Below, in pieces: positions 1-64,000 of a DNA stretch of 64,000 bases. Every line of letters starts with the position of its first letter. Within the stretch, counting starts at the first letter, position 1. The position numbers were made by a program, and so were the translations under genes. The notes under the pieces were generated by a model, which worked only from the letters and a program-made list of their open reading frames with translations, did not search any database and was not told the DNA's origin. The DNA lies in contig CAZVTM010000001.1 in NCBI GenBank assembly GCA_964630205.1, forward strand, positions 27,069-91,068, read 5' to 3'. The DNA comes from an uncultured Helicobacter sp. Its GTDB lineage: Bacteria; Campylobacterota; Campylobacteria; Campylobacterales; UBA6016.

Positions 1-2
1 AG

Positions 3-809
3 GCCAAAAAAAGACGTATCCCCTATCTTGTCTACGACAAGGGGCTGGAAATAGTCAAAGAATACGAAAATAATATTACCTGGTCCGCAAAACTAAGGGA
101 GGCTCTTGCGGAGGATAGGATCATCCCTTATTATCAGCCGATAGTTGACTCAAAAAGCGGAAAGGTCGAAAAATACGAGGCAGTTGTAAGGCTGATTGAA
201 ACAAATGGCGCCGCCGTGTCCCCGTTTTTCTTTTTGGAGGTGTCAAAAAAAGCCAAGCTATACCAATCTATAACAAAAACCGTCATTGCAAAATCGTTTA
301 AAAAATTTGAAAACTCAAAGCATGCCGTTTCAATAAATATAACAACAGAGGACATACTCTCTCTTGGTGTCAGGGATTTTATTATTCAAAAACTATCTGA
401 ATCAGCCGGCAAAGTGAAGGTTATTTTCGAGATTGTAGAATCGGATGGTATAGAGAATTATGAAGAGGTTTCTAAGTTTATTGCCGACGCCAAAAAATAC
501 GGCGCAGAGATAGCGATTGATGATTTTGGTACTGGGTATTCAAATTTTGAACATATTTTGAGACTAAAAGTAGATTACATAAAAATAGACGGTAGTTTGA
601 TTAAAAATCTGCACATAGATAAGCATTCAGCTGTTATAGTGGAGACCATAGTCAGCTTTGCTAAAAAGCTCGGTATAAAAACGGTCGCAGAGTTTGTACA
701 CTCAAAAGACGTTATAGATAAGGTTGCTTCAATGGGAATAGACTATTCTCAAGGGTTTTACCTCTCAGAGCCAAAAGAAGAGCTTTCCGATAGGCCGTTT
801 CTACCGTGA
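3..809 (+). CDS. EAL-domain c-di-GMP phosphodiesterase, C-terminal portion (5' end outside window)
   Basis: The frame is open from nt 3, so the GTG at 216 in the ORF track is internal. The translation carries EAL-family blocks YYQPIV, KYEAVVRL, FEIVES, DDFGTGYSNF, IKIDGSLI, YSQGFY. Confidence 0.85.
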   Translation, partial: AKKRRIPYLVYDKGLEIVKEYENNITWSAKLREALAEDRIIPYYQPIVDSKSGKVEKYEAVVRLIETNGAAVSPFFFLEVSKKAKLYQSITKTVIAKSFKKFENSKHAVSINITTEDILSLGVRDFIIQKLSESAGKVKVIFEIVESDGIENYEEVSKFIADAKKYGAEIAIDDFGTGYSNFEHILRLKVDYIKIDGSLIKNLHIDKHSAVIVETIVSFAKKLGIKTVAEFVHSKDVIDKVASMGIDYSQGFYLSEPKEELSDRPFLP

Positions 810-1117
810 TACTTATCTATATGACCGCAAAAGATAAGGCGGAAGCGGCAAAAATAGCAAAAGAGCTGCTCTCCAAAAAGATGATAGCATGCGCAAATAT
901 ATTTGAAGGTGTAACCTCCGTGTATGAGTGGAACGGTCGGCTTTGCGAAGAGGGCGAGGTTGTTGCGGTGATGAAAAGCAGGGCCGAATTGTTCGAGCGG
1001 ATAAAAGATGAGATTTTAAGTATGCACTCTTACGAAAATCCGGCGATAGTGTGTATGAAGGCGGATGGGGCGAGCGAGGCTTTTACTGAATGGATAGAGA
1101 GGCAAACCCCATTTTAA
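806..1117 (+). CDS. cutA: divalent-cation tolerance protein CutA
   Basis: 103 aa. The GTG start overlaps the EAL stop (GTGA). [32 protein letters not shown] matches the CutA1 family pattern. Confidence 0.85.
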
Positions 1118-1580
1118 TATCTTTTTTTACATCTTCGCCGACGTATCCGGCCTCTGTTAGTGCCGTAGCGTCGGCTACGGCAAACGGTACATTCATGATG
1201 CGGGCTAGGCTTTTTGCCAGTAGCGTCTTGCCGCTCCCAGTAGGGCCGATGAGTAGGATATTGCTTTTTTCAATTTCTACGCCTCTGTGGATAGGCTTTT
1301 CTATTCGTTTGTAGTGATTATAGAGGGCTACCGCCAAAGTCATTTTTGCTTTTTCTTGACCTATGCAGTAATTATCGAGGAATTTTACTATTTCAGCAGG
1401 TTTTGGCAGCCCTTTTTGAAATTTTGTTTTTTCTTCCTTTAGCCTCTCTTTGTCAAGAACGGCGTGGCATGTCTCTATGCACTCATCGCATATCGAGATG
1501 TTTTCGACAGAGAACATTTTTTTTGTATCTTTTTGGCTTTTCCCACAAAAAGAACAGACAGCCACGTCTTCCATGACCAA
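1083..1580 (-). pseudogene. clpX: ClpX-type AAA+ unfoldase, N-terminal ~40% only (truncated paralogue)
   Basis: The 165-aa ORF has a C4 zinc ribbon (CSFCGK..CDEC), [21 protein letters not shown] and Walker A GPTGSGKT. It leaves the ClpX pattern right after AGYVGEDV. About 250 aa (Walker B, sensor, C-domain) are absent. The last ~11 codons are antisense of the cutA 3' end. Confidence 0.8.
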
Positions 1581-1583
1581 CTC

Positions 1584-1976
1584 CTAGATTTTTTTTGATA
1601 CCTCGCGAAGCATATCATCTGCTTTTTCGCATCCATGGGCGGCTATCACTTTGATGCCAGCCTCTTCAAATACGATTTTGGTGTTTTTGCAAGCCTTGTC
1701 AACGCCTAGAATTCCACAATCTTTGACAATTTCCGCCATTATTCTATGGTCATTTTTGTGCTCTTCGGCATCGCCTTCGTGATGGCATTTGCCGTGAGCG
1801 TCTTCGCACTCGTGTTCGTGATCGGCGTTAATTCTAGGATTTGCCCTTAGTTCTACAAGTTTAAAGCTTTTGAACATTCCGCTGCCGTTTAGCTCGTAAA
1901 CTGCAAAAAACGGTGTGTGTCCGGCATTTTTAAATATCTTTAGACTTTCATTGTGTACAGGTATTGCTACTCTCAT
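1584..1976 (-). CDS. NifB/NifX-family (FeMo-cofactor-binding fold) protein with His/Cys/acidic insert
   Basis: 130 aa. It starts MRVAIPV...HFGHTP-like (NAGHTPFFAVYE) and has a C-terminal GI..V.A...G, as in NifX/NifB C-domain proteins. A central loop reads NADHEHECEDAHGKCHHEGDAEEHKNDH. There is a 3-nt gap to the clpX fragment. Confidence 0.6.
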   Translation of the reverse strand: MRVAIPVHNESLKIFKNAGHTPFFAVYELNGSGMFKSFKLVELRANPRINADHEHECEDAHGKCHHEGDAEEHKNDHRIMAEIVKDCGILGVDKACKNTKIVFEEAGIKVIAAHGCEKADDMLREVSKKI

Positions 1977-2024
1977 ATATTATCTCCGTTTTTTATCCGG
2001 ATTGTAGAGTCAAATAGCTTTCAA

Positions 2025-2225
2025 CTATCTTTTATGGATAGCGTCGCTTGGACATACAGAAACACAAGCTAGCTCTCCGCCGTCGCACTCTGTACATTTG
2101 TTTTCAAGAACAAAGAATATGTCCGCACCACTTGGATTTTTGTCGTTGTCTACTATTGCTCCGTTTGGGCATTCGTCGGCACAGGCCGCACAGTTGATGC
2201 ACTCTTCGTTGATAAATACTGCCAT
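2025..2225 (-). CDS. 2x[4Fe-4S] ferredoxin
   Basis: 66 aa with two cluster motifs (CINCAACADECP and CTEC...CVSVCP). Confidence 0.85.
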   Translation of the reverse strand: MAVFINEECINCAACADECPNGAIVDNDKNPSGADIFFVLENKCTECDGGELACVSVCPSDAIHKR

Positions 2226-2285
2226 GATTTTCTCCTTAGATTTTATTGCGTATTTATAAATGCATATTGGATTCCGTAAAAGCTG

Positions 2286-2301
2286 CGGAACACCAAATGC
2301 A
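2286..2301 (+). promoter_or_regulatory. candidate sigma54 (-24/-12) promoter upstream of nifB
   Basis: Sequence cGGAACaccaaaTGCA has GG and GC separated by 10 nt, as in TGGCAC-N5-TTGC. GGAAC matches the Campylobacter-type -24 element. The -12 GC lies 37 nt upstream of the nifB ATG, followed by an AAAGGAG SD. Confidence 0.45.
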
Positions 2302-2336
2302 AATACTCCTTCAAAGCTATTTTAAAGGAGTCCGAG

Positions 2337-3745
2337 ATGAGCTGCGGATGTTCAGGCGGCACTACGTCTACGATAGATGAGAAAACACTTTCAATGATAA
2401 ACGACCACCCATGCTACAGCAAGGATGCGCACTACTCTTACGCGAGAATCCACCTTCCGGTTGCCCCTGCCTGTAATATACAGTGCAACTACTGCAACCG
2501 TAAGTTTGACTGCTCCAATGAGTCAAGACCTGGGGTTACGAGCCAAAAGCTAAAGCCTCTTGATGCACTCAAAAAAGTGCTCCTCGTGGGAAGCGAAATC
2601 AAAAATCTCTCAGTCGTAGGTATAGCGGGTCCGGGCGACGCTCTTGCCAACCCGCAAAAAACATTTGAGACGCTGGCTTTGGTGCGTGAGTATGCGCCGG
2701 ATTTGAAACTTTGCCTATCTACAAACGGGCTTAAACTACCGGAATTTGTGGAGCAGATAAAAGAAGCCGGCGTAGATCATATCACCGTCACTATCAATAC
2801 GATAGACCCGAAAGTCGGCGCCCAGATTTATCCGTGGGTCTACTTTGAGGGCAAAAGATACAAAGGCGAAGAGGCTGCGGCACTACTGCTGTCAAAACAG
2901 CTAGAAGGCATCAAAAAATGCGTAGAAGCCGGTATCCTCATCAAAGCAAACTCCGTTCTAATCCCTGGTGTAAACGAAGATGATTTGCCAAATGTCTCCA
3001 AAAAACTAAAAGAGTTTGGCGTGTTTTTGCACAACATCATGCCGCTTCTGAGTGAACCGGAGTTTGGTACTTATTACGGGCTAAACGGCGTGCCTTCGGC
3101 TACGGAAGAGCAGCTAGCCAAAGCGCAAGAGGCGTGCGGAATGGATATTAGCCTGATGACACACTGCAAACAATGCCGTGCCGATGCCATAGGTATTTTG
3201 GGTGAAGATAGAAGCGCCGAGTTTGCCCTGAGAGCTTTGGCGATAAAAGCATGGAAGAGCTTGTGGCGCTATACGACATCGAAGGGCGTAAAAAAGAAAA
3301 AGAGAGAATTGAGAGCTTTGGGCTAATCCTAAAAGAGGTAAACGAGAGAGCTGAGAGTGAACGAAAAATGCTCTCATCAAGAGGCGAGACTGTTATGATG
3401 GCAGTAACTTCGAGCGATTTTGAAAGCGTCAATGAACACTTTGGAACCGTAAAAGAGTTCCTCATATATGAAGCGGGCGATATGGGCTTTAGATTTTTGA
3501 CCAAACGCTCCGTAGGTGCCGGATATTGCGCGGGTCCTGACTCTTGCGAAAATCCGATGGATGACATCAAGGCGGCTCTACACGATGTTAAGCTGCTTAT
3601 TACGGCAAAAATCGGCGGTTGTCCGCAGGATACGCTAAAAGAGGTCGGCGTGGTAAGTATAGAAAAATATGCAAAAGCGCCTATTGCCGAGGCGGTAATG
3701 TCTGCTGCAAAAGAGTATTTCGGACAAGAATCTGAAGAGGGGTAA
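2337..3745 (+). pseudogene. nifB: FeMo-cofactor biosynthesis radical-SAM protein NifB (radical SAM + NifX-like C-domain) split by one frameshift near nt 3230
   Basis: ORF 2337..3326 has HPCYS, CNIQCNYCNRKFDC (CxxxCxxC), GIAGPGDAL and CKQCRADAIGILGEDRS. A second frame (open from 3212 to 3745) continues with a linker and a NifX-like domain (MMAVTSSD..HFG..EFLIYE). A 1-nt indel around 3226-3232 would join them. Confidence 0.8.
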
Positions 3746-3762
3746 TCCTCAAAGGAGATATC

Positions 3763-4933
3763 ATGAGCCGCATCCTGATTAACGACACGACGCTTAGAGA
3801 TGGTGAACAGCGCCGTATGTCGCCTTTAGTCTCAAAGAGAAGCTGGAAATAGCAAAACTACTCGTGGAGGCAGGGGCGGATGAGCTAGAAATCGGTATTC
3901 CCGCAATGGGTGCAAAAGAGCGGGAGGCGGTAAGAGAGATACTTGCTCTTAACCTTAGTGTGCGACAAATGGGGTGGTGCAGGGCGACGGAGTCTGACCT
4001 CTGTGATGCTCTTGTCTGCGGGCTCAAAGCGGTTGATTTGTCTATTTCGACCAGTGAGCTACTCATGGAGGTAAAAAAACCTCTCAAAAGATAAGATATT
4101 TGCAAATTTGGAAAGCTCAATGACTCTGGCCAAAAAAGAGGGGCTATTTGTCTGTATCGGTGCAGAGGATGCGAGTCGTGCGAATGAAGGCTTCCTAAAA
4201 GAGCTTATAGGCTTTGTGAGTTCGCTTGGGGTGGATAGGTTTCGTTTTTGCGATACAGTGGGGATACTCACTCCAACGCAAACTTACAAAATTGTTAGTT
4301 CTATTACGGGCTGCGGTCTGCCTATCGAGATGCATACTCACAACGACTTCGGTATGGCAACTGCAAACGCCATAGCGGGCGTAGAGGCGGGAGCGACAAG
4401 TGTGAATACGACGACACTTGGTATAGGTGAGAGAGCTGGAAATGCGAGCTTTGAGCAGGTGACAATGAGCCTTATTTATCAGATAGGTGAGCAAAGAGAG
4501 ATGGATAGTGTAGCGCTAAAAGCTCTAACTGCCAAGGTCGCAAAAGCTAGCGGCATAGCCATAGCCGTCAATACTCCGGTCATCGACAAGAGGCTTTTTG
4601 CCCACGAGAGCGGTATACACGCTAGCGGCGTACTCAAAAACTCTGCCTCGTATGAGCCGTTTTCGCCAAAGGCGGTTGAGGGCAAGAAGGTGTATCCGAT
4701 AGGCAAGCACACGGGCAGAGACTCTATCTGCCACCGCCTTGAGTCTGTGGGCGTAGAGGCAAAAAAAGAAGAGCTTGGAGTTGTGCTTGACGAGGTGCGA
4801 GATAGCCTCAAAAATACACGACATAGTTGAAGACACGCTTTGGACCGAGTACAACGAGCTAAAACCGCTTAGCGAGCAAATTATCAAGGCTATCGATGAG
4901 TATTATGAGTTCAAAAAGGCAAATAATTTATAA
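3763..4933 (+). pseudogene. nifV: homocitrate synthase NifV with three frameshifts
   Basis: MSRILINDTTLRDGEQ, then out of frame. The rest reads in other frames as ..VAFSLKEKLEIAKLLVEAGADELEIGIPAMG.., ..HTHNDFGMATANAIAGVEAGATSVNTTTLGIGERAGNA.. and a C-terminal tail to 4933. Frames run 1>0>1>2, with lesions at ~3810, the A7 run 4073-4079 and the A5 run 4810-4814. Total length ~390 codons, as for NifV. Confidence 0.8.
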
Positions 4934-4943
4934 GGATTAAGCA

Positions 4944-5222
4944 ATGAAAGGTTGGGACGAGGAGCTATCCAAGACCGTAATATGCGAGTGCAGCGGAAAA
5001 ACAATTGGTGAGGCCATCTCAATCTTTCAGGGTACGGATTTGCCTTATAAAAAAGCAAAAAAATTGGTCACCGAATGTGACAAGACCTGCTGTCGCCAGC
5101 CATTGCAAAAGCTGTTTGACATGACTTATTTTGGCGAATTCGACATGCCAGAAATCGTCCGCCTCATAGAGATACGAAACAACCGCCTAAAACAGCTACT
5201 AGAATACATAGTCCCAAACTAA
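4944..5222 (+). CDS. BFD-like [2Fe-2S]-binding domain protein (tentative)
   Basis: 92 aa. VICECSGKTIGEAI ... TECDKTCC resembles the CxC-x(~30)-CxxC bacterioferritin-associated-ferredoxin pattern. It lies directly after nifV. Confidence 0.45.
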   Translation: MKGWDEELSKTVICECSGKTIGEAISIFQGTDLPYKKAKKLVTECDKTCCRQPLQKLFDMTYFGEFDMPEIVRLIEIRNNRLKQLLEYIVPN

Positions 5223-5264
5223 CCACCACCCCGCTATAATTACGCAAAAACTTTACGGAATAAT

Positions 5265-7208
5265 ATGGCCCTAATAGACATCAACGGACTCAAAAAAAGC
5301 TTTGAAGCGCAAAAAATCCTTGACGGTGTGGACTTCGTCCTAGAAAAAGGGGAGAGGGTATCGCTGCTAGGCAAAAACGGAAGCGGCAAATCTACGCTAC
5401 TCAAAATCATCATGGGGGAGATGGACTCTGATGAGGGGAGAATCATCCGCCAAAACGGTGTAGAGATCAAGATGCTCGCCCAAGACCCAAGGTTTGATGC
5501 GGAAGATACCGTGATAGAGTCGCTCAAAAAAAGTCTCTCCGAGTTGTTTGACGCACTAAAAGAGTTTGAGAGCGTCAATGAGCAGTTGGCACAAAACCAT
5601 GACGACAAAGAGCTACTCAAAAGAAGCGAAGAGCTTACACTATTTCTGGAACACCATTCGGCGTGGAATCTGGAAGATAAAATAGAGCGAATAGTAAGAC
5701 AGCTAAAGCTCGATGAGTTTCGCTCTCAGCGCACCGTGACGCTATCGGGTGGCGAGCAGAGGCGTGTGGCGCTTGCTAGCCTACTACTTCAAAAGCCTGA
5801 TATTTTGCTCCTTGATGAGCCGACAAACCACCTGGATGTATATATGGTCGAGTTTTTAGAAGAGCTGATACTAACTGAAAACTACACGATGATATTCATC
5901 TCCCACGATAGATACTTCATAGACCGTATCGCTACCCGCTGTATCGAGATAGACGATGCAAAGCTCAGAAGTTTTCGGGGTGGATACGCCAATTATCTAT
6001 CGGGCAAAGCGCAACTACTCGAAAACATGCGCACCGAACACGAAAATCTTTTAAGGCTTCTAAAACAAGAGGAGCACTGGTATCAAAGGGGTGTTAGTGC
6101 GAGGCGCAAGCGAAACGAGGGGCGAAAAAGAAGGTTGCTTGACCTTAGGGAACAGGCTAAGAAAAATCCGTCTGCAATCCGCAAAATGCGTGTGGAGCTA
6201 GAGAGGGAGAAAAAAAACTGGAACGGCGGAAGTGCGCAAAACCGTCAAAAAGAACTGTTTTGGCTTGAAAATGTCTCGTTATCACTCGGCGGTAAAGAGA
6301 TTATTAGAGACTTTACGGCGAGAATCCTTCAAAAAGACCGTATCGCCATAGTCGGACCAAACGGCAGCGGTAAGTCTACACTTTTGCGACTTCTTAGAGG
6401 CGAGTTGCGACAAGACAAGGGAAGTATCAGAGTCGGAGATTTCGCTAGCGGTTACTTTGACCAGAGCAAGGCTTCGCTGGACGATAGCAAGGATATTTTG
6501 GAGACATTTTGTCCAAACGGCGGCGACAGGGTAGAGGTGCAGGGCAGAAATATGCATGTATTCGGCTACCTCAAAAACTTCCTTTTTCCAAAAGAGTTTT
6601 TGGACAAAAAAATCGCAATACTCTCGGGCGGCGAGAAGAGCCGTGTGGCGCTTGCATTATTGTTTGCCAAAAAAGTGGATTGTCTGATACTCGATGAGCC
6701 AACAAATGACCTTGATATTCCGACCATCAATATCCTAGAGGAGTACATCCAAAATTTTGAAGGGTGTGTCATTTTTGTAAGCCATGATAGATACTTTGTC
6801 GACAAGCTTGCGAATAAACTTCTAATTTTTGAGGGCAATGGACGGATAGAGGAGAGCTATCAAAGATACAGTGAGTATCTGGAGATAGAAAGAGAGTTAA
6901 GGGAGCTTGGCGATATGGAGAGTATGGCGAGCACTCCCGAGTCGAAACCGAAAGAAGAAAAGCCAAAAAAAGAGGCTAAAAAACTTAGCTTCAAAGAGAA
7001 GATAGAGTATGAAAAATTGCCGCAGGAGATAGAGGCGTTGGAGGCAGAGATAAAGAGGCTTACAAACGCCCTCGGCGACCCTGAGATTTATCAAAAAGAG
7101 GGGATAAGTAAGCTTTCAATAGAGCTTGAGACCGCAGAGGTTGCGCTAAATGCTAAGATGGAGCGATTTTTTGAGATTGAAGAGAAGATAGAAGGATTTG
7201 AGGGGTGA
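5265..7208 (+). CDS. ABC-F family ATPase (Uup/EttA-like, two ABC domains + coiled-coil tail)
   Basis: 647 aa with two Walker A motifs (GKNGSGKST, GPNGSGKST), two LSGGE signatures and a Lys/Glu-rich C-terminal coiled coil. Confidence 0.9.
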   Translation: MALIDINGLKKSFEAQKILDGVDFVLEKGERVSLLGKNGSGKSTLLKIIMGEMDSDEGRIIRQNGVEIKMLAQDPRFDAEDTVIESLKKSLSELFDALKEFESVNEQLAQNHDDKELLKRSEELTLFLEHHSAWNLEDKIERIVRQLKLDEFRSQRTVTLSGGEQRRVALASLLLQKPDILLLDEPTNHLDVYMVEFLEELILTENYTMIFISHDRYFIDRIATRCIEIDDAKLRSFRGGYANYLSGKAQLLENMRTEHENLLRLLKQEEHWYQRGVSARRKRNEGRKRRLLDLREQAKKNPSAIRKMRVELEREKKNWNGGSAQNRQKELFWLENVSLSLGGKEIIRDFTARILQKDRIAIVGPNGSGKSTLLRLLRGELRQDKGSIRVGDFASGYFDQSKASLDDSKDILETFCPNGGDRVEVQGRNMHVFGYLKNFLFPKEFLDKKIAILSGGEKSRVALALLFAKKVDCLILDEPTNDLDIPTINILEEYIQNFEGCVIFVSHDRYFVDKLANKLLIFEGNGRIEESYQRYSEYLEIERELRELGDMESMASTPESKPKEEKPKKEAKKLSFKEKIEYEKLPQEIEALEAEIKRLTNALGDPEIYQKEGISKLSIELETAEVALNAKMERFFEIEEKIEGFEG

Positions 7209-7954
7209 CTCGTATAGTCGAGATAGCCGATGCTGCACTTTGGATAGGCAAAGAGATGATGGAGTCTGGGGCCGATAGTTCATCGGTAGAGGAGGCAATG
7301 CTTTCTTTTCTATGTGCAAAAGGTTTTGAAAATGTTGGGATATTAGTGCTACCAAAGTCCGTGTTAGTGACACTTAGCTATCAAGGTGGTTTTCATACAA
7401 AAATGAAGCATATAGACGACGTAACGCCAAATTTTGAGAGACTATCGTTGATATCGCAGTATGCATCAAATCCAACCTTCGAGTTCTCGGATTTTAAAGC
7501 CTCTGTGCTGCAAAAATCTCCGCCATTCGAGCGTCTGTCGTATTTTGCCGTTCCTATAGGTTGTGCTGCATTTGGGATGTTGCTTGGGTGTGACATATAC
7601 GGTGCCCTTGCCGTATTTTTAGCTGCGTACTCTGCCTTTATTTTGAAATCCAAGATTGTTAAGCTTGGCGTATCAATGATGTTTGTAAATCTTGTATGTG
7701 CATTTTTGGTGACCATAAGCGCCTACCTATTTTCAAGGGCATTTGGCGTTGAAGAGCTTGGTTTTGCTCAGGCCGCTTCCACATTTTTTCTGATTCCGGG
7801 GATTCAACTTATAAACACTTTTGAGGATATGTTAAAGGGGCATTATCTCAACGGTGCAGCAAGAGGTCTGCGCGCTATGTTTCTATCTTTTGGGATAGTG
7901 TTTGGAACCACACTTGCCATAGTAGCCGAGAGGAGTTTTGTGTGGATATTTTAA
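7205..7954 (+). CDS. threonine/serine exporter family protein (ThrE/YjjP-type)
   Basis: 249 aa. The N-terminal cytosolic segment with GADSSSVEEAM is followed by multiple hydrophobic helices. It is paired with a YjjB-like gene. Confidence 0.75.
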   Translation: MTRIVEIADAALWIGKEMMESGADSSSVEEAMLSFLCAKGFENVGILVLPKSVLVTLSYQGGFHTKMKHIDDVTPNFERLSLISQYASNPTFEFSDFKASVLQKSPPFERLSYFAVPIGCAAFGMLLGCDIYGALAVFLAAYSAFILKSKIVKLGVSMMFVNLVCAFLVTISAYLFSRAFGVEELGFAQAASTFFLIPGIQLINTFEDMLKGHYLNGAARGLRAMFLSFGIVFGTTLAIVAERSFVWIF

Positions 7955-8391
7955 TTAAGCCGCTTTTGGCCGTTGTGGCCGCAATAGGTTTTGCGATGGT
8001 GTTCAAAGTTCGCAAAGAGCAAATCTGGCTTGTCGGCGTATTCGCCTTTTTTGGCTATCTTGTGCGTAATATTTTTATCGGAATGGGTTTTGGAATAGAG
8101 TTGTCCGTGTTGGCCGGAGCATTATGCGTCGGTATAATGGCGGATATTATCGGCAAAAAAACAAAAACACAGCTAAGAATATTGAAAGTTCCTGCTGGGA
8201 TACCGATGATACCGGGGTCATTTGTATTTGAGGCGATAAAAAATTTAATTGTATTTGTTTCGTCGGCAACCTCGGATGCAGACAAACTTTCAAACTTTTT
8301 TTATTTCGGCGGAAAAAGTGTATTTATTTTGGCGGCGTTGGCATTTGGACTTACGGCTTCTTCCGTGATTCTGAAGAAAACTAGCTCTTAA
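7942..8391 (+). CDS. threonine/serine exporter family protein, small subunit (YjjB-type)
   Basis: 149 aa with 4-5 TM helices. It overlaps the upstream ThrE-type gene by 13 nt. Confidence 0.7.
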   Translation: MDILIKPLLAVVAAIGFAMVFKVRKEQIWLVGVFAFFGYLVRNIFIGMGFGIELSVLAGALCVGIMADIIGKKTKTQLRILKVPAGIPMIPGSFVFEAIKNLIVFVSSATSDADKLSNFFYFGGKSVFILAALAFGLTASSVILKKTSS

Positions 8392-9079
8392 GTCGCCTTC
8401 TTAGCTCTTTAGCTCCCCTTTTGCTACTGATTACGAAATCGTCAATGTCGTAAAAGTACATTTTGTACTTACTTTCATTCATTGATTCCATGGATTTTAT
8501 TTTGTCTAGATTTACTAGATAGCTCCTATGAACCCTAAAGAAATTCATCTCTTTGAGTAGTTGTTCGGCCTCTTTAATCTGCATTGATACTTTTGCCCTC
8601 TTTTGGGGACTAAAAACTTCTATGCTTATTAGGTTGGCCTTTATGAAAGATACTTCGCCGGCGTTAATAATTATTTTTTTCCCGTTTTGCTTGCCTATAA
8701 AAGACGGCGCAGTTTTATGCTCGACGGACTGAGATGTTTTTAGCTTGACGTTCTCTTCTCTAAGTTTTTTTAGTTCAGTAATGTCTTTGCCGACTGCTTG
8801 AAACTCTACAATCTCACCTTTTTAATCAAAAACCGCGGTATTTTTCCATTCATGCCATATACCGCTTCTAGTACCGTTTTTTATTTGATATATTATTTTG
8901 GCAAGAGGTCTTTTGGGTGTTATTTTTGATAGGTTTTCAATAATATTGTTGTGTTCTGCTTTTGGAACAAATTCCAATATGTTTGTTCCTAGTATGTCAC
9001 TAAATTGCTTTTTAAAATGTTTGCAATAAGCTTCGTTTACGTAAATGATATTTAGATTCTTGTCGAACAAACACACCAT
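8381..9079 (-). pseudogene. PAS-LytTR one-component transcriptional regulator interrupted by an in-frame TAA (8822-8824)
   Basis: ORF 8822..9079 is a PAS-like segment (MVCLFDKNLNIIYVNEAYCKHF..ILGTNILEFV). The same frame continues after the TAA (KGEIVEFQAVGKDITELKKL...KIIINAGEVSFIKANLISIEV..) into a LytTR domain (FFRVHRSYLVNLDKI). The region is AT-rich by eye. Confidence 0.75.
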
Positions 9080-9160
9080 TTCCTCTTGAATGTCGATGAG
9101 AGGGCGGTATCTATCTTTTACTATTTGTAGTGCAGCATTGGAAGTTTTAAATTAAGAAGT

Positions 9161-9194
9161 CACTCTTTTGTCACTTTTTTGTGACAAAAGAGTG
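9161..9194 (-). terminator. rho-independent terminator of glnA
   Basis: Perfect 14-bp inverted repeat CACTCTTTTGTCAC-TTTTTT-GTGACAAAAGAGTG, 7 nt after the glnA stop, followed on the minus strand by T-rich ACTTCTTAATTT. Confidence 0.6.
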
Positions 9195-9200
9195 TAGATG

Positions 9201-10634
9201 TTAGCAAGAGTAAGAAGTAAGGAACTCGAATGGATGAGGTCTAGCTTCGTACGGCCAAATTTGAGTTTCAAACAAGAATTTTTTGTAGTCATTTAGCATT
9301 TCGTCGGAGAATACGCCTGTTGATTTTAGGAAATCCCAGTCAGCGATTAGTGATTCAGCTGCGCCTCTTAGCGTATGAGGCATTTGCTTGATACCTTTTT
9401 CTCTAATTTCGTCAAGAGAAAGTTCAAATAGGTCTTCTTCTCTAGGTTGTCCTGGATCTATTTGGTTTTTGATACCGTCGATACCGGCAAGAAGCATTGC
9501 AGAGAATGCAAGGTATGGGTTGGCCGTAGAGTCAGGGAATCTAAATTCACATCTTTTTGCTTTTGGGCTATTTACGTACGGGATTCTGCAAGACGCCGAT
9601 CTGTTCGTCGCAGAGTAAGCAAGGATTGAAGGTGCTTCAAAACCAGGGATTAGTCTTTTGTAAGAGTTTGTCGATGGGTTTGTGAACGCCGCAAGAGCTC
9701 TAGCGTGTTTTAGTACGCCGCCGATGTAGTAAAGAGCCGTTTTGGAAAGACCTTGGTATTCGCTACCCGCAAATGTATTTTCGCCTTTGTTCCAAATTGA
9801 TTGGTGTACGTGCATACCGTTACCGTTATCGCCGTAAAGCGGTTTTGGCATAAATGTAGCAGTTTTACCGTTCATAGCGGCAACCATTTTTACTACATAT
9901 TTTACTTTTTGTACGTTATCCGCAGCTTCTACAAGAGTACCGAATCTAACACCGATTTCGCATTGACCTTGTGCAACTTCGTGGTGAACAACGAAAGTTT
10001 CAAGACCGATCTCTTCCATTACTTTAACCATTTCTGCTCTTAGGTCAACCATTGTATCGACTGGAGCTACTGGGAAGTAACCACCCTTTGTTCCTGGTCT
10101 ATGGCCTGAGTTGAAACCGCCGTCAGAATATGACTTAGCAGAATTCCAAGTACCTTCTTCAGAGTCGATTTCATAGTATTGGCAGTTGATGTCGCTTTTT
10201 ACTTTGATGTCATCAAATACGAAAAACTCATTTTCAGGGCCGAAGTATGCTACGTCCCCAAGACCTGTAGTTTTTAGGTATTCCATAGCTTTTTTAGCGA
10301 TTGATCTAGGGCATTTAGCATATAGCTCGCCTTTGTAGATGTTGTAAGCGTCGCAGAAAACTACAAGTGTAGGATCCGCTGTAAAAGGATCTACGAAAAA
10401 TGCTTTAGCGTCGGGTATAAGTTGCATATCCGATTGGTTGATTGGTTGCCAGTAAGGGATTGAGCTTCCGTCGAAAGGGATTCCTTTGAAACTGTCTTCG
10501 TCTATAGATTTTACGTTGTAAGAAACGTGATGCCAAGTTCCTTTAAAGTCTGTAAATCTGAAATCTACAAATTCGATTTCTTTTTCTTTTATAACGTCAA
10601 AAATTTTTTTAACGTCTTCGGCACTACTGTACAT
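9201..10634 (-). CDS. glnA: glutamine synthetase type I
   Basis: 477 aa with [47 protein letters not shown]. Confidence 0.95.
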
Positions 10635-10671
10635 TCATCTTCTCCTTTTGAATTAACTTACATATAACAAA

Positions 10672-10680
10672 ATTGTAGCA
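10672..10680 (-). promoter_or_regulatory. candidate extended -10 (TGcTACAAT) promoter of glnA
   Basis: The minus strand reads TTTTTTGCTACAAT about 38 nt upstream of the glnA ATG. Confidence 0.3.
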
Positions 10681-10711
10681 AAAAAGACTGTACCTTTTCT
10701 TGCGGGTGTGA

Positions 10712-11491
10712 TTAAATTTTAATCAATTCCATTTTGTGCTCTTTGAAGCTTGCGTATTCTAAAAACCCGAGCTCCTTCGCTTTTTGTAGATTGTCGCTCA
10801 GCCTGTAGCCTATATGCGAAGGGTCGTGTGCATCGCTTCCGAAAGTTATAGGTATCCTAAGTTCCATTGCAGCCGTTAGAAGCTCGTTTGACGGATATTG
10901 TTCGGCTACCGGTTTTCTAAAGCCCGACGCATTTATCTCTATAGCCATTCCCGCTTTTTTTATTTCATCGAGCGCATATCTTCCAAGTTTTACCGTGTCT
11001 TTTGACGGCTTGAAGTTAAATACTTTCAAGAGATCCATATGTCCGACTATGTTAAAGTGTCCCGATTTTGCCATATCGCCTATCAATCTGAAGTATTCAC
11101 TCCATGTCTCATCCGGGTTTTTGCCTTTATAATCGCCTATAAACTCCGGGTTATCAAATCCCCAACCGCCGATAAAATGTACAGACCCTATGAGATAGTC
11201 AACATCTCTATCGAGCACTCTGGAGTCTATAAAGCCAGGCAGATAGTCGACTTCGTAAGCAAGTCTTATGTCTATTTGGTTCTTATATTCGCTTTTTAAT
11301 TCCAATACGGTTTTTTCGTACCTATCCATCTCGTCAAAGCTCATTCTGTATGCTTCGTCAAAGTTCATTGGTGCATGGTCGGAAAAGCCAAAAACGGATA
11401 TGTTGTGCTCTATTGCTTTTTGTACGAATTCTGTCGGCTCCCCTTTTGCGTGGTTGCATAAAGGTGTGTGATTGTGTAGGTCTACAAGCAT
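10712..11491 (-). CDS. PHP-family histidinol phosphatase (HisJ/HisK type)
   Basis: 259 aa with DLHNHTPLCNHA, GFSDHAP, GSVHF, GHMD, SDAH. Confidence 0.8.
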   Translation of the reverse strand: MLVDLHNHTPLCNHAKGEPTEFVQKAIEHNISVFGFSDHAPMNFDEAYRMSFDEMDRYEKTVLELKSEYKNQIDIRLAYEVDYLPGFIDSRVLDRDVDYLIGSVHFIGGWGFDNPEFIGDYKGKNPDETWSEYFRLIGDMAKSGHFNIVGHMDLLKVFNFKPSKDTVKLGRYALDEIKKAGMAIEINASGFRKPVAEQYPSNELLTAAMELRIPITFGSDAHDPSHIGYRLSDNLQKAKELGFLEYASFKEHKMELIKI

Positions 11492-11620
11492 TTTCAGGTC
11501 TTTAAAATTTTATTTGTGAATGCCTATTATTTAAATAAAATTATAAACGAAAAAAGCTATAATTAGCCAAATTTGATACGTTAGAAGCTTAGATAACAAC
11601 AGCGATATAGAAGGTGCGGC

Positions 11621-12298
11621 ATGACCCAAGAAGAACTCGATAAATTAATGAACGGCGATATGGACGACATGGGTGGCGATGATACTGCTTCGGCAGATGC
11701 GCCCGCCGATGAAGATAGCCAATATTCACAAGTAGAGTACGATCTTGGCGCAACAAAGAGCTGGCCACCGCCGCCACCGCTAAAAGAAAACAAAGTTGTG
11801 CACCAGCTTGACGACGTAACCAAAGAATCGGAAGAAAAAGCAACTCAAATGTTCGATATGTTGGAGCAGATTTCCAACGAGCAGATGGCGGCGGAAGAAA
11901 AAATGGCCTCCATAACGGAGACTTTGACCTCGCTAAAAGATTTGATGAGCAAACTCTCTGCTAAATTTCCACAAATAGAGACATTCGGCATCGAGGGTGA
12001 AAAGATAGATAGCGCTCTAGCCAATTACGAAGAGGTGATGAATCATCTCGGAAATATCGGCATGAATTGCATGAGTGCCATGGATATGATGCAATATCAA
12101 GATATCCATAGACAAAAAATAGAACGTGTAATTAATATTATGAGGGTACTATCAAACTATATGAACAAGCTTTTCGAAGGAAAAATCGAAGACGAAAAGC
12201 GAGTAAGTAGCGCAAAACATATTCATGGCGATGAAAATAACGATGTAGTCGGGGATGACGATATAGAGGCGCTGATAGCCGCATTCGGACGAAAATGA
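11621..12298 (+). CDS. CheZ-like chemotaxis phosphatase (epsilonproteobacterial type)
   Basis: 225 aa with an acidic N-terminus. MDMMQYQDIHRQKIERV has the D-x3-Q catalytic spacing of CheZ. Its position next to glnA matches C. jejuni Cj0700 from memory. Confidence 0.5.
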   Translation: MTQEELDKLMNGDMDDMGGDDTASADAPADEDSQYSQVEYDLGATKSWPPPPPLKENKVVHQLDDVTKESEEKATQMFDMLEQISNEQMAAEEKMASITETLTSLKDLMSKLSAKFPQIETFGIEGEKIDSALANYEEVMNHLGNIGMNCMSAMDMMQYQDIHRQKIERVINIMRVLSNYMNKLFEGKIEDEKRVSSAKHIHGDENNDVVGDDDIEALIAAFGRK

Positions 12299-13566
12299 TT
12301 CAAAAAAGAGTCGAACTCCTGTCTCCGGCCGGAGATCCCGAAAAGTTCAGGGTTGCCATAGAATACGGAGCTGATGCCGTATATGGAGGAGTTAGCCATT
12401 TTTCGCTTAGGATTAGAAGCGGAAAAGAGTTTGATATGCAAAGCTTTGGTGAAGCCATAGAGTATGCACACTCCAGAGGCAAAAAAGTATATGCCACGGT
12501 AAACGGATTTCCATTTAACTCTCAGCTTTCGCTTGTCGAAAAACACCTTGCCGCCGTTGCCGAACTAAAACCGGATGCTTTTATAGTCTCGACCCCTGGC
12601 GTTATTAAGCTGGCAAAAAAAGTAGCCCCAAATATAGACATACATTTATCCACGCAGGCAAACGTGCTTAATTATATGGATGCAGAAGCTTATGCGGATA
12701 TGGGGGTAACTAGGATTATAGCCGCTAGAGAGTGCAGCATGAAGGATTTGGAAGGTATAAAAAAACATCTGCCCCATATTGAGATAGAGATTTTTGTACA
12801 CGGCTCTATGTGTTTTGCGTATAGCGGCAGATGCCTTGTGTCGTCACTCCAAATGGGCAGGGTGCCAAACCGCGGAAGCTGCGCTAATGACTGTAGAATG
12901 CCATATGAAGTTTTTGTCGAAAATCCTGAGCACAAGACGCTTATGAGACTGGAAGAGGTGCCAGGAGAGGGAACCTATTTGTTTAATGCAAAAGATCTCA
13001 ATCTGTCGCAGCACATAAAAGAGATTCTTGATAGCGGCGTGATAGATAGCCTAAAGATAGAAGGGCGCACAAAAAGCCTATATTACGCCGCCGTAACGGC
13101 TAAAACATATAGAAAAGCTATTGACGATTATTATGACGGTAAATTCGACGGAAGCTACTATGAAAATGAGTTAAATACGCTTAAAAACAGAGGCTATACG
13201 GACGGCTATATAGTCTCCCGTCCTTTTGAGAAAGACGGTACGCAAAATGAAAAAACCGCAATGAGCAACGGCGAATATCAGGTCAAGGGTTTTGTTCCGG
13301 ATGACGGCTTGTTTTTTTATTGTAAAGACAAGATATATCCCGGTGATGAGATAGAAATATTGCTACCATATGGCGGCGATGTACCGGAGTGCGACAACGA
13401 CACGGGAAAAGTGTATAAAAGAGACGGCAAGCTTCTTATATCTTTCAAAAAAATAGTTACCGAAAGCGAAAAAGAGCTTGACAGTGTGCATAGCGGCAAT
13501 ACAAATAAAATACTATTGCCGACGGCTTTCCCGAAATTTAGTTTTTTAAGAAAAAAGGAGGATTAA
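12295..13566 (+). CDS. U32 family peptidase-like protein
   Basis: 423 aa with ELLSPAGD, GADAVY, E.FVHGSMCFAYSGRCL.S and LKIEGR blocks. Confidence 0.85.
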   Translation: MIQKRVELLSPAGDPEKFRVAIEYGADAVYGGVSHFSLRIRSGKEFDMQSFGEAIEYAHSRGKKVYATVNGFPFNSQLSLVEKHLAAVAELKPDAFIVSTPGVIKLAKKVAPNIDIHLSTQANVLNYMDAEAYADMGVTRIIAARECSMKDLEGIKKHLPHIEIEIFVHGSMCFAYSGRCLVSSLQMGRVPNRGSCANDCRMPYEVFVENPEHKTLMRLEEVPGEGTYLFNAKDLNLSQHIKEILDSGVIDSLKIEGRTKSLYYAAVTAKTYRKAIDDYYDGKFDGSYYENELNTLKNRGYTDGYIVSRPFEKDGTQNEKTAMSNGEYQVKGFVPDDGLFFYCKDKIYPGDEIEILLPYGGDVPECDNDTGKVYKRDGKLLISFKKIVTESEKELDSVHSGNTNKILLPTAFPKFSFLRKKED

Positions 13567-13568
13567 AA

Positions 13569-14063
13569 ATGGCTTTTGTATCAATAATAATGGGTTCGAA
13601 GAGTGATTATGACGTAATGAAGTCTTGTGCCGAGACGCTAGAGAAATTTGACGTGGCTTATGAGATATTGGTGTCAAGTGCTCACAGAAGTCCTGATAGA
13701 ACGCATGAGTACGTAAAGGAAGCCGAAGAAAAAGGGGCGAAAGTTTTTGTGTGCGCAGCAGGTATGGCAGCCCACCTTGCGGGCGTTGTGGCGTCGCTTA
13801 CTACGAAGCCTGTTATCGGCGTGCCTATGAAAGGCGGATTAATGGATGGTCTTGATAGTTTGCTATCTACCGTGCAAATGCCGGGCGGCATGCCGGTTGC
13901 GACTGTTGCGGTGGGCAAGGCAGGGGCCACGAACGCAGCTTATTTGGCCATTCAGATTCTTGCGCTTTGTGATGATGGGCTTGCCAAAAAGCTACTAAAA
14001 GATAAAGAAAAAAAAGCAAAAGCCGTCGAGGAAGATTCAAAAACACTAGAAAAGAGAATTTAA
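13569..14063 (+). CDS. purE: N5-carboxyaminoimidazole ribonucleotide mutase
   Basis: 164 aa with IIMGSKSD, SAHR.P, AGMAAHLAGV, PVIGVP. Confidence 0.95.
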   Translation: MAFVSIIMGSKSDYDVMKSCAETLEKFDVAYEILVSSAHRSPDRTHEYVKEAEEKGAKVFVCAAGMAAHLAGVVASLTTKPVIGVPMKGGLMDGLDSLLSTVQMPGGMPVATVAVGKAGATNAAYLAIQILALCDDGLAKKLLKDKEKKAKAVEEDSKTLEKRI

Positions 14064-14073
14064 GGAGCTGAGG

Positions 14074-14559
14074 GTGGCCACTTGGATTACAGTAGACGAA
14101 TTCGCAATCATATCGGGCAAAGAGAGAGAAGAGATAGAGATGCTGTGCGAGAGCGGTGAGCTTGAGTCCAAAGATGAAGATGGTCAAAAGTATATAGAGG
14201 TCGGTAGCGGTACCGACCTTGTTCTTAAAGACAGTGCGCTTTTGCCGGAAGAGGCGCATGACGGTCGCCAAATAGATCACGCTTTTGCGGAAAAGACTAT
14301 TAATACGATAATTGCTTTTCACGAAAAAGTCCTCGATGCAAAAGAGGAGACACTCGATGCTATAAGGCGTGAAAATAAATTTTTAAAAGAGGGTCTTATC
14401 TCCATGCAGGAGATTTACGATGAGGATAGAAAAACGATAGAGACCCTCACAAAACAGCTTGAAACAGCTCAAGAAGAACTTGAATTTATGAAAAGAAAAT
14501 ACAAATTAATGTGGAATCAGACGGTAGAAAATCACGCCAACAGTTCAAATAATGGTTAG
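14074..14559 (+). CDS. conserved hypothetical coiled-coil protein
   Basis: 161 aa with no recognised motif. It occupies the position of C. jejuni Cj0703 in the conserved block. A coiled coil is predicted from heptad-like Glu/Lys/Leu repeats. Confidence 0.5.
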   Translation: MATWITVDEFAIISGKEREEIEMLCESGELESKDEDGQKYIEVGSGTDLVLKDSALLPEEAHDGRQIDHAFAEKTINTIIAFHEKVLDAKEETLDAIRRENKFLKEGLISMQEIYDEDRKTIETLTKQLETAQEELEFMKRKYKLMWNQTVENHANSSNNG

Positions 14560-15196
14560 CAATATAATCATTTTTGATCTTGACGGTACGCTTGTCGATA
14601 GCGGAGATAACATATCTGCTGCAATCAATCACACCAGGGCCTCTTTTGGATTGTTGCCTTTAGATAGGGCATTTGTACTTGACAATATTAATCGTGACGA
14701 TATAAACGCCGCCGACGTGTTTTACGGTACAAAAAGTTTTACGGAGGAGCAAAGGGGTATTTTTGAGCCGTATTATTACGAGATTTGTTCTGAAAATGTC
14801 AGACTTTACGACAAGATTGACTTCTTTTTGGATGAATTTCGCACAAACGGTTTTAAAATGGCCGTAGCAACAAACGGTAAAACTGAATTTGCAAAAAAAA
14901 TACTCGATTCTCTCGGAATCTCCGGTTACTTTGACGCAATAATAGGCGCTGACAGGGTGGCTCTCCCAAAGCCAAACCCCGAAATGCTGCTAAAAGCGCT
15001 TGATGAAGTCGGTGCAAACGGAGATGCTAATGTAATAATGGTTGGCGATAGCATCAAAGATGTCAAAGCTGCCAAAGCAATCAAGATACCATCTGTTGTC
15101 GTAGAGTGGGGATTTGGCGAGGATAAGCCGGTCGGAGATAAAAACCTTGCCCATAGCGGCGAACTAAACTGGATAATAGATTTTTTTAAGGACTAA
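14552..15196 (+). CDS. HAD-superfamily hydrolase (phosphoglycolate phosphatase-like)
   Basis: FDLDGTLVDS motif I, a TNG motif, and GDS..D near the C-terminus. Confidence 0.8.
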   Translation: MVSNIIIFDLDGTLVDSGDNISAAINHTRASFGLLPLDRAFVLDNINRDDINAADVFYGTKSFTEEQRGIFEPYYYEICSENVRLYDKIDFFLDEFRTNGFKMAVATNGKTEFAKKILDSLGISGYFDAIIGADRVALPKPNPEMLLKALDEVGANGDANVIMVGDSIKDVKAAKAIKIPSVVVEWGFGEDKPVGDKNLAHSGELNWIIDFFKD

Positions 15197-15202
15197 GACA
15201 AA

Positions 15203-16081
15203 ATGGCGATAACTTTTAGTGAAATGTTTTTGAAGCTTCAAGAGTTTTGGATGAAAGAAGGGTGTTCGATAGTTCAGCCTTACGATCTTCCTGCGGGTGC
15301 GGGGACTTTTCACCCGGCAACGCTTCTTAGAAGCCTTGATAGACGCCCATGGAGCGTGGCGTATGTCGCTCCAAGCCGGAGACCATCGGACGGCAGATAC
15401 GGTGAAAATCCGAATAGACTAGGGGCGTATTATCAATTTCAAGTCATCATCAAACCAAGTCCCGAGGGAATACAGGAGAAATACCTAAAAAGCCTGGAGT
15501 TTTTGGGGTTGAGTCTTGCAGAACACGATATAAGATTTGTCGAGGACAATTGGGAGTCTCCGACGCTTGGGGCATGGGGGCTTGGCTGGGAAGTATGGCT
15601 TGATGGGATGGAGGTGACGCAGTTTACGTATTTTCAGCAAGTAGCCGGGATTGCTTGTGAGCCTGTTGCTGTCGAGATAACATACGGCATGGAGAGACTT
15701 GCTATGTATCTGCAAGGGGTTGAAAACGTATATGAGCTTGCATGGAACGACAATTACAAATATGCGGATATTCACTTTGAGAATGAGCGAGAGTTTAGTG
15801 CCTATAACTTCGAGGTGGCAAATACCGAGATGCTATTTCGCCACTTTGATGATGCGATAGCGGAGTGCAAAAACTGTCTAGAGCACGGACTGCCGCTTCC
15901 TGCGTATGACCAATGTATCATTGCCTCTCACTGCTTCAATACGCTAGATGCGAGAAAAGCGATATCCGTAACCGAGAGAGCCAACTTCATCCTTAAAATC
16001 AGAGAGCTTGCAAAATCAAGCGCTACGCTTTATAAAGAACAAGAAGAAGAGAGAGAAGAGAGGCTCAAGCGCTTCCAATGA
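15203..16081 (+). CDS. glyQ: glycine--tRNA ligase alpha subunit
   Basis: 292 aa with [50 protein letters not shown]. Confidence 0.95.
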
Positions 16082-16800
16082 AATTAGGCGAAATCTACTT
16101 GTTTTTGAACGAGTTAAGCCCGTTTGAGCTTCAGGAGTCATGGGATAATAGCGGACTTATCGTTGGAGATATGGACGCAGATATTGAGAGAGTCTATTTA
16201 TCGCTGGAACCGACTCTTAAAGTACTGGGCGACATAGATTCAAACTCGCTTCTTATCACCCATCATCCGCTTATTTTTTCACCGCTCAAAAGACTTGATT
16301 TTGGTGATATTACGGCACAGGCTCTCCGCCTTGCCGTCCAAAAAAATATCTCTATCGTCGCTATGCACACAAACTACGACAAAACACATCTAAATGAGTA
16401 TTTTGCCGCCGCCGTAATGGGGTTTGGTAGTATCAAAAAAGATGGCTTTTTGGTTTACGCAGATGTAGATATGAGTTTTGAAGAGCTTGTTGGTCTTGTC
16501 AAGAGCAGACTGGGGCTTCAAAATGCGAACTGTGTTCAAAGAAATGGAAAAATACAAAGAGTAGCGATAGTCACGGGAAGTGGAGCCTCTTTTTTGTCAA
16601 AAATCGACGCCGATTGCCTCATAACTGGTGATGTCAAATATCATGACGCTATTTTTGCAATGGAGAAAAATATCGGGGTTATTGATGCTACACATTACGC
16701 TACGGAAGCCGTATTTACCGCAAGTATCTATGAAAATTTGAAAATTTTGCCTATTAAAGCTATAATTACAAATTCAAAAAATCCGCTTAAGAATTTTTAA
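16078..16800 (+). CDS. Nif3-like dinuclear metal centre protein (YbgI family)
   Basis: 240 aa with [26 protein letters not shown]. Confidence 0.85.
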
Positions 16801-16830
16801 AACAGACAACACTTCAAGGAAATATGATTT

Positions 16831-17553
16831 ATGAACCAAGAGCTTAAAAAGATTATAGAGCTTGCACAAATTGACGCGGAAATCGATTCGTTCGGCCCAA
16901 AAGAGGAGTCGCTAAAGTCGGAACTGAACAAACTAGTGGAGAAGTCAAACGGCATAAAGGCAAAAGTAGAAGAGCTAAACGATGAGGCAAAAGAGTGCAA
17001 GTTTAAAGCAAACAAGCATGATGCACATCTAAAAGAACTATCTGCAAAACTTGCCGATATCTCTAAAAAATCGGCTACTCTAAAAACGGAAAGAGAGATA
17101 AAAGCTCTTCAAATCGAAGAGGAGATAGCAAGAGAGCAAGTTGCTTTTGCAAACGAAGAGATTTCTAGGCTCGACAACGTAGAGCATTCAAAAAAAGAAG
17201 AAGCAAAAAAACTAGAAGAGTCGCTTGCAGAGATAAGTGAACAGATAAAAAGCCTTGAAGCGTCACTTGCAGGGGATTTAAAAGAGCTTGAAGGCTCGAA
17301 AAAAGAGGTTTATGCCAAAAAAGATAAGCTGGTATTTGAGATAAATCCAAAGGTATATTCTTTTTATCAAAAAATTAAAAGATGGGCTGGCTCTACGACG
17401 GTTGTTCCGGTTGTTGGAAAAGCTTGTATGGGTTGCAATATCCAAATTACCGATAACGACTATAGAAAAGTTATCAGAAGCGAAGAGATAATCACTTGCC
17501 CAAATTGCGGAAGAATACTTTATCTAGGCGAAATGGAGGCCGAAAACGGCTAA
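16831..17553 (+). CDS. zinc-ribbon coiled-coil protein (COG1579 / HP0958-like)
   Basis: 240 aa: a long coiled coil, then C.GCN...CPNCGRIL. It follows the Nif3 gene, as is conserved. Confidence 0.75.
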   Translation: MNQELKKIIELAQIDAEIDSFGPKEESLKSELNKLVEKSNGIKAKVEELNDEAKECKFKANKHDAHLKELSAKLADISKKSATLKTEREIKALQIEEEIAREQVAFANEEISRLDNVEHSKKEEAKKLEESLAEISEQIKSLEASLAGDLKELEGSKKEVYAKKDKLVFEINPKVYSFYQKIKRWAGSTTVVPVVGKACMGCNIQITDNDYRKVIRSEEIITCPNCGRILYLGEMEAENG

Positions 17554-17554
17554 T

Positions 17555-18736
17555 ATCCGAAAGTTCGGCATATACTCCGGACTTGCCTTATACTTTAGCC
17601 TCTCTTTACTGCTCTATATTGTCGCAATCCCGCTCCTTATTTATCTAAGTTTTAAGCAAAAATATAAAAAATCAATTCCCGCTAGATTTTTTTTGGCGTC
17701 AAATTCACCGCTTGATGAGTGTGATGTTTGGTTTCACTCATGTTCGCTTGGAGAGACTAAGGCTGCGGCTCCTCTAATAAAGCGATTTGAGCGCACTGGG
17801 CTTACCGCTATTACTAATACTGGCCATGATGAGGCATTAAGAATAACTTCCAATGTTCGTTTTTTACCGTATGAGATATTTTTGCCGTTTTGGGTCGGTC
17901 GCCATAAGTTGCTTGTAGTTATGGAGGCTGAACTTTGGCTACTTTTATTTGTTACAGCAAAAGCGAGAGGGGCTAGGACGGCCCTTATTAATGCCAGAAT
18001 TAGCGAAAAGTCTTATCCGAAATACAAGCGTTTTAGATCTTTTTATAAGATACTTTTTTGTTTTGTTGACGGCGTATTTGCGCAAAGCGAAGTGGATAAA
18101 ATAAGACTTGAGGAATTAGGGGCAAAAAAAGTATATGTGACTGGCAATATCAAGCAGGCGGTAGGAAATTATGAGCTTAGTGATATACCGTCGGATGATA
18201 GACGTAACTTTACAGCAGCTAGTACGCACGACGGCGAAGAGGCGGCTATAGTTGAGGCTTTTATGGCTGCCGGACTTTTTGGCAAAGAGAGACTTGTTGT
18301 TATTCCTAGGCATCCTGAGAGATTTGAAGCTGTGGCGGAGTATTTAAAAAATGTTGCGATGGCTAACTCTCTTAGCTTTGGCAGGTTTGGCGAAAAGAGA
18401 GAACTGTATGCTGATATAGTACTTGTAGATGCTATGGGGGAGCTCGTAAATGTGTATGCGAAAAGCTATTTAGTGGTGCTTGGCGGCGCATTTGCCAAAA
18501 TCGGTGGACACAATCCTCTTGAGCCTGCATATTTTCGAACCAAGCTAATCAGCGGTACACATACGTTTAACCAAAAAGCATCTTTTGGGAAAGTAAAAAA
18601 TAGCTATTTTTGTGTCGCCAGTGAACTATCTAGTTTGCTAGCTAACCATGAAAGCTTAAAAAATAGCGAACTAGATAGACTTGAAGATGCTTTAGGTGAG
18701 ACACAAAAGGGACTTCTTGAGCTTCTTAAAAGATAA
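17555..18736 (+). CDS. waaA: 3-deoxy-D-manno-octulosonic acid transferase
   Basis: WFHSCSLGE, IPRHPERF and GG.F....GHNPLEP motifs. The in-frame upstream region (IRKFGIYSGLALYFSLSLLLYIVAIPLLIYLSFKQKYKKSIPARFF) encodes the family's N-terminal membrane anchor, but no ATG/GTG/TTG occurs before 17693. The 5' boundary is uncertain. Confidence 0.8.
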   Translation: MRKFGIYSGLALYFSLSLLLYIVAIPLLIYLSFKQKYKKSIPARFFLASNSPLDECDVWFHSCSLGETKAAAPLIKRFERTGLTAITNTGHDEALRITSNVRFLPYEIFLPFWVGRHKLLVVMEAELWLLLFVTAKARGARTALINARISEKSYPKYKRFRSFYKILFCFVDGVFAQSEVDKIRLEELGAKKVYVTGNIKQAVGNYELSDIPSDDRRNFTAASTHDGEEAAIVEAFMAAGLFGKERLVVIPRHPERFEAVAEYLKNVAMANSLSFGRFGEKRELYADIVLVDAMGELVNVYAKSYLVVLGGAFAKIGGHNPLEPAYFRTKLISGTHTFNQKASFGKVKNSYFCVASELSSLLANHESLKNSELDRLEDALGETQKGLLELLKR

Positions 18737-19010
18737 GGGTGAATATCTGGAGATAGCGATAAAAGTTATCCCAAACGCCAAAAAGACAGAGGCTGTCGGC
18801 GTGGAAAACGATGCATTAAAAGTTCGTCTATCTGCTTTGCCGATAGAGGGGAGGGCGAATGAAGAGCTTATAGCGTTTTTTTCTAAAAATTTTAAGATAG
18901 CAAAAAGCGATGTGGATATAATAAGCGGAGAATTGGGACGCAACAAAAGGGTTCGTGTGCCGAAAAACGATAAATTAGTAACTTTTTTAAAGGCGATAGA
19001 CAATGAATAA
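18696..19010 (+). CDS. DUF167 (YggU) family protein
   Basis: IKV.PNAKK......D.LKVRL.A.P.EGRANEELI.F.SK pattern. The start is either GTG 18696 or TTG 18717. Confidence 0.7.
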   Translation: MRHKRDFLSFLKDKGEYLEIAIKVIPNAKKTEAVGVENDALKVRLSALPIEGRANEELIAFFSKNFKIAKSDVDIISGELGRNKRVRVPKNDKLVTFLKAIDNE

Positions 19011-19920
19011 AGATAGAAGACCGCAAAGGCGAGCAAAGGTGACCGGTACTAGGCCGCCAAAAGGGCAAGGCAAAAAAGACGACGTAAGAAAGCCGCTTAA
19101 AAAAACATACGAGAATAGAGGCTCCAAAAAAGACACAGCGGCGAGAGTTGAAAAAAAACAGGAAAAAACAACCTCTACTCAATATAGCGGCGAAATGGAC
19201 AAAGCATCCAGTATTTTGGCTAAACAGCTTGGAATCTCAGGCGGTAAAGCAAAAGATATGATAGATAGAGGACTTGTCTTTTCGCACGGTAAAAAAATAA
19301 TGATAGCAAGGGCGATGATGCCCGTAACAACCGAATTTAAAGTTGAGAAGCTGCAAAAGCCGAGAGTTATTTTTGAAAATAATGATCTTATTGTCGTAGA
19401 TAAACCGCCTTTTATGACATCTGACGAGGTGGAGTTGGCCGTTGGCGCAACTCTCGTTCACAGGCTGGATAAAGACACTAGCGGCGTACTTGCATTGGCC
19501 AAAAATGAAGATACGTTGAAGGCTGCAATAGATGCTTTTAAAAAAAGAGAAGTATATAAAGAGTATGTTGCCATAGTTCAAGGTGTTGTAGCGGAAGGTG
19601 GGGTTGTGGATGCCCCTTTGCTTATCAAAAAAGGGACAAATGCCAGAGCAACGGTCGATAAAAAATTCGGTAAAAGTGCAAAAACTATTTATGAGCCGCT
19701 AGAGATGATGGCCAAAAAAACAAAACTAAAGATTATCATAGAGACCGGTAGAACCCACCAAATAAGGGCACATATGAAGTTTCTAAAACATCCGATACTC
19801 GGCGATGTTAACTATGGGGGCTCGGAGGCCAAGAGGATGATGCTTCATTCTAAAGTTCTAAGACTCCTTGGGTGTGAGTTTATGGCGGAGGAACCAAAAG
19901 ATTTTGTGCTTAGAGAATGA
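19003..19920 (+). CDS. RluA-family pseudouridine synthase with basic N-terminal extension
   Basis: HRLDKDTSGVLALAKN catalytic motif, GRTHQIR, and an S4-like segment after Met65. The first ~64 aa are Lys/Arg-rich. An alternative start is ATG 19195. Confidence 0.8.
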   Translation: MNKDRRPQRRAKVTGTRPPKGQGKKDDVRKPLKKTYENRGSKKDTAARVEKKQEKTTSTQYSGEMDKASSILAKQLGISGGKAKDMIDRGLVFSHGKKIMIARAMMPVTTEFKVEKLQKPRVIFENNDLIVVDKPPFMTSDEVELAVGATLVHRLDKDTSGVLALAKNEDTLKAAIDAFKKREVYKEYVAIVQGVVAEGGVVDAPLLIKKGTNARATVDKKFGKSAKTIYEPLEMMAKKTKLKIIIETGRTHQIRAHMKFLKHPILGDVNYGGSEAKRMMLHSKVLRLLGCEFMAEEPKDFVLRE

Positions 19921-20002
19921 TAGATTTTAAGAAAAATTTAACTAAAATCTCATCCCTAAATATTTTTATATAAGTTTTATATATCCACGGAGAATAAATA
20001 AT

Positions 20003-21343
20003 TTGTTTGCAAGCCTGACCGATTCCTTCAGAACCGCTGTCAACAAGATAAGATTTTCAGATGACGAAAAGTCGTTAAAAAAAGCTATTGAAGAACTCAA
20101 AAAGAGCCTACTAAAATCCGATGTGCACTATAAAGTAACAAAAGAGCTTTTGCATAAGGTAGAGGTTGAGACAAAACTTGCCGGAATAGGCAAGCAAAAC
20201 TTCATATCTGCTTTGCAAAAAAACCTGCTTAAGACGCTAAGTGTAGCGGGGCATCAGGGTTTTGTATTTGCACCGAAATCGCCTACAGTCATACTAATGG
20301 CAGGTCTTCAAGGCTCAGGTAAGACAACGACTACGGCCAAACTAGCAAACTACCTAAAACAAAAAAATAAAAAAGTATTGATGTCTGCGTGCGACCTTCA
20401 AAGGGCTGCGGCGGTAGAACAGCTTAAGCAACTTGGACTACAAATAGGGGTTGACGTCTATTTTGAAGATGGTGAGCAAAATCCTGTCAAAGTAGCAAAA
20501 GGCGCATTAGAAAAAGCAAAAAAAGAATTTTATGATGTTCTTTTGGTTGACTCTGCGGGGCGACTGGCGATAGACGAAGCCCTAATGAATGAATTAAGGG
20601 AAGTTAAGAAAGCAATTAACCCTTTTGAGACTTTTTATGTAGCAGACTCACTTTCAGGTCAAGATGGCGTACGAAGTGCTGAGAGTTTCAATGCTCAAAT
20701 AGGTATTAACGGCGTTATTCTCTCAAAGTTTGACGGCGACTCCAAAGGTGGTGTGGCTCTCGGTATTGCTAGCCAAATAGGTGTACCGCTAAGATTTATC
20801 GGTATGGGCGAAAAACCTGCCGACCTTGAAGCGTTCATCCCAGATAGAATAGTCTCTCGTCTCATGGGTGCCGGAGATGTGGAGTCTTTAGCCGAAAAAG
20901 TATCTACGGTAATAGACGCCGAAAAAGCAAAAGACATAACCAAAAAAATCAAAAAAGGGCAGTTTAACTTCAACGACTTTTTGGAACAAGTCGAGAATAT
21001 GAAAAAGCTCGGAAGTATGAAAAACCTTATTGGCATGATACCGGGTATGGGTGCTATGGCAAATCAGATCAAAGATGTAGATCTTGACAACTCTGCGGAG
21101 ATAAAAAAAATAAAAGCTTTGGTAAACTCTATGACTCCAAAAGAGAGAGAAAATCCAGAACTTCTCAATAATACTAGAAAAAGAAGAATTGCAGTCGGTT
21201 GTGGTCTTGCTCAAAACGAAGTAAATAGGCTATTTAAACAGTTTGAAAACGCGCAAAAGATGGCAAAAAAATTCTCGTCAAAAAGCGGTATGAAAGATTT
21301 GATGAATCTGATAGGCCAGCAAAAACTGCACGGCATGAGATAG
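20003..21343 (+). CDS. ffh: signal recognition particle protein
   Basis: 446 aa with a TTG start, GLQGSGKTTT, DSAGR, KFDGD.KGG and a Met-rich M domain. Confidence 0.95.
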   Translation: MFASLTDSFRTAVNKIRFSDDEKSLKKAIEELKKSLLKSDVHYKVTKELLHKVEVETKLAGIGKQNFISALQKNLLKTLSVAGHQGFVFAPKSPTVILMAGLQGSGKTTTTAKLANYLKQKNKKVLMSACDLQRAAAVEQLKQLGLQIGVDVYFEDGEQNPVKVAKGALEKAKKEFYDVLLVDSAGRLAIDEALMNELREVKKAINPFETFYVADSLSGQDGVRSAESFNAQIGINGVILSKFDGDSKGGVALGIASQIGVPLRFIGMGEKPADLEAFIPDRIVSRLMGAGDVESLAEKVSTVIDAEKAKDITKKIKKGQFNFNDFLEQVENMKKLGSMKNLIGMIPGMGAMANQIKDVDLDNSAEIKKIKALVNSMTPKERENPELLNNTRKRRIAVGCGLAQNEVNRLFKQFENAQKMAKKFSSKSGMKDLMNLIGQQKLHGMR

Positions 21344-21421
21344 GCGAGTGCCTACAAATGGGCTTTTAGTAAGAGCCTATTTTTTGGCATTTAACAAATT
21401 AATTTTTATTAGGAGAATTTA

Positions 21422-21652
21422 ATGGCAACAGTTATTAGACTTACCAGACTTGGAAGAACAAAAAAACCTTTCTACAGAATCGTAGTAACGGATAGCAGAA
21501 AAAAAAGAGATGGTGGCTGGATAGAGTCAATCGGTTATTACAATCCAATGGTTGAGCCGAAAGTTATCAAATTTGACGCTGAAAGACTTGCATACTGGAC
21601 AGGTGTAGGTGCCAAAATGAGCGATAAAGTAGCTCACATAACAAAAGGGTAA
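21422..21652 (+). CDS. rpsP: 30S ribosomal protein S16
   Basis: [25 protein letters not shown]. Confidence 0.95.
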
Positions 21653-21654
21653 TT

Positions 21655-21897
21655 TTGGTCGAGAAATTTGTAGAGCAGTTTGCAGCTCTACTTTCAACAT
21701 ATCCGGAAGAGATAAGGGTCGAGAAAATCGCCATTGAAGACGGATTATGTGAGATAATAATCTATGCAAATCAGGCCGATGCAGGAAAAATAATAGGTAA
21801 AGATGGAAAGATGATAAATGCCCTCAAAACCGTTATTTCCGGCTGTAAAGCAAAAGACAATATATCGTATAAGATTTCCGTAAAACCGAATAAATAA
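21655..21897 (+). CDS. KH-domain RNA-binding protein (YlqC-like)
   Basis: 80 aa with GKIIGKDGKMINALK. It lies in the conserved position between rpsP and rimM. Confidence 0.8.
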   Translation: MVEKFVEQFAALLSTYPEEIRVEKIAIEDGLCEIIIYANQADAGKIIGKDGKMINALKTVISGCKAKDNISYKISVKPNK

Positions 21898-22442
21898 TGA
21901 AAAGAAGTATTCAAAACGGCGATTCGCAGCTTGTCGTGGCCAAAATAGGTAAAACTATCGGTCTTGACGGCAAGTTAAAACTTCATCTTTTCTCAGACTT
22001 CCCGGAGCAGTTCAAAAAAGGGGCAAAGTTTTACTCTAACGGTGAAGAGCTTGTGATTGAGAGCTTTGAACCGCAGTCATCTAATGTTAAATTCAAAAAT
22101 TTTAACGACGTAGATAGTGCAGCAAAACTAACCAATCGAACTATTTCAACCACCATTGACGATACTAGGGATCGTTGCAGACTCGGCAAGGATGAGTTTT
22201 TTTGGTTTGACATCATCGGTCTTTTCGTATTCGAAAATGATGAAAATCTGGGTGTTGTCGAAAGTATCGAGAGATATGGTGCGACAGACTATTTGTCCGT
22301 TAAGACGGATGCGGCGCTTGTAAAAAGCGGTATGCCTAAAAGTTTTTTGCTCCCTTATCAGGATAGATTTGTTTCATCGGTCTCCTTGGAAGACAAAAGA
22401 ATAAACGCTAATTACGCAAAAGATATTTTGAGCGAAAGCTGA
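21897..22442 (+). CDS. rimM: 16S rRNA processing protein RimM
   Basis: 181 aa with V.KIGK..GL.G.LK and the conserved operon context. Confidence 0.85.
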   Translation: MKRSIQNGDSQLVVAKIGKTIGLDGKLKLHLFSDFPEQFKKGAKFYSNGEELVIESFEPQSSNVKFKNFNDVDSAAKLTNRTISTTIDDTRDRCRLGKDEFFWFDIIGLFVFENDENLGVVESIERYGATDYLSVKTDAALVKSGMPKSFLLPYQDRFVSSVSLEDKRINANYAKDILSES

Positions 22443-23140
22443 TGAAATTCAGCTTTGTAACCATCTTTAGCGAGTTGGTTGCGCCGTATTTTGAAGCGTC
22501 AATTCTTGGGCGGGCAAAAAATGCGGGGCTCATAGAGATAGCTTTTTTATCACCGAGAGACTACAGTGAAGACAAATTCAAGCGCACCGACGACTATGCC
22601 GTCGGCGGTGGGGCAGGGCTAGTTTTTACTCCTGCACCGATGTTTTCGCTCTTTCGTGAGCTTAGACAAAAAGACAAGGGTGCACATATTGTTTTTTTAA
22701 CCCCTGCGGCAAAACCTTTTAAGGCCAGTGATGCCAAAAGGCTCGCAAAAAAAGAGCATATTGTGTTTGTTTGCGGCAGATATGAAGGTATCGATGAACG
22801 AGTGGTCGAAGAGTTTGCCGATGAGGTTTTCTCTGTCGGTGACTTCGTCCTCACTGGCGGTGAGCTCGCTGCGCTTATTATGTCGGACGCCGTGTCAAGA
22901 TTCGTCCCCGGCGTACTTGGCAATGAGGAGTCGCTGGAAGTTGAGAGTTATGAGGGGCATCTTTTGGAGGCTCCCTCGTTTGCAAAACCCTCTAATTTTG
23001 AGGGTAATTGTTCACCTTCAATTCTTTTAAAGGGAAACCACAGTAAAATTGCGGATTTTAAAAAAACCGTGTCGAAAATTAAGACAAAATACTTTAGACC
23101 CGACCTATATGAAAAGTTTTTAAAAGGAACTATAAAATGA
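22442..23140 (+). CDS. trmD: tRNA (guanine37-N1)-methyltransferase
   Basis: 232 aa with [33 protein letters not shown]. Confidence 0.95.
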
Positions 23141-23496
23141 AAAATAAATACCTAGAGAGCTTCGAGCAAGCGCAAATAGCTAGCAAATCTATCCCTGCTT
23201 TTAGAGCTGGTGATAGTCTAAAAGTTGCTGTAAAAATTAAAGAGGGTGACAAAAGCAGAATCCAAAATTTTGAAGGCATATGTATAGCTGTTAGGGGCGA
23301 AGGCGCAGGGAAAACTTTCACAGTTAGAAAAGTAGGCGCTAACAATGTAGGCGTTGAAAGAATTTTCCCTTTCTATACTGATAGCATCGAAAGCGTAGCG
23401 GTAACTAGAAGAGGTAAAGTAAGAAGAGCAAAACTCTACTTCCTAAGAACTAGAAGCGGTAAATCTGCAAGAATCGAAGAGCTAAGAACTAGATAA
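23137..23496 (+). CDS. rplS: 50S ribosomal protein L19
   Basis: 119 aa with F.AGD...V..KI.EG...R.Q.FEG..IA. Confidence 0.95.
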
Positions 23497-24186
23497 TCTA
23501 GCTTCTATAGCCGCCCCGTAAGCGCCCATTATCTGAGGATTGGGCGCAACCTCCATCTTTCTATCGATTTTTTCTTCAATCATTTTTTCGCACAAACTAA
23601 ATTTCATCGTCATATTCGCAAGCCTTGAAGCTATTGAGGCATGAACCGCTGCTCCTATATTTTTTGCGCTCTCTTTTTTTGCCATCAACGATATTAGTTC
23701 CGATTCTGCAAAGACTGCACACATCGAGGATATCTCAAGCTCTTTGTCAAAATCCATACAAGCATCACCGAATTCATCAATACTAAAGCCAAGTCTGTTT
23801 GCCGCTATTTCAAGGAACTTTCCGGTTCCTGCCGCACATTTGTCATTCATCCGAAAATCGACAAAATATCCGTTTTCAATCTGAATAACTTTACTATCTT
23901 GCCCGCCGAGCTCTACAATGAGAGAGCAGTCCGCAAATAGGTTTGCGGTCGCCTTTGCATGCGCTTGAATTTCGCTGATAACCTTTGCGCCTAGTTTATC
24001 TTTGATGAGATTTCTGCCGTAGCCAGTAGCTACGATAGAGGATACTTGTTTGTCTTGCAAAAACTCATATACTTTTTCATCTTGATCGATTAACGTCTCT
24101 ATTGTTTTTGTCTCGGCTATTTCGCCGCGCTTGTTTATTGAGACTATTTTGGTACATGTAGAACCTACGTCGATGCCCCAGTGCAT
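23482..24186 (-). CDS. BadF/BadG/BcrA/BcrD-type ATPase (2-hydroxyacyl-CoA dehydratase activator-like), C-terminal region atypically short
   Basis: [25 protein letters not shown] and [13 protein letters not shown] motifs. The usual TGGVA block before the terminal P.PQ..GA.GAA is missing. The gene overlaps the rplS 3' end by 15 nt. Confidence 0.7.
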
Positions 24187-25161
24187 TATCCCGCCTTTTT
24201 GTTTTTGATGCTTTCCAAGAAAGCCTCTATTCGTGTTTTGATTTGTCCCGCATCCTCGGGTGAATAGTCAGATTCAATCGCCAAGAATGGCGCCCCGTCC
24301 TCTTTTGGCGCGCTTGAGACAAGGAAAGATTCGACGTTGTACGTATGGCAAAATGCCAGTGTGCAGTATATGACACCGTCCACTTTTCTCTCTTCGATCA
24401 TTTTTTTTGATTTTTGCTATTCTAGCTTTGTTTGGCGTAAAGCAGGCGCAGTCGATGTCGGCATATCTCTTTAGCATCTTATCGACGAGTTCCCCTTTGT
24501 TTGCCGCACTGCTCGTATCGATGTTGTCTTTGTAATATCTATGTCCGATACAGGATTCTTCGTTAATTATGGCTGCGCCGCTTATCTCTTCGATGTGCTC
24601 GTTGAACTCCTCAATCTCTTTTTTCCAAAGTTCCAAGCTTTTTTTGTCTTTTTTCTGTGGAATTTGCATTACATGCACAGGGTGGTGGTTTGCAAGTATC
24701 TCCCACGTTTTTTTCTTTGCTTCGCACGTTGTCTCTCCGTAGATAAAATCTGCCGACTGCGTATATCCACAAGCTTTTAGTAGCTTGAAGCCGTGCGCCG
24801 ACTTGATGAGCGGACAGATGTTTCTAGGGAGCTCTTTTTCGGCCTCCGGAATAGATGCGGGCGATCCACTACAAAGACCATAGCAGGCACCGCCAAGCGC
24901 AGTTACCGACTCTTCTGGAACAAAAATACAAAACGTCCCGACGAGCGGTTTTTTTGCTTTTTTGACCTCTTGTAGCTCTTCTACCCTTCCTGTTTGTAGA
25001 TTTTCCCAGAAATTATCAAAGTATCCCATTGATGATGGTCTATTGGATTGTGTTTTGAAGACGTCTTCGTGTCGTTTGACTGCGGCGGATACCATTTTTG
25101 AGAGTAGCTCGGTATTGATGTCGAGCCTTTCCCACATTTTTATATGCTGTTCACTAACCAT
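24186..25161 (-). pseudogene. BcrC/BadD/HgdB-family (2-hydroxyacyl-CoA dehydratase / double-cubane-type) protein, frameshifted and probably internally deleted
   Basis: ORF 24274..25161 and the 71-aa ORF 24186..24401 ([20 protein letters not shown]...[11 protein letters not shown]) are one gene, shifted within CAAAAATCAAAAAAAATG (T8 on plus 24401-24408). The total is ~325 codons against the ~400+ I recall as typical. Confidence 0.7.
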
Positions 25162-25183
25162 TTATTACTCCAAGTTAAAAACT

Positions 25184-25208
25184 TAGACAGCATGTGTGTG
25201 CTAGACAG
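25184..25208. repeat. direct repeat TAGACAG x2 (18-bp period) flanking (TG)4, in the leader of the dehydratase gene
   Basis: TAGACAG occurs at 25184-25190 and 25202-25208, 23-47 nt upstream of the ATG at 25161. Confidence 0.3.
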
Positions 25209-25321
25209 GGAGGTTGTGCGCAAGATAAAGAGGCGCATTGAACGTATGTCGGCCTAATCCATAGGCAAATGCTGATGTCAAAAGTAAAGATAGCAGAAAA
25301 ATGTTAAAAAATACTTGTCTT

Positions 25322-25774
25322 TTAGTAGTTTTTCATAGCCCTTGCTATTTCTAGTTTTGCGTCTTTTTCTTTTAGACTCTCTCGTTTATCGTGCTGCTGC
25401 TTCCCTTTTGCAAGTGCGATTTCGAGCTTTATTTTGTTCCTGCTGTTTGCGTAGACGCTTATCGGCACTATAGTAAGCCCGTCTTCTTTGACTTTTTGGT
25501 TTAGCCTCAACAGTTCTTTTTTGTGCAAAAGGAGCTTTCTATCCCTTGTTTCGCTAGGTTTGAAGGCGGCTACGGCGGTGGACATATGCGTAATATGCAT
25601 GCCAAACACAAATGCTTCGCCGTTGATGATACGGACAAAGCTGTCTTTGAGGTTTACCCTTGCGTTTCTTATAGCCTTTGCTTCGCTCCCGGCAAGCGAT
25701 ATCCCTGCCTCTATTTTGTCCAATATATGGTAGTCGTGAAAAGCCTTTTTGTTATTTGCGTATGTTTTGCCCAT
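25322..25774 (-). CDS. smpB: SsrA-binding protein
   Basis: 150 aa with NKKA.HDY......EAGI.L.G.E.K and LLLHK.E. Confidence 0.95.
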   Translation of the reverse strand: MGKTYANNKKAFHDYHILDKIEAGISLAGSEAKAIRNARVNLKDSFVRIINGEAFVFGMHITHMSTAVAAFKPSETRDRKLLLHKKELLRLNQKVKEDGLTIVPISVYANSRNKIKLEIALAKGKQQHDKRESLKEKDAKLEIARAMKNY

Positions 25775-26547
25775 TATTTGGCCTTAAATAGCGTACTACC
25801 GCTGCCGCTGAGATACCATCCGTCTAGCTTGTGCTCATAAAATTCCGGATATTTTTTTAGCACTGCCTTGAATAGGTCATTTAGCTCGATTGGGGGATGC
25901 GATTCCAATATCTCTCTCGTTGTCTTTGTGGCAAGTTCTGCCGCTAGTTCCGGCTCTAGGTCTGTTATAAAGTGTTTTCTAAAAGTCTTATATACCTCTT
26001 TTGTATCGCACTTTATATCATCCGGGGTAAAGAGCTTGATTTGCGGCACGTCATCTTTGAATTCCTCCACTATCTCGCCTATGCCGGATACGTTGGCAGC
26101 CTTGTATCCATAGACAAAAAACGGCACATCGGCGCCGACTCTAGCCCCTATCTGGGCCAGTTCATCTGGACTTAGACCAAGAGAGAGTATATCGTTTAGC
26201 ATTTTCAAAAACGTCGCCGCATTTGAGCTTCCGCCGCCAAGCCCAGCTTGTTTTGGGATGTTTTTGTAGACCATCATCTTATGTTTTTTGCAAAACTCTA
26301 CGATATTTTTTTGTGGTTTGTAGTCCAGCAAAGCCTCATATGCTTTGTAGATTGTGTTGCTTTTTTTGTCGCAATCAAAATCGCCTATTATCTCAAAACT
26401 AATCCCTACATTTGGCTCAAACCACATTGTATCGTATAGCTTTTCTATGAGGACAAATCTTGATATGAGCTCGTGATAGCCGTCCCTTGTCCCTACTATT
26501 TTCAAAAAAGTGTTTATTTTTGCCGGTGAGTGGTAGACTTTTTTCAA
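25774..26547 (-). CDS. ispE: 4-diphosphocytidyl-2-C-methyl-D-erythritol kinase
   Basis: 257 aa with AKIN.FL.I.G.R.DGYH and KNIP..AGLGGGSSNAA. Confidence 0.9.
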   Translation of the reverse strand: MKKVYHSPAKINTFLKIVGTRDGYHELISRFVLIEKLYDTMWFEPNVGISFEIIGDFDCDKKSNTIYKAYEALLDYKPQKNIVEFCKKHKMMVYKNIPKQAGLGGGSSNAATFLKMLNDILSLGLSPDELAQIGARVGADVPFFVYGYKAANVSGIGEIVEEFKDDVPQIKLFTPDDIKCDTKEVYKTFRKHFITDLEPELAAELATKTTREILESHPPIELNDLFKAVLKKYPEFYEHKLDGWYLSGSGSTLFKAK

Positions 26548-26557
26548 AATCAGACCT

Positions 26558-26785
26558 CTATTTTTTGATTATTTTGAGTTCGGACGGGTCAAACTCTTGG
26601 AAGCTTGAGCTTGCTTCGATGTTTTGGTTTTTTACTTTTGTAGCCAATTCATCTCTAAAAATAGGGACGTCTATAGGTGCGTCAAAGCCCAGTTTGACTT
26701 GACCTTGGTCTATTGATATTATTTTGACGCTAATGTCTTGTCCTATCGTTATAGACTCGCCGACTTTTCTGGTAAGTATAAGCAC
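26558..26785 (-). CDS. csrA: carbon storage regulator CsrA
   Basis: MLILTRKVGESI.IG.DI.V.I and GFDAP..V.I.R.E. Confidence 0.95.
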   Translation of the reverse strand: MLILTRKVGESITIGQDISVKIISIDQGQVKLGFDAPIDVPIFRDELATKVKNQNIEASSSFQEFDPSELKIIKK

Positions 26786-26795
26786 CTATCGCCTT

Positions 26796-27617
26796 TTATA
26801 TCTCTATGTTGTTGAGCTTGTAGTGCACTTTTTGCTCTTTAATCTCTATGATGGAGAGCATATCGCCGTTGTCTACAAAGTATATACCGTCGTCTTGAAG
26901 TTCAAACTCTTGAACGTCAAGTTTCTTGCCGAGAATTATATCGGTTTTATCTTTTTTGTATCGATTTTGCGGCATCGCTAAAACACTTTTTATCGGTATC
27001 TCTTTTTCACCGTTAAAACAAAAATCCCCCTCGCAAATCCTCTCCAAATACGAAAGAGCTCCATTGCATTCAAGCTCATTCGCAACGATTTCGCCTAGCG
27101 TCCTGACGTATGTCCCTTTTGAAACTTTGACCTCAAAAGTAACAAATGGATGTGAATAAAGGAGTAGCTTTGCGTCAAATACTGTGATATCGCACTCTTT
27201 TAGCGCCACCTCTTTGTTGTCTCTAGCCAGTTCGTATGCACGCTTGCCGTTTATCCTTTTGGCGCTGTATTTAGGCGGAACTATTTTTGTTATTTTTTTT
27301 AAATTTTCGACCGCCTGTGCCACCTGCCAAAGGGGTAGCTCCTCGATTTTGTCTATTTGCTCCACCGCTTCGATATCCAGCGTATCGCTTTGTGCTCCAA
27401 GCCAAAGGACGGCTCTGTATACTTTCGGCTCCAAGTTGACGTAATTAAATAGCCTAGAAGCCCCATCTGTACCGATAAGTAGAGTGCCGACGGCAAAAGG
27501 GTCTAATGTGCCGCTGTAGCCTGCCGTTTTTGTTTTATATTTTCTTTTGAGCTTTGAGAGATAGTTGTTTGAAGAGATAAATAGCGGCTTTTTGGCGACA
27601 AACAGTTTCCCCTTCAT
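26796..27617 (-). CDS. truB: tRNA pseudouridine(55) synthase
   Basis: 273 aa with AGYSGTLDPFA.G.L and PP.YSA....GKRAYELAR. Confidence 0.9.
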   Translation of the reverse strand: MKGKLFVAKKPLFISSNNYLSKLKRKYKTKTAGYSGTLDPFAVGTLLIGTDGASRLFNYVNLEPKVYRAVLWLGAQSDTLDIEAVEQIDKIEELPLWQVAQAVENLKKITKIVPPKYSAKRINGKRAYELARDNKEVALKECDITVFDAKLLLYSHPFVTFEVKVSKGTYVRTLGEIVANELECNGALSYLERICEGDFCFNGEKEIPIKSVLAMPQNRYKKDKTDIILGKKLDVQEFELQDDGIYFVDNGDMLSIIEIKEQKVHYKLNNIEI

Positions 27618-29674
27618 ATTGCCTTTTCCACAAAAGAGGCGAGAATGTCACGCTGGGAGCCCCCAAAATTGATTTTTAGTTTAAGCTCTTTACCTGATTT
27701 TGTGACCTCCATTACTCTGCCAAATCCAAATATCTTGTGCTTTACAAGGTCGTTTTTGGCAAATGCGGCCCCTTCATCCTTGATGGCTATAGGTGCATCG
27801 GTTAGTCCCGCTTCTTTCAAAAACCTGCTTACCGGCGGATAGTCTCTTTTGCCGTATACAAATCTACTTTTGGAGCTTGTGATGTATAGCTTGTCTTTTG
27901 CTCTTGTAAATGCGACGTAGCAGAGCCTTCTCTCTTCTTCCATATCGGTTCGCTCGTTTGAAACGGGGAAAAATCCCTCTTCCATTGCAACTACAAACAC
28001 CCTTTTGTACTCAAGACCCTTTGAGGCGTGAACCGTCATTATTGCCACACTCTCGCCAAAATCTATATTGTCTATATCGCTTTGGATGCTTATTTCGTTG
28101 AGGTACTCTTCGATGTCTTGCTCGGGATTTGCCTTGAAATACTCTTTTAAAGAGCCGTAAAACTCATCCAAGTTGGCGGCCCGTTCCTCCTCGCTAGGAA
28201 GAGATAAGAAAAACTTTTTGAGGCCGACGATATTTTCAAATTCATCAAGTAGTGCAAATGTAGAACTCTCTTTTTTTGCCTTTAGCGTTTCTACGATTTG
28301 AACAAAGTTTTTTAACTCTCCGAATGTCTTTTTGCCGACGCTTTGACTTAGGATATCGTTGTAAAAATCATTTGAAATGAGTTCGTACGTTTTGATATTT
28401 AGCTTACCGCACAGATGCTCTAGCTTTTCTATCGAAGTTTTGCCGATGCTTCTTTTTGGTTTGTTGATGACCCTTTGGAGTGAAAACTCATCATACGGAT
28501 TTACCGATAGGCGCAGATAGGCGATGGCGTCTTTGATTTCACTCCTCTCGTAAAACTTCATGCCGCCGACAAATACATAACCAAGGTTTTGAGCTCTAAA
28601 TCCCTCTTCGATGGCTCTTGATACGGCGTTGACACGAAACAAAACAGCTATATCCGATGCTCTCTCACCTTTGGCGATAAGCTCTTTTATTGTTTTAGCA
28701 ACCCAGGTTGCCTCCTCTTTTTCGTCTGTAAACGCCTTGTATGTGACGGCTTCCATTGAGCCGCGCGTCGGTTTTAGTTTTTTGTCGTATCTGTTTTTGT
28801 TGTTAGCAATGACTAGGTTTGCAATCTCTAGTATATTGGCGCTTGAGCGGTAGTTTTCCTCCAACTTAACCACTTTTGCTTTCCCGAATGAGCTTTCAAA
28901 AGAGAGGATATTTTCTACTTTTGCCCCTCTAAAGCTATAGATACTTTGGTCGTCATCGCCCACCACGCATATATTATTATGGGTTTTGCACAGTTTTTTT
29001 AGAAGTTCTAGTTGTAGAGAGTTGGTGTCTTGGTACTCATCTACCATGATATATTGGTATTTTTGGCTAGTCTCCACGGCAACACTCTCAAACTCGTCCA
29101 TTATCCTGTACGGAAGCAAAAGCAGGTCGTCAAAGTCTACTAAGTTGTTGGCTGAGGTGAAGGCTTCGTATTTGGCGTATATCGTTGCTACTTCGGTCTC
29201 AACCTCCGTTTTTGCCATTTTTCGGACATCTTCCGGCGATAGAATCGCGTTTTTGTAGTTTGATATTAGATATGAAGCTGTGGAGGCTGGAACATCTTTG
29301 CAAAAAGGCTTCAAGACTCTATTTTTGTCATCGGTATCTATTACGCTAAATGAGTTTTGGCGCCCCAGTTTTGAGATATGAAACCTCAAAAACAAAAGAC
29401 CGAACTTATGAAACGTACACAGTAGCGGCACATAAGAGCTATTTTCCAGCATAGATAGCGCACGGCTTCGCATCTCTTCCGCAGCCTTGTTGGTAAAGGT
29501 AAGCGTGAGGGTGTTCGCGGGATCTATTCCAAGACTAAGCAGATATGCAAGTCTTGTGGTTATGGTTTTTGTTTTGCCGCTTCCGGCGCCCGCAAGAATA
29601 AGCAGCGGCCCGTCTATAGTAGAGACTGCGTCCTTTTGTGATATATTCAAATCGTTCAGTTTTACTTCTATCAT
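27614..29674 (-). CDS. pcrA: ATP-dependent DNA helicase PcrA/UvrD family
   Basis: 686 aa with AGAGSGKT, VDEYQDTN, NYRS, TVHASKGLE, YVAFTRAK. Confidence 0.9.
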   Translation of the reverse strand: MIEVKLNDLNISQKDAVSTIDGPLLILAGAGSGKTKTITTRLAYLLSLGIDPANTLTLTFTNKAAEEMRSRALSMLENSSYVPLLCTFHKFGLLFLRFHISKLGRQNSFSVIDTDDKNRVLKPFCKDVPASTASYLISNYKNAILSPEDVRKMAKTEVETEVATIYAKYEAFTSANNLVDFDDLLLLPYRIMDEFESVAVETSQKYQYIMVDEYQDTNSLQLELLKKLCKTHNNICVVGDDDQSIYSFRGAKVENILSFESSFGKAKVVKLEENYRSSANILEIANLVIANNKNRYDKKLKPTRGSMEAVTYKAFTDEKEEATWVAKTIKELIAKGERASDIAVLFRVNAVSRAIEEGFRAQNLGYVFVGGMKFYERSEIKDAIAYLRLSVNPYDEFSLQRVINKPKRSIGKTSIEKLEHLCGKLNIKTYELISNDFYNDILSQSVGKKTFGELKNFVQIVETLKAKKESSTFALLDEFENIVGLKKFFLSLPSEEERAANLDEFYGSLKEYFKANPEQDIEEYLNEISIQSDIDNIDFGESVAIMTVHASKGLEYKRVFVVAMEEGFFPVSNERTDMEEERRLCYVAFTRAKDKLYITSSKSRFVYGKRDYPPVSRFLKEAGLTDAPIAIKDEGAAFAKNDLVKHKIFGFGRVMEVTKSGKELKLKINFGGSQRDILASFVEKAI

Positions 29675-29799
29675 TGATTAAAGCTATTTTTAATATTAGG
29701 TTTAGTATAAAATTTATTAATAAATAATCGCAATTATATATTAGCTCCATTTAATTTCCAAAAAATTATATTTCTATCTTGAAATTACAGATAAAAATT

Positions 29800-29817
29800 A
29801 GTTATACTGTTATAACT
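29800..29817. promoter_or_regulatory. palindrome AGTTATA-CTGT-TATAACT upstream of the LysR-family gene (candidate LysR box)
   Basis: 7-bp perfect inverted arms with a 4-nt spacer, 30 nt upstream of the ATG at 29847. It fits the T-N11-A style. Confidence 0.3.
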
Positions 29818-29846
29818 TTTTCAAACGACTAGGAGACTCAAATAAA

Positions 29847-30758
29847 ATGCTTAAAGATTTTTCCAAAGTATTAACTTTTTTAACGGTTGTAAGAGAGCGT
29901 AGCTTTTCTAGAGCTAGTGCCAAGATGGGAATCTCTCAACCCGCCGTAACTCAACAGATAAAATTTATAGAAGAATATATGCAAACCAAACTTCTTGACA
30001 GAAAGAAAAATGGAATAATACTTACAAAAGAGGGTGAAGAGCTCTATAGAATAGCCCAAAAACTAGAAAAATGTATACAAAATACAGAAAAAGAGATAGT
30101 TAAAATAATCAACAGAGAACTTAACTTTATCATTTCTGCATCGTACACTATAGGTAGTTATATACTTCCAAATTATATAAGTAATATTAAAGAGTCAATA
30201 GCAAACGAGGTTTTTATTAATATTAAAAAATCAAATGAAGCAATAGACGACCTAATTTCCGAGAGAGCGGATATAGCGCTTATCGAGAGCCCAAATTTTA
30301 AAGAGGGTGTTATATACAGAGAGTGGATGGAAGATGAGCTTGTATTTTTTAGCAATACCCCGCTTCCAAAGTATATTAAGCCTTCGGATTTAAAAAAATA
30401 TGCATGGGTTTGTAGAGAGGAAAACTCCCATACCAGAAGAATAATGGCTGAGATATTCGGCGAATTGGCTCTTGCTTGCTCAGAAGACTTTGAGATGAGA
30501 TCGGTTCTTAGCGACTCAACCGCAGTTAAACAAACAATTCTCAAATATCCGACCGATGCAAAAAAACCTGTAATCGCCGTAATGTCAAGATTTGTAATAG
30601 CTGACGAAATAGAGAGAGGTGTATTGTTTGAAGCTAGACTTAAAGCTAAAAAGATAAAAAGAAAGCTTTATATAGCCTATCTAAAACAAGACAAGCACAA
30701 CGCTTTTGTAGAAAATGTGGTCAAATATCTCCAAAGCCTTAAGCTAGCCAATAGCTGA
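29847..30758 (+). CDS. LysR family transcriptional regulator
   Basis: 303 aa with an N-terminal wHTH (F..V.ERSFSRAS..MGISQPAVTQQIK.IE) and a LysR substrate-binding-type C-domain. AT-rich by eye. Confidence 0.85.
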   Translation: MLKDFSKVLTFLTVVRERSFSRASAKMGISQPAVTQQIKFIEEYMQTKLLDRKKNGIILTKEGEELYRIAQKLEKCIQNTEKEIVKIINRELNFIISASYTIGSYILPNYISNIKESIANEVFINIKKSNEAIDDLISERADIALIESPNFKEGVIYREWMEDELVFFSNTPLPKYIKPSDLKKYAWVCREENSHTRRIMAEIFGELALACSEDFEMRSVLSDSTAVKQTILKYPTDAKKPVIAVMSRFVIADEIERGVLFEARLKAKKIKRKLYIAYLKQDKHNAFVENVVKYLQSLKLANS

Positions 30759-31229
30759 TTATTTTAGAAATTTTTTATTCTCAGGCCTGCTTAAAAGTTT
30801 TTCCATCGATCTTTTTGTGCTAGGCGCCTCTTTTGGCTCCTGTGCGGGCCTCTTTTTTGTTTTTTGTTTTCCTGCGCACACATTGATAAATACCGGGGTG
30901 TCCTCTACTACTATCTGAATAATATTTGCTATATCTATTCCAACCAAAGAAGCGTAGTTGTCCGGCCCAAAGCCTGCTTCAAAAAACAAGATCGATGCGT
31001 CATCGGATAGATATGCGCTTTCGAACGAGTAATTTGATAGGACAAAAAGAGCTATCGGTTTGATGTTTTTGCGTATATCGTCCGGAAGCGGCGGCTCAAA
31101 CACTACCTCTTCGGTGCTGCATATTACGCCAAATTCAACGCCGCCGTCAAGCATAAAAGAGAGAATATCACGCGTATTCTCATACATTTTTTCGCAAAAT
31201 CCACTGTTATTAATTAGTTTTTCTAGCAT
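30759..31229 (-). CDS. hypothetical protein, possibly SspB-like ClpXP adaptor
   Basis: 156 aa. FFEAGFGPDNYASLVGIDIANIIQIVVED resembles the SspB F.ARFGG....V.VP..AVLAIY block. It is followed by a basic disordered tail ending ..KKFLK. Confidence 0.3.
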   Translation of the reverse strand: MLEKLINNSGFCEKMYENTRDILSFMLDGGVEFGVICSTEEVVFEPPLPDDIRKNIKPIALFVLSNYSFESAYLSDDASILFFEAGFGPDNYASLVGIDIANIIQIVVEDTPVFINVCAGKQKTKKRPAQEPKEAPSTKRSMEKLLSRPENKKFLK

Positions 31230-31274
31230 TTTATTTCCGCATTAAGTGACTTTTGTCGATTTTAACAAAAAAAC

Positions 31275-31898
31275 TTAAAAACCGAGTAGCATAACGGAAT
31301 ATAGAGCCTCTATTTCACCATTGTCCATACTGATTGTATTACCGCTTTCAAAAAAATCGTCGATTTTTTGCTTGTTAAATCCAGGTTGAAATACGCATTT
31401 TTCATGCGACGGCAAGAGCCCTCTCGTTAACGCAACGTTTTCATTTTCTTTTATCTTCTGCGAACAGAAAAAACATTCAGACGGCTCATGTAGCCGCCCC
31501 TCATTTTTTAGCATACTGACATATGCCTCAATTAGCGTACGTTTCGCAGAGCTTTTGTCGAGCTTGTCGGCTGCGCTTTCCAAAAGTTCAAAATAAAGGC
31601 CGCCATGTTCATTGACTTCTTTTAGGTGTTCGCCGAGAAGTTGGCAAAATGTTTGCCATGCGAGTAGTTTGTTTCTATCTCTTAGCCATCCGTAGCCGAG
31701 GTGGGTAACGTCTCTTAGCCTTAGTAATTGACGGTTTTGTATCGTTTCGGCGGCAAAGTCTATTTTGTAGCCTAGATTTATAGATGAGTGTCTTGCGCCG
31801 TAAAATCTATAAAGAGTTTTTATCTTGCTTTGCGTAATTACCGTGACTAGCAAATCCTCTTCTTTGACTTTTCTGACCCCTAGTACAAACCCTTGCAA
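31275..31898 (-). CDS. recO: DNA repair protein RecO
   Basis: (M)QGFVLGVRKVKEEDLLVTV...YRFYGARHS plus a C-terminal CxxC..C region. TTG at 31898, preceded by GGAG, is preferred over the GTG at 31961 listed in the ORF track. Confidence 0.8.
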   Translation of the reverse strand: MQGFVLGVRKVKEEDLLVTVITQSKIKTLYRFYGARHSSINLGYKIDFAAETIQNRQLLRLRDVTHLGYGWLRDRNKLLAWQTFCQLLGEHLKEVNEHGGLYFELLESAADKLDKSSAKRTLIEAYVSMLKNEGRLHEPSECFFCSQKIKENENVALTRGLLPSHEKCVFQPGFNKQKIDDFFESGNTISMDNGEIEALYSVMLLGF

Positions 31899-32014
31899 TA
31901 TATCTCCGCACCGATTAAGCTGATTTATTAGTATTTTACTCGTTTTTTTGTAAGATTTCACATTTGATTTTTCCGAGAATTTTACTTGGAAACTAGATCT
32001 TCAAGGAACCATAG

Positions 32015-35000
32015 ATGGATTTGCTCTCTTCATTCAAGGACAACTGCGGCTTTGGCGTACTGGCCAGCATAAAAAATATCCCAGACCATAAAATAGTAGA
32101 AGACTCTATAAAAGCTCTTGAGCGTATGATGCATAGAGGGGCCATTGCGGCCGACGGCAAAAGCGGCGACGGTAGCGGACTTTTATTTGCCATGCCAAAA
32201 GAGTTTATGGTGTATGCGGCAAAAAACGCCGGATACGACCTTCCGGAGCAGTTTGCCGTAGCGCAAGTATTTTTTACCGATGATACGCAAAAAGATATAT
32301 TTAAAGCAAAGTGTGAAACGAACGACCTTAGCGTTCTTTTTTATAGGAAAGTTCCAATTAATACCGATGCTTTAGGTAAACAGGCGCTTGAGACGTTGCC
32401 GAATATTGAACAGGTATTTGTCGTGCCAAACTCTCTTATGTCGGCAAAAAGATTTGATGCACTTTTGTATCTAACAAGAAAAGAGATAGAGCATACAATA
32501 GATAATGAAGATTTTTACATCTGTTCTTTCTCAAGCAAGGTTATAAGCTATAAGGGTCTTGTAATGCCTACCCATATAAGCGAGTTTTTCAAAGACCTTA
32601 CAAACAAAAAATTCAAAGCCTCGTTTGCCCTTTTTCATCAGAGATTTTCTACGAATACGCTACCAAAATGGAGGCTTGCGCAACCTTTTAGAATGCTTGC
32701 GCACAATGGTGAGATAAACTCCATAGAGGCAAACAGATACAACGTTGTAGCAAAGAGCGAATCACTAAAAAGCGAAGTGTTTAGTGATGAAGAGATAAAA
32801 AAAATACTACCGATACTTCAAGAAGGTAGCTCAGACTCGGCAAGCCTCGATAACTTCTTTGAATTCTTGACCGTTAATGGGTTTGATTTTTTCAAGGCTG
32901 CAAGAGCTCTTATACCTGCTCCTTGGCAAAATGCTCCGCACCTTGATGCAGGACTTAGAAGTTTCTATGAGTATAGCTCTACCTGCTTTGAAGCGTGGGA
33001 TGGTCCTGCTGCAGTCACTTTGACGGACGGCAGATATATAGGATGTGTGCTTGATAGAAACGGTCTTAGACCTGCAAAATACATCATCACGAAAGATGCA
33101 AAAATCATCATAGCTAGCGAATACGGCGTACTTGATGTAGATGAAAGCCAAATAGTAGAGAGGGGTAGACTCCAAAGCGGTCAGATGATAGGCGTTGACC
33201 TCAAATTTGGTAAAGTCCTCAAAAACGACGACATCAACGAGTATCTTAAAAACTCAAAGCCTTACGCAAAATGGCTAAATAGACACATGATACATATGCA
33301 AGAGTTCCTCGATTCTTCAAATGAGAGCGTAGACTATGCGTGTGAAAATCTAGTCGAAAAACAGCTTTATTTCGGTTATAACTATGAGTTGATTGACATG
33401 GTAGTCAAACCGATGATGGAAGAAGGCAAGGAAAATACCGGCTCTATGGGTGACGATACCCCTCTTGCGGCATTTAGCAAAGAGGCTAGACCTTTAGCCG
33501 ATTATTTCAAACAAAAATTCGCACAAGTAACCAATCCTCCTATCGACCCGATAAGAGAAAAAGTTGTTATGAGCCTTAACACTGGTTTTGGCGAGATACA
33601 TAATATCCTTAGTGAGTCAGAAGAGAACGCAAAAAGAATCAAGACATTCTCTCCACTGCTAAGCCGCGATAAACTAGGCGTACTTTTAAGCTTCGGGGAT
33701 GATAAAAACCCTAGATACGAAGCGTGCTATAAAAACAAAACATTCTATACCGTATATGAAAATAATTTAGAGACAGAGCTCGATGCTTTAGCTAAAGACG
33801 TAGCAAAAGTGGTCAGAGAAGATAAAATCAGAATAGTTATCCTAGATGATAGAGGGATAAGCGAGAACAAAAAAGCGATACCTATGGCTATGGCCGTCGG
33901 ACGCTTAAATTCAGTACTTCTAGAAGAGGGTGTAAGGCATTTGGTATCTGTCGTGTGTATTACGGCCGAAGTGTATGATTCTCATACCGCTGCCGTACTT
34001 GTGGCATACGGCGCAAGCGCTATATATCCATATCTTATGTATGCAACCGTATATGATATATGTAAGGCGAAAGAATTTAGCGACTACAAAACGAGAAAAT
34101 CGCTCAAAAACGTACATCATGCGATAGATTTGGGCTTCCAAAAAATCTTATCGAAAATGGGTATCTCTACTATCGCATCTTATAGAAACTCTGGATTATT
34201 CGATGTGCTTGGTTTGTCAAAAAATATAGTCGACAAATGTTTTGCGGTCTCTTATTCACCTATCGGCGGTCTTGATTTTGCTGATATAGCAGCAAAAATA
34301 GAGGCAAAACATGCGGCAGTATATAAGAAAAATGCAGCCAAAAAGATATTCCCTCTTGAAATAGGCGGCTTCTATAAATTTAGCCTTGCAAGCGAGTATC
34401 ACGACTATTCTCCGTCTGTTGTGTACGCTATGCAAAAAATGGTTGAAACCGGCGACAAAAAAGATTATGAGCACTACAAAGCGCTAATTAACGGCAGAAA
34501 CCAAAAGATGATTAGGGACTTCCTTGCCATCTCTAGCGACAAAAAAGCGATAGATGTTAAAGAAGTTGAGCCAAAAGAGGCGATATTCAAAAGATTTGCG
34601 ACTGCAGCGATGAGTCTTGGCTCAATAAGCCCTGAAGCTCATGAGGCTATGGCTGAGGCAATGAATAGAATCGGTGGTATGTCAAACTCTGGCGAGGGCG
34701 GCGAATCTCCTGAGAGACTAAAATCATCCAAAAACTCCAAAATCAAGCAAGTTGCATCGGGAAGATTTGGCGTAACCCCTGCATACCTAAGAAGCGCAAC
34801 TGAAATCCAAATCAAGCTAGCACAAGGGGCAAAACCTGGCGAAGGCGGACAACTACCTGGTCACAAAGTAACACCTCTTATCGCAAAACTGAGATTTACA
34901 GTTCCTGGCGTGACGCTCATTTCACCTCCTCCTCATCATGATATTTACTCTATCGAGGATTTGGCGCAGCTGATTTTTGACCTAAAACAGGTAAATCCAA

Positions 35001-36430
35001 AAGCAAAAATATCGGTTAAGCTGGTGTCTACCGTCGGTGTCGGTACTATCGCCGCAGGTGTGGCAAAAGCATATGCGGACAAGATAATCATCTCGGGTGG
35101 AGACGGCGGTACGGGTGCAGCCCCTCTAACATCTATCAAATTTGCGGGTAACCCTTGGGAGATAGGTCTTGTTGAAGCGCACAATGCCCTTAAGGTAAAT
35201 CATTTAAGAGAGTTTGTAAGTCTGGAGACGGACGGTGGTCTAAAAACCGGTCTTGATATAGTAAAAGCGGCAATGATGGGTGCCGAGTCTTATGCGTTTG
35301 GTACTTCGTCTCTTGCGATACTTGGATGTAAGATACTAAGAGTTTGCCACCTCAATAGATGTACGGAAGGTATAGCGACACAAGAAAAAGAGCTAAGAGA
35401 AAACTTCAGAGGGACAGCGGACAAGATAGTACAGTTCTTTGAATTTTTGGCGGAAGATATCAGAGAGATACTTGCGTCCATGGGTTATAGAAGCCTTGAC
35501 GAACTAATAGGCAGAAGCGACCTGCTCAAAGTAATAGATGGTGAATTTGCCGCTAAATTTGACTTTAGTAGAATACTTCAAAAAGTAGACGGCTTCGATA
35601 AATGCCAGAGAGAATCAAACGCACCTTTTGACGACAATGAGTTTGAAAAAGAGGTACTAGAAGAGATAAGACCGGCAATTAAAAACCCTGAAAACAAAAT
35701 AATAGTCGACAGAGAGATAACAAACCTAAACAGAAGCTTTGGCGCCTTGCTTAGCGGTGAGATAGCCGAATATTACGGCGACAAAGGCTTGGCCGAGGGC
35801 ACGGTATCGCTAAGGCTTCATGGTATAGCCGGTCAATCGCTAGGCGCATTCCTCAACAACGGATTATCTATATACCTTGACGGTTATGCAAATGACTATG
35901 TGTGCAAAGGTATGCACGGCGGCAAAGTAGTCATCACTCCAAAACTAGCAGGCGAAGAGTATGCCGCGGCCGGAAATACTTGCCTATACGGCGCAACCGG
36001 TGGCGAACTGTATGTTGCCGGAAGCGTAGGCGAGAGATTTGGCGTTAGAAACTCCGGCGCTCTTGCGGTAATAGAGGGAAGCGGCGACCACGCTTGCGAA
36101 TATATGACGAGAGGCGTTGTGGTAATCCTCGGTAAGACGGGTATAAACTTCGGTGCTGGTATGACGGGCGGTATAGCGTTTGTGTACGACAAAGAAAAAG
36201 AGTTTATCGACAAACTAAACGGAGAGCTTGTATTTGCTCAAAGGATAGATACGGATGATAGCGACGAAGTGAGACAGTACCTCAAAAGAGTGCTCAAAAA
36301 ACACTATACGGAAACGAAAAGCGAGAAAGCGCTAAATATCCTAAACGACTTTAGACAAGAGGTAAGGTATTTCTGGCTTGTTATGCCAAAAGATATGAAA
36401 TCTCCTTTGAATCCTGAGGAAGGTAACTAA
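32015..36430 (+). CDS. gltB: glutamate synthase large subunit
   Basis: 1471 aa with an N-terminal Cys nucleophile (NCGFG), FMN/3Fe-4S central domains and a GXGXG beta-helix C-domain. Confidence 0.97.
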   Translation: MDLLSSFKDNCGFGVLASIKNIPDHKIVEDSIKALERMMHRGAIAADGKSGDGSGLLFAMPKEFMVYAAKNAGYDLPEQFAVAQVFFTDDTQKDIFKAKCETNDLSVLFYRKVPINTDALGKQALETLPNIEQVFVVPNSLMSAKRFDALLYLTRKEIEHTIDNEDFYICSFSSKVISYKGLVMPTHISEFFKDLTNKKFKASFALFHQRFSTNTLPKWRLAQPFRMLAHNGEINSIEANRYNVVAKSESLKSEVFSDEEIKKILPILQEGSSDSASLDNFFEFLTVNGFDFFKAARALIPAPWQNAPHLDAGLRSFYEYSSTCFEAWDGPAAVTLTDGRYIGCVLDRNGLRPAKYIITKDAKIIIASEYGVLDVDESQIVERGRLQSGQMIGVDLKFGKVLKNDDINEYLKNSKPYAKWLNRHMIHMQEFLDSSNESVDYACENLVEKQLYFGYNYELIDMVVKPMMEEGKENTGSMGDDTPLAAFSKEARPLADYFKQKFAQVTNPPIDPIREKVVMSLNTGFGEIHNILSESEENAKRIKTFSPLLSRDKLGVLLSFGDDKNPRYEACYKNKTFYTVYENNLETELDALAKDVAKVVREDKIRIVILDDRGISENKKAIPMAMAVGRLNSVLLEEGVRHLVSVVCITAEVYDSHTAAVLVAYGASAIYPYLMYATVYDICKAKEFSDYKTRKSLKNVHHAIDLGFQKILSKMGISTIASYRNSGLFDVLGLSKNIVDKCFAVSYSPIGGLDFADIAAKIEAKHAAVYKKNAAKKIFPLEIGGFYKFSLASEYHDYSPSVVYAMQKMVETGDKKDYEHYKALINGRNQKMIRDFLAISSDKKAIDVKEVEPKEAIFKRFATAAMSLGSISPEAHEAMAEAMNRIGGMSNSGEGGESPERLKSSKNSKIKQVASGRFGVTPAYLRSATEIQIKLAQGAKPGEGGQLPGHKVTPLIAKLRFTVPGVTLISPPPHHDIYSIEDLAQLIFDLKQVNPKAKISVKLVSTVGVGTIAAGVAKAYADKIIISGGDGGTGAAPLTSIKFAGNPWEIGLVEAHNALKVNHLREFVSLETDGGLKTGLDIVKAAMMGAESYAFGTSSLAILGCKILRVCHLNRCTEGIATQEKELRENFRGTADKIVQFFEFLAEDIREILASMGYRSLDELIGRSDLLKVIDGEFAAKFDFSRILQKVDGFDKCQRESNAPFDDNEFEKEVLEEIRPAIKNPENKIIVDREITNLNRSFGALLSGEIAEYYGDKGLAEGTVSLRLHGIAGQSLGAFLNNGLSIYLDGYANDYVCKGMHGGKVVITPKLAGEEYAAAGNTCLYGATGGELYVAGSVGERFGVRNSGALAVIEGSGDHACEYMTRGVVVILGKTGINFGAGMTGGIAFVYDKEKEFIDKLNGELVFAQRIDTDDSDEVRQYLKRVLKKHYTETKSEKALNILNDFRQEVRYFWLVMPKDMKSPLNPEEGN

Positions 36431-36434
36431 TAAT

Positions 36435-37805
36435 ATGCAAAGTTTTTTGAAAAATAAAAGAGTAGAACCGGCAAAAAAGAACGTTCTTGAAAGACTTAAA
36501 AATTTTAACGAAATTTATGAGAGATATGACACCCCATCTGCGAAAACACAGTCAGATAGATGCGTACAGTGCGGTATTCCGTATTGCCACAACGGCTGCC
36601 CGCTAGATAACTATATTCCGCAATGGCTCAAGCTTGTTGCCGGAAGTGATTTGAAGCTGGCGTTTAAGATGAGCAACGAATCCTCACCTTTTCCTGAAAT
36701 CATGGGTAGGGTATGTCCTCAAGATAGACTTTGCGAAGGCTCGTGCACCCTAAACAAAGACTTTGGGGCAATCACGATAGGCTCGATAGAGACATTTATC
36801 ACCGAAGAGGGATTCAAAAACGGTCTAAGTCTTGAGTTTCCCGGAATTACTACCAATAAAAAAGTAGCCGTTATAGGGGCTGGTCCTGCCGGACTATCGG
36901 CCGCGACTTTCCTTCTTAGGCGAGGTATTGCGGTAGACGTATACGAGAAAGAAGCTTTTGCCGGCGGCCTTTTGTCGTGGGGTATACCAAGTTTCAAACT
37001 CGATAAAGCGGCTGTGTTTAGAAGGGTTGAGATATTAAAAAGCGCTGGAATGAATTTGTTTACCAATAAAGAGGTGGGCAGAGATATCAGCTTTGACGAA
37101 CTTAGAAGCAAGTATGATGCGGTATTTTTGGGTATAGGTGCAAAGAGAGGTAACAAAGCAGGTATAGGCGGCGAAGATTTACTCGGCGTTTATCAAGCGA
37201 TGGATTTTCTAGGAAGCGCTCAGAAAAAAGAGCTTGAACTTCCGCATATTAAAGATGTAAGCGTAAAAGACAAAAAAGTCGTTGTAATTGGCGGCGGGGA
37301 TACGGCTATGGACTGTATCAGAACGGCTCTTAGAGAGGGGGCAAAGTCTGCTCTTTGCGTTTACAGAAGGGGCGAAGACGGCATGCCTGGAAGCAAAAAA
37401 GAGTACAAAAACGCCATCGAAGAGGGTGCGGAATTTAAATTTTTTGCGGCACCAAAAGAGGTTGTCGGTAACGGTTCTGTGAGCGGCATAAAAGTTGTTA
37501 AGATGGAAGTGGTCAAAGACGGCGGTAGAGGCAAGCTAACTGAAGTTGCAAACTCGGAAGAGACGATAGAGGCGGATATCGTAGTAATGGCTCTCGGTTT
37601 TTCAATGGATGTTCCTGCGTTTATCCCGTCTGCTGGAATCAAAACGGATGAGAGGGGTCAGATACTCGTAAACGAAAGCTATGAAACAAGCCTTGTCGGT
37701 GTTTATGCCGGCGGCGACTGTTGCCGTGGTGCAAATCTAGTGGTGAACGCCGCATTGGACGGCAGGCAGGCGGCAGCGGCTATCGGGGACAAGCTTTTAG
37801 GTTAG
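36435..37805 (+). CDS. gltD: glutamate synthase small subunit
   Basis: 456 aa with Cys clusters (CVQCG.PYC...CP) and two Rossmann motifs (VAVIGAGPAGL, VVVIGGGDTAMD). Confidence 0.95.
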   Translation: MQSFLKNKRVEPAKKNVLERLKNFNEIYERYDTPSAKTQSDRCVQCGIPYCHNGCPLDNYIPQWLKLVAGSDLKLAFKMSNESSPFPEIMGRVCPQDRLCEGSCTLNKDFGAITIGSIETFITEEGFKNGLSLEFPGITTNKKVAVIGAGPAGLSAATFLLRRGIAVDVYEKEAFAGGLLSWGIPSFKLDKAAVFRRVEILKSAGMNLFTNKEVGRDISFDELRSKYDAVFLGIGAKRGNKAGIGGEDLLGVYQAMDFLGSAQKKELELPHIKDVSVKDKKVVVIGGGDTAMDCIRTALREGAKSALCVYRRGEDGMPGSKKEYKNAIEEGAEFKFFAAPKEVVGNGSVSGIKVVKMEVVKDGGRGKLTEVANSEETIEADIVVMALGFSMDVPAFIPSAGIKTDERGQILVNESYETSLVGVYAGGDCCRGANLVVNAALDGRQAAAAIGDKLLG

Positions 37806-37809
37806 TCGT

Positions 37810-38541
37810 TTGAATTTTTTTGCCGCTTGCGAGAGGTCATCAAAAGAGTTTTTGCAAGAGGTATGTAAATACAGCCATAACGCCTTAACGGAGCGCTTTG
37901 AAGTTGGCGAGGGCGGCGATAGAAGCATAAAGGCCGATCTGCTAGCCGAAGAGATTTTCGTCAAAAATTTAGCCTCTTTTGGCCGTATATATTCCGAAGA
38001 GAGTGGATATATCGGCGAAGGCGAGTATACAATATACCTAGATCCGCTTGACGGTAGCGACAATTTTGCCTCCGGCATACCGTATTACGGTGTAAGTGTG
38101 TGCCTTGATGATGGTGTGGGCAAAAAATCATTTATATGTAATTTAGCAAATGGAGATATCTTCTACAAAGATAACACTCAAGAGATACGGAAAAATATCT
38201 TTTTCAACGTTGTCCCTCAAGTACAAAAAAATCAAAGCAGGGTAGGAATTTTTGAAAAAGCTTATGCGAATCCGCAAATAGCAGAGGCTATTTTTGAAAG
38301 AAATATCAAATTCCGTTCGCCTGGTGCACTTGCGCTATCTCTTGTTTACTCAAGAGGGTGTTCATTTGCTCTTTACGTGGGTAAGTTAAGAGTTTTTGAT
38401 ATAATTGCTGCGCTCGATTTTTTGGACGGGCATTATATATACGAAAAAGATGACACACTTTTGGTGTCGCATGATAAAAAGATTTTTGAAGAAATTTTAG
38501 AAATAGTGACTTCAACACAAGGCAGACAAAGTGTTCTTTAG
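37810..38541 (+). CDS. inositol monophosphatase / FBPase superfamily protein
   Basis: 243 aa with a TTG start, an EE(S)G segment and the DPLDGSDNF metal-binding motif. Confidence 0.65.
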   Translation: MNFFAACERSSKEFLQEVCKYSHNALTERFEVGEGGDRSIKADLLAEEIFVKNLASFGRIYSEESGYIGEGEYTIYLDPLDGSDNFASGIPYYGVSVCLDDGVGKKSFICNLANGDIFYKDNTQEIRKNIFFNVVPQVQKNQSRVGIFEKAYANPQIAEAIFERNIKFRSPGALALSLVYSRGCSFALYVGKLRVFDIIAALDFLDGHYIYEKDDTLLVSHDKKIFEEILEIVTSTQGRQSVL

Positions 38542-39370
38542 CGAAATAGTAAGCAAAATAAGAAAAGAGAGACCTACAAAAAGCGAAGCTCCTTCTCATT
38601 GGATAAAGTGCGAGAGCTGCCAAGCATTAATGTACTTTAAAGAGATTGCCGCAAAAAGATATGTATGCCCTAAGTGCGGCTATCATATGAGGTTAAGCGT
38701 TGAAGATAGGATAGAGATACTTTGCGATGAAGGGAGCTTCATAGAAAAAGACCATGATTTAACGCCTGTGGATCCACTAAACTTCGTAGATAAAAAATCA
38801 TACAAAAAAAGGGTCGAAGAGGGTGTTAAAAAGACGGGCAGGGCGAGTTCTGCCGTCGGCGGGGAGTGTACGATAAACGGCATTCCCGCAGAAATTGTTA
38901 TATTTGACTTTGGTTTTATGGGCGGAAGCCTCGGTTCAGTAGAGGGCGAGAAGATAGTGAGGGCTGTCAATAGGGCGATAGCAAAAAAATGCGGTGTTGT
39001 TATTGTATCGGCATCCGGTGGAGCTAGAATGCAGGAGAGTACATATAGCCTTATGCAGATGGCAAAAACATCGGCTGCACTCTCCAAGCTATCAAAAGAG
39101 GGGCTTCCGTTTATCTCCATACTCACAGACCCAACGATGGGCGGTGTAAGCGCATCTTTTGCGATGCTGGGTGATATAATCATAGCCGAGCCGGGAGCGC
39201 TTATCGGTTTTGCCGGGCAAAGAGTTATCAAGCAAACCATTAACGCAGAGCTTCCGGAAGGATTTCAACGAAGCGAATTTCTACTTGAAAAAGGGCTTAT
39301 CGACATGGTCGTAAAAAGAGACGACCTCAAAAAAACCGTCGGGGATTTGCTACTTTACTTTAACAAATGA
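38531..39370 (+). CDS. accD: acetyl-CoA carboxylase carboxyltransferase beta subunit
   Basis: 279 aa with a Zn ribbon (C.SC......CPKCGYH) and FMGGS.G...GEK. Confidence 0.95.
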   Translation: MFFSEIVSKIRKERPTKSEAPSHWIKCESCQALMYFKEIAAKRYVCPKCGYHMRLSVEDRIEILCDEGSFIEKDHDLTPVDPLNFVDKKSYKKRVEEGVKKTGRASSAVGGECTINGIPAEIVIFDFGFMGGSLGSVEGEKIVRAVNRAIAKKCGVVIVSASGGARMQESTYSLMQMAKTSAALSKLSKEGLPFISILTDPTMGGVSASFAMLGDIIIAEPGALIGFAGQRVIKQTINAELPEGFQRSEFLLEKGLIDMVVKRDDLKKTVGDLLLYFNK

Positions 39371-39825
39371 GGGTTAGGATTTTTACTATCGAAAAAAGCG
39401 AGGATGGCGATATAAAGTCGATGCTAAAAGATTATCAAAAGATGTCTCAAAAATTTTGCTCTTTGGAGTTTGTAAAGCTTTTTGATAAGTCTCTTGCTGC
39501 CTCCCAAAAGCAAGGAGCAGAGGCGGCAAAAGAATCTTATGAAAAGGCTTATCTGCCGTATTTTGAAAATTCATACAATATTGCTCTTGATGAAGAGGGT
39601 AAAAATATAGACAGTATGGCTTTTAGCAAATTTTTCGACAAGCATTCGAATATCAATTTTTTTATAGGCGGAGCATACGGATTTAACGCCTCTTTCCTTA
39701 AAAAAGTTGATGCGGTGCTTAGCCTTAGTCCGCTTACCTTTTCTCACAAACTTGCTAAGCTAGTTCTTGCCGAGCAAGTATTTAGGGGCGTTGCAATCAA
39801 AAATAACCATCCATACCATAAATAA
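39367..39825 (+). CDS. rlmH: 23S rRNA (pseudouridine1915-N3)-methyltransferase
   Basis: 152 aa in the SPOUT family with F.IGGA.G, S.LTF.H and EQ.FR. Confidence 0.85.
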   Translation: MRVRIFTIEKSEDGDIKSMLKDYQKMSQKFCSLEFVKLFDKSLAASQKQGAEAAKESYEKAYLPYFENSYNIALDEEGKNIDSMAFSKFFDKHSNINFFIGGAYGFNASFLKKVDAVLSLSPLTFSHKLAKLVLAEQVFRGVAIKNNHPYHK

Positions 39826-39834
39826 GGGGTCCTT

Positions 39835-40200
39835 TTGAAAGCTAAAGATTTACAACTATTTGAACAACTATTAAACGATAGAAAAATTCAGCTGCAAAAA
39901 AATATAGCATCCTTTGCCGATGAACAAGCCGGAGCACAAAAAGACGACCTTAAAGACGAGGGAGATCTGGCATCTGCTAGTGGTGGCGCAGTAATATCTG
40001 ATGCAATAATAATGCAACAAAAAAAAGAACTTGAAGAAATAGAATACGCTTTTAAAAAAATAAAAGACGGCAGCTACGGCACGTGCGAAATGTGCGAAGA
40101 CCCCATCGGTATACCGCGCCTTAAAGCAAAACCTTTTGCAAGATATTGTATAGTGCGCAGAGAGATTGTCGAAAAAGAAAATAAAGCAAAAGGAAAATAG
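39835..40200 (+). CDS. dksA: DksA/TraR-family C4 zinc-finger protein
   Basis: 121 aa with a coiled coil and G.YG.CE.C...I...RL.A.P.A..C. Confidence 0.85.
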   Translation: MKAKDLQLFEQLLNDRKIQLQKNIASFADEQAGAQKDDLKDEGDLASASGGAVISDAIIMQQKKELEEIEYAFKKIKDGSYGTCEMCEDPIGIPRLKAKPFARYCIVRREIVEKENKAKGK

Positions 40201-41220
40201 ATGAGCTTAAAAAATTACACTTTTTTTTCTTTTATCTATGTGTGTCTTATTGGGCTGATAGCAATGTTCAATGCGAGCGGTGGAGACTATAGTCTTTCGT
40301 TTTTAGGCTTTACGTATACGTTACCGATTGCCGTATGGATGGTAGTCCCTTTGATACTATTTTTTGTGGCGACAATGGCGCATATGGGTTATTACGGGCT
40401 TGTAAATTACCTCAAAATCAGCTCTTACAAACACGACTTCGAGACGCTAATCGATCAAATAAGTTCGAAATTTCTGGGTCACGAAGAGGAAAAAGAGTAC
40501 AAAAATAGCGAGTTTAAGACTCTTGCCGATTTTATAGTTCAGTGCGATATTAAGCCAAAAAGTAGATTTAAGCTCAATATCCCAAAAATAGACAAAGTAG
40601 CGGAGACTATTCATAAGATAGAGGATCTTGGCGAGTTTGTTGATATATCAAAATATAGGCTTTCAAAAGATAACGCCTTGATGCAAAAAAATATGGAAAA
40701 CAGAATTGTTCTGGAGCCTAAATATGCCGAAGAGGTATTAAAATCTTGCGACAAACTAACGGATCTTTGCCAAAAAGCGTTTGATACGTATGTTGAATTT
40801 GGCGATCTAAAACAAATCAAAAAACTAGATATTACACCTACAAAAGCTATTGCTATCAAGCTGATTACTAGATTTAGCGGTACGGATGAAGAGTTTGAGC
40901 TTGATAAGGAGTATGTAAAAGAGCTTTGTGCCGTAACTAAATTCGGCAAAGATGATTATATAAGCCTTGCCAAAACATTAATTAGAAAGCTAAATCCGGA
41001 TGAGACCTTGGAGCTATTCTTTATATTGTCAAGAGATAATCTTGAGGCGATAGGCGCATACATCTATGTTAATCTCGAGCTAGAAGTAATCGATAAAGCA
41101 AAAGAGCTTCTATCTCAAAGCGGTGACGATGAATTCTTGGAGTTCAAAGCATTTTTGTGCCTAAAAGAAAAAGGCAAAAACCTAAGACTATCAAGCTTCC
41201 TAGAAGCATTGCAAAAGTAA
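40201..41220 (+). CDS. conserved hypothetical membrane protein
   Basis: 339 aa with two N-terminal TM helices and a helical soluble domain. It lies between dksA and dus, as in C. jejuni (from memory). Confidence 0.5.
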   Translation: MSLKNYTFFSFIYVCLIGLIAMFNASGGDYSLSFLGFTYTLPIAVWMVVPLILFFVATMAHMGYYGLVNYLKISSYKHDFETLIDQISSKFLGHEEEKEYKNSEFKTLADFIVQCDIKPKSRFKLNIPKIDKVAETIHKIEDLGEFVDISKYRLSKDNALMQKNMENRIVLEPKYAEEVLKSCDKLTDLCQKAFDTYVEFGDLKQIKKLDITPTKAIAIKLITRFSGTDEEFELDKEYVKELCAVTKFGKDDYISLAKTLIRKLNPDETLELFFILSRDNLEAIGAYIYVNLELEVIDKAKELLSQSGDDEFLEFKAFLCLKEKGKNLRLSSFLEALQK

Positions 41221-41223
41221 CAA

Positions 41224-42159
41224 ATGCCTTCTCTTCCCTTTGGTCCCGATTTTACCGTATTAGCCCCTCTTGCGGGTTATACGGATCTCCCTTTCCGCTC
41301 AGTTGTAAAAAAATTTGGCGTTGACCTCACGGTTAGCGAGATGATAAGCTCCAACGCCCTTGCTTATGCCAGTAAAAAAACAAAAAAAATAGCCGAAAAA
41401 AGCGAACGAGAGACCCCATACTCCGTGCAGATAGCCGGATATAAAGAAGATGTCGTCAAAAGGGCAGTAGAGGTGCTCAATGACATGGACGGTATCGATA
41501 TTATAGACCTCAACTGCGGCTGCCCTGCGCCAAAAGTGGTCGGAAACAACAGCGGAAGCGGACTACTAAAAGATTTGCCGCAGATGTCTAGGCTCATTGA
41601 GACAATCAAAAAAACATCCAACAAAGAGTATACATCTTGCAAAATCCGTCTCGGTTTTGAGGGCAAGCACGGTGTAGAGATAGCGAAAATCTGCGAAGAT
41701 AGCGGTGCTGACTTTATAGCCGTACATGGGCGTACACGGGCTATGAAATTTGGCGGCGAGGTGGATTACGAAGCGATAGGAGAGATAAAAGCGGCGGTTA
41801 AAATACCGGTTATCGCAAACGGCGATATAACGAGCTTTGAAAAAGCCAAATATGTCTCCGAGCTTACAGGGTGCGACGGTATCATGATAGGACGCGCCGC
41901 CATCGGAAATCCTTGGATATTCTATCAAATCAAACAAGGAAGCGCAGAGGTACCTAGCGGGCTAAAAAGAGAGGTCGTACTGGAGCATTTTGATGAGATG
42001 GTTAGATTTCACGGCGAGCGAGGTGTGATAATGTTTCGTAAGCATCTGCATACATACTCAAAAGGGATTGATGGTGCTACGTCGTTTCGTGTGCTTGTGA
42101 ACAAAATAGCAGACCCGAGACTGATGAGAGAGCACATTGGAGAGTTTTTTAGCGTTTAG
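41224..42159 (+). CDS. tRNA-dihydrouridine synthase
   Basis: 311 aa with LAPLAGYTD.PFR, DLNCGCP, VHGRTR and IANGDI. Confidence 0.9.
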   Translation: MPSLPFGPDFTVLAPLAGYTDLPFRSVVKKFGVDLTVSEMISSNALAYASKKTKKIAEKSERETPYSVQIAGYKEDVVKRAVEVLNDMDGIDIIDLNCGCPAPKVVGNNSGSGLLKDLPQMSRLIETIKKTSNKEYTSCKIRLGFEGKHGVEIAKICEDSGADFIAVHGRTRAMKFGGEVDYEAIGEIKAAVKIPVIANGDITSFEKAKYVSELTGCDGIMIGRAAIGNPWIFYQIKQGSAEVPSGLKREVVLEHFDEMVRFHGERGVIMFRKHLHTYSKGIDGATSFRVLVNKIADPRLMREHIGEFFSV

Positions 42160-42458
42160 TTTTTTAGCGCAAATTGCGTTTTGAAATATGCTCCTTTGTT
42201 GCCGTCTGCAGTGAACTCCATCGGCACCACCGTCTCTTTGCCACATACGTCATAGGTCCAATTCTCTTGCCATTTCCCACTAATCAAGAATACCTTTTCC
42301 ATGCCCGCCTCTTTGAGCGGTAAATATTCCGCACCTTCAACTTCACCGATTTTATTTACTTTGACGAGCTTGACGTTTTTTGTTTCACATTTATCTGCCT
42401 TGCTGATTCCGTATACATTTACCATTGCCGACACCATTGCGTTTGGTTGTGCATCCAC
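42156..42458 (-). CDS. hypothetical protein
   Basis: 100-aa ORF with a GTG start, no signal peptide and no motif recognised. It starts 8 nt after the putative Sel1 pseudogene stop. Confidence 0.35.
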   Translation of the reverse strand: MDAQPNAMVSAMVNVYGISKADKCETKNVKLVKVNKIGEVEGAEYLPLKEAGMEKVFLISGKWQENWTYDVCGKETVVPMEFTADGNKGAYFKTQFALKN

Positions 42459-42465
42459 GAGGAGC

Positions 42466-43077
42466 TTAAAAGTCGCCCTTGGTATCGCCTAATTTATTTA
42501 CAAGTTCTAGTTTTTGTCTAATTTGTTCAAACATCGGCATTGACGGGCCGATAGCTCTGGCGATATTTAGAGCTTTTTTTATTGTTGTTTTCACCTATGC
42601 TTTCATAATAGGCTACGCCTAAAATCAATATCGCTAGGCCATAGTTTTTGCGTGCGGAGCGCATCAGCATATCGTATGCTTTTATGTCAAGCGCCCTCTC
42701 TTTAATACTTCTTTTGCGCAGAGTTTCATACTTTTGATAATCGACTTTTCCGTTTTCCAAAAAGCTAAATTCTGGATCGCTATAAAAAGCGGTAAATACG
42801 AGATACATACCTTCAGCATTGCCGGCTTGTGCGCTTTCTCTGGCTAGGGCTCTTGCTTTTTGAATATCTTTTTTATGCCCCTTGTCGAAAAAACCAAGAT
42901 ACAGTTTTGCTAATGCGTTTTTGCTTCCACATTTCCGTTTTGAGATCCATTTTCGAACAATTTTGCCGCTTGTTCAAACTCTTTTTTTTGTAAAGCCAAC
43001 ATGCCGTCTTCGTATTCACCTGCGAAAAGGAAAGTTGCGGAGAGTGACAATGTGGCCGCAAAAAATATTTTCTTCAC
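42466..43077 (-). pseudogene. secreted Sel1-like repeat (Hcp-type) protein with two frameshifts
   Basis: GTG 43077 is preceded by AAGGA, and the signal peptide reads MKKIFFAATLSLSATFLFAG. Repeats follow (..NGNVEAK | NALAKLYLGFFDKGHKKDIQKARALARESAQAGNAEGMY.. | ..GLAILILGVAYYES..). The frame changes at the A5 run (plus T5 42918-42922) and probably at the A7 run (plus T7 42574-42580). Confidence 0.65.
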
Positions 43078-43081
43078 TTTA

Positions 43082-43942
43082 TTAGTAGTTTCCTTCTGCT
43101 TTTATACGGTATTCGTCGAAGTTTGATAGTTGCTGTTGCGGCTTTAGAAATTCACTCAATTTTCTTTCGTTTTCTGCCATTATTCGCTTAAAATCATCGT
43201 TTTGTAAATCAGCGCCGTCCGAGTAATATCTATCAACCACCACGTTGGTGTTCCCAACCAAAAGCAAGTATTTGATGCCGTTGTATTCGACCAGCATTAA
43301 TTTGTTACTTGGGTCTAAAAAGCTTTGGCTTATTACCTGCACCTCTTCTGTCGCCCCATCTGATTTATGCGAGCTAGGGAGTAGCCATCCGCCTTTTGCC
43401 GCAGCGCTTTTGCCCACGACACGCTTTTTGATATAAAAAGCTATTGCTACGAGAAACGTAAGGAAGGATACGACTACTACATATCTCCAGCTTACATCAT
43501 CGTCTGTTTGAGGTTTTGCCGTTGACAAAGCAGGTTGCTTCTGGGGTTGTGTAGCATTTGTCTCTGTGACCGGGGTTGGTATATGGGGGATAACTTTTAG
43601 TTGTAGTTTGTAGCCGTCATTGTTTTTGAGAGCCTCAAAAGATATCTCTTTTTTTGTTGCAAACTCCAACTTTACAGCCGAAGCTCCCTCTTTGGTCATT
43701 GTAACTCTGGATATGAGAGGGTTTTGCGTTAAAGATAAATCTTTTTTTGAATCTATAGCTATTCCAGATATTTTTAGTATCGTACCGTTTTCAGTGGCGT
43801 CTTGTTCGATATAGCCCTCAAAAGGGGCGTCGAAGGATAGATTTATCTCGACCGATTCTTGATTTTCGTTGACGCTCATAGATAGGAGGCTGGCGGCAAA
43901 CATATTCACCGCCAAAACTAATGCTAAAAATAGACTTCTCAT
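43082..43942 (-). CDS. fliO: FliO-like flagellar export protein with large N-terminal periplasmic domain
   Basis: 286 aa with a signal/anchor, a ~150-aa domain, a Pro/Thr/Gln linker, a TM helix (WRYVVVVSFLTFLVAIAFYI) and a C-terminal L.LVEYNGIKYLLLVG block. It lies immediately downstream of fliN, as in Campylobacter/Helicobacter. Confidence 0.55.
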   Translation of the reverse strand: MRSLFLALVLAVNMFAASLLSMSVNENQESVEINLSFDAPFEGYIEQDATENGTILKISGIAIDSKKDLSLTQNPLISRVTMTKEGASAVKLEFATKKEISFEALKNNDGYKLQLKVIPHIPTPVTETNATQPQKQPALSTAKPQTDDDVSWRYVVVVSFLTFLVAIAFYIKKRVVGKSAAAKGGWLLPSSHKSDGATEEVQVISQSFLDPSNKLMLVEYNGIKYLLLVGNTNVVVDRYYSDGADLQNDDFKRIMAENERKLSEFLKPQQQLSNFDEYRIKAEGNY

Positions 43943-44316
43943 TATTTCTCTTTGGAAAAGTATTCGATAACTGTTTTTGAGTCAAGTATTTCATTGACCC
44001 TGATTGCAAGATTTTTTTCATATACCATGATTTCACCCTTGCCGATGATGCGTTGGTTGATGAATATCTCGACAGATTCGCCGGCAGGCTTTCGTAGGTC
44101 TATAATAGAGCCTTTCTGGAGTTTGAGTATCTCTGCGAGACTTAACTCCACTGTTCCCAAATATGAAGAAAATTCGACTTGCATATCAAGAAGTCCGGAG
44201 TAGTCGATGAGCAACTCCTCGGCCGTATAGACCCTCTCTTCTTTGAGGCTTTCCAAACTTTTTGTCAGTTCAGCCTCATTTACTTTCTGCAAAATATCTA
44301 GAGTATCCTCTTCCAT
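43942..44316 (-). CDS. fliN: flagellar motor switch protein FliN
   Basis: 124 aa with a SpoA-type C-domain (LKLQKGSIIDLRKPAGESVEIFINQRIIGKGEIMVYEKNLAIRV). Confidence 0.85.
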   Translation of the reverse strand: MEEDTLDILQKVNEAELTKSLESLKEERVYTAEELLIDYSGLLDMQVEFSSYLGTVELSLAEILKLQKGSIIDLRKPAGESVEIFINQRIIGKGEIMVYEKNLAIRVNEILDSKTVIEYFSKEK

Positions 44317-44418
44317 TTTTTCTCTTTATTGGCTTGTTGTTTCTAGGTTCTATTCTACTTCAATTTAACATAAAATTTTGCGCCAAAAAGGTATAATTGA
44401 CCCTTTGTAGAGGGTTTG

Positions 44419-45168
44419 ATGGATATTTTTTTGGTAACTACCGGTTTTTTAGCCGGAACTCTTAGCGGTTTTTTCGGTGTCGGCGGCGGAACTATTACCG
44501 TCCCTCTGCTTATAGCGCTTGGACTCGGCATTAAAGAAGCTATAGCGGTGTCTGCTTTGCAGATGAGTTTTAGCTCCGTGTTTGGATCATATATAAATTA
44601 TAAAAAATCAGTTTTTGATGCTAAGGCTGCAACCCCATTTTTGCTGGGCGGTGCTTTTGGCGGTGTTTTAGGTGCATATTTTACGGGGATTGCAAACGAT
44701 AAAACACTTGCCGTAATTTTGATAGTATTTATGATATTTACGGTTGTGAAGCTATTTTTTTCTCCTGCCGCAAGGGAGGCAAATGAGGAAAAAAACAATC
44801 CGCCGCTATTTTTTGTGATAGGGCTTTTTATTGGGGCGCTTGGTTCATCAGTCGGTATAGGCGGCGCATTACTGTTGGCTCCGGTGCTTGTTGGTTTTTT
44901 GGGGTTTGGACTCAAAAAAGCAATAGGGGTTACACTTTTTTATGTCATATCGACTAGTGTATTTGCGGCTACAAGTTTTTATATCGCCGGTATGCTTGAC
45001 GTTATAAAAGCTCTTCAGGTAGCCGTTCCGTCAATATTTGGAGTATATCTCGGTATCTATATGGCCTCCAAGACGGAAGCCAATAAACATAAGGGGCTAA
45101 TGTTGGCTCTTTATGTGTTTATCACCGCTTCGTTAATTTTTGAGTTTTTTGGAAGAGATGATGGATAA
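44419..45168 (+). CDS. TauE/SafE family sulfite/anion exporter
   Basis: ~249 aa with 7-8 TM helices and duplicated G.GGG...VP motifs. Confidence 0.8.
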   Translation: MDIFLVTTGFLAGTLSGFFGVGGGTITVPLLIALGLGIKEAIAVSALQMSFSSVFGSYINYKKSVFDAKAATPFLLGGAFGGVLGAYFTGIANDKTLAVILIVFMIFTVVKLFFSPAAREANEEKNNPPLFFVIGLFIGALGSSVGIGGALLLAPVLVGFLGFGLKKAIGVTLFYVISTSVFAATSFYIAGMLDVIKALQVAVPSIFGVYLGIYMASKTEANKHKGLMLALYVFITASLIFEFFGRDDG

Positions 45169-48013
45169 AATAAGAGTATACGGCGCAAGAGAGAACAATT
45201 TAAAAAATATAAATATAGAGTTGCCTAAAAACAAGCTTGTAGTGTTTACGGGCTTAAGCGGTAGCGGTAAATCCACCCTTGCGTTCGATACGCTTTACGC
45301 CGAGGGGCAAAGAAGATATATCGAAAGCCTCAGCAGCTATGCTAGACAGTTTCTTGATAGGGTTGGCAAACCGGATGTTGATAAGATAGACGGACTCACT
45401 CCGGCCATTGCGATAGACCAGAAAACTACTAGCAAAAACCCACGCTCAACGGTCGGGACGATAACCGAGATATACGACTATATGAGGCTTTTGTATGCCC
45501 GTATCGGCGTACAGCACTGCCACCTGTGCGGCAAGCCGATTAGCTCCATGAGCGCACAAGATATTATAGGTGAAGTTCTCAAGCTCCCAAAAGAGGCCAA
45601 AATAATGATCCTATCCCCCGTTGTTAACGAAAAAAAAGGGACTTTTGAGACGGAGCTTGAGAGACTAAGGCAAAAAGGGTTTGTCCGCGTCCAAATCGAC
45701 GGCGTGCTAACAAGGCTCGATGAAGAGATAACGCTCTCAAAAACCAAAAAACATACGATAAAACTAGTCGTAGACAGAATAAGCGCAACCGAAGAAAATA
45801 AAGCCCGTGTTGCCGATGCCGTTGAAAAAGCGTTAAAAGAGAGTTTAGGGGTTGTAGAAGTAGAAATCACGAACGCAAAAGAGCTGGAGCTAGAAACCCA
45901 TCACCTGCTGTTTAGCGAGCACTCGGCTTGTTTTGATTGCAAAGTATCTTTTGAACCTCTCGAGCCTCTATCTTTTTCTTTCAACTCCATCAAGGGGGCT
46001 TGCCAACACTGTGACGGGCTTGGGATGAGGCACACCATAGATATGGACAAGGTCGTGGATGTAGAGCTTGCCATCGATGATGGCGCCGTAAAAGTGATGT
46101 ATGGGTTTAACAAAGGATATTACGCCAGTCTTTTAAAGGCGTTTTGTGAAGCGGAGAAGATACCGACCAATAAGCCGTTTCGTGAGCTTGAGGAGTACCA
46201 AAAAAGAGCAATATTGAGCGGTAGCAGCACCGAGGTGTCCGTAAAATTCAAAACCTATGATGTAACGAGAAAGTGGCAGGGTGTCATCAAATACGCCTAC
46301 GATATCCTCAAAGATGACAAAGATTTTGAAAACTACATGATAGAAAAAAAGTGCGAAGCGTGTGGCGGACACAGGCTAAAGCCTGAATCCTTGGCGGTCA
46401 AGGTTGCTGGATACGGTATTGCCGATATGATAGGTATGCCCATAGACAAGCTCTACTCCGTATTTGAAAATGCGGATGACTTTGACGGCGGCAAGAGCGT
46501 ATTTGAGTATCTAGGTGAACAAGAGCGAAAGATTGCTCTTTCGATACTAAAAGAGATAAAAGAGAGGCTATTTTTCCTATACGATGTCGGGCTCGGGTAT
46601 CTATCTCTAGGCAGAGATGCTAGAAGTATCAGTGGCGGCGAGGCACAGCGTATTAGGATAGCCTCGCAGATAGGTAGTGGGCTAACGGGCGTCATGTATG
46701 TAGTGGATGAGCCTAGTATCGGGCTTCACGAGAGAGATACGATGAAGCTTATCCGCACGATGCGTTCATTGCAAAAAAAAGGAAATACCGTCATAGTCGT
46801 CGAGCATGACAAAAAGACGATAGAGGAAGCCGACCACATCGTCGATATAGGTCCTGGGGCTGGAAAATTCGGCGGTGAGGTTGTATTTGAAGGGAATCTA
46901 AAAGAGCTAATGAGCTCAGATACGCAGACGGCAAAATACCTCAGCGGTGAGAAAAAGATAGAGTATTTTTATAGAAGAGCTCAAAACGAGTATATCGAGA
47001 TAGCAGGGGTAAACCTCAACAATATCGAAAATTTGAGTGTCAAAATTCCGCTCAAAAACCTCGTATGTATCACGGGTGTATCTGGAAGCGGCAAAAGCTC
47101 CCTTATTATTCAGACGCTTTTACCCGTAGCAAGAGAGCTTCTAAATAACGCTAGAAAAGTGCAAAAGATAGCTGGCGTAGAGATAAAAGGTCTTGAAAAA
47201 CTAGACAAAGTAATATATCTAGACCAAAGCCCAATAGGCAGAACGCCTCGCTCAAATCCTGCTACATACACGGGTGTAATGGACGACATCCGAAATCTAT
47301 TTGCCGAGACCAAAGAGGCGAAAATAAGAGGGTACGGTCCGGGGCGATTTAGCTTCAATGTCAAGGGTGGCAGATGTGAGAAGTGTCAAGGCGAGGGTGA
47401 AATCAAGATAGAGATGCACTTTTTGCCCGACATCATGGTCAAGTGCGACGCTTGTCACGGGACTAGATACAATGAGCAAACGCTAGAGATAGAATACAAG
47501 GGCAAAAACATATCACAAGTGCTCTCTATGAGCGTGGACGAGGCGCTAGAGTTTTTCAAGGCGGTGCCGAAAATCTATCAAAAACTCAAAACCCTTCAAG
47601 ATGTAGGGCTTGGCTATATTACGCTTGGACAAAACGCCGTTACGCTATCGGGTGGCGAGGCGCAGAGAATCAAAGTCTCAAAAGAGCTGAGCCGCAAGGA
47701 TACGGGCAAAACTCTATACATATTAGACGAGCCGACCACAGGGCTGCATTTTGCCGACATAGATAGGCTGACGGGTGTGCTTCACAAGCTTGTTGAGCTA
47801 GAAAATTCGGTCGTGGTGATAGAGCACAATCTAGATGTAATCAAAAACGCAGACTACATCATAGATATGGGGCCTGAAGGCGGAAGCGGCGGCGGCAAGG
47901 TGGTTGCGGTCGGTAGTCCCGAAGAGGTGGCAAAAAGCGGTATAGGCTATACGGCGCAGTTTTTGGCTGAGGAATTGGGTATAAAAGAATCAAATAAAAA
48001 GGGTAAAAAATAG
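45158..48013 (+). CDS. uvrA: excinuclease ABC subunit A
   Basis: [18 protein letters not shown], two [17 protein letters not shown] Walker A motifs, Zn-finger Cys clusters and two LSGGE signatures. ATG 45158 is preferred to TTG 45140. Confidence 0.97.
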
Positions 48014-48802
48014 ATGCAAAGCGGTTTTGGAAAAAACACTATAAAAAATCATATAAAAGATGTAAAAGCCGATGATCCATGGAGTGTTTTTAAGATAATG
48101 TCAAATTTCGTAGAAGGATTTGACGTACTAAAAGATGTTGGACCTTCGGTTACTTTTTTCGGTAGTGCCAGACTAAAGCCGGGGAGCAGATACTATGAGG
48201 AGGCTAGAAGGCTTGCCTTTATGTATGCCGAGAGCGGGTTTAATGTAGTAACCGGCGGTAGCAACGGCATTATGGAGGCGGCAAACAAAGGGGCATTTGA
48301 AAGCGGAAAAACGGAGTCAATAGGGCTAAATATACAGCTTCCGCATGAGCAAAAATCAAATCCTTATACGACTATGAGCGTAGAGTTTGATTACTTTTTT
48401 GTCCGCAAGGTAATGCTTGTAAAATACTCTTATGCATACATCGTATTTCCAGGCGGTTTTGGTACTTTTGACGAGCTTTTCGAGGCTCTTACGCTTGTGC
48501 AGACAGGTAAGATATTTCCTATTAGTATCATCCTTGTGGGCGTTGACTTCTGGACCCCTATGATGGAATTTTTGAAAAAGAGTCCGCTCGAGCTTGGAAC
48601 CATATCCCCGCAGGATTTGGATCTTATTAAGCTAACCGATGACCCGGAGGAGGCTATAATGATAACAAAGCAAAATATTATAAACAAGCTTGATGAGCTC
48701 GAAAAAGAGGGTCTTCAAGAGAGCGAAGTATATCAAGGACTTTTAAACCTCTATTCAAGGGAGTCTTGCAGTCTGGATTTGGCGATAAAAAATGGCAAAT
48801 AA
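48014..48802 (+). CDS. LOG-family (TIGR00730-type) nucleotide phosphoribohydrolase
   Basis: GGS.GIMEA and PGGFGTFDELFE motifs. Confidence 0.8.
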   Translation: MQSGFGKNTIKNHIKDVKADDPWSVFKIMSNFVEGFDVLKDVGPSVTFFGSARLKPGSRYYEEARRLAFMYAESGFNVVTGGSNGIMEAANKGAFESGKTESIGLNIQLPHEQKSNPYTTMSVEFDYFFVRKVMLVKYSYAYIVFPGGFGTFDELFEALTLVQTGKIFPISIILVGVDFWTPMMEFLKKSPLELGTISPQDLDLIKLTDDPEEAIMITKQNIINKLDELEKEGLQESEVYQGLLNLYSRESCSLDLAIKNGK

Positions 48803-49817
48803 ACGTGTAGTAGTAGCAATGAGCGGTGGAGTGGACAGCTCCATGACGGCAAAGAGAATGGTGGATGCCGGATATGAAGTGCTTGGGGTGTATCTAAAGC
48901 TGCACGGTAACGAGGTCTCCCATGCCTCAAACATAGCAAACATAGAAAAAGTGTCAAAATATCTTGGGATTAAATACGAAATTATTCCACTCAAAGAGAG
49001 CTTTGAGAAATTTGTCATCAATCCGTTTATCGAATACTACAAAAGTGGGTTGACACCAAATCCTTGCACGTTTTGCAACCGTGAGATAAAGTTTGGTGCA
49101 CTGGTACGGTTTGCCGTAGAACGGGGATACGACTATTTGGCCACGGGGCATTACGTCAGATGCGACGGAAGTTTTTTTTATGAGGCTATCGATAGAAGCA
49201 AAGATCAAAGCTATTTTTTATTTAACGTTAAAAGAGAAATCTTGCCGCGCCTTATATTTCCGCTCGGTGAAACTATAAAGGCAAAGCTCAAAGAGGAGGC
49301 TTCTAGGATACCGGAAATAGCCTCTTTAAGCACTCAAAAAGAGAGCTCGGAAATATGTTTTGTTAGCGAAAACTACATAGAAACCCTAAAAGAGCTCGGG
49401 ATAGAGACAGACGGCACCGGCAAGGTTGTCGACGAGAGCGGGAAAGAGGTTGGTGTCCATAAGGGCTTTATGCACTATACGGTTGGACAGCGCAAGGGAT
49501 TTGACGTGCCTCTGTCACATGTGCCGCTGTATGTCAAAGAAATAGATGCCGAAAATAACAAAGTTGTTGTTTGTGAAAAAGACGGAATATATGCTGAGTC
49601 TTTAGAGGCGGAGAACTTAAATATGTTTACGGATGATGTTAATTTTGATTGCGAAGTCAAGGTTAGATACAGAAGCGAGAAAACTCCGGCAACCGTTGAG
49701 ATAAAGAATGGTATAGCGCATATAAAACTAAAAAATCCGCAATTTGCCATAGCCAAAGGTCAAGCTGCCGTCTTTTATGACGGAGAAAAGGTTTTGGGCG
49801 GCGGATACATATCCTAA
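48792..49817 (+). CDS. mnmA: tRNA 2-thiouridine(34) synthase
   Basis: VVVAMSGGVDSS P-loop, NPC..CN..IKF and ATGHY. Confidence 0.93.
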   Translation: MANKRVVVAMSGGVDSSMTAKRMVDAGYEVLGVYLKLHGNEVSHASNIANIEKVSKYLGIKYEIIPLKESFEKFVINPFIEYYKSGLTPNPCTFCNREIKFGALVRFAVERGYDYLATGHYVRCDGSFFYEAIDRSKDQSYFLFNVKREILPRLIFPLGETIKAKLKEEASRIPEIASLSTQKESSEICFVSENYIETLKELGIETDGTGKVVDESGKEVGVHKGFMHYTVGQRKGFDVPLSHVPLYVKEIDAENNKVVVCEKDGIYAESLEAENLNMFTDDVNFDCEVKVRYRSEKTPATVEIKNGIAHIKLKNPQFAIAKGQAAVFYDGEKVLGGGYIS

Positions 49818-49836
49818 TCCCCTCAAAGCCGAATTT

Positions 49837-49845
49837 TGGTACAAT
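49837..49845 (+). promoter_or_regulatory. candidate extended -10 (TGgTACAAT) promoter of prs
   Basis: TTTTGGTACAAT lies 32 nt upstream of the prs ATG. Confidence 0.3.
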
Positions 49846-49876
49846 CCCGAAACTAAAAAGCTTTGAGGTAAAAACC

Positions 49877-50809
49877 ATGAGAGGTTACAAAATCTTTTCC
49901 GGCAGCGCCCACCCCGTGCTTGCCGAGAATATTTCAAAATATTTGGATGTTGGCTTGTCGCAGTCAAATATCGCCAAGTTTTCTGATGGCGAGATAAACT
50001 GCCAAATCAGTGAGAGCGTCAGGGGTAGAGATGTGTTTATCATCCAACCGACATGCGCTCCGACAAACGACAATCTTATGGAGCTGCTCATTATGACGGA
50101 CGCCATCAGACGAAGCTCCGCTAAGTCTATTACGGCGGTTATCCCGTATTTTGGGTATGCGAGACAAGATAGAAAAGCGGCTCCTAGAGTGCCTATTACC
50201 TCAAAACTTGTTGCGAACTTGATTGAAACTGCCGGTATCACAAGGGTTGTGACTATGGATTTGCACGCAGGTCAAATCCAAGGCTTTTTTGATATTCCGG
50301 TCGACAACCTCTACGGTTCTACCGTGTTTGTGGACTATATCAAAAACAAAAACCTCAAAAATCCTATCATAGCAAGTCCAGATGTAGGCGGTGTGGCTAG
50401 AGCTAGAAGTATGGCGAGCAAAATGGGTCTTGACCTTGTGATAGTAGACAAAAGAAGAGAAAAAGCCAACAAAAGCGAAGTTATGAACATCATAGGCGAC
50501 GTTGAAGGCAAAGATGTTGTTTTGGTAGATGATATCATCGATACCGCCGGTACGATAGTGCAAGCTGCTGCGGCTCTAAAAGCCAAAGGTGCAACATCCG
50601 TAATGGCTTGCTGTACGCACGGAGTTCTATCCGGTCCCGCTTTTGACAGAATCGAAAAAGGGGAGCTTGATGAGCTTGTAATTACCGATACGATACCGCA
50701 CAATACGCAGTCTCCTAAGGTGACGGTGCTTACGATATCTAGCATATTCGGCGAAGTGATAAGACGCGTTTATCACAACGAAAGCGTAAATAGCCTATTT
50801 CTAGTCTAA
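49877..50809 (+). CDS. prs: ribose-phosphate pyrophosphokinase
   Basis: 310 aa with F.DGE, YFGYARQDRK and VLVDDIIDTAGT. Confidence 0.95.
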   Translation: MRGYKIFSGSAHPVLAENISKYLDVGLSQSNIAKFSDGEINCQISESVRGRDVFIIQPTCAPTNDNLMELLIMTDAIRRSSAKSITAVIPYFGYARQDRKAAPRVPITSKLVANLIETAGITRVVTMDLHAGQIQGFFDIPVDNLYGSTVFVDYIKNKNLKNPIIASPDVGGVARARSMASKMGLDLVIVDKRREKANKSEVMNIIGDVEGKDVVLVDDIIDTAGTIVQAAAALKAKGATSVMACCTHGVLSGPAFDRIEKGELDELVITDTIPHNTQSPKVTVLTISSIFGEVIRRVYHNESVNSLFLV

Positions 50810-50824
50810 ATAAAGGAGGGCGAG

Positions 50825-51019
50825 ATGGTATATGACGACGATTTTGAAGACGATATGTTCCCTAGTGATATCGACAATGAAGAAGATGGTGACGAGGGTG
50901 GCTTCGGCGGTTTTGACGACGATGGCGAAATAGACTATGATGATGACGACTATGTGTCGTTTGATGACCTCGATGAAGACGACGAGGATGAAGATTTTTA
51001 CGAAATGGATGATGAATAA
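50825..51019 (+). CDS. hyper-acidic 64-aa protein (26 Asp, 10 Glu, no Lys/Arg/His)
   Basis: A strong SD (AAGGAGGG) ends 5 nt before the ATG. The stop overlaps the luxS start (TAATG), which argues for real translation. Confidence 0.6.
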
Positions 51020-51525
51020 TGCCGTTACTAGATAGTTTCAAAGTTGACCACACCAAGATGAAGGCTCCTGCAGTCAGACTTGCAAAGACTATGACCACGC
51101 CAAAGGGTGACACCATAAGTGTGTTTGATCTTAGATTTTTTGCCCCAAACAAAGAGATGATGGGCGAGAGAGGGGCTCATACGCTTGAACATCTTTTTGC
51201 AGGCTATATTAGAGAGCACCTAAACGCTGAAGACGTAGAGATAATCGACGTATCCCCGATGGGCTGCAGAACCGGGTTTTATATGAGCCTTATCGGTACT
51301 CCTGACGAAAAAAGAGTAGGGTTTGCGTGGCAAGAGGCGATGAAGGATATCCTAAGGGTAAAGTCGGAAAGCGATATCCCTGAGCTGAACGTGTATCAAT
51401 GCGGTACATGTGCAATGCACTCGCTAGAAGAAGCCAAAGAGATAGCAACAAAGATACTGGATAGAGGTATCGGTGTCATGGATAACGAAGAGCTAAAATT
51501 AGACGATGCTCTTTTGAATAAATAG
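51019..51525 (+). CDS. luxS: S-ribosylhomocysteine lyase
   Basis: 168 aa with LDSF.VDHT.M.AP.VR, HTLEHL.A and [10 protein letters not shown]. Confidence 0.95.
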
Positions 51526-51532
51526 GAACTGA

Positions 51533-53323
51533 ATGCAAAATATCCGAAACTTTTCTATAATAGCCCATATCGACCACGGCAAAAGTACCCTTGCCGACCG
51601 TATAATAGAGCAGTGTGGTGCAATCACGCAACGTGAGATGACATCCCAGCTTCTTGATACGATGGATATAGAAAAAGAGCGCGGTATCACGATAAAAGCA
51701 CAAAGCGTCCGTTTAAAATACGTCAAAGACGGGCAAGAGTACATCCTAAACCTGATAGATACCCCTGGGCATGTAGACTTTTCGTATGAAGTATCAAAAT
51801 CTCTTGCCTCATCCGACGGCGCATTGCTTGTCGTGGATGCTTCGCAAGGGATAGAAGCGCAGACGCTTGCCAATGTGTATACTGCGATAGAGCATAATCT
51901 TGAGATACTCCCGGTTATAAACAAAATAGATCTTCCTGCCGCAGAGCCTGAGAGGGTGATGGAAGAGATAGAGAAAAGTATCGGACTGGATTGTACAAAT
52001 GCAGCGATGGTATCGGCAAAAAGCGGCATCGGAATCAAAGAGCTAATAGACAAGCTAATTGACGTAATCCCGCCACCGAAAGGCGATATAAATAAGCCTT
52101 TAAAAGCGGTTATTTACGACAGTTGGTTTGATAGTTATCTCGGCGCCCTCGCAATCGTGAGGGTATTTGACGGAGAGCTGAAAAAAGGCGCTCCGATAAA
52201 GGTGATGAGTACCGGCAAAGAATATACGGTTCAAAGTCTTACTTATCCCCATCCTTTACATCCAGAAAGCACAGACTCCATTAAACCAGGAGAGATAGGT
52301 GTTTTGGTTACCGGATTAAAAAATGTGAAGGAGTTGAGGGTCGGAGATACGGTAACCGACGCTAAGAACTCGTGCAGTGAACCTGTTGGGGAGTTCAGAG
52401 AGCCTAGACCGTTCGTGTTTGCGGGTTTTTACCCGATTGATACGGATAAATTTGAAGATTTAAGGGATGCTCTCGACAAGCTAAAATTAAACGACGCATC
52501 CATCTCCTATGAGCCTGAGACTTCAGCGGCTCTCGGATTTGGTTTTAGGGTAGGCTTTTTGGGTCTACTCCATATGGAAGTCATAAAGGAACGGTTAGAG
52601 AGGGAGTTTGGACTTGACCTTATCGCCACCGCTCCTACGGTCGTGTATGACGTCAAGCTGACAAACGGTGAGACCGTGAGGGTGCAAAACCCTTCCGATT
52701 TGCCGGATGTTCAGCGGATAGAGGCTATTTTTGAGCCGTACGTCAAAGCCACCGTAATAGTACCGAACGATTTTGTGGGTAATATAATTACTCTGATGAA
52801 TGATAGAAGAGGTGTGCAGCAAAAGATGGACTATATCGGTCTCGATAGAGTTCTTCTTGTATATGATGTGCCGCTAAATGAAATCGTAATCGATTTTTAC
52901 GATAAATTAAAATCTGCCACTAAAGGCTATGCTAGCTTTGATTATGAGCCACATGACTACAAAATGGGCGACCTCGTAAAGCTGGATATTAGAGTGGCGG
53001 GTGAAGTCGTCGACGCATTGTCCCTTATAGTACCTAGGCAAAAAGCCGACTTCAAGGGGCGAGAGCTTGTCAAAAAGATGAAAGAGCTGGTTCCAAGACA
53101 GCTTTTCGAGGTTGCCATACAGGCAAGTATAGGAAATAGAGTTATAGCCAGAGAGACCGTAAAGTCTATGGGTAAGAACGTTACCGCAAAATGTTACGGC
53201 GGGGATATAACAAGAAAAAGAAAGCTTCTTGAGAAGCAAAAAGAGGGCAAAAAACGGATGAAGGCGATTGGCAAGGTGGAACTTAGCCAAGACGCGTTCC
53301 TGGCCGTACTTAAACTAGACTAA
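51533..53323 (+). CDS. lepA: translation elongation factor 4
   Basis: 596 aa with [29 protein letters not shown] and the LepA C-terminal domain. Confidence 0.97.
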
Positions 53324-53400
53324 TCCTCTTTATTTTTCTTATTTTCTCTACATACGCTCCAAAGGAGCTTTAATGAATTATAAAAAAGGTAAATATATTA

Positions 53401-54927
53401 ATGAGTTTTGATAAATTAGGACTAAGCGAAAACATACTAAGAGGGGTAAAAGAAGCCGGTTTCACGGAAGCGAGCCCTATCCAAGAACAAGCTATTCCGA
53501 TAGTGCTTGAGGGTCACGACATGGTGGCGCAAGCGCAAACCGGTACAGGAAAAACTGCGGCATTCGGTCTGCCGGTAATGAGTAAAATAGACCCTAACGG
53601 CGGCGTGCAAGTGCTTATAATTACGCCAACAAGAGAGCTTTGTATGCAAGTAAGCGATGAGCTTTACAAACTAGGCAGATACGCAAACATTAAAACGGTT
53701 GCGGTTTACGGCGGACAAAGCATATCAAGGCAAGTTGATCTAATAGGTAGAGGCGCACAAGTCGTCGTAGCTACTCCGGGAAGACTTCTTGACCATCTTC
53801 TAAATGATAGACTTAGAGATTTCAATCCGCAATACGTTATCTTGGACGAAGCGGATGAGATGCTCGATATGGGCTTTTTGGAGGACATCGAAGAGATATT
53901 CAAATTCCTTCCAAAATCAAGACAAACACTTCTATTCTCTGCGACAATGCCAAGAGAAATAAGAGCTCTTGCCGAGAAAATTCTCAAAGAGCCAAAAACG
54001 GTAAGTGTACAATCAAAAGAGGTAACAAGCGAAAATATCGAGCAGTTCTTCTATGTTGTAGAGGATTGGGAGAGAAGCGATGCGATCGTAAGGCTAATTG
54101 ATTTTGAAGATCCAAGCAGAGCAATCGTATTTTGTAGAACAAAAAAAGATGCCGACGAGCTATCGACTACACTAGTGGCGAGAGGCTACCCAGCAAAAGC
54201 GCTTCACGGCGATCTTGAACAAAGACAAAGAGAAGAGGTCGTAAAAAGCTTCAAAGCAGGAAAAATACTTATACTTGTAGCAACAGACGTTGCGGCGAGA
54301 GGTCTTGATATCAACGACGTAAGCCATGTATTCAACTATCATATCCCACTTGACCCTGAGAGCTATGTTCACAGAATAGGCAGAACAGGGAGAGCGGGAA
54401 AAGCTGGGAAAGCGGTAACCCTTGTTAAGCCTCTTGAGTTTAGAGAGCTAAACAGAATCAAACAAGTAACAAAAGCGCAAATCTATCATATGGAAGTGCC
54501 GACACTTGAAGATGTAAAAAACAAAAAAATCGTTAAGCTTGTTGATAAAATCAAACATCAACATATCTCTGACGAGGCGACGGAGCTGTTTGCCCAAATG
54601 AGTAGCGAAATGGATATTCCTACTCTTTGTATGAAACTGCTATCAAAAATTATCTCCAAAAATAAAGCGGAAGGTCCTTCGCATATCGGTATTAAGGGTA
54701 AAAACCTTGAGAGAATGATAGAGGCAAAAGCAAACGACAGAGGCGGCGACAGAGGTGGCTCTAGAGGAAGATTTGGCAACAGGGGCGGTGGCTACAGAGG
54801 CGATAGAGGTACAAGAGAGGGCGGATATAGAAATGATAGAAGCCCTAGACCACCGAGAGACAGAGATGGCGGTGCGCCAAGAGGCCCTAGAGAGGGCGGC
54901 GGCGATAGAGGCGGCAATAGAAGATAA
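53401..54927 (+). CDS. DEAD-box ATP-dependent RNA helicase with RGG/RGD-rich C-terminal tail
   Basis: Q motif (F.EASPIQ), AQTGTGKT, DEAD, SAT, HRIGRTGRAG. The last ~60 aa are Arg/Gly repeats. Confidence 0.9.
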   Translation: MSFDKLGLSENILRGVKEAGFTEASPIQEQAIPIVLEGHDMVAQAQTGTGKTAAFGLPVMSKIDPNGGVQVLIITPTRELCMQVSDELYKLGRYANIKTVAVYGGQSISRQVDLIGRGAQVVVATPGRLLDHLLNDRLRDFNPQYVILDEADEMLDMGFLEDIEEIFKFLPKSRQTLLFSATMPREIRALAEKILKEPKTVSVQSKEVTSENIEQFFYVVEDWERSDAIVRLIDFEDPSRAIVFCRTKKDADELSTTLVARGYPAKALHGDLEQRQREEVVKSFKAGKILILVATDVAARGLDINDVSHVFNYHIPLDPESYVHRIGRTGRAGKAGKAVTLVKPLEFRELNRIKQVTKAQIYHMEVPTLEDVKNKKIVKLVDKIKHQHISDEATELFAQMSSEMDIPTLCMKLLSKIISKNKAEGPSHIGIKGKNLERMIEAKANDRGGDRGGSRGRFGNRGGGYRGDRGTREGGYRNDRSPRPPRDRDGGAPRGPREGGGDRGGNRR

Positions 54928-55500
54928 ATGTTCGGTTGCATAGTTTGCAACTCGCTTTCATTTGGTCATATATGCAACAAATGTCTAAACGGGGCTCTCG
55001 CCCCGACTCTTAACACGAGAGATATAAACGGACTCCAAGTTATCAGTTTTTACAAATACTCCGAGATAGAACCTCTCATAAAATACAAACACAAAATGGT
55101 TGGAAGCTTTATTCTGAAGCGTTTGGCAAGCGTTAGCTTCAAAAAATTTGCCAAAAACTTCGAGTATGAAAGCAAAATCTCACTAATTCCTATAGACGAC
55201 AAAACCACTCACGGATATTCACATACGGCGATACTGGCAAACGCTATGCGTTCAACCGTATTTGAGGCGCAGTGGGGCGCTATGAGGGCAAAAAATGATG
55301 TGGTGTATGCCGGGCAAAGCCTAGAATTTCGTAAGAATAATCCGAGAGAGTTTGATTTCAGGGGTGCAAAGCACAAAGAGATAGTGCTTGTGGATGACAT
55401 AGTGACTACTGGAACAACTCTGCTGGAAGCCAGAGCAAGCGCCGAGGCAGCGGGATATGAGGTGCTTTTCTCGGTTACGCTTGCGGATGCAAGAGAGTAG
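54928..55500 (+). CDS. ComF-family phosphoribosyltransferase-domain protein
   Basis: N-terminal C..C...C..C plus a PRTase motif VLVDDIVTTGTT. Confidence 0.8.
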   Translation: MFGCIVCNSLSFGHICNKCLNGALAPTLNTRDINGLQVISFYKYSEIEPLIKYKHKMVGSFILKRLASVSFKKFAKNFEYESKISLIPIDDKTTHGYSHTAILANAMRSTVFEAQWGAMRAKNDVVYAGQSLEFRKNNPREFDFRGAKHKEIVLVDDIVTTGTTLLEARASAEAAGYEVLFSVTLADARE

Positions 55501-55521
55501 GGCTTTCGCCCACGCTCTTTA

Positions 55522-55863
55522 TTAGACTTTTTTCACAAACTCAGATTTTAGTCCCATGGCGCCGATACCATCTACTTTGCAGTCGATGTTATGGTCACCC
55601 TCGGTCAGACGCATTATCTTGATTTTTGTCCCTATTTTGATGGCGCTTGAAGAACCTTTGACTTTTAGGTCTTTGATGACTGTGACCATATCACCTTCTT
55701 TTAGCACATTGCCGTTCGCGTCTTTGACTATTAGCTCATCGCTCTCGGTAGTTGCGGCGTCTTTGCTCCACTCATGGGCGCATTCTGGACAGACGAGCAG
55801 GGCACCGTCTTCGTATGTGTATTCGGAGTTGCATTTTGGGCAGTTAGGTAGTTTATCGCTCAT
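55522..55863 (-). CDS. phnA: PhnA/YjdM zinc-ribbon protein
   Basis: 113 aa with CPKC.S.YTYEDG...[24 protein letters not shown] and L...FVKK. Confidence 0.9.
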
Positions 55864-55874
55864 TTTTATCCTTG

Positions 55875-56489
55875 TTATAGTTTTTTAGCGTAGCAAAATA
55901 AAATATCAAAGCTTTTGTGCGGCTTGTCTATCGTGTGGGCTACCGTGATATATGGTTTCTCGAAGCCGTTTTTGGTGAAAAATCCAGAGAACTCTTCAGG
56001 CGTAAAACCGAAGTGATAAACCCCTGTGTTGTCAGAGTGGAATGAGCCGTCTTCTTTTGCAAGGTCAGCCACCCCTAGATACCCTCCGCTTTTGACAGCC
56101 TGCGCAAATCTAGCAAAAAGTTCACTCGGTTTTTCGATGTGATGGACTGTCATAGCGCTCACTATCGCATCATATTCGCCCTCTCCTAGATGAGAGTCTG
56201 CACTAAGTTCCATTATATCTACATTGCCCAGCTGCCGCTCGTTGGCTTTTGCTTTGAAGTTTTTTAGCATTTCGCTTGAGAGGTCGGCACCGACGAGTTT
56301 GGCGACAAGCGGGGCGATATTTAGCCCAACTAGACCCGTGCCGCATCCAAAGTCCATTACCGTATGGCTGCTCTGGAGCGGAATGTTTTTGATGATTTGA
56401 GATGTGATTTTGGTTGCCATATTGACTCTAGTCTGGCTCTTGTCCCATTCGGCAGCTGCCGCGTCAAATCTAGTCTTGTTTTCGGTCAA
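55875..56489 (-). CDS. class I SAM-dependent methyltransferase
   Basis: 204 aa with a TTG start and motif [11 protein letters not shown]. Confidence 0.8.
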
Positions 56490-56491
56490 GT

Positions 56492-57094
56492 TTAAACCTC
56501 TATGAGTAGTATCTCGCTATCCTTTGTAAGCTCTATCTCTAGTTGCTGCCCGCCCGTTATCTGTGTGGAGTCTCGCTCAAATAGGATTTTGCCGCCAACG
56601 GCCACTATGCCGCTGGTCACGAACAAAAACACACCCGTGCCGACCGATAGCCGATATGTGATTATAGCCTGTTTATCCCAATATCCTCTTTTGCTATCTC
56701 TCTTTGTTCATACACCGGCGTTAGCCCTTTGCTCTGCGGGCGTATCCATATCTGAAACAGCTTTATCATCTGAAGCATTGAATTCAGAGTGATATATCCC
56801 TATGCCAGCTGACATTTTTTGTACACTTGGAGCTGTGAAAACACTTTTGTACCCCATACTATCCTCGTGCACTATAGAGCCCTTCATCAGCACCGTAACT
56901 ATCTCCATATCGGCGTGCGGGTGTATGCCAAAGCCCCTTAGCGGGGCGATGGAGTCGTCATTGAATACCCTTAGGCTCTCAAATCCCATGCGGTTTCGAT
57001 TGTGATACCCGACAAAGCTGTAGCTAAACCCGCTTCGTAGCCATCCGAGGTCGGAAAATCCCCGCTCGTATGAGCGTTCAATACCTATATCCAT
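56492..57094 (-). pseudogene. pirin-family (YhhW-like quercetinase) protein with at least 2 frameshifts and a probable deletion
   Basis: A strong AAGGAGG SD is followed by MDIGIERSYERGFSDLGWLRS.FSFS..Y....MGF..LRVFNDD.I....GF..HPH.DMEIVT (cupin His motif). It continues in other frames as QIWIRPQSKGLTPVYEQR and ..VFLFVTSGIVAVGGKILFERDSTQI..SEILLIEV. Lesions are at ~56747-56762 and ~56669-56690. Confidence 0.75.
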
Positions 57095-57110
57095 CACACA
57101 CCTCCTTATA

Positions 57111-57670
57111 TTATTTTGCCGCCGCACCCTCTACGTCGACGGATATTTTTACTTCGTTCGATACGGCTACTCCGCCCATATCAAGCGCTTTGTTCCATGT
57201 AAGACCGAAATCTCTTCTATCTATAGTGCCGTTAATAGAAAATCCGGCAACTTTTTGACCCCAAAGCTTTACAGTCGCCCCGCCAAATTCATAGTTTAGA
57301 GTTACAGTTTTAGTTACCCCTTTTATCGTCAGGTCACCCGTTATTTTATTGCCTTTGATACTTTTTGAGATAAACGTTATATCCGTGTATTTTGCCGAGT
57401 CAAAAAAATCGGGAGCTTTGAGATGCTTATCTCTGTCTGCATTGTCGGTGTCTATCGAATCTACAAGGATTTTGCCTTTTATGTTTGATACCACTTTTGT
57501 TTTTTCATCATATTCAAACGTACCGCTAAAGTTTTTGAATTTGCCGTTTGTGGAAGAGAGCATCATATGCTTGATTTTAAATCCAACCGCAGTATGTGCC
57601 GTGTCGACATTGTAAGGCGCAGAAAATGCCATAGAGGCCAAAAGCAGAGAAGCCAGTGTTATTTTTTCAT
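57111..57670 (-). pseudogene. YceI-family periplasmic protein whose signal peptide is out of frame (A6 run)
   Basis: AAGGA SD + ATG 57670 + AAAAAA + TAA gives MKK-stop. One extra A would read MKKITLASLLLASMAFSAPYNVD, in frame with the 176-aa YceI ORF (HT.V.F.I.H...S...G.F). The run is T6 on the plus strand, 57662-57667. Confidence 0.65.
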
Positions 57671-57728
57671 TTTGAATCCTTTATTGTTGGTTTGATTTTT
57701 ACGAAGCGAAATAATTTTTGTCCTCCTT

Positions 57729-58445
57729 TTATAAATTTGTGCCAAAGCCGCTAAGGCTTATTGTGCCGTGTTCAAAGCCTTCATAAAAAAAGCCTAATTG
57801 TCCGTTTTGCGCCGCACCTGCAATATATAAAAGCGGTAGATAGTGCTCGCTAGTGGGGCATGACAGCTTTGCCGCCTCTCCTATATCCAGATAGTCTATT
57901 AGCGTTTCATAATCTTTCGCCAAAAGCGCGGCTTTGATTTTTGATTCAAATAGAGTTGCCCAAGGTTTTGCGGGAGTTAAATTTTTGTCGAGACTCATCT
58001 GAAATACCGGAACGTCTGCATTTGGAAACAAGAATTTCATAACACCCCATCCCCCATGGTCCAAACCTCTCTTATCGTCGGCTTTTGCCCCAAAATCTGA
58101 CAGCATGCGTATAATCTTATTTGCCAAAGTCGGCTCACCGTTTGCGTGATATCTAATTTCATAAAGAGGCTTCGGAAAGCCGTAAAAATCATGTATCGTA
58201 TCTTGCCTCGCCGCCGTCGATACAAAAAGTCCATTTGTTACCCAATGTGCTGAAATCATTAACACGGCTTTTGGCTTCGGTAGTTTTTTGGATAGCGCTA
58301 TCATGGCTTTTGTGTATCCGTTGTCGTTTAGCATATTCATAGGCGAGCCATGGGCACAAAACAATGACGGCATTTTGCTTTGTTCGCTTGCGTATAAACT
58401 TTCGAGTGCCATGAGAGTAACTCCTAAAAATGTCCTTCTATTCAT
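57729..58445 (-). CDS. LigB/DODA-family extradiol dioxygenase (YgiD-like) with Tat-type leader and apparent ~40-aa in-frame deletion
   Basis: MNRRTFLG leader, HGSPMN, SAHW, IHDFYGFP, DHGGWG and EHYLPLLY. Between MSLDKNLTPAK and PWATLF the family block containing GSGN.VHNL (as recalled from E. coli YgiD) is missing. Confidence 0.65.
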   Translation of the reverse strand: MNRRTFLGVTLMALESLYASEQSKMPSLFCAHGSPMNMLNDNGYTKAMIALSKKLPKPKAVLMISAHWVTNGLFVSTAARQDTIHDFYGFPKPLYEIRYHANGEPTLANKIIRMLSDFGAKADDKRGLDHGGWGVMKFLFPNADVPVFQMSLDKNLTPAKPWATLFESKIKAALLAKDYETLIDYLDIGEAAKLSCPTSEHYLPLLYIAGAAQNGQLGFFYEGFEHGTISLSGFGTNL

Positions 58446-58453
58446 AAAAAGCT

Positions 58454-58467
58454 TTACTAATTAGTAA
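58454..58467. promoter_or_regulatory. perfect 14-bp palindrome TTACTAATTAGTAA (candidate MarR operator)
   Basis: It lies in the 39-nt gap between marR and the dioxygenase gene. A 9/12 related copy TACTAATTAAAA is at 58948-58959, just upstream of marR. Confidence 0.4.
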
Positions 58468-58484
58468 TAAATGGATAAAAAAAA

Positions 58485-58934
58485 TCATCTAAGTGACTTA
58501 TTTAACTTACGCAACAACGCCCTTACGACCTCTTTTTCTTCCTGCGTGAGTCCACTCAAAAAACTATCTATTCGCTTTGAGTGTTCCGGAAACATTGAAG
58601 ATATAAGCTCGTTCCCTTTTTTGGTTATTGAAAGCACCGCACTTCTTTTGTCGCTATCGTGTTTCTCGGAAGTGATAAGCTCAGATTTTATTAGGTTTTT
58701 GACTACTACGGTCATATTGCCAGGACTTGACATCGCTAGCTTCGTAGCTGCTCCTATGGTCTGCGGACCCCTGTGATGCAGCAGTTCCAAAAGTGCGAAT
58801 TGTCCTATCGTAAGACCGTTTTGCTCTATGAACGATAGCTCCAAAGAGCGGATTTTGTTGAACGCTTTCATTATTTCAACCCAAGTTGAGAGTGAAAGCG
58901 CAACATCATCTTCAAATTCTGGTAGTTTTTTCAT
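58485..58934 (-). CDS. MarR family transcriptional regulator
   Basis: 149 aa with a wHTH (LTIGQFALLELLHHRGPQTIGAATKLAMSSPGNMTVVVKNL..L...E.H..DKR). Confidence 0.85.
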   Translation of the reverse strand: MKKLPEFEDDVALSLSTWVEIMKAFNKIRSLELSFIEQNGLTIGQFALLELLHHRGPQTIGAATKLAMSSPGNMTVVVKNLIKSELITSEKHDSDKRSAVLSITKKGNELISSMFPEHSKRIDSFLSGLTQEEKEVVRALLRKLNKSLR

Positions 58935-58965
58935 ATGAGAAATATACTACTAATTAAAACTATTG

Positions 58966-59781
58966 TCAAGAGTTTTTTGTTTTTTTGATGTAAAAATACA
59001 TTAGCGCCGAAACCAAAGCGGTGATAAATGACAAGAGCATACCCATTGTTAGCCATTCACCAAGTAAATAGCCTATTTGTGGATCAGGGTCACGGAAAAA
59101 CTCGCAAAAAGCACGGAATAACCCATAAAGAATTCCGTAAATCATTGCAAGTTGACCATCGAATGTTTTTTTGAGACGGATCGAATAGAGTATTGCAAAT
59201 ACGACTAATCCTTCAAAAAACGCTTCATATAATTGAGACGGGTGACGCAAGGTTGCCCCAACCCATATACCAATAGGACTGTCGGTTGGACGACCCACTA
59301 ACTCTTGGTTTAAAAAATTCCCTATACGACCAAATGTATATCCAAGTCCGGCGCTAACAGCGGTGAGATCCATTAGGACTAAAAAGCTTTTTTTGTATTT
59401 GCGGCACCATAGATATGAGGCAAGCAAAAAGCCGAGAAGTCCGCCGTGATAGCTAAAGCCTCTTAGTCCAACAAACGTGCCGTCCATAAACGGATTAAAA
59501 ATCTGCCACGGATGGGTGAGATACCAGAGCGTATGCGTATCGTAAAAAAGTATATATCCAAGTCTTGCGCCGAGTATCACACCGACTTCGGCCCAAAAAA
59601 AGTAGCTATCCACTTCTTCCGGCGTAAACGGGTACTTGTCTTTTGTCGCAAGCCATCTAGCAAATACATATACGCCAAGGAGTGCGGATACGTACATAAT
59701 GCCGTACCAGTGAACTGGGATTCCAAAAAGATTGAAGGCTACCGGATCAAAAGCGGAGTAAATATGTTGCCAGTTATCCAA
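58966..59781 (-). CDS. lgt: prolipoprotein diacylglyceryl transferase
   Basis: 271 aa with a TTG start, H.YG, GRIGNF.N.EL.GRP, multiple TM helices. Confidence 0.93.
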   Translation of the reverse strand: MDNWQHIYSAFDPVAFNLFGIPVHWYGIMYVSALLGVYVFARWLATKDKYPFTPEEVDSYFFWAEVGVILGARLGYILFYDTHTLWYLTHPWQIFNPFMDGTFVGLRGFSYHGGLLGFLLASYLWCRKYKKSFLVLMDLTAVSAGLGYTFGRIGNFLNQELVGRPTDSPIGIWVGATLRHPSQLYEAFFEGLVVFAILYSIRLKKTFDGQLAMIYGILYGLFRAFCEFFRDPDPQIGYLLGEWLTMGMLLSFITALVSALMYFYIKKTKNS

Positions 59782-59849
59782 GACATTCCTTTTTTCTAAA
59801 AAATTATTACTATTTCCGATAAAATTCGATAAATATTTAAAGACGAAGC

Positions 59850-60503
59850 ATGAAACAGCAAAATTTTATCCTAACTGACGTAATACTTCTCGATATAGTC
59901 GGCTTCTCTCTGCTTTCAAATGTGCAACAATATGCGCTTATTACGGCTTTTTCTGAACTTTTTAGGAAAACATTGTCGAATTATGTCCAGCGGTAGGTCT
60001 GCATCTGATTTTATACTTGGGACTATATCTACTGGAGATGGATTCTATACTATTCTTGACCCCTCGCAGAAGGGGTTTGGGGCTATTTATGCTCTTTCTC
60101 TAAAAAATGTTGCAAAAAACTATCCTCTTTTGAGTATTTTAGAGGTGTTAAAGTCGCTTCGCATACAGGCTATCTTATACCTTTCGTCGGAATGGACGGC
60201 AGCAAAAACTTTATAGGCAACGGCATGAATCAGTGTGCTAGATATCTTGAGTTCAAAGTTGATGAACAGTTTGAGGGGTATGAAAACGGATACGCCATTA
60301 TGTCGGTAGAATCACACAGAAGCCTGGAGGCTCTTTTGATGAATAGCAAGACGCTGTATGATAAAGTCGAGCAGCTAAGCGTTCATATAACAGAGGAGAT
60401 AGCTTTTAGGGATAAGCATTCAAAGAGATTTAGAGGTTATTTGATAGATTTGCAAAGCGACTCTATAATAACATTTGCACAAGGCGGCAGGACTACTGCC
60501 TAA
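59850..60503 (+). pseudogene. stand-alone class III nucleotidyl cyclase-domain protein (~217 aa) with two compensating frameshifts
   Basis: Frame 0: MKQQNFILTDVILLDIVGFS (metal Asp block) to stop 59994. Frame 1: ..GTISTGDGFYTILD (second Asp block). Frame 0 again from ~60115: VKVASHTGYLIPFVGMDGSKNFIGNGMNQCARYLE (HTG and N..AR blocks). The shifts are near 59985-59996 and in an A6 run (60102-60107 or 60114-60119). Confidence 0.65.
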
Positions 60504-61773
60504 GCGCCTCGTCTATTAGTTCTATAGGGTTTTTGAATGTCGTATTTACGCCATGTTCATGCATTGCGTTTGTTAGCTGCATTCTGCACGCAGAGCACTC
60601 CGCACTCACATAGTCTGCGCCTGTATCTTCTATCATTTTAGCTTTTGGCGCCCCGGCTTTTTGGGCAAGCTCAAATCTCTCCGTTTGCATCGTTACGCCG
60701 CCAAAGCCGCAACATCTATTTGGATTTTCCATCTCTATAGTTTTGAAGTTTTGTGACAACAACGCCCTAGGCTCTTTCCATACCCCTTGTGTTTTACGCG
60801 CATGGCATGGGTCATGGTAAGTGACTGAATAATTTAGCTGTTTACCGTTGCTCGACAATAGTTCTTTTAGCTCCGTGTTGTCGTGCAGCCATTTTGTGGC
60901 GAGGCTCACCTTCGATATTATCTTTTCACATCTCTCCAGCCATTGTGGTTCGTTTGCCAGCGCTTTTTCCCAGTCGTGAATCATCATTGACGAGCATGTA
61001 GCCTCCGGCACAACTATGGCGTCAATGGTATCTATAAAGCCTTCAAAATACTCTATATTTTTTTTGATGAGATATCTCACCGTATCAAGATCGCCGGTAA
61101 AGTATGCCGGAGCCCCGCAGCAGAGTTGCTTTTTGGGTATCAAAATATCTACGTTTAGTTTTTCGAGGATACGAACCAGGGAATCGCCTATGTTTGTATA
61201 TGAATAATTAGCCATACACCCTATAAATACAGCCACTTTTTGCTTTGGATTTTTGGCCTCTATATGCTCTTGGTGACTATTTAAAAAGCTTGTTTTTGAT
61301 ACCGACGGCAACAGTCTTCCGCTTTTTACTATGGGGAGGTAAAAACGGGGCAACATTGATGATTTTTCTTTTTTGTCGGCAAATACGCATGTTTTGAACA
61401 CATATCCCATCTTTGCCATCAAATCCATGATTGTTCTGTGGCGCAGTAGCCAGAAAAATGCCCGTTTGTACCATGTTATACCAAACTCTTTTGCAATTTC
61501 CGCCCTTACTTCTTCTATTGCCGTATCGGTAGGGAGTTTGGATGGGCATACGTCCACGCAGTTGGTGCATAAAAAACAAGATTCAAATATACGCTTTGTA
61601 TTGTTATCAAGCGGTAATTCGCCTCTTTTGTGTGCCGCCAAAAGGTCGAGAAAGCCCCTTGGACTAGTGGTCTCGTCTGGGCTTATGGCGTGTATTGTAC
61701 AGACCGGAATGCACTTCCCGCACTTTACGCAATCTTCGCCTGTTTTGATTAGGTCTAATAGTTCTTGTTTCAT
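60493..61773 (-). CDS. (Fe-S)-binding oxidoreductase with two 4Fe-4S motifs and two CCG domains (GlcF/GlpC/HdrD-like)
   Basis: 426 aa with CVKCGKCIPVCT and CFLCTNCVDVCP, then two Cys-rich CCG-type regions (CCGAP.., CCGFGG). It is adjacent to hemN, as in C. jejuni from memory. Confidence 0.8.
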   Translation of the reverse strand: MKQELLDLIKTGEDCVKCGKCIPVCTIHAISPDETTSPRGFLDLLAAHKRGELPLDNNTKRIFESCFLCTNCVDVCPSKLPTDTAIEEVRAEIAKEFGITWYKRAFFWLLRHRTIMDLMAKMGYVFKTCVFADKKEKSSMLPRFYLPIVKSGRLLPSVSKTSFLNSHQEHIEAKNPKQKVAVFIGCMANYSYTNIGDSLVRILEKLNVDILIPKKQLCCGAPAYFTGDLDTVRYLIKKNIEYFEGFIDTIDAIVVPEATCSSMMIHDWEKALANEPQWLERCEKIISKVSLATKWLHDNTELKELLSSNGKQLNYSVTYHDPCHARKTQGVWKEPRALLSQNFKTIEMENPNRCCGFGGVTMQTERFELAQKAGAPKAKMIEDTGADYVSAECSACRMQLTNAMHEHGVNTTFKNPIELIDEALRQ

Positions 61774-63140
61774 ACTGTTTTAGAAAACTTATTTTTATTG
61801 GCGTCGTCCGCACTTAGGTATGCGTCAAAGCTCATGGCGATATTCCGCACAACCATTCTTCCGGTTGGAGATATCTCGATACCGTCTCCCGTTAATGTAA
61901 GCAGATTATCCGCCTCAAATTCACCGAGTTTTGAGAGGGCATCCTTGAAATACTCTTTTGAGTTTATCCCAAAAGTCTTATCCAGCGATTCGAACTTAAG
62001 ACCAAAGCTGCCCATTAAGTCCATAATAGCTTTTTTCCTTATTTTGTCGTCTACTGTTAGCGCTATGCCCCTGTGCACAGGAAGTTTGCCGCTATCTATC
62101 ATGGCTTCGTATTCATCCATCTCTTTGTAGTTCTGACTATAGCACCCGTCAAGCTCCGATATACTCGTAAGCCCTACACCAATAAGATCTGAGCCGCCTT
62201 TTGTAGTATAGCCCTGGAAGTTTCTGTTGAGCTCACCTTTGTCTATAGCAAGGAACAGTTCGTCGGTCGGTTTTGCGAAGTGGTCCATCCCTATCATCTT
62301 ATAGCCCATTTCGTTCATGTAGTCTATGGTGAACTTCAAAATAGCTAGTTTTTCGCTAGGGTGGGGCATGGTGGTCTCATCTAGCTTTCTCATCGTTTTT
62401 TTGAGCCACGGCACGTGTGCATAGTTGAATACCGCAAATCTATCCACATCCAAACTAACCGATTTTTTCAACGTCTCTTTGAAACTATCAAGAGTTTGGT
62501 AAGGCAGGCCGTATATAAGGTCCATATTGACGCTTTGTATGCCGTATCTTCTTGCCAAGTCTACCGCCGATTTTGTCAGCTCAAAACCTTGTACTCTATG
62601 CACTGCGGTTTGGACTTTTTCATCAAAATCTTGAACGCCGAAGCTTATGCGGTTAAAACCGCCGTCCGTTAGAGCTTTCATCTGCTCTTCGTTTAAAAAC
62701 CTAGGGTCTATCTCGCACGATATTTCAGCGTCTTTTTCAAAGTTTGTGAAGTATGAGCGGATAAGGGCTATTATCTCTCTGAGCTCATCGGCACTAAAAA
62801 ATGTAGGTGTGCCGCCGCCAAAATGTAGCTGGCTTACAACTCTTTTTGTATCGAGGTGACGAGCCAGTATTTCCATCTCTTTTTTTAAGTATTCGATGTA
62901 TCTTGTTTTTTTATCGTCTTTGCTCGTAAATACTACGTTGCATCCACAAAAATAACATGCCGAGCGGCAAAACGGAAGATGAAAATAAAGCGACATAGGT
63001 TTGCCGGATTGATTGGAAGCCTCTAGTTGTTTTACAAAATCCGCTTCGGTAAATTTTTCTGTGAACTCAACGGCCGTAGGGTAACTGGTGTATCTTGGAC
63101 CAGCTTTTGAATATTTTACAAATTTATCAAAATCTATCAT
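61770..63140 (-). CDS. hemN: oxygen-independent coproporphyrinogen III oxidase (radical SAM)
   Basis: 456 aa with GPRYTSYPTA, HLPFCRSACYFCGC and GGGTPTF. Confidence 0.92.
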   Translation of the reverse strand: MIDFDKFVKYSKAGPRYTSYPTAVEFTEKFTEADFVKQLEASNQSGKPMSLYFHLPFCRSACYFCGCNVVFTSKDDKKTRYIEYLKKEMEILARHLDTKRVVSQLHFGGGTPTFFSADELREIIALIRSYFTNFEKDAEISCEIDPRFLNEEQMKALTDGGFNRISFGVQDFDEKVQTAVHRVQGFELTKSAVDLARRYGIQSVNMDLIYGLPYQTLDSFKETLKKSVSLDVDRFAVFNYAHVPWLKKTMRKLDETTMPHPSEKLAILKFTIDYMNEMGYKMIGMDHFAKPTDELFLAIDKGELNRNFQGYTTKGGSDLIGVGLTSISELDGCYSQNYKEMDEYEAMIDSGKLPVHRGIALTVDDKIRKKAIMDLMGSFGLKFESLDKTFGINSKEYFKDALSKLGEFEADNLLTLTGDGIEISPTGRMVVRNIAMSFDAYLSADDANKNKFSKTV

Positions 63141-63185
63141 TAAAGGCTTCTTTTGGGCTTTTTTAGAGGTGAAATTTTAGCCTTT

Positions 63186-64000
63186 TTAGCCTTTTAGCTG
63201 TTCTAGCCTCTCTTTTTTGCTTCCGATGGATGTTATTTGTACGCCGAAGTTTCCGTCCACTATTACCACTTCGCCTTCGGCTATTTTTTTGTTATCTACG
63301 AGTATGTCGAGAGGCTCGTTGGCAAGCTGATTGAGCTCCACTACCGAGCCTATATCCATATTGATTACATCCCTTAGAAGCATTTTTTTGCTTCCTATTC
63401 GTACTTTTACCGGCAATTTGACATCCATCAAAAGGCCGATATTTTTCATCTCTTCGTTGTTTAGCGGCACTTTTTCCGGCGCTATTATTTTTTGCTCTAC
63501 CGCCGCTTCAAAAGTCTGTACCGGCTCTTTCTTGTTTATCGCATCCTCAAATGCTTTGTCTATAGTGAACATAATAACGTCTTTGAGCTCGTTGACCGCA
63601 AAATTAAAGACGATAAGGGTTGAAAATTTAGAGATATCTATATCTCCACCCTGAGCTACGAATACTATGTTGTCTATAGAAAAATTTAGTTTAGGAAGGC
63701 TCTTTTGTGCGCCCAGGGAGGTCGATAGCGCACCTAGGATATTAGATATTATCTCTTTGTTGGCATCCAAATCGTCCGCATCGGCTTCGTCTTTTGTGGC
63801 GCCTTCGCCGCCTAGTATCATGTCAGATAAAGCTGTTGCAAGCCTAGGGGAGAGCATAACTTTTAGTTTTGCGCTGGCATCGCCGCTAGCGGATACATCG
63901 GCAACAACAAAAGGGGCTATAATGTTCGAGAACTCCGATAACGGCTCTTTTCTTTTTAGCGAGACGTTTGGCTTGTTGCCGATGAGCCCTTCTATGGTGG
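63186..64000 (-). CDS. fliY: flagellar motor switch protein FliY (CheC-like N-domain + FliN-like C-domain), 5' end outside window
   Basis: C-terminal SpoA block (VKVRIGSKKMLLRDVINMDIGSVVELNQLANEPLDILVDNKKIAEGEVVIVDGNFGVQI). The frame stays open upstream of Met 63857 to the window edge (..TIEGLIGNKPNVSL..). Confidence 0.8.
   Translation of the reverse strand, partial: TIEGLIGNKPNVSLKRKEPLSEFSNIIAPFVVADVSASGDASAKLKVMLSPRLATALSDMILGGEGATKDEADADDLDANKEIISNILGALSTSLGAQKSLPKLNFSIDNIVFVAQGGDIDISKFSTLIVFNFAVNELKDVIMFTIDKAFEDAINKKEPVQTFEAAVEQKIIAPEKVPLNNEEMKNIGLLMDVKLPVKVRIGSKKMLLRDVINMDIGSVVELNQLANEPLDILVDNKKIAEGEVVIVDGNFGVQITSIGSKKERLEQLKG

Follow-up and report, generated by a model that had tools for sequence, protein, structure and literature searches.

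The window, as we call the whole 64 kb stretch of DNA analysed here, carries a small islet of nitrogenase-cofactor (nif) genes, several of them visibly damaged, which raises the question of whether nitrogen fixation is being lost in its source organism or whether the damaged genes still serve it in an altered form. The original prediction took the islet for the relic of a larger cluster, with nifB and nifV inactivated, in a Campylobacter-like genus not regarded as diazotrophic. The closest relatives are instead MAGs, UBA6016 among them, that bear the label Campylobacterales or Helicobacteraceae bacterium, and the nearest named LepA is that of Hydrogenimonas (77%); the organism is not a Campylobacter but a member of an uncultured lineage, probably GTDB genus UBA6016.

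The overall plan of the islet is as predicted: two gene sets diverge from a 111-nt spacer (2226-2336), with their order and strands verified in the window (Table 1). On the minus strand the ferredoxin (100% identical to the protein of the related assembly L001), the NifX-like gene and the clpX fragment are all present. The NifX-like protein, named in the sources as a NifX family or NifB-NifX family cluster-binding protein, scores 20.3 bits on the Pfam Nitro_FeMo-Co model (gathering score 26.3) and recurs as an identical copy in 15 contigs. The clpX paralogue, which has its full 399 residues in L001, L089-L092 and others, has undergone an in-frame deletion of 303 bp flanked by two copies of the 12-bp repeat TACATCTTCGCC (junction 1127/1128) and a second deletion of 436 bp (junction 1102/1103), the latter also changing the final two codons of cutA (C-terminus ERQTPF in the window versus ERQTSG in the conspecific L089); its match to the ClpX model NF003745 is restricted to positions 4-157 of 418, and the ~150 native codons left retain the zinc finger and the Walker A region. 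On the plus strand nifB, nifV and a gene for a 92-aa protein are found as claimed, the last of which sits after a Rop-like gene in most Campylobacterota nif loci examined. Its earlier label, BFD-like, finds no HMM support, as the protein has no match in Pfam or NCBIfam even at E<=1; its AlphaFold model is poor (pLDDT 58.5). The spacer does contain the predicted sigma54-type element, which lies 33 nt 5' of the nifB ATG, is kept at every clade locus as well as at two outgroup loci (L086, L087), and is retained in two loci (L002, L008) despite unrelated upstream sequence; the strict pattern is enriched 5' of nifB, its background frequency being 0.0065 per 230 nt.

Table 1. Features of the islet and of the regulator gene adjoining glnA
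Feature	Position	Strand	Basis or remark
cutA	806-1117	+	Pfam CutA1, 110 bits
clpX fragment, remnant of nif-linked paralogue	1083-1580	-	ClpX NF003745 match
NifX-like protein, 130 aa, His-rich insert, intact	1584-1976	-	Pfam Nitro_FeMo-Co, subthreshold
2x[4Fe-4S] ferredoxin, 66 aa, intact	2025-2225	-	Pfam Fer4, Fer4_7, Fer4_9
sigma54-type -24/-12 element CGGAACACCAAATGCAAAT, GG-N10-GC	2286-2304	+	conservation across loci
nifB, radical-SAM (catalytic) part	2337-3326	+	scored by itself, 469 bits on TIGR01290
NifX-like C-terminal domain of NifB, now its own 164-aa ORF with ATG	3251-3745	+	TIGR01290, TIGR02663
nifV pseudogene	3763-4796	+	two 1-bp indels and 3' end deleted
junction of 990-bp deletion	4796/4797		lies between GCGAGA repeats
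Rop-like (PF05082) gene, 3' remnant, 45 codons of a 60-aa gene	4797-4933	+	tblastn against L001
92-aa conserved nif-cluster protein, intact	4944-5222	+	conservation; invariant CxC...C...CC
PAS-LytTR regulator pseudogene adjoining glnA	8381-9151	-	intact, 256 aa, in L001 and L089

To locate the lesions we mapped them against L089, one of the conspecific contigs (L089-L092, L004 and L005; 97-99.5% nucleotide identity) that carry the islet intact. In nifV, for which three frame corrections had been proposed, two correspond to 1-bp indels, a -1 at 3808 (codon 16) and a +1 at 4073 (A6 to A7), while the third, placed in the A5 run at 4810-4814, is in fact a 990-bp deletion. The latter took with it the 3' end of nifV, an entire GNAT gene (277 aa) and codons 1-15 of the Rop-like gene, whose remnant is 95.6% identical over 45 aa to the L001 protein (39.1 bits on PF05082; tblastn). 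The family assignment of NifV is sustained by the intact conspecific protein (463.0 on TIGR02660, cut-off 462.9), and the NifV reconstructed from the window falls below it at 440.5. Strain-private changes in nifV number 15N:5S, or 11N:5S once junction artefacts are removed, and include nonsynonymous substitutions of invariant glycine and proline residues; the resulting pN/pS of ~0.7-0.9 compares with 0.06-0.10 in controls (Fisher p=0.0003, computed on the uncorrected 15N:5S). nifV is clearly a dead gene, and its evolution has been neutral.

The single frame correction proposed for nifB corresponds to a -1 frameshift at 3225-3229 (C4 to C3), and the corrected product is a NifB by its scores on TIGR01290 (556 bits; cut-off 344) and Pfam Nitro_FeMo-Co (58.9 bits). 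The frameshift falls precisely where the radical-SAM domain gives way to the NifX-like domain, about 17 residues past the last conserved CxxC motif, and leaves a 329-aa ORF made up of ~297 native residues and a 32-residue out-of-frame tail. Residues 13-295 of this ORF align with stand-alone NifB structures (PDB: 6Y1X, 7BI7 and 7JMB), covering the whole chain, and the detached 164-aa ORF matches positions 294-439 of TIGR01290 as well as the nifX model TIGR02663. Because a complete stand-alone catalytic domain survives, the inactivation of nifB is not established, and the lesion may, judging from the sequence, leave a working stand-alone radical-SAM enzyme.

One could accordingly propose that the strain has remodelled the pathway, making NifB-co as before but with NifB naturally split into a stand-alone radical-SAM protein and a separate NifX-like protein, and running a nitrogenase without a homocitrate synthase of its own, either with a citrate cofactor or with homocitrate from other pathways or neighbours. 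Some rhizobia that lack nifV use homocitrate from their host, and the strain-private codon changes of nifB (6N:13S; pN/pS 0.13) are of the kind found in selected genes, while those of nifV look neutral, so that NifB would still have been useful after the death of nifV. Single-domain NifB proteins are catalytically sufficient, and nitrogenase works in vivo with a K. oxytoca NifB that has no NifX-like domain (PMC5715403). However, a very recent frameshift explains the low N:S of nifB equally well, visual inspection shows no Shine-Dalgarno-like sequence ahead of the putatively translated second ORF (ATG at 3251), and the clpX, GNAT and Rop-like genes are destroyed too, which is better fitted by general abandonment; we therefore consider such remodelling unlikely.

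The lesions themselves might be suspected of being errors of sequencing, assembly or binning, with a functional islet in the real organism. The source record is possibly the consensus of a MAG, all six 1-bp indels identified (five genic and a deletion in the nifB-nifV spacer) alter the length of A or C runs, the type of change in which sequencing errors are most frequent, and in both nifV and a 217-aa gene a +1 and a -1 indel together restore the reading frame. Against this, there are four deletions of 50-990 bp, each between direct repeats of 5-12 bp (including CAAACC, TACATCTTCGCC and GCGAGA), which are too short for assembly collapse; nifV shows its excess of private nonsynonymous substitutions; and the PAS-LytTR gene has acquired a nonsense substitution (E110 to stop; GAA to TAA at 8822-8824). 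Moreover, inspection of ORF gaps across the 64 kb combined with alignment to conspecific references over ~16 kb located all five genic indels within three dispensable genes totalling ~3.2 kb, with the remaining ~54 kb of coding sequence free of them (P ~6e-7 under random placement, by our estimate). The housekeeping ORFs of the window are all intact, as had been noted for several long ones nearby, and none of the lesion sites is affected in the conspecific contigs. The lesions are best taken as real, as originally argued, and error as their source is highly improbable. The 217-aa gene is likewise decayed, and the PAS-LytTR gene has also lost its start codon to a 50-bp deletion at 9130; a link between the decay of this regulator and nif is a candidate only.

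As predicted, tblastn with NifH, NifD, NifK and NifA, and also with NifQ and NifT, finds no match in the 64 kb. This does not mark the islet as the relic of a larger cluster, since in at least five sister species the stand-alone form is how the intact islet normally looks: the locus is occupied by an intact eight-gene islet in L001/L006, L007, L008, L009, L002/L003 and L101, and no nifH, D, K, E or N lies within 10 kb of it at any clade locus (for nifH, D and K, in seven clade lineages). Between species, all islet genes have a dN/dS of 0.01-0.08, with glnA and the ABC-F gene in the same range, which indicates that the islet is under strong purifying selection in conspecifics and sister species. 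A sister genome has a nifQ-nifA mini-islet at a separate locus, again with no nifH, D, K, E or N within 10 kb, whose NifA scores 529.5 on TIGR01817 (cut-off 528.85); NCBI also names a NifA in the L001 assembly. Given this mini-islet the nif genes of the genus are dispersed, and we infer that nifHDK and nifEN lie elsewhere in the genus. Islets without nifHDK within 10 kb are also seen in Sulfurospirillum arcachonense and Halarcobacter, and the outgroup contig L087 has only nifB-nifV-GNAT amid unrelated genes. That the genus lacks nitrogenase, and that the NifB/NifV/NifX-like/ClpX module (with NifQ and NifA) served another metallocluster client abandoned here, would accord with the absence of nifH, D and K from within 10 kb of the islet and of nifQ-nifA and with L087, but is very improbable given the NifQ (a molybdenum donor for FeMo-co) and equivalog-level NifA of the sister genome, the gene-for-gene orthology of the operon to one adjoining nifHDK in Sulfuricurvum, Sulfurimonas and Sulfurovum, the equally unlinked nifB operons of Halarcobacter and S. 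arcachonense, and the fact that, to our knowledge, NifB-co and NifV homocitrate have no client besides nitrogenase.

What the window records is a real case of recent decay, at the level of the strain, in an operon of a known type, i.e. ordinary recent gene loss. Our preferred reading, with a probability of about 0.75, is that it holds this strain's decayed copy of a standard Campylobacterota nitrogenase-cofactor module, under relaxed selection and with decay in progress. The module would comprise two divergent operons: 1) nifB, nifV and the GNAT, Rop-like and 92-aa genes, probably driven by the sigma54-type promoter; 2) the ferredoxin, NifX-like and clpX paralogue genes. It stands alone in this genus, the other nif genes being at other loci (nifQ-nifA in the sister genome, nifHDK and nifEN presumably), and in this strain it has taken at least seven independent lesions: three short-repeat deletions, to which clpX, GNAT, the tail of nifV and the beginning of the Rop-like gene fell victim, two 1-bp indels in nifV, one that splits nifB at the interdomain linker, and one 1-bp deletion in the nifB-nifV spacer. 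The homocitrate synthase gene nifV has evolved neutrally through much of the history private to the strain, and nifB would have been constrained until recently, its product possibly still acting as a stand-alone enzyme. Selection on nitrogen fixation may have been relaxed in the strain or population by, for example, a steady supply of fixed nitrogen, and the strain would be expected to be phenotypically Nif-minus or impaired. Loss of diazotrophy is not proven, since the nifB lesion may not be inactivating; the islet is decaying in this genome, and this is no evidence that the whole lineage is losing nitrogen fixation.

The comparison with diazotrophic Campylobacterota places the decayed module beside counterparts that adjoin nifHDK. 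In ~34 loci of Sulfuricurvum, Sulfurimonas and Sulfurovum the same order, nifB-nifV-GNAT-Rop-like-92-aa, with a divergent NifX-like gene and clpX paralogue, occurs next to nifH-nifD-nifK (NifB 58-61%, NifV 52-63% and ClpX 63-69% identical), and several of these loci share the sigma54-type element 5' of nifB. They differ in having nifH-nifD-nifK 1-6 kb downstream and a clpP paralogue beside clpX, whereas in the window's genus the module is alone, followed directly by the ABC-F gene. Diazotrophy verified with 15N2 has been reported for Sulfurimonas isolates with nif clusters (PMC12029903).

The 329-aa ORF resembles the stand-alone NifB of methanogens in covering the catalytic domain end to end, but unlike these and the engineered K. 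oxytoca protein it owes its single-domain form to a -1 frameshift, bears the 32-residue tail, and has a putative activity. The nifV-less rhizobia, which are host-supplied symbionts with intact nifHDKENB, likewise lost homocitrate synthase and kept NifB under constraint; in the window, by contrast, the neighbouring accessory genes are destroyed too and the rest of the nif set would lie outside the 64 kb. ClpX2 of Azotobacter vinelandii, encoded in its nif cluster, is reported to control NifB and NifEN levels. The Campylobacterota protein is similarly a clpX paralogue encoded within nif genes, with a putative role, but differs from ClpX2 (mentioned in PMC5715403) in retaining the N-terminal C4 zinc finger, and the window's strain keeps just the first ~150 of its codons.

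The islet of the window adds a decayed example to a known operon type. ORF listing and translation bore out the gene map that had been drawn from the sequence alone (see table), and an HMM scan upheld the predicted identity of NifB, for the frame-corrected protein scores 556.1 bits on NCBIfam TIGR01290, above the cut-off of 343.65 (560.3 bits for the intact conspecific protein). The NifV reconstructed from the window, which needs two frame corrections and has its C-terminus deleted, reaches 440.5 bits on NCBIfam TIGR02660, below the cut-off of 462.9; the intact conspecific NifV scores 463.0. The 130-aa protein matches the Pfam Nitro_FeMo-Co family weakly (PF02579, NifX/NafY; 20.3 bits, E=7e-4, gathering score 26.3), is named as NifX family by JGI and NCBI, and shares 25-31% identity with its counterpart at the equivalent position in Sulfuricurvum and Sulfurimonas clusters. 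The clpX fragment covers only positions 4-157 of the 418 in the ClpX models (NF003745/TIGR00382) and so falls short of a full-length AAA+ unfoldase. The 92-aa protein has no family match, and relaxing the Pfam threshold to E<=1 brings up nothing, the BFD-like family (PF04324) included; it shows an invariant CxC-x28-C-x3-CC pattern that resembles but does not match the BFD-like ligand pattern CxC...CxxC, and its single-sequence AlphaFold model is poor (pLDDT 58.5). Rfam gave no match anywhere in the window, and an exact-protein look-up found no record of the ABC-F protein or of a 223-aa ORF, a difference in start calls being the probable reason.

A protein search with the corrected NifB recovered intact relatives of 468-469 aa at 85-98% identity, whose contigs display a single fixed arrangement throughout: one strand carries clpX (399 aa; 548 bits in a sister species), the 130-aa gene and the ferredoxin, the other nifB (469 aa), nifV (372 aa) and genes for a GNAT acetyltransferase (277 aa), a Rop-like protein (PF05082, 60 aa) and the 92-aa protein. 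At least five further species-level lineages have this islet, carried by GCA_050252455.1 (loci L001/L006), JAYSBP01 (L007), 'Helicobacteraceae bacterium UBA6016' (L008), CALJKN01 (L009) and the JGI contigs L002/L003 and L101; these lineages differ in part of their flanking genes, and none has nifH within 10 kb of the islet. Every islet gene shows a between-species dN/dS of 0.01-0.08, with saturated dS, much like glnA or the ABC-F gene. The fixed arrangement across lineages and the low dN/dS show that the islet is a functional, conserved unit in the genus and not a remnant. The lack of nifHDK, which had been read as the sign of a relic, loses that meaning, as the islet on its own is the normal intact state in sister species.

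For the cutA gene at the edge of the islet, the products of the window and of L001 (7728-8039) share only 74% identity, against 98% for the neighboring GGDEF/EAL protein and 91% for ClpX. The gene is missing from this position in L002, L008 and L101, and the slot beside clpX seems to be variable or subject to recombination.

Exact-protein look-ups identified six conspecific contigs (L089-L092, L004 and L005) with 97-99.5% nucleotide identity to the window, all with intact genes, and we mapped the lesions against one of them, L089. In this alignment the 990-bp deletion accounts for the third nifV frameshift proposed at 4810-4814, and the ORF at 4775-4933 belongs to the end of the Rop-like gene and not to nifV.

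Islet genes of the window (from ORF listing and translation) and lesions relative to the conspecific contig L089
Feature	Position	Strand	Detail
cutA	806-1117	+	
clpX fragment	1083-1580	-	165 codons
130-aa NifX-like gene	1584-1976	-	
di-cluster ferredoxin	2025-2225	-	66 aa
spacer between divergent gene sets			111 nt, between ferredoxin and nifB
nifB	from 2337	+	spread over two frames
nifV	from 3763	+	in pieces
92-aa ORF	4944-5222	+	
ABC-F gene			647 aa; ends the list, after the 92-aa ORF
436-bp deletion	1102/1103		CAAACC repeats at ends; clpX 3' end lost
303-bp in-frame deletion	1127/1128		between two 12-bp repeats TACATCTTCGCC; inside clpX
-1 (C4 to C3)	3225-3229		nifB broken into ORFs 2337-3326 and 3251-3745
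-1	3759		nifB-nifV spacer
-1	3808		nifV codon 16
+1 (A6 to A7)	4073		nifV
990-bp deletion	4796/4797		GCGAGA repeats at ends; nifV 3' end, entire GNAT gene and 15 Rop-like codons lost
50-bp deletion	9130		start of PAS-LytTR gene lost

Several features argue against these lesions being artefacts: short repeats mark the deletion junctions, as is usual for deletions of biological origin; a substitution is among the lesions (a GAA-to-TAA change in the PAS-LytTR gene); and the window-private substitutions of nifV are skewed towards nonsynonymous changes while the genic single-base indels identified are confined to dispensable genes. ORF-gap inspection over the 64 kb, together with alignment to conspecific references across ~16 kb, identified five genic single-base indels, all of them within nifB, nifV and a 217-aa gene; none was identified in the remaining coding sequence, which includes the 1471-aa gltB and the 957-aa uvrA. 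When private substitutions were polarised using the conspecifics and two outgroup species, nifV displayed 15 nonsynonymous to 5 synonymous changes (11:5 without four codons misaligned at the deletion junction), against 11:33 in the pooled flanking genes (Fisher p=0.0003, computed on the uncorrected 15:5 count). The corresponding pN/pS is ~0.7-0.9 for nifV and 0.06-0.10 for the controls, and several of the nifV changes fall on otherwise invariant Gly or Pro residues. The original prediction of decay thus holds for this genome, where the process is ongoing, and was wrong in scope, given that conspecifics and sister species are intact.

Decay is also seen outside the islet. The PAS-LytTR regulator gene (8381-9151, minus strand), which lies between ThrE-like genes and glnA, 3 kb from the islet, is a pseudogene in which the stop at 8822-8824 adds to the loss of the start. 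Both L001 and L089 have the gene intact, and it evolves fast between species (57-71% amino acid identity). The 217-aa gene (59850-60503, plus strand; no Pfam family, N-terminus ...LLDIVGFS...) has a +1 at 59979 and a -1 at 60113 relative to the conspecific L100 (99.1% nucleotide identity), where it is intact, and like nifV it carries a frame-restoring indel pair with stops between. A stretch of ~0.9 kb at 42156-43077 (minus strand) has no ORFs other than short ones (100, 93 and 55 aa; a lipoprotein-like signal in the 55-aa one), all without family hits, and could be another decayed gene. In L089 itself a dCache-GGDEF-EAL protein, encoded by a single 723-aa gene in L090, L091 and L001, is called as two genes at 11907-14079 (478 aa for the GGDEF part, 197 aa for the EAL part), and disruption of signaling genes seems not to be limited to one strain of the species.

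The state of nifB is distinct from that of nifV. All relatives have an uninterrupted ORF combining a radical SAM and a NifX-like domain, and in the window this is broken by a -1 in the linker ahead of the NifX-like domain, ~17 residues past the last conserved motif. Both catalytic motifs, CNIQCNYC (the radical-SAM CxxxCxxC) and HCKQCRADA (with the C-terminal CxxC), lie upstream of the frameshift; residues 13-295 of the 329-aa ORF align to essentially the whole chain of stand-alone NifB structures (6Y1X, 7BI7 and 7JMB), and the NifX-like domain persists as an ORF with its own ATG. Klebsiella oxytoca NifB without its NifX-like domain supports nitrogenase in vivo (PMC5715403). The private substitutions of nifB (6 nonsynonymous to 13 synonymous, pN/pS 0.13) are indistinguishable from those of genes under selection. 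To call nifB inactivated was therefore an overstatement: the complete catalytic domain survives the frameshift, the uncorrected ORF alone scoring 469.2 bits on TIGR01290, and the gene is split but not obviously killed. Mismatch density against L089 peaks at 8.4% in the interior of nifB (2501-3000), compared with 0.2-4.4% elsewhere in the aligned 11 kb, which may reflect a recombination tract or within-species allelic diversity.

The neutral pattern of nifV, set against the 6:13 of nifB, indicates that nifV was lost first and then drifted, with nifB constrained until recently or constrained still. That constraint leaves room for a less likely alternative in which the cluster has been remodelled, the split NifB being active and nitrogenase perhaps still running without its own homocitrate synthase, but the destruction of the clpX, GNAT and Rop-like genes favors general abandonment. 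The natural split falls at the exact domain boundary where engineers cut to obtain a minimal NifB, and if the split allele is active it would constitute a natural experiment on the dispensability of the NifX-like domain.

Searching the 64-kb window with TBLASTN, using verified NifH, NifD, NifK, NifA, NifQ and NifT queries, yielded no match, in line with the original prediction that nifHDK and nifA are lacking there. The minimum Mo-nitrogenase set comprises nifH, D, K, E, N and B; of these, nifHDK and nifEN are absent from the window and from every clade locus fetched. A search of genome contigs with NifB gave 80 loci, including those of four clade species, and in none of these four is nifH within 10 kb; a metagenome search with the conspecific NifB added at least one further clade locus among the matches listed. 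No clade NifH was recognised among the 40 members listed for each of four NifH 90%-identity clusters, a weak negative. A composite DNA pattern, the sigma54 element plus the NifH P-loop, was dropped as a search key since the strict promoter pattern is missing from most nifH loci.

A NifA bait from the nearest outgroup recovered nifQ-nifA but not nifHDK. The 2.19-Mb JGI contig Ga0645783_00006, which also carries a sister islet, encodes an equivalog-level NifA (529.5 bits, cut-off 528.85) with NifQ ahead of it, and NCBI likewise annotates NifA in the assembly of L001. The nifQ-nifA pair, a mini-islet of two genes in a sister species, is also found at L099 9589-11554 (JGI Ga0643523_0000025), embedded among the cell-division and housekeeping genes ftsZ, ftsA, rsmH and that of an SLT-domain protein. 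The nif genes of the genus are scattered in very small units. Upstream of nifB there is a predicted sigma54-type -24/-12 element (GG-N10-GC; CGGAAC-N6-TGCA at 2286-2304), kept in every clade and outgroup locus even where the upstream DNA is unrelated, which would fit control by a NifA encoded elsewhere.

Taken together, the recurrence of the operon, the presence of NifQ and NifA elsewhere and the conserved sigma54-type element make it most likely that the genus has a dispersed Mo-nitrogenase regulon. The absence of structural genes from the loci fetched would also suit a genus without nitrogenase that keeps, under strong purifying selection, a sigma54/NifA-controlled cofactor pathway of NifB, NifV, NifQ, the NifX-like protein and ClpX, with the window strain abandoning it; NifB-co and homocitrate would then supply an unknown non-nitrogenase metalloenzyme, but we hold this to be very improbable. 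The notion that the islet was left over when nifEN and nifHDK were excised from one big cluster is rejected, the nifB operon being unlinked to nifHDK in other Campylobacterota too.

The relatives are MAGs labelled as Campylobacterales or Helicobacteraceae bacterium, UBA6016 among them, and the nearest named LepA is that of Hydrogenimonas (77%), followed by Nitrosophilus and Nitratiruptor (75-76%); the G+C content of the window is 42%. The earlier description as Campylobacter-like, with that genus not regarded as diazotrophic, does not stand. UBA6016 is reported as a GTDB genus of Campylobacterales from thermal water, and the text of the paper mentioning it assigns the genus without nif data for individual bins. 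A LepA attributed to Sulfurimonas sp. C5 (704 aa, 72% identity; GCA_029872055.1, L088 8788-10902) was rejected as a relative, being internally duplicated; the tandem duplication of residues ~262-370 reflects either a fault of the assembly or a genuine duplication within this essential GTPase.

As it stands, the finding is of little consequence. It offers a clean, well-dated within-species loss of nitrogen-fixation accessory genes, in which the hits are several and independent, the substitution pattern of nifV is neutral and conspecifics keep intact alleles, and implies that nifB or nifV matches in MAGs of this group are no guarantee of function.

The order nifB-nifV-GNAT-Rop-like-92aa, with the NifX-like gene and clpX on the opposite strand, recurs throughout the Campylobacterota in the 80 genome loci, and Campylobacterota with this kind of cluster include 15N2-verified diazotrophs (PMC12029903, PMC11474244). 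NifB of the window's clade is ~60% identical to that of both other lineages compared, which are 64-69% identical to each other. The nearest outgroup (NifB 66%) has nifB-nifV-GNAT-Rop-like-110aa-NifQ-NifA-RpoN...NifT on one contig and a bare nifB-nifV-GNAT triad on another (L087 10001-13364, Logan SRR19603269), the latter flanked by histidine kinase and polysaccharide-export genes and 6 kb from amtB; these three genes seem to make up the operon's indivisible core. Sulfuricurvum clusters further contain two conserved unknown genes and a clpP paralog (Pfam CLP_protease, 235 bits; L023 4432-5028, L039 7356-7949) adjoining the nif-linked clpX, whereas the window's genus has only the nif-linked clpX. 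In Sulfuricurvum, Sulfurimonas and Sulfurovum (~34 loci) the 92-aa gene has nifH 1-6 kb downstream, followed in the HMM-checked locus L039 by nifD and nifK, whereas loci of Sulfurospirillum arcachonense, Halarcobacter and Sulfurovaceae show no such linkage of the operon to nifHDK, as in the window's genus. Thus, dispersal of nif genes is normal in the Campylobacterota, and as such mini-islets occur in this genus and in several other members of the phylum, the absence of nifHDK next to nifB is uninformative about diazotrophy in them.
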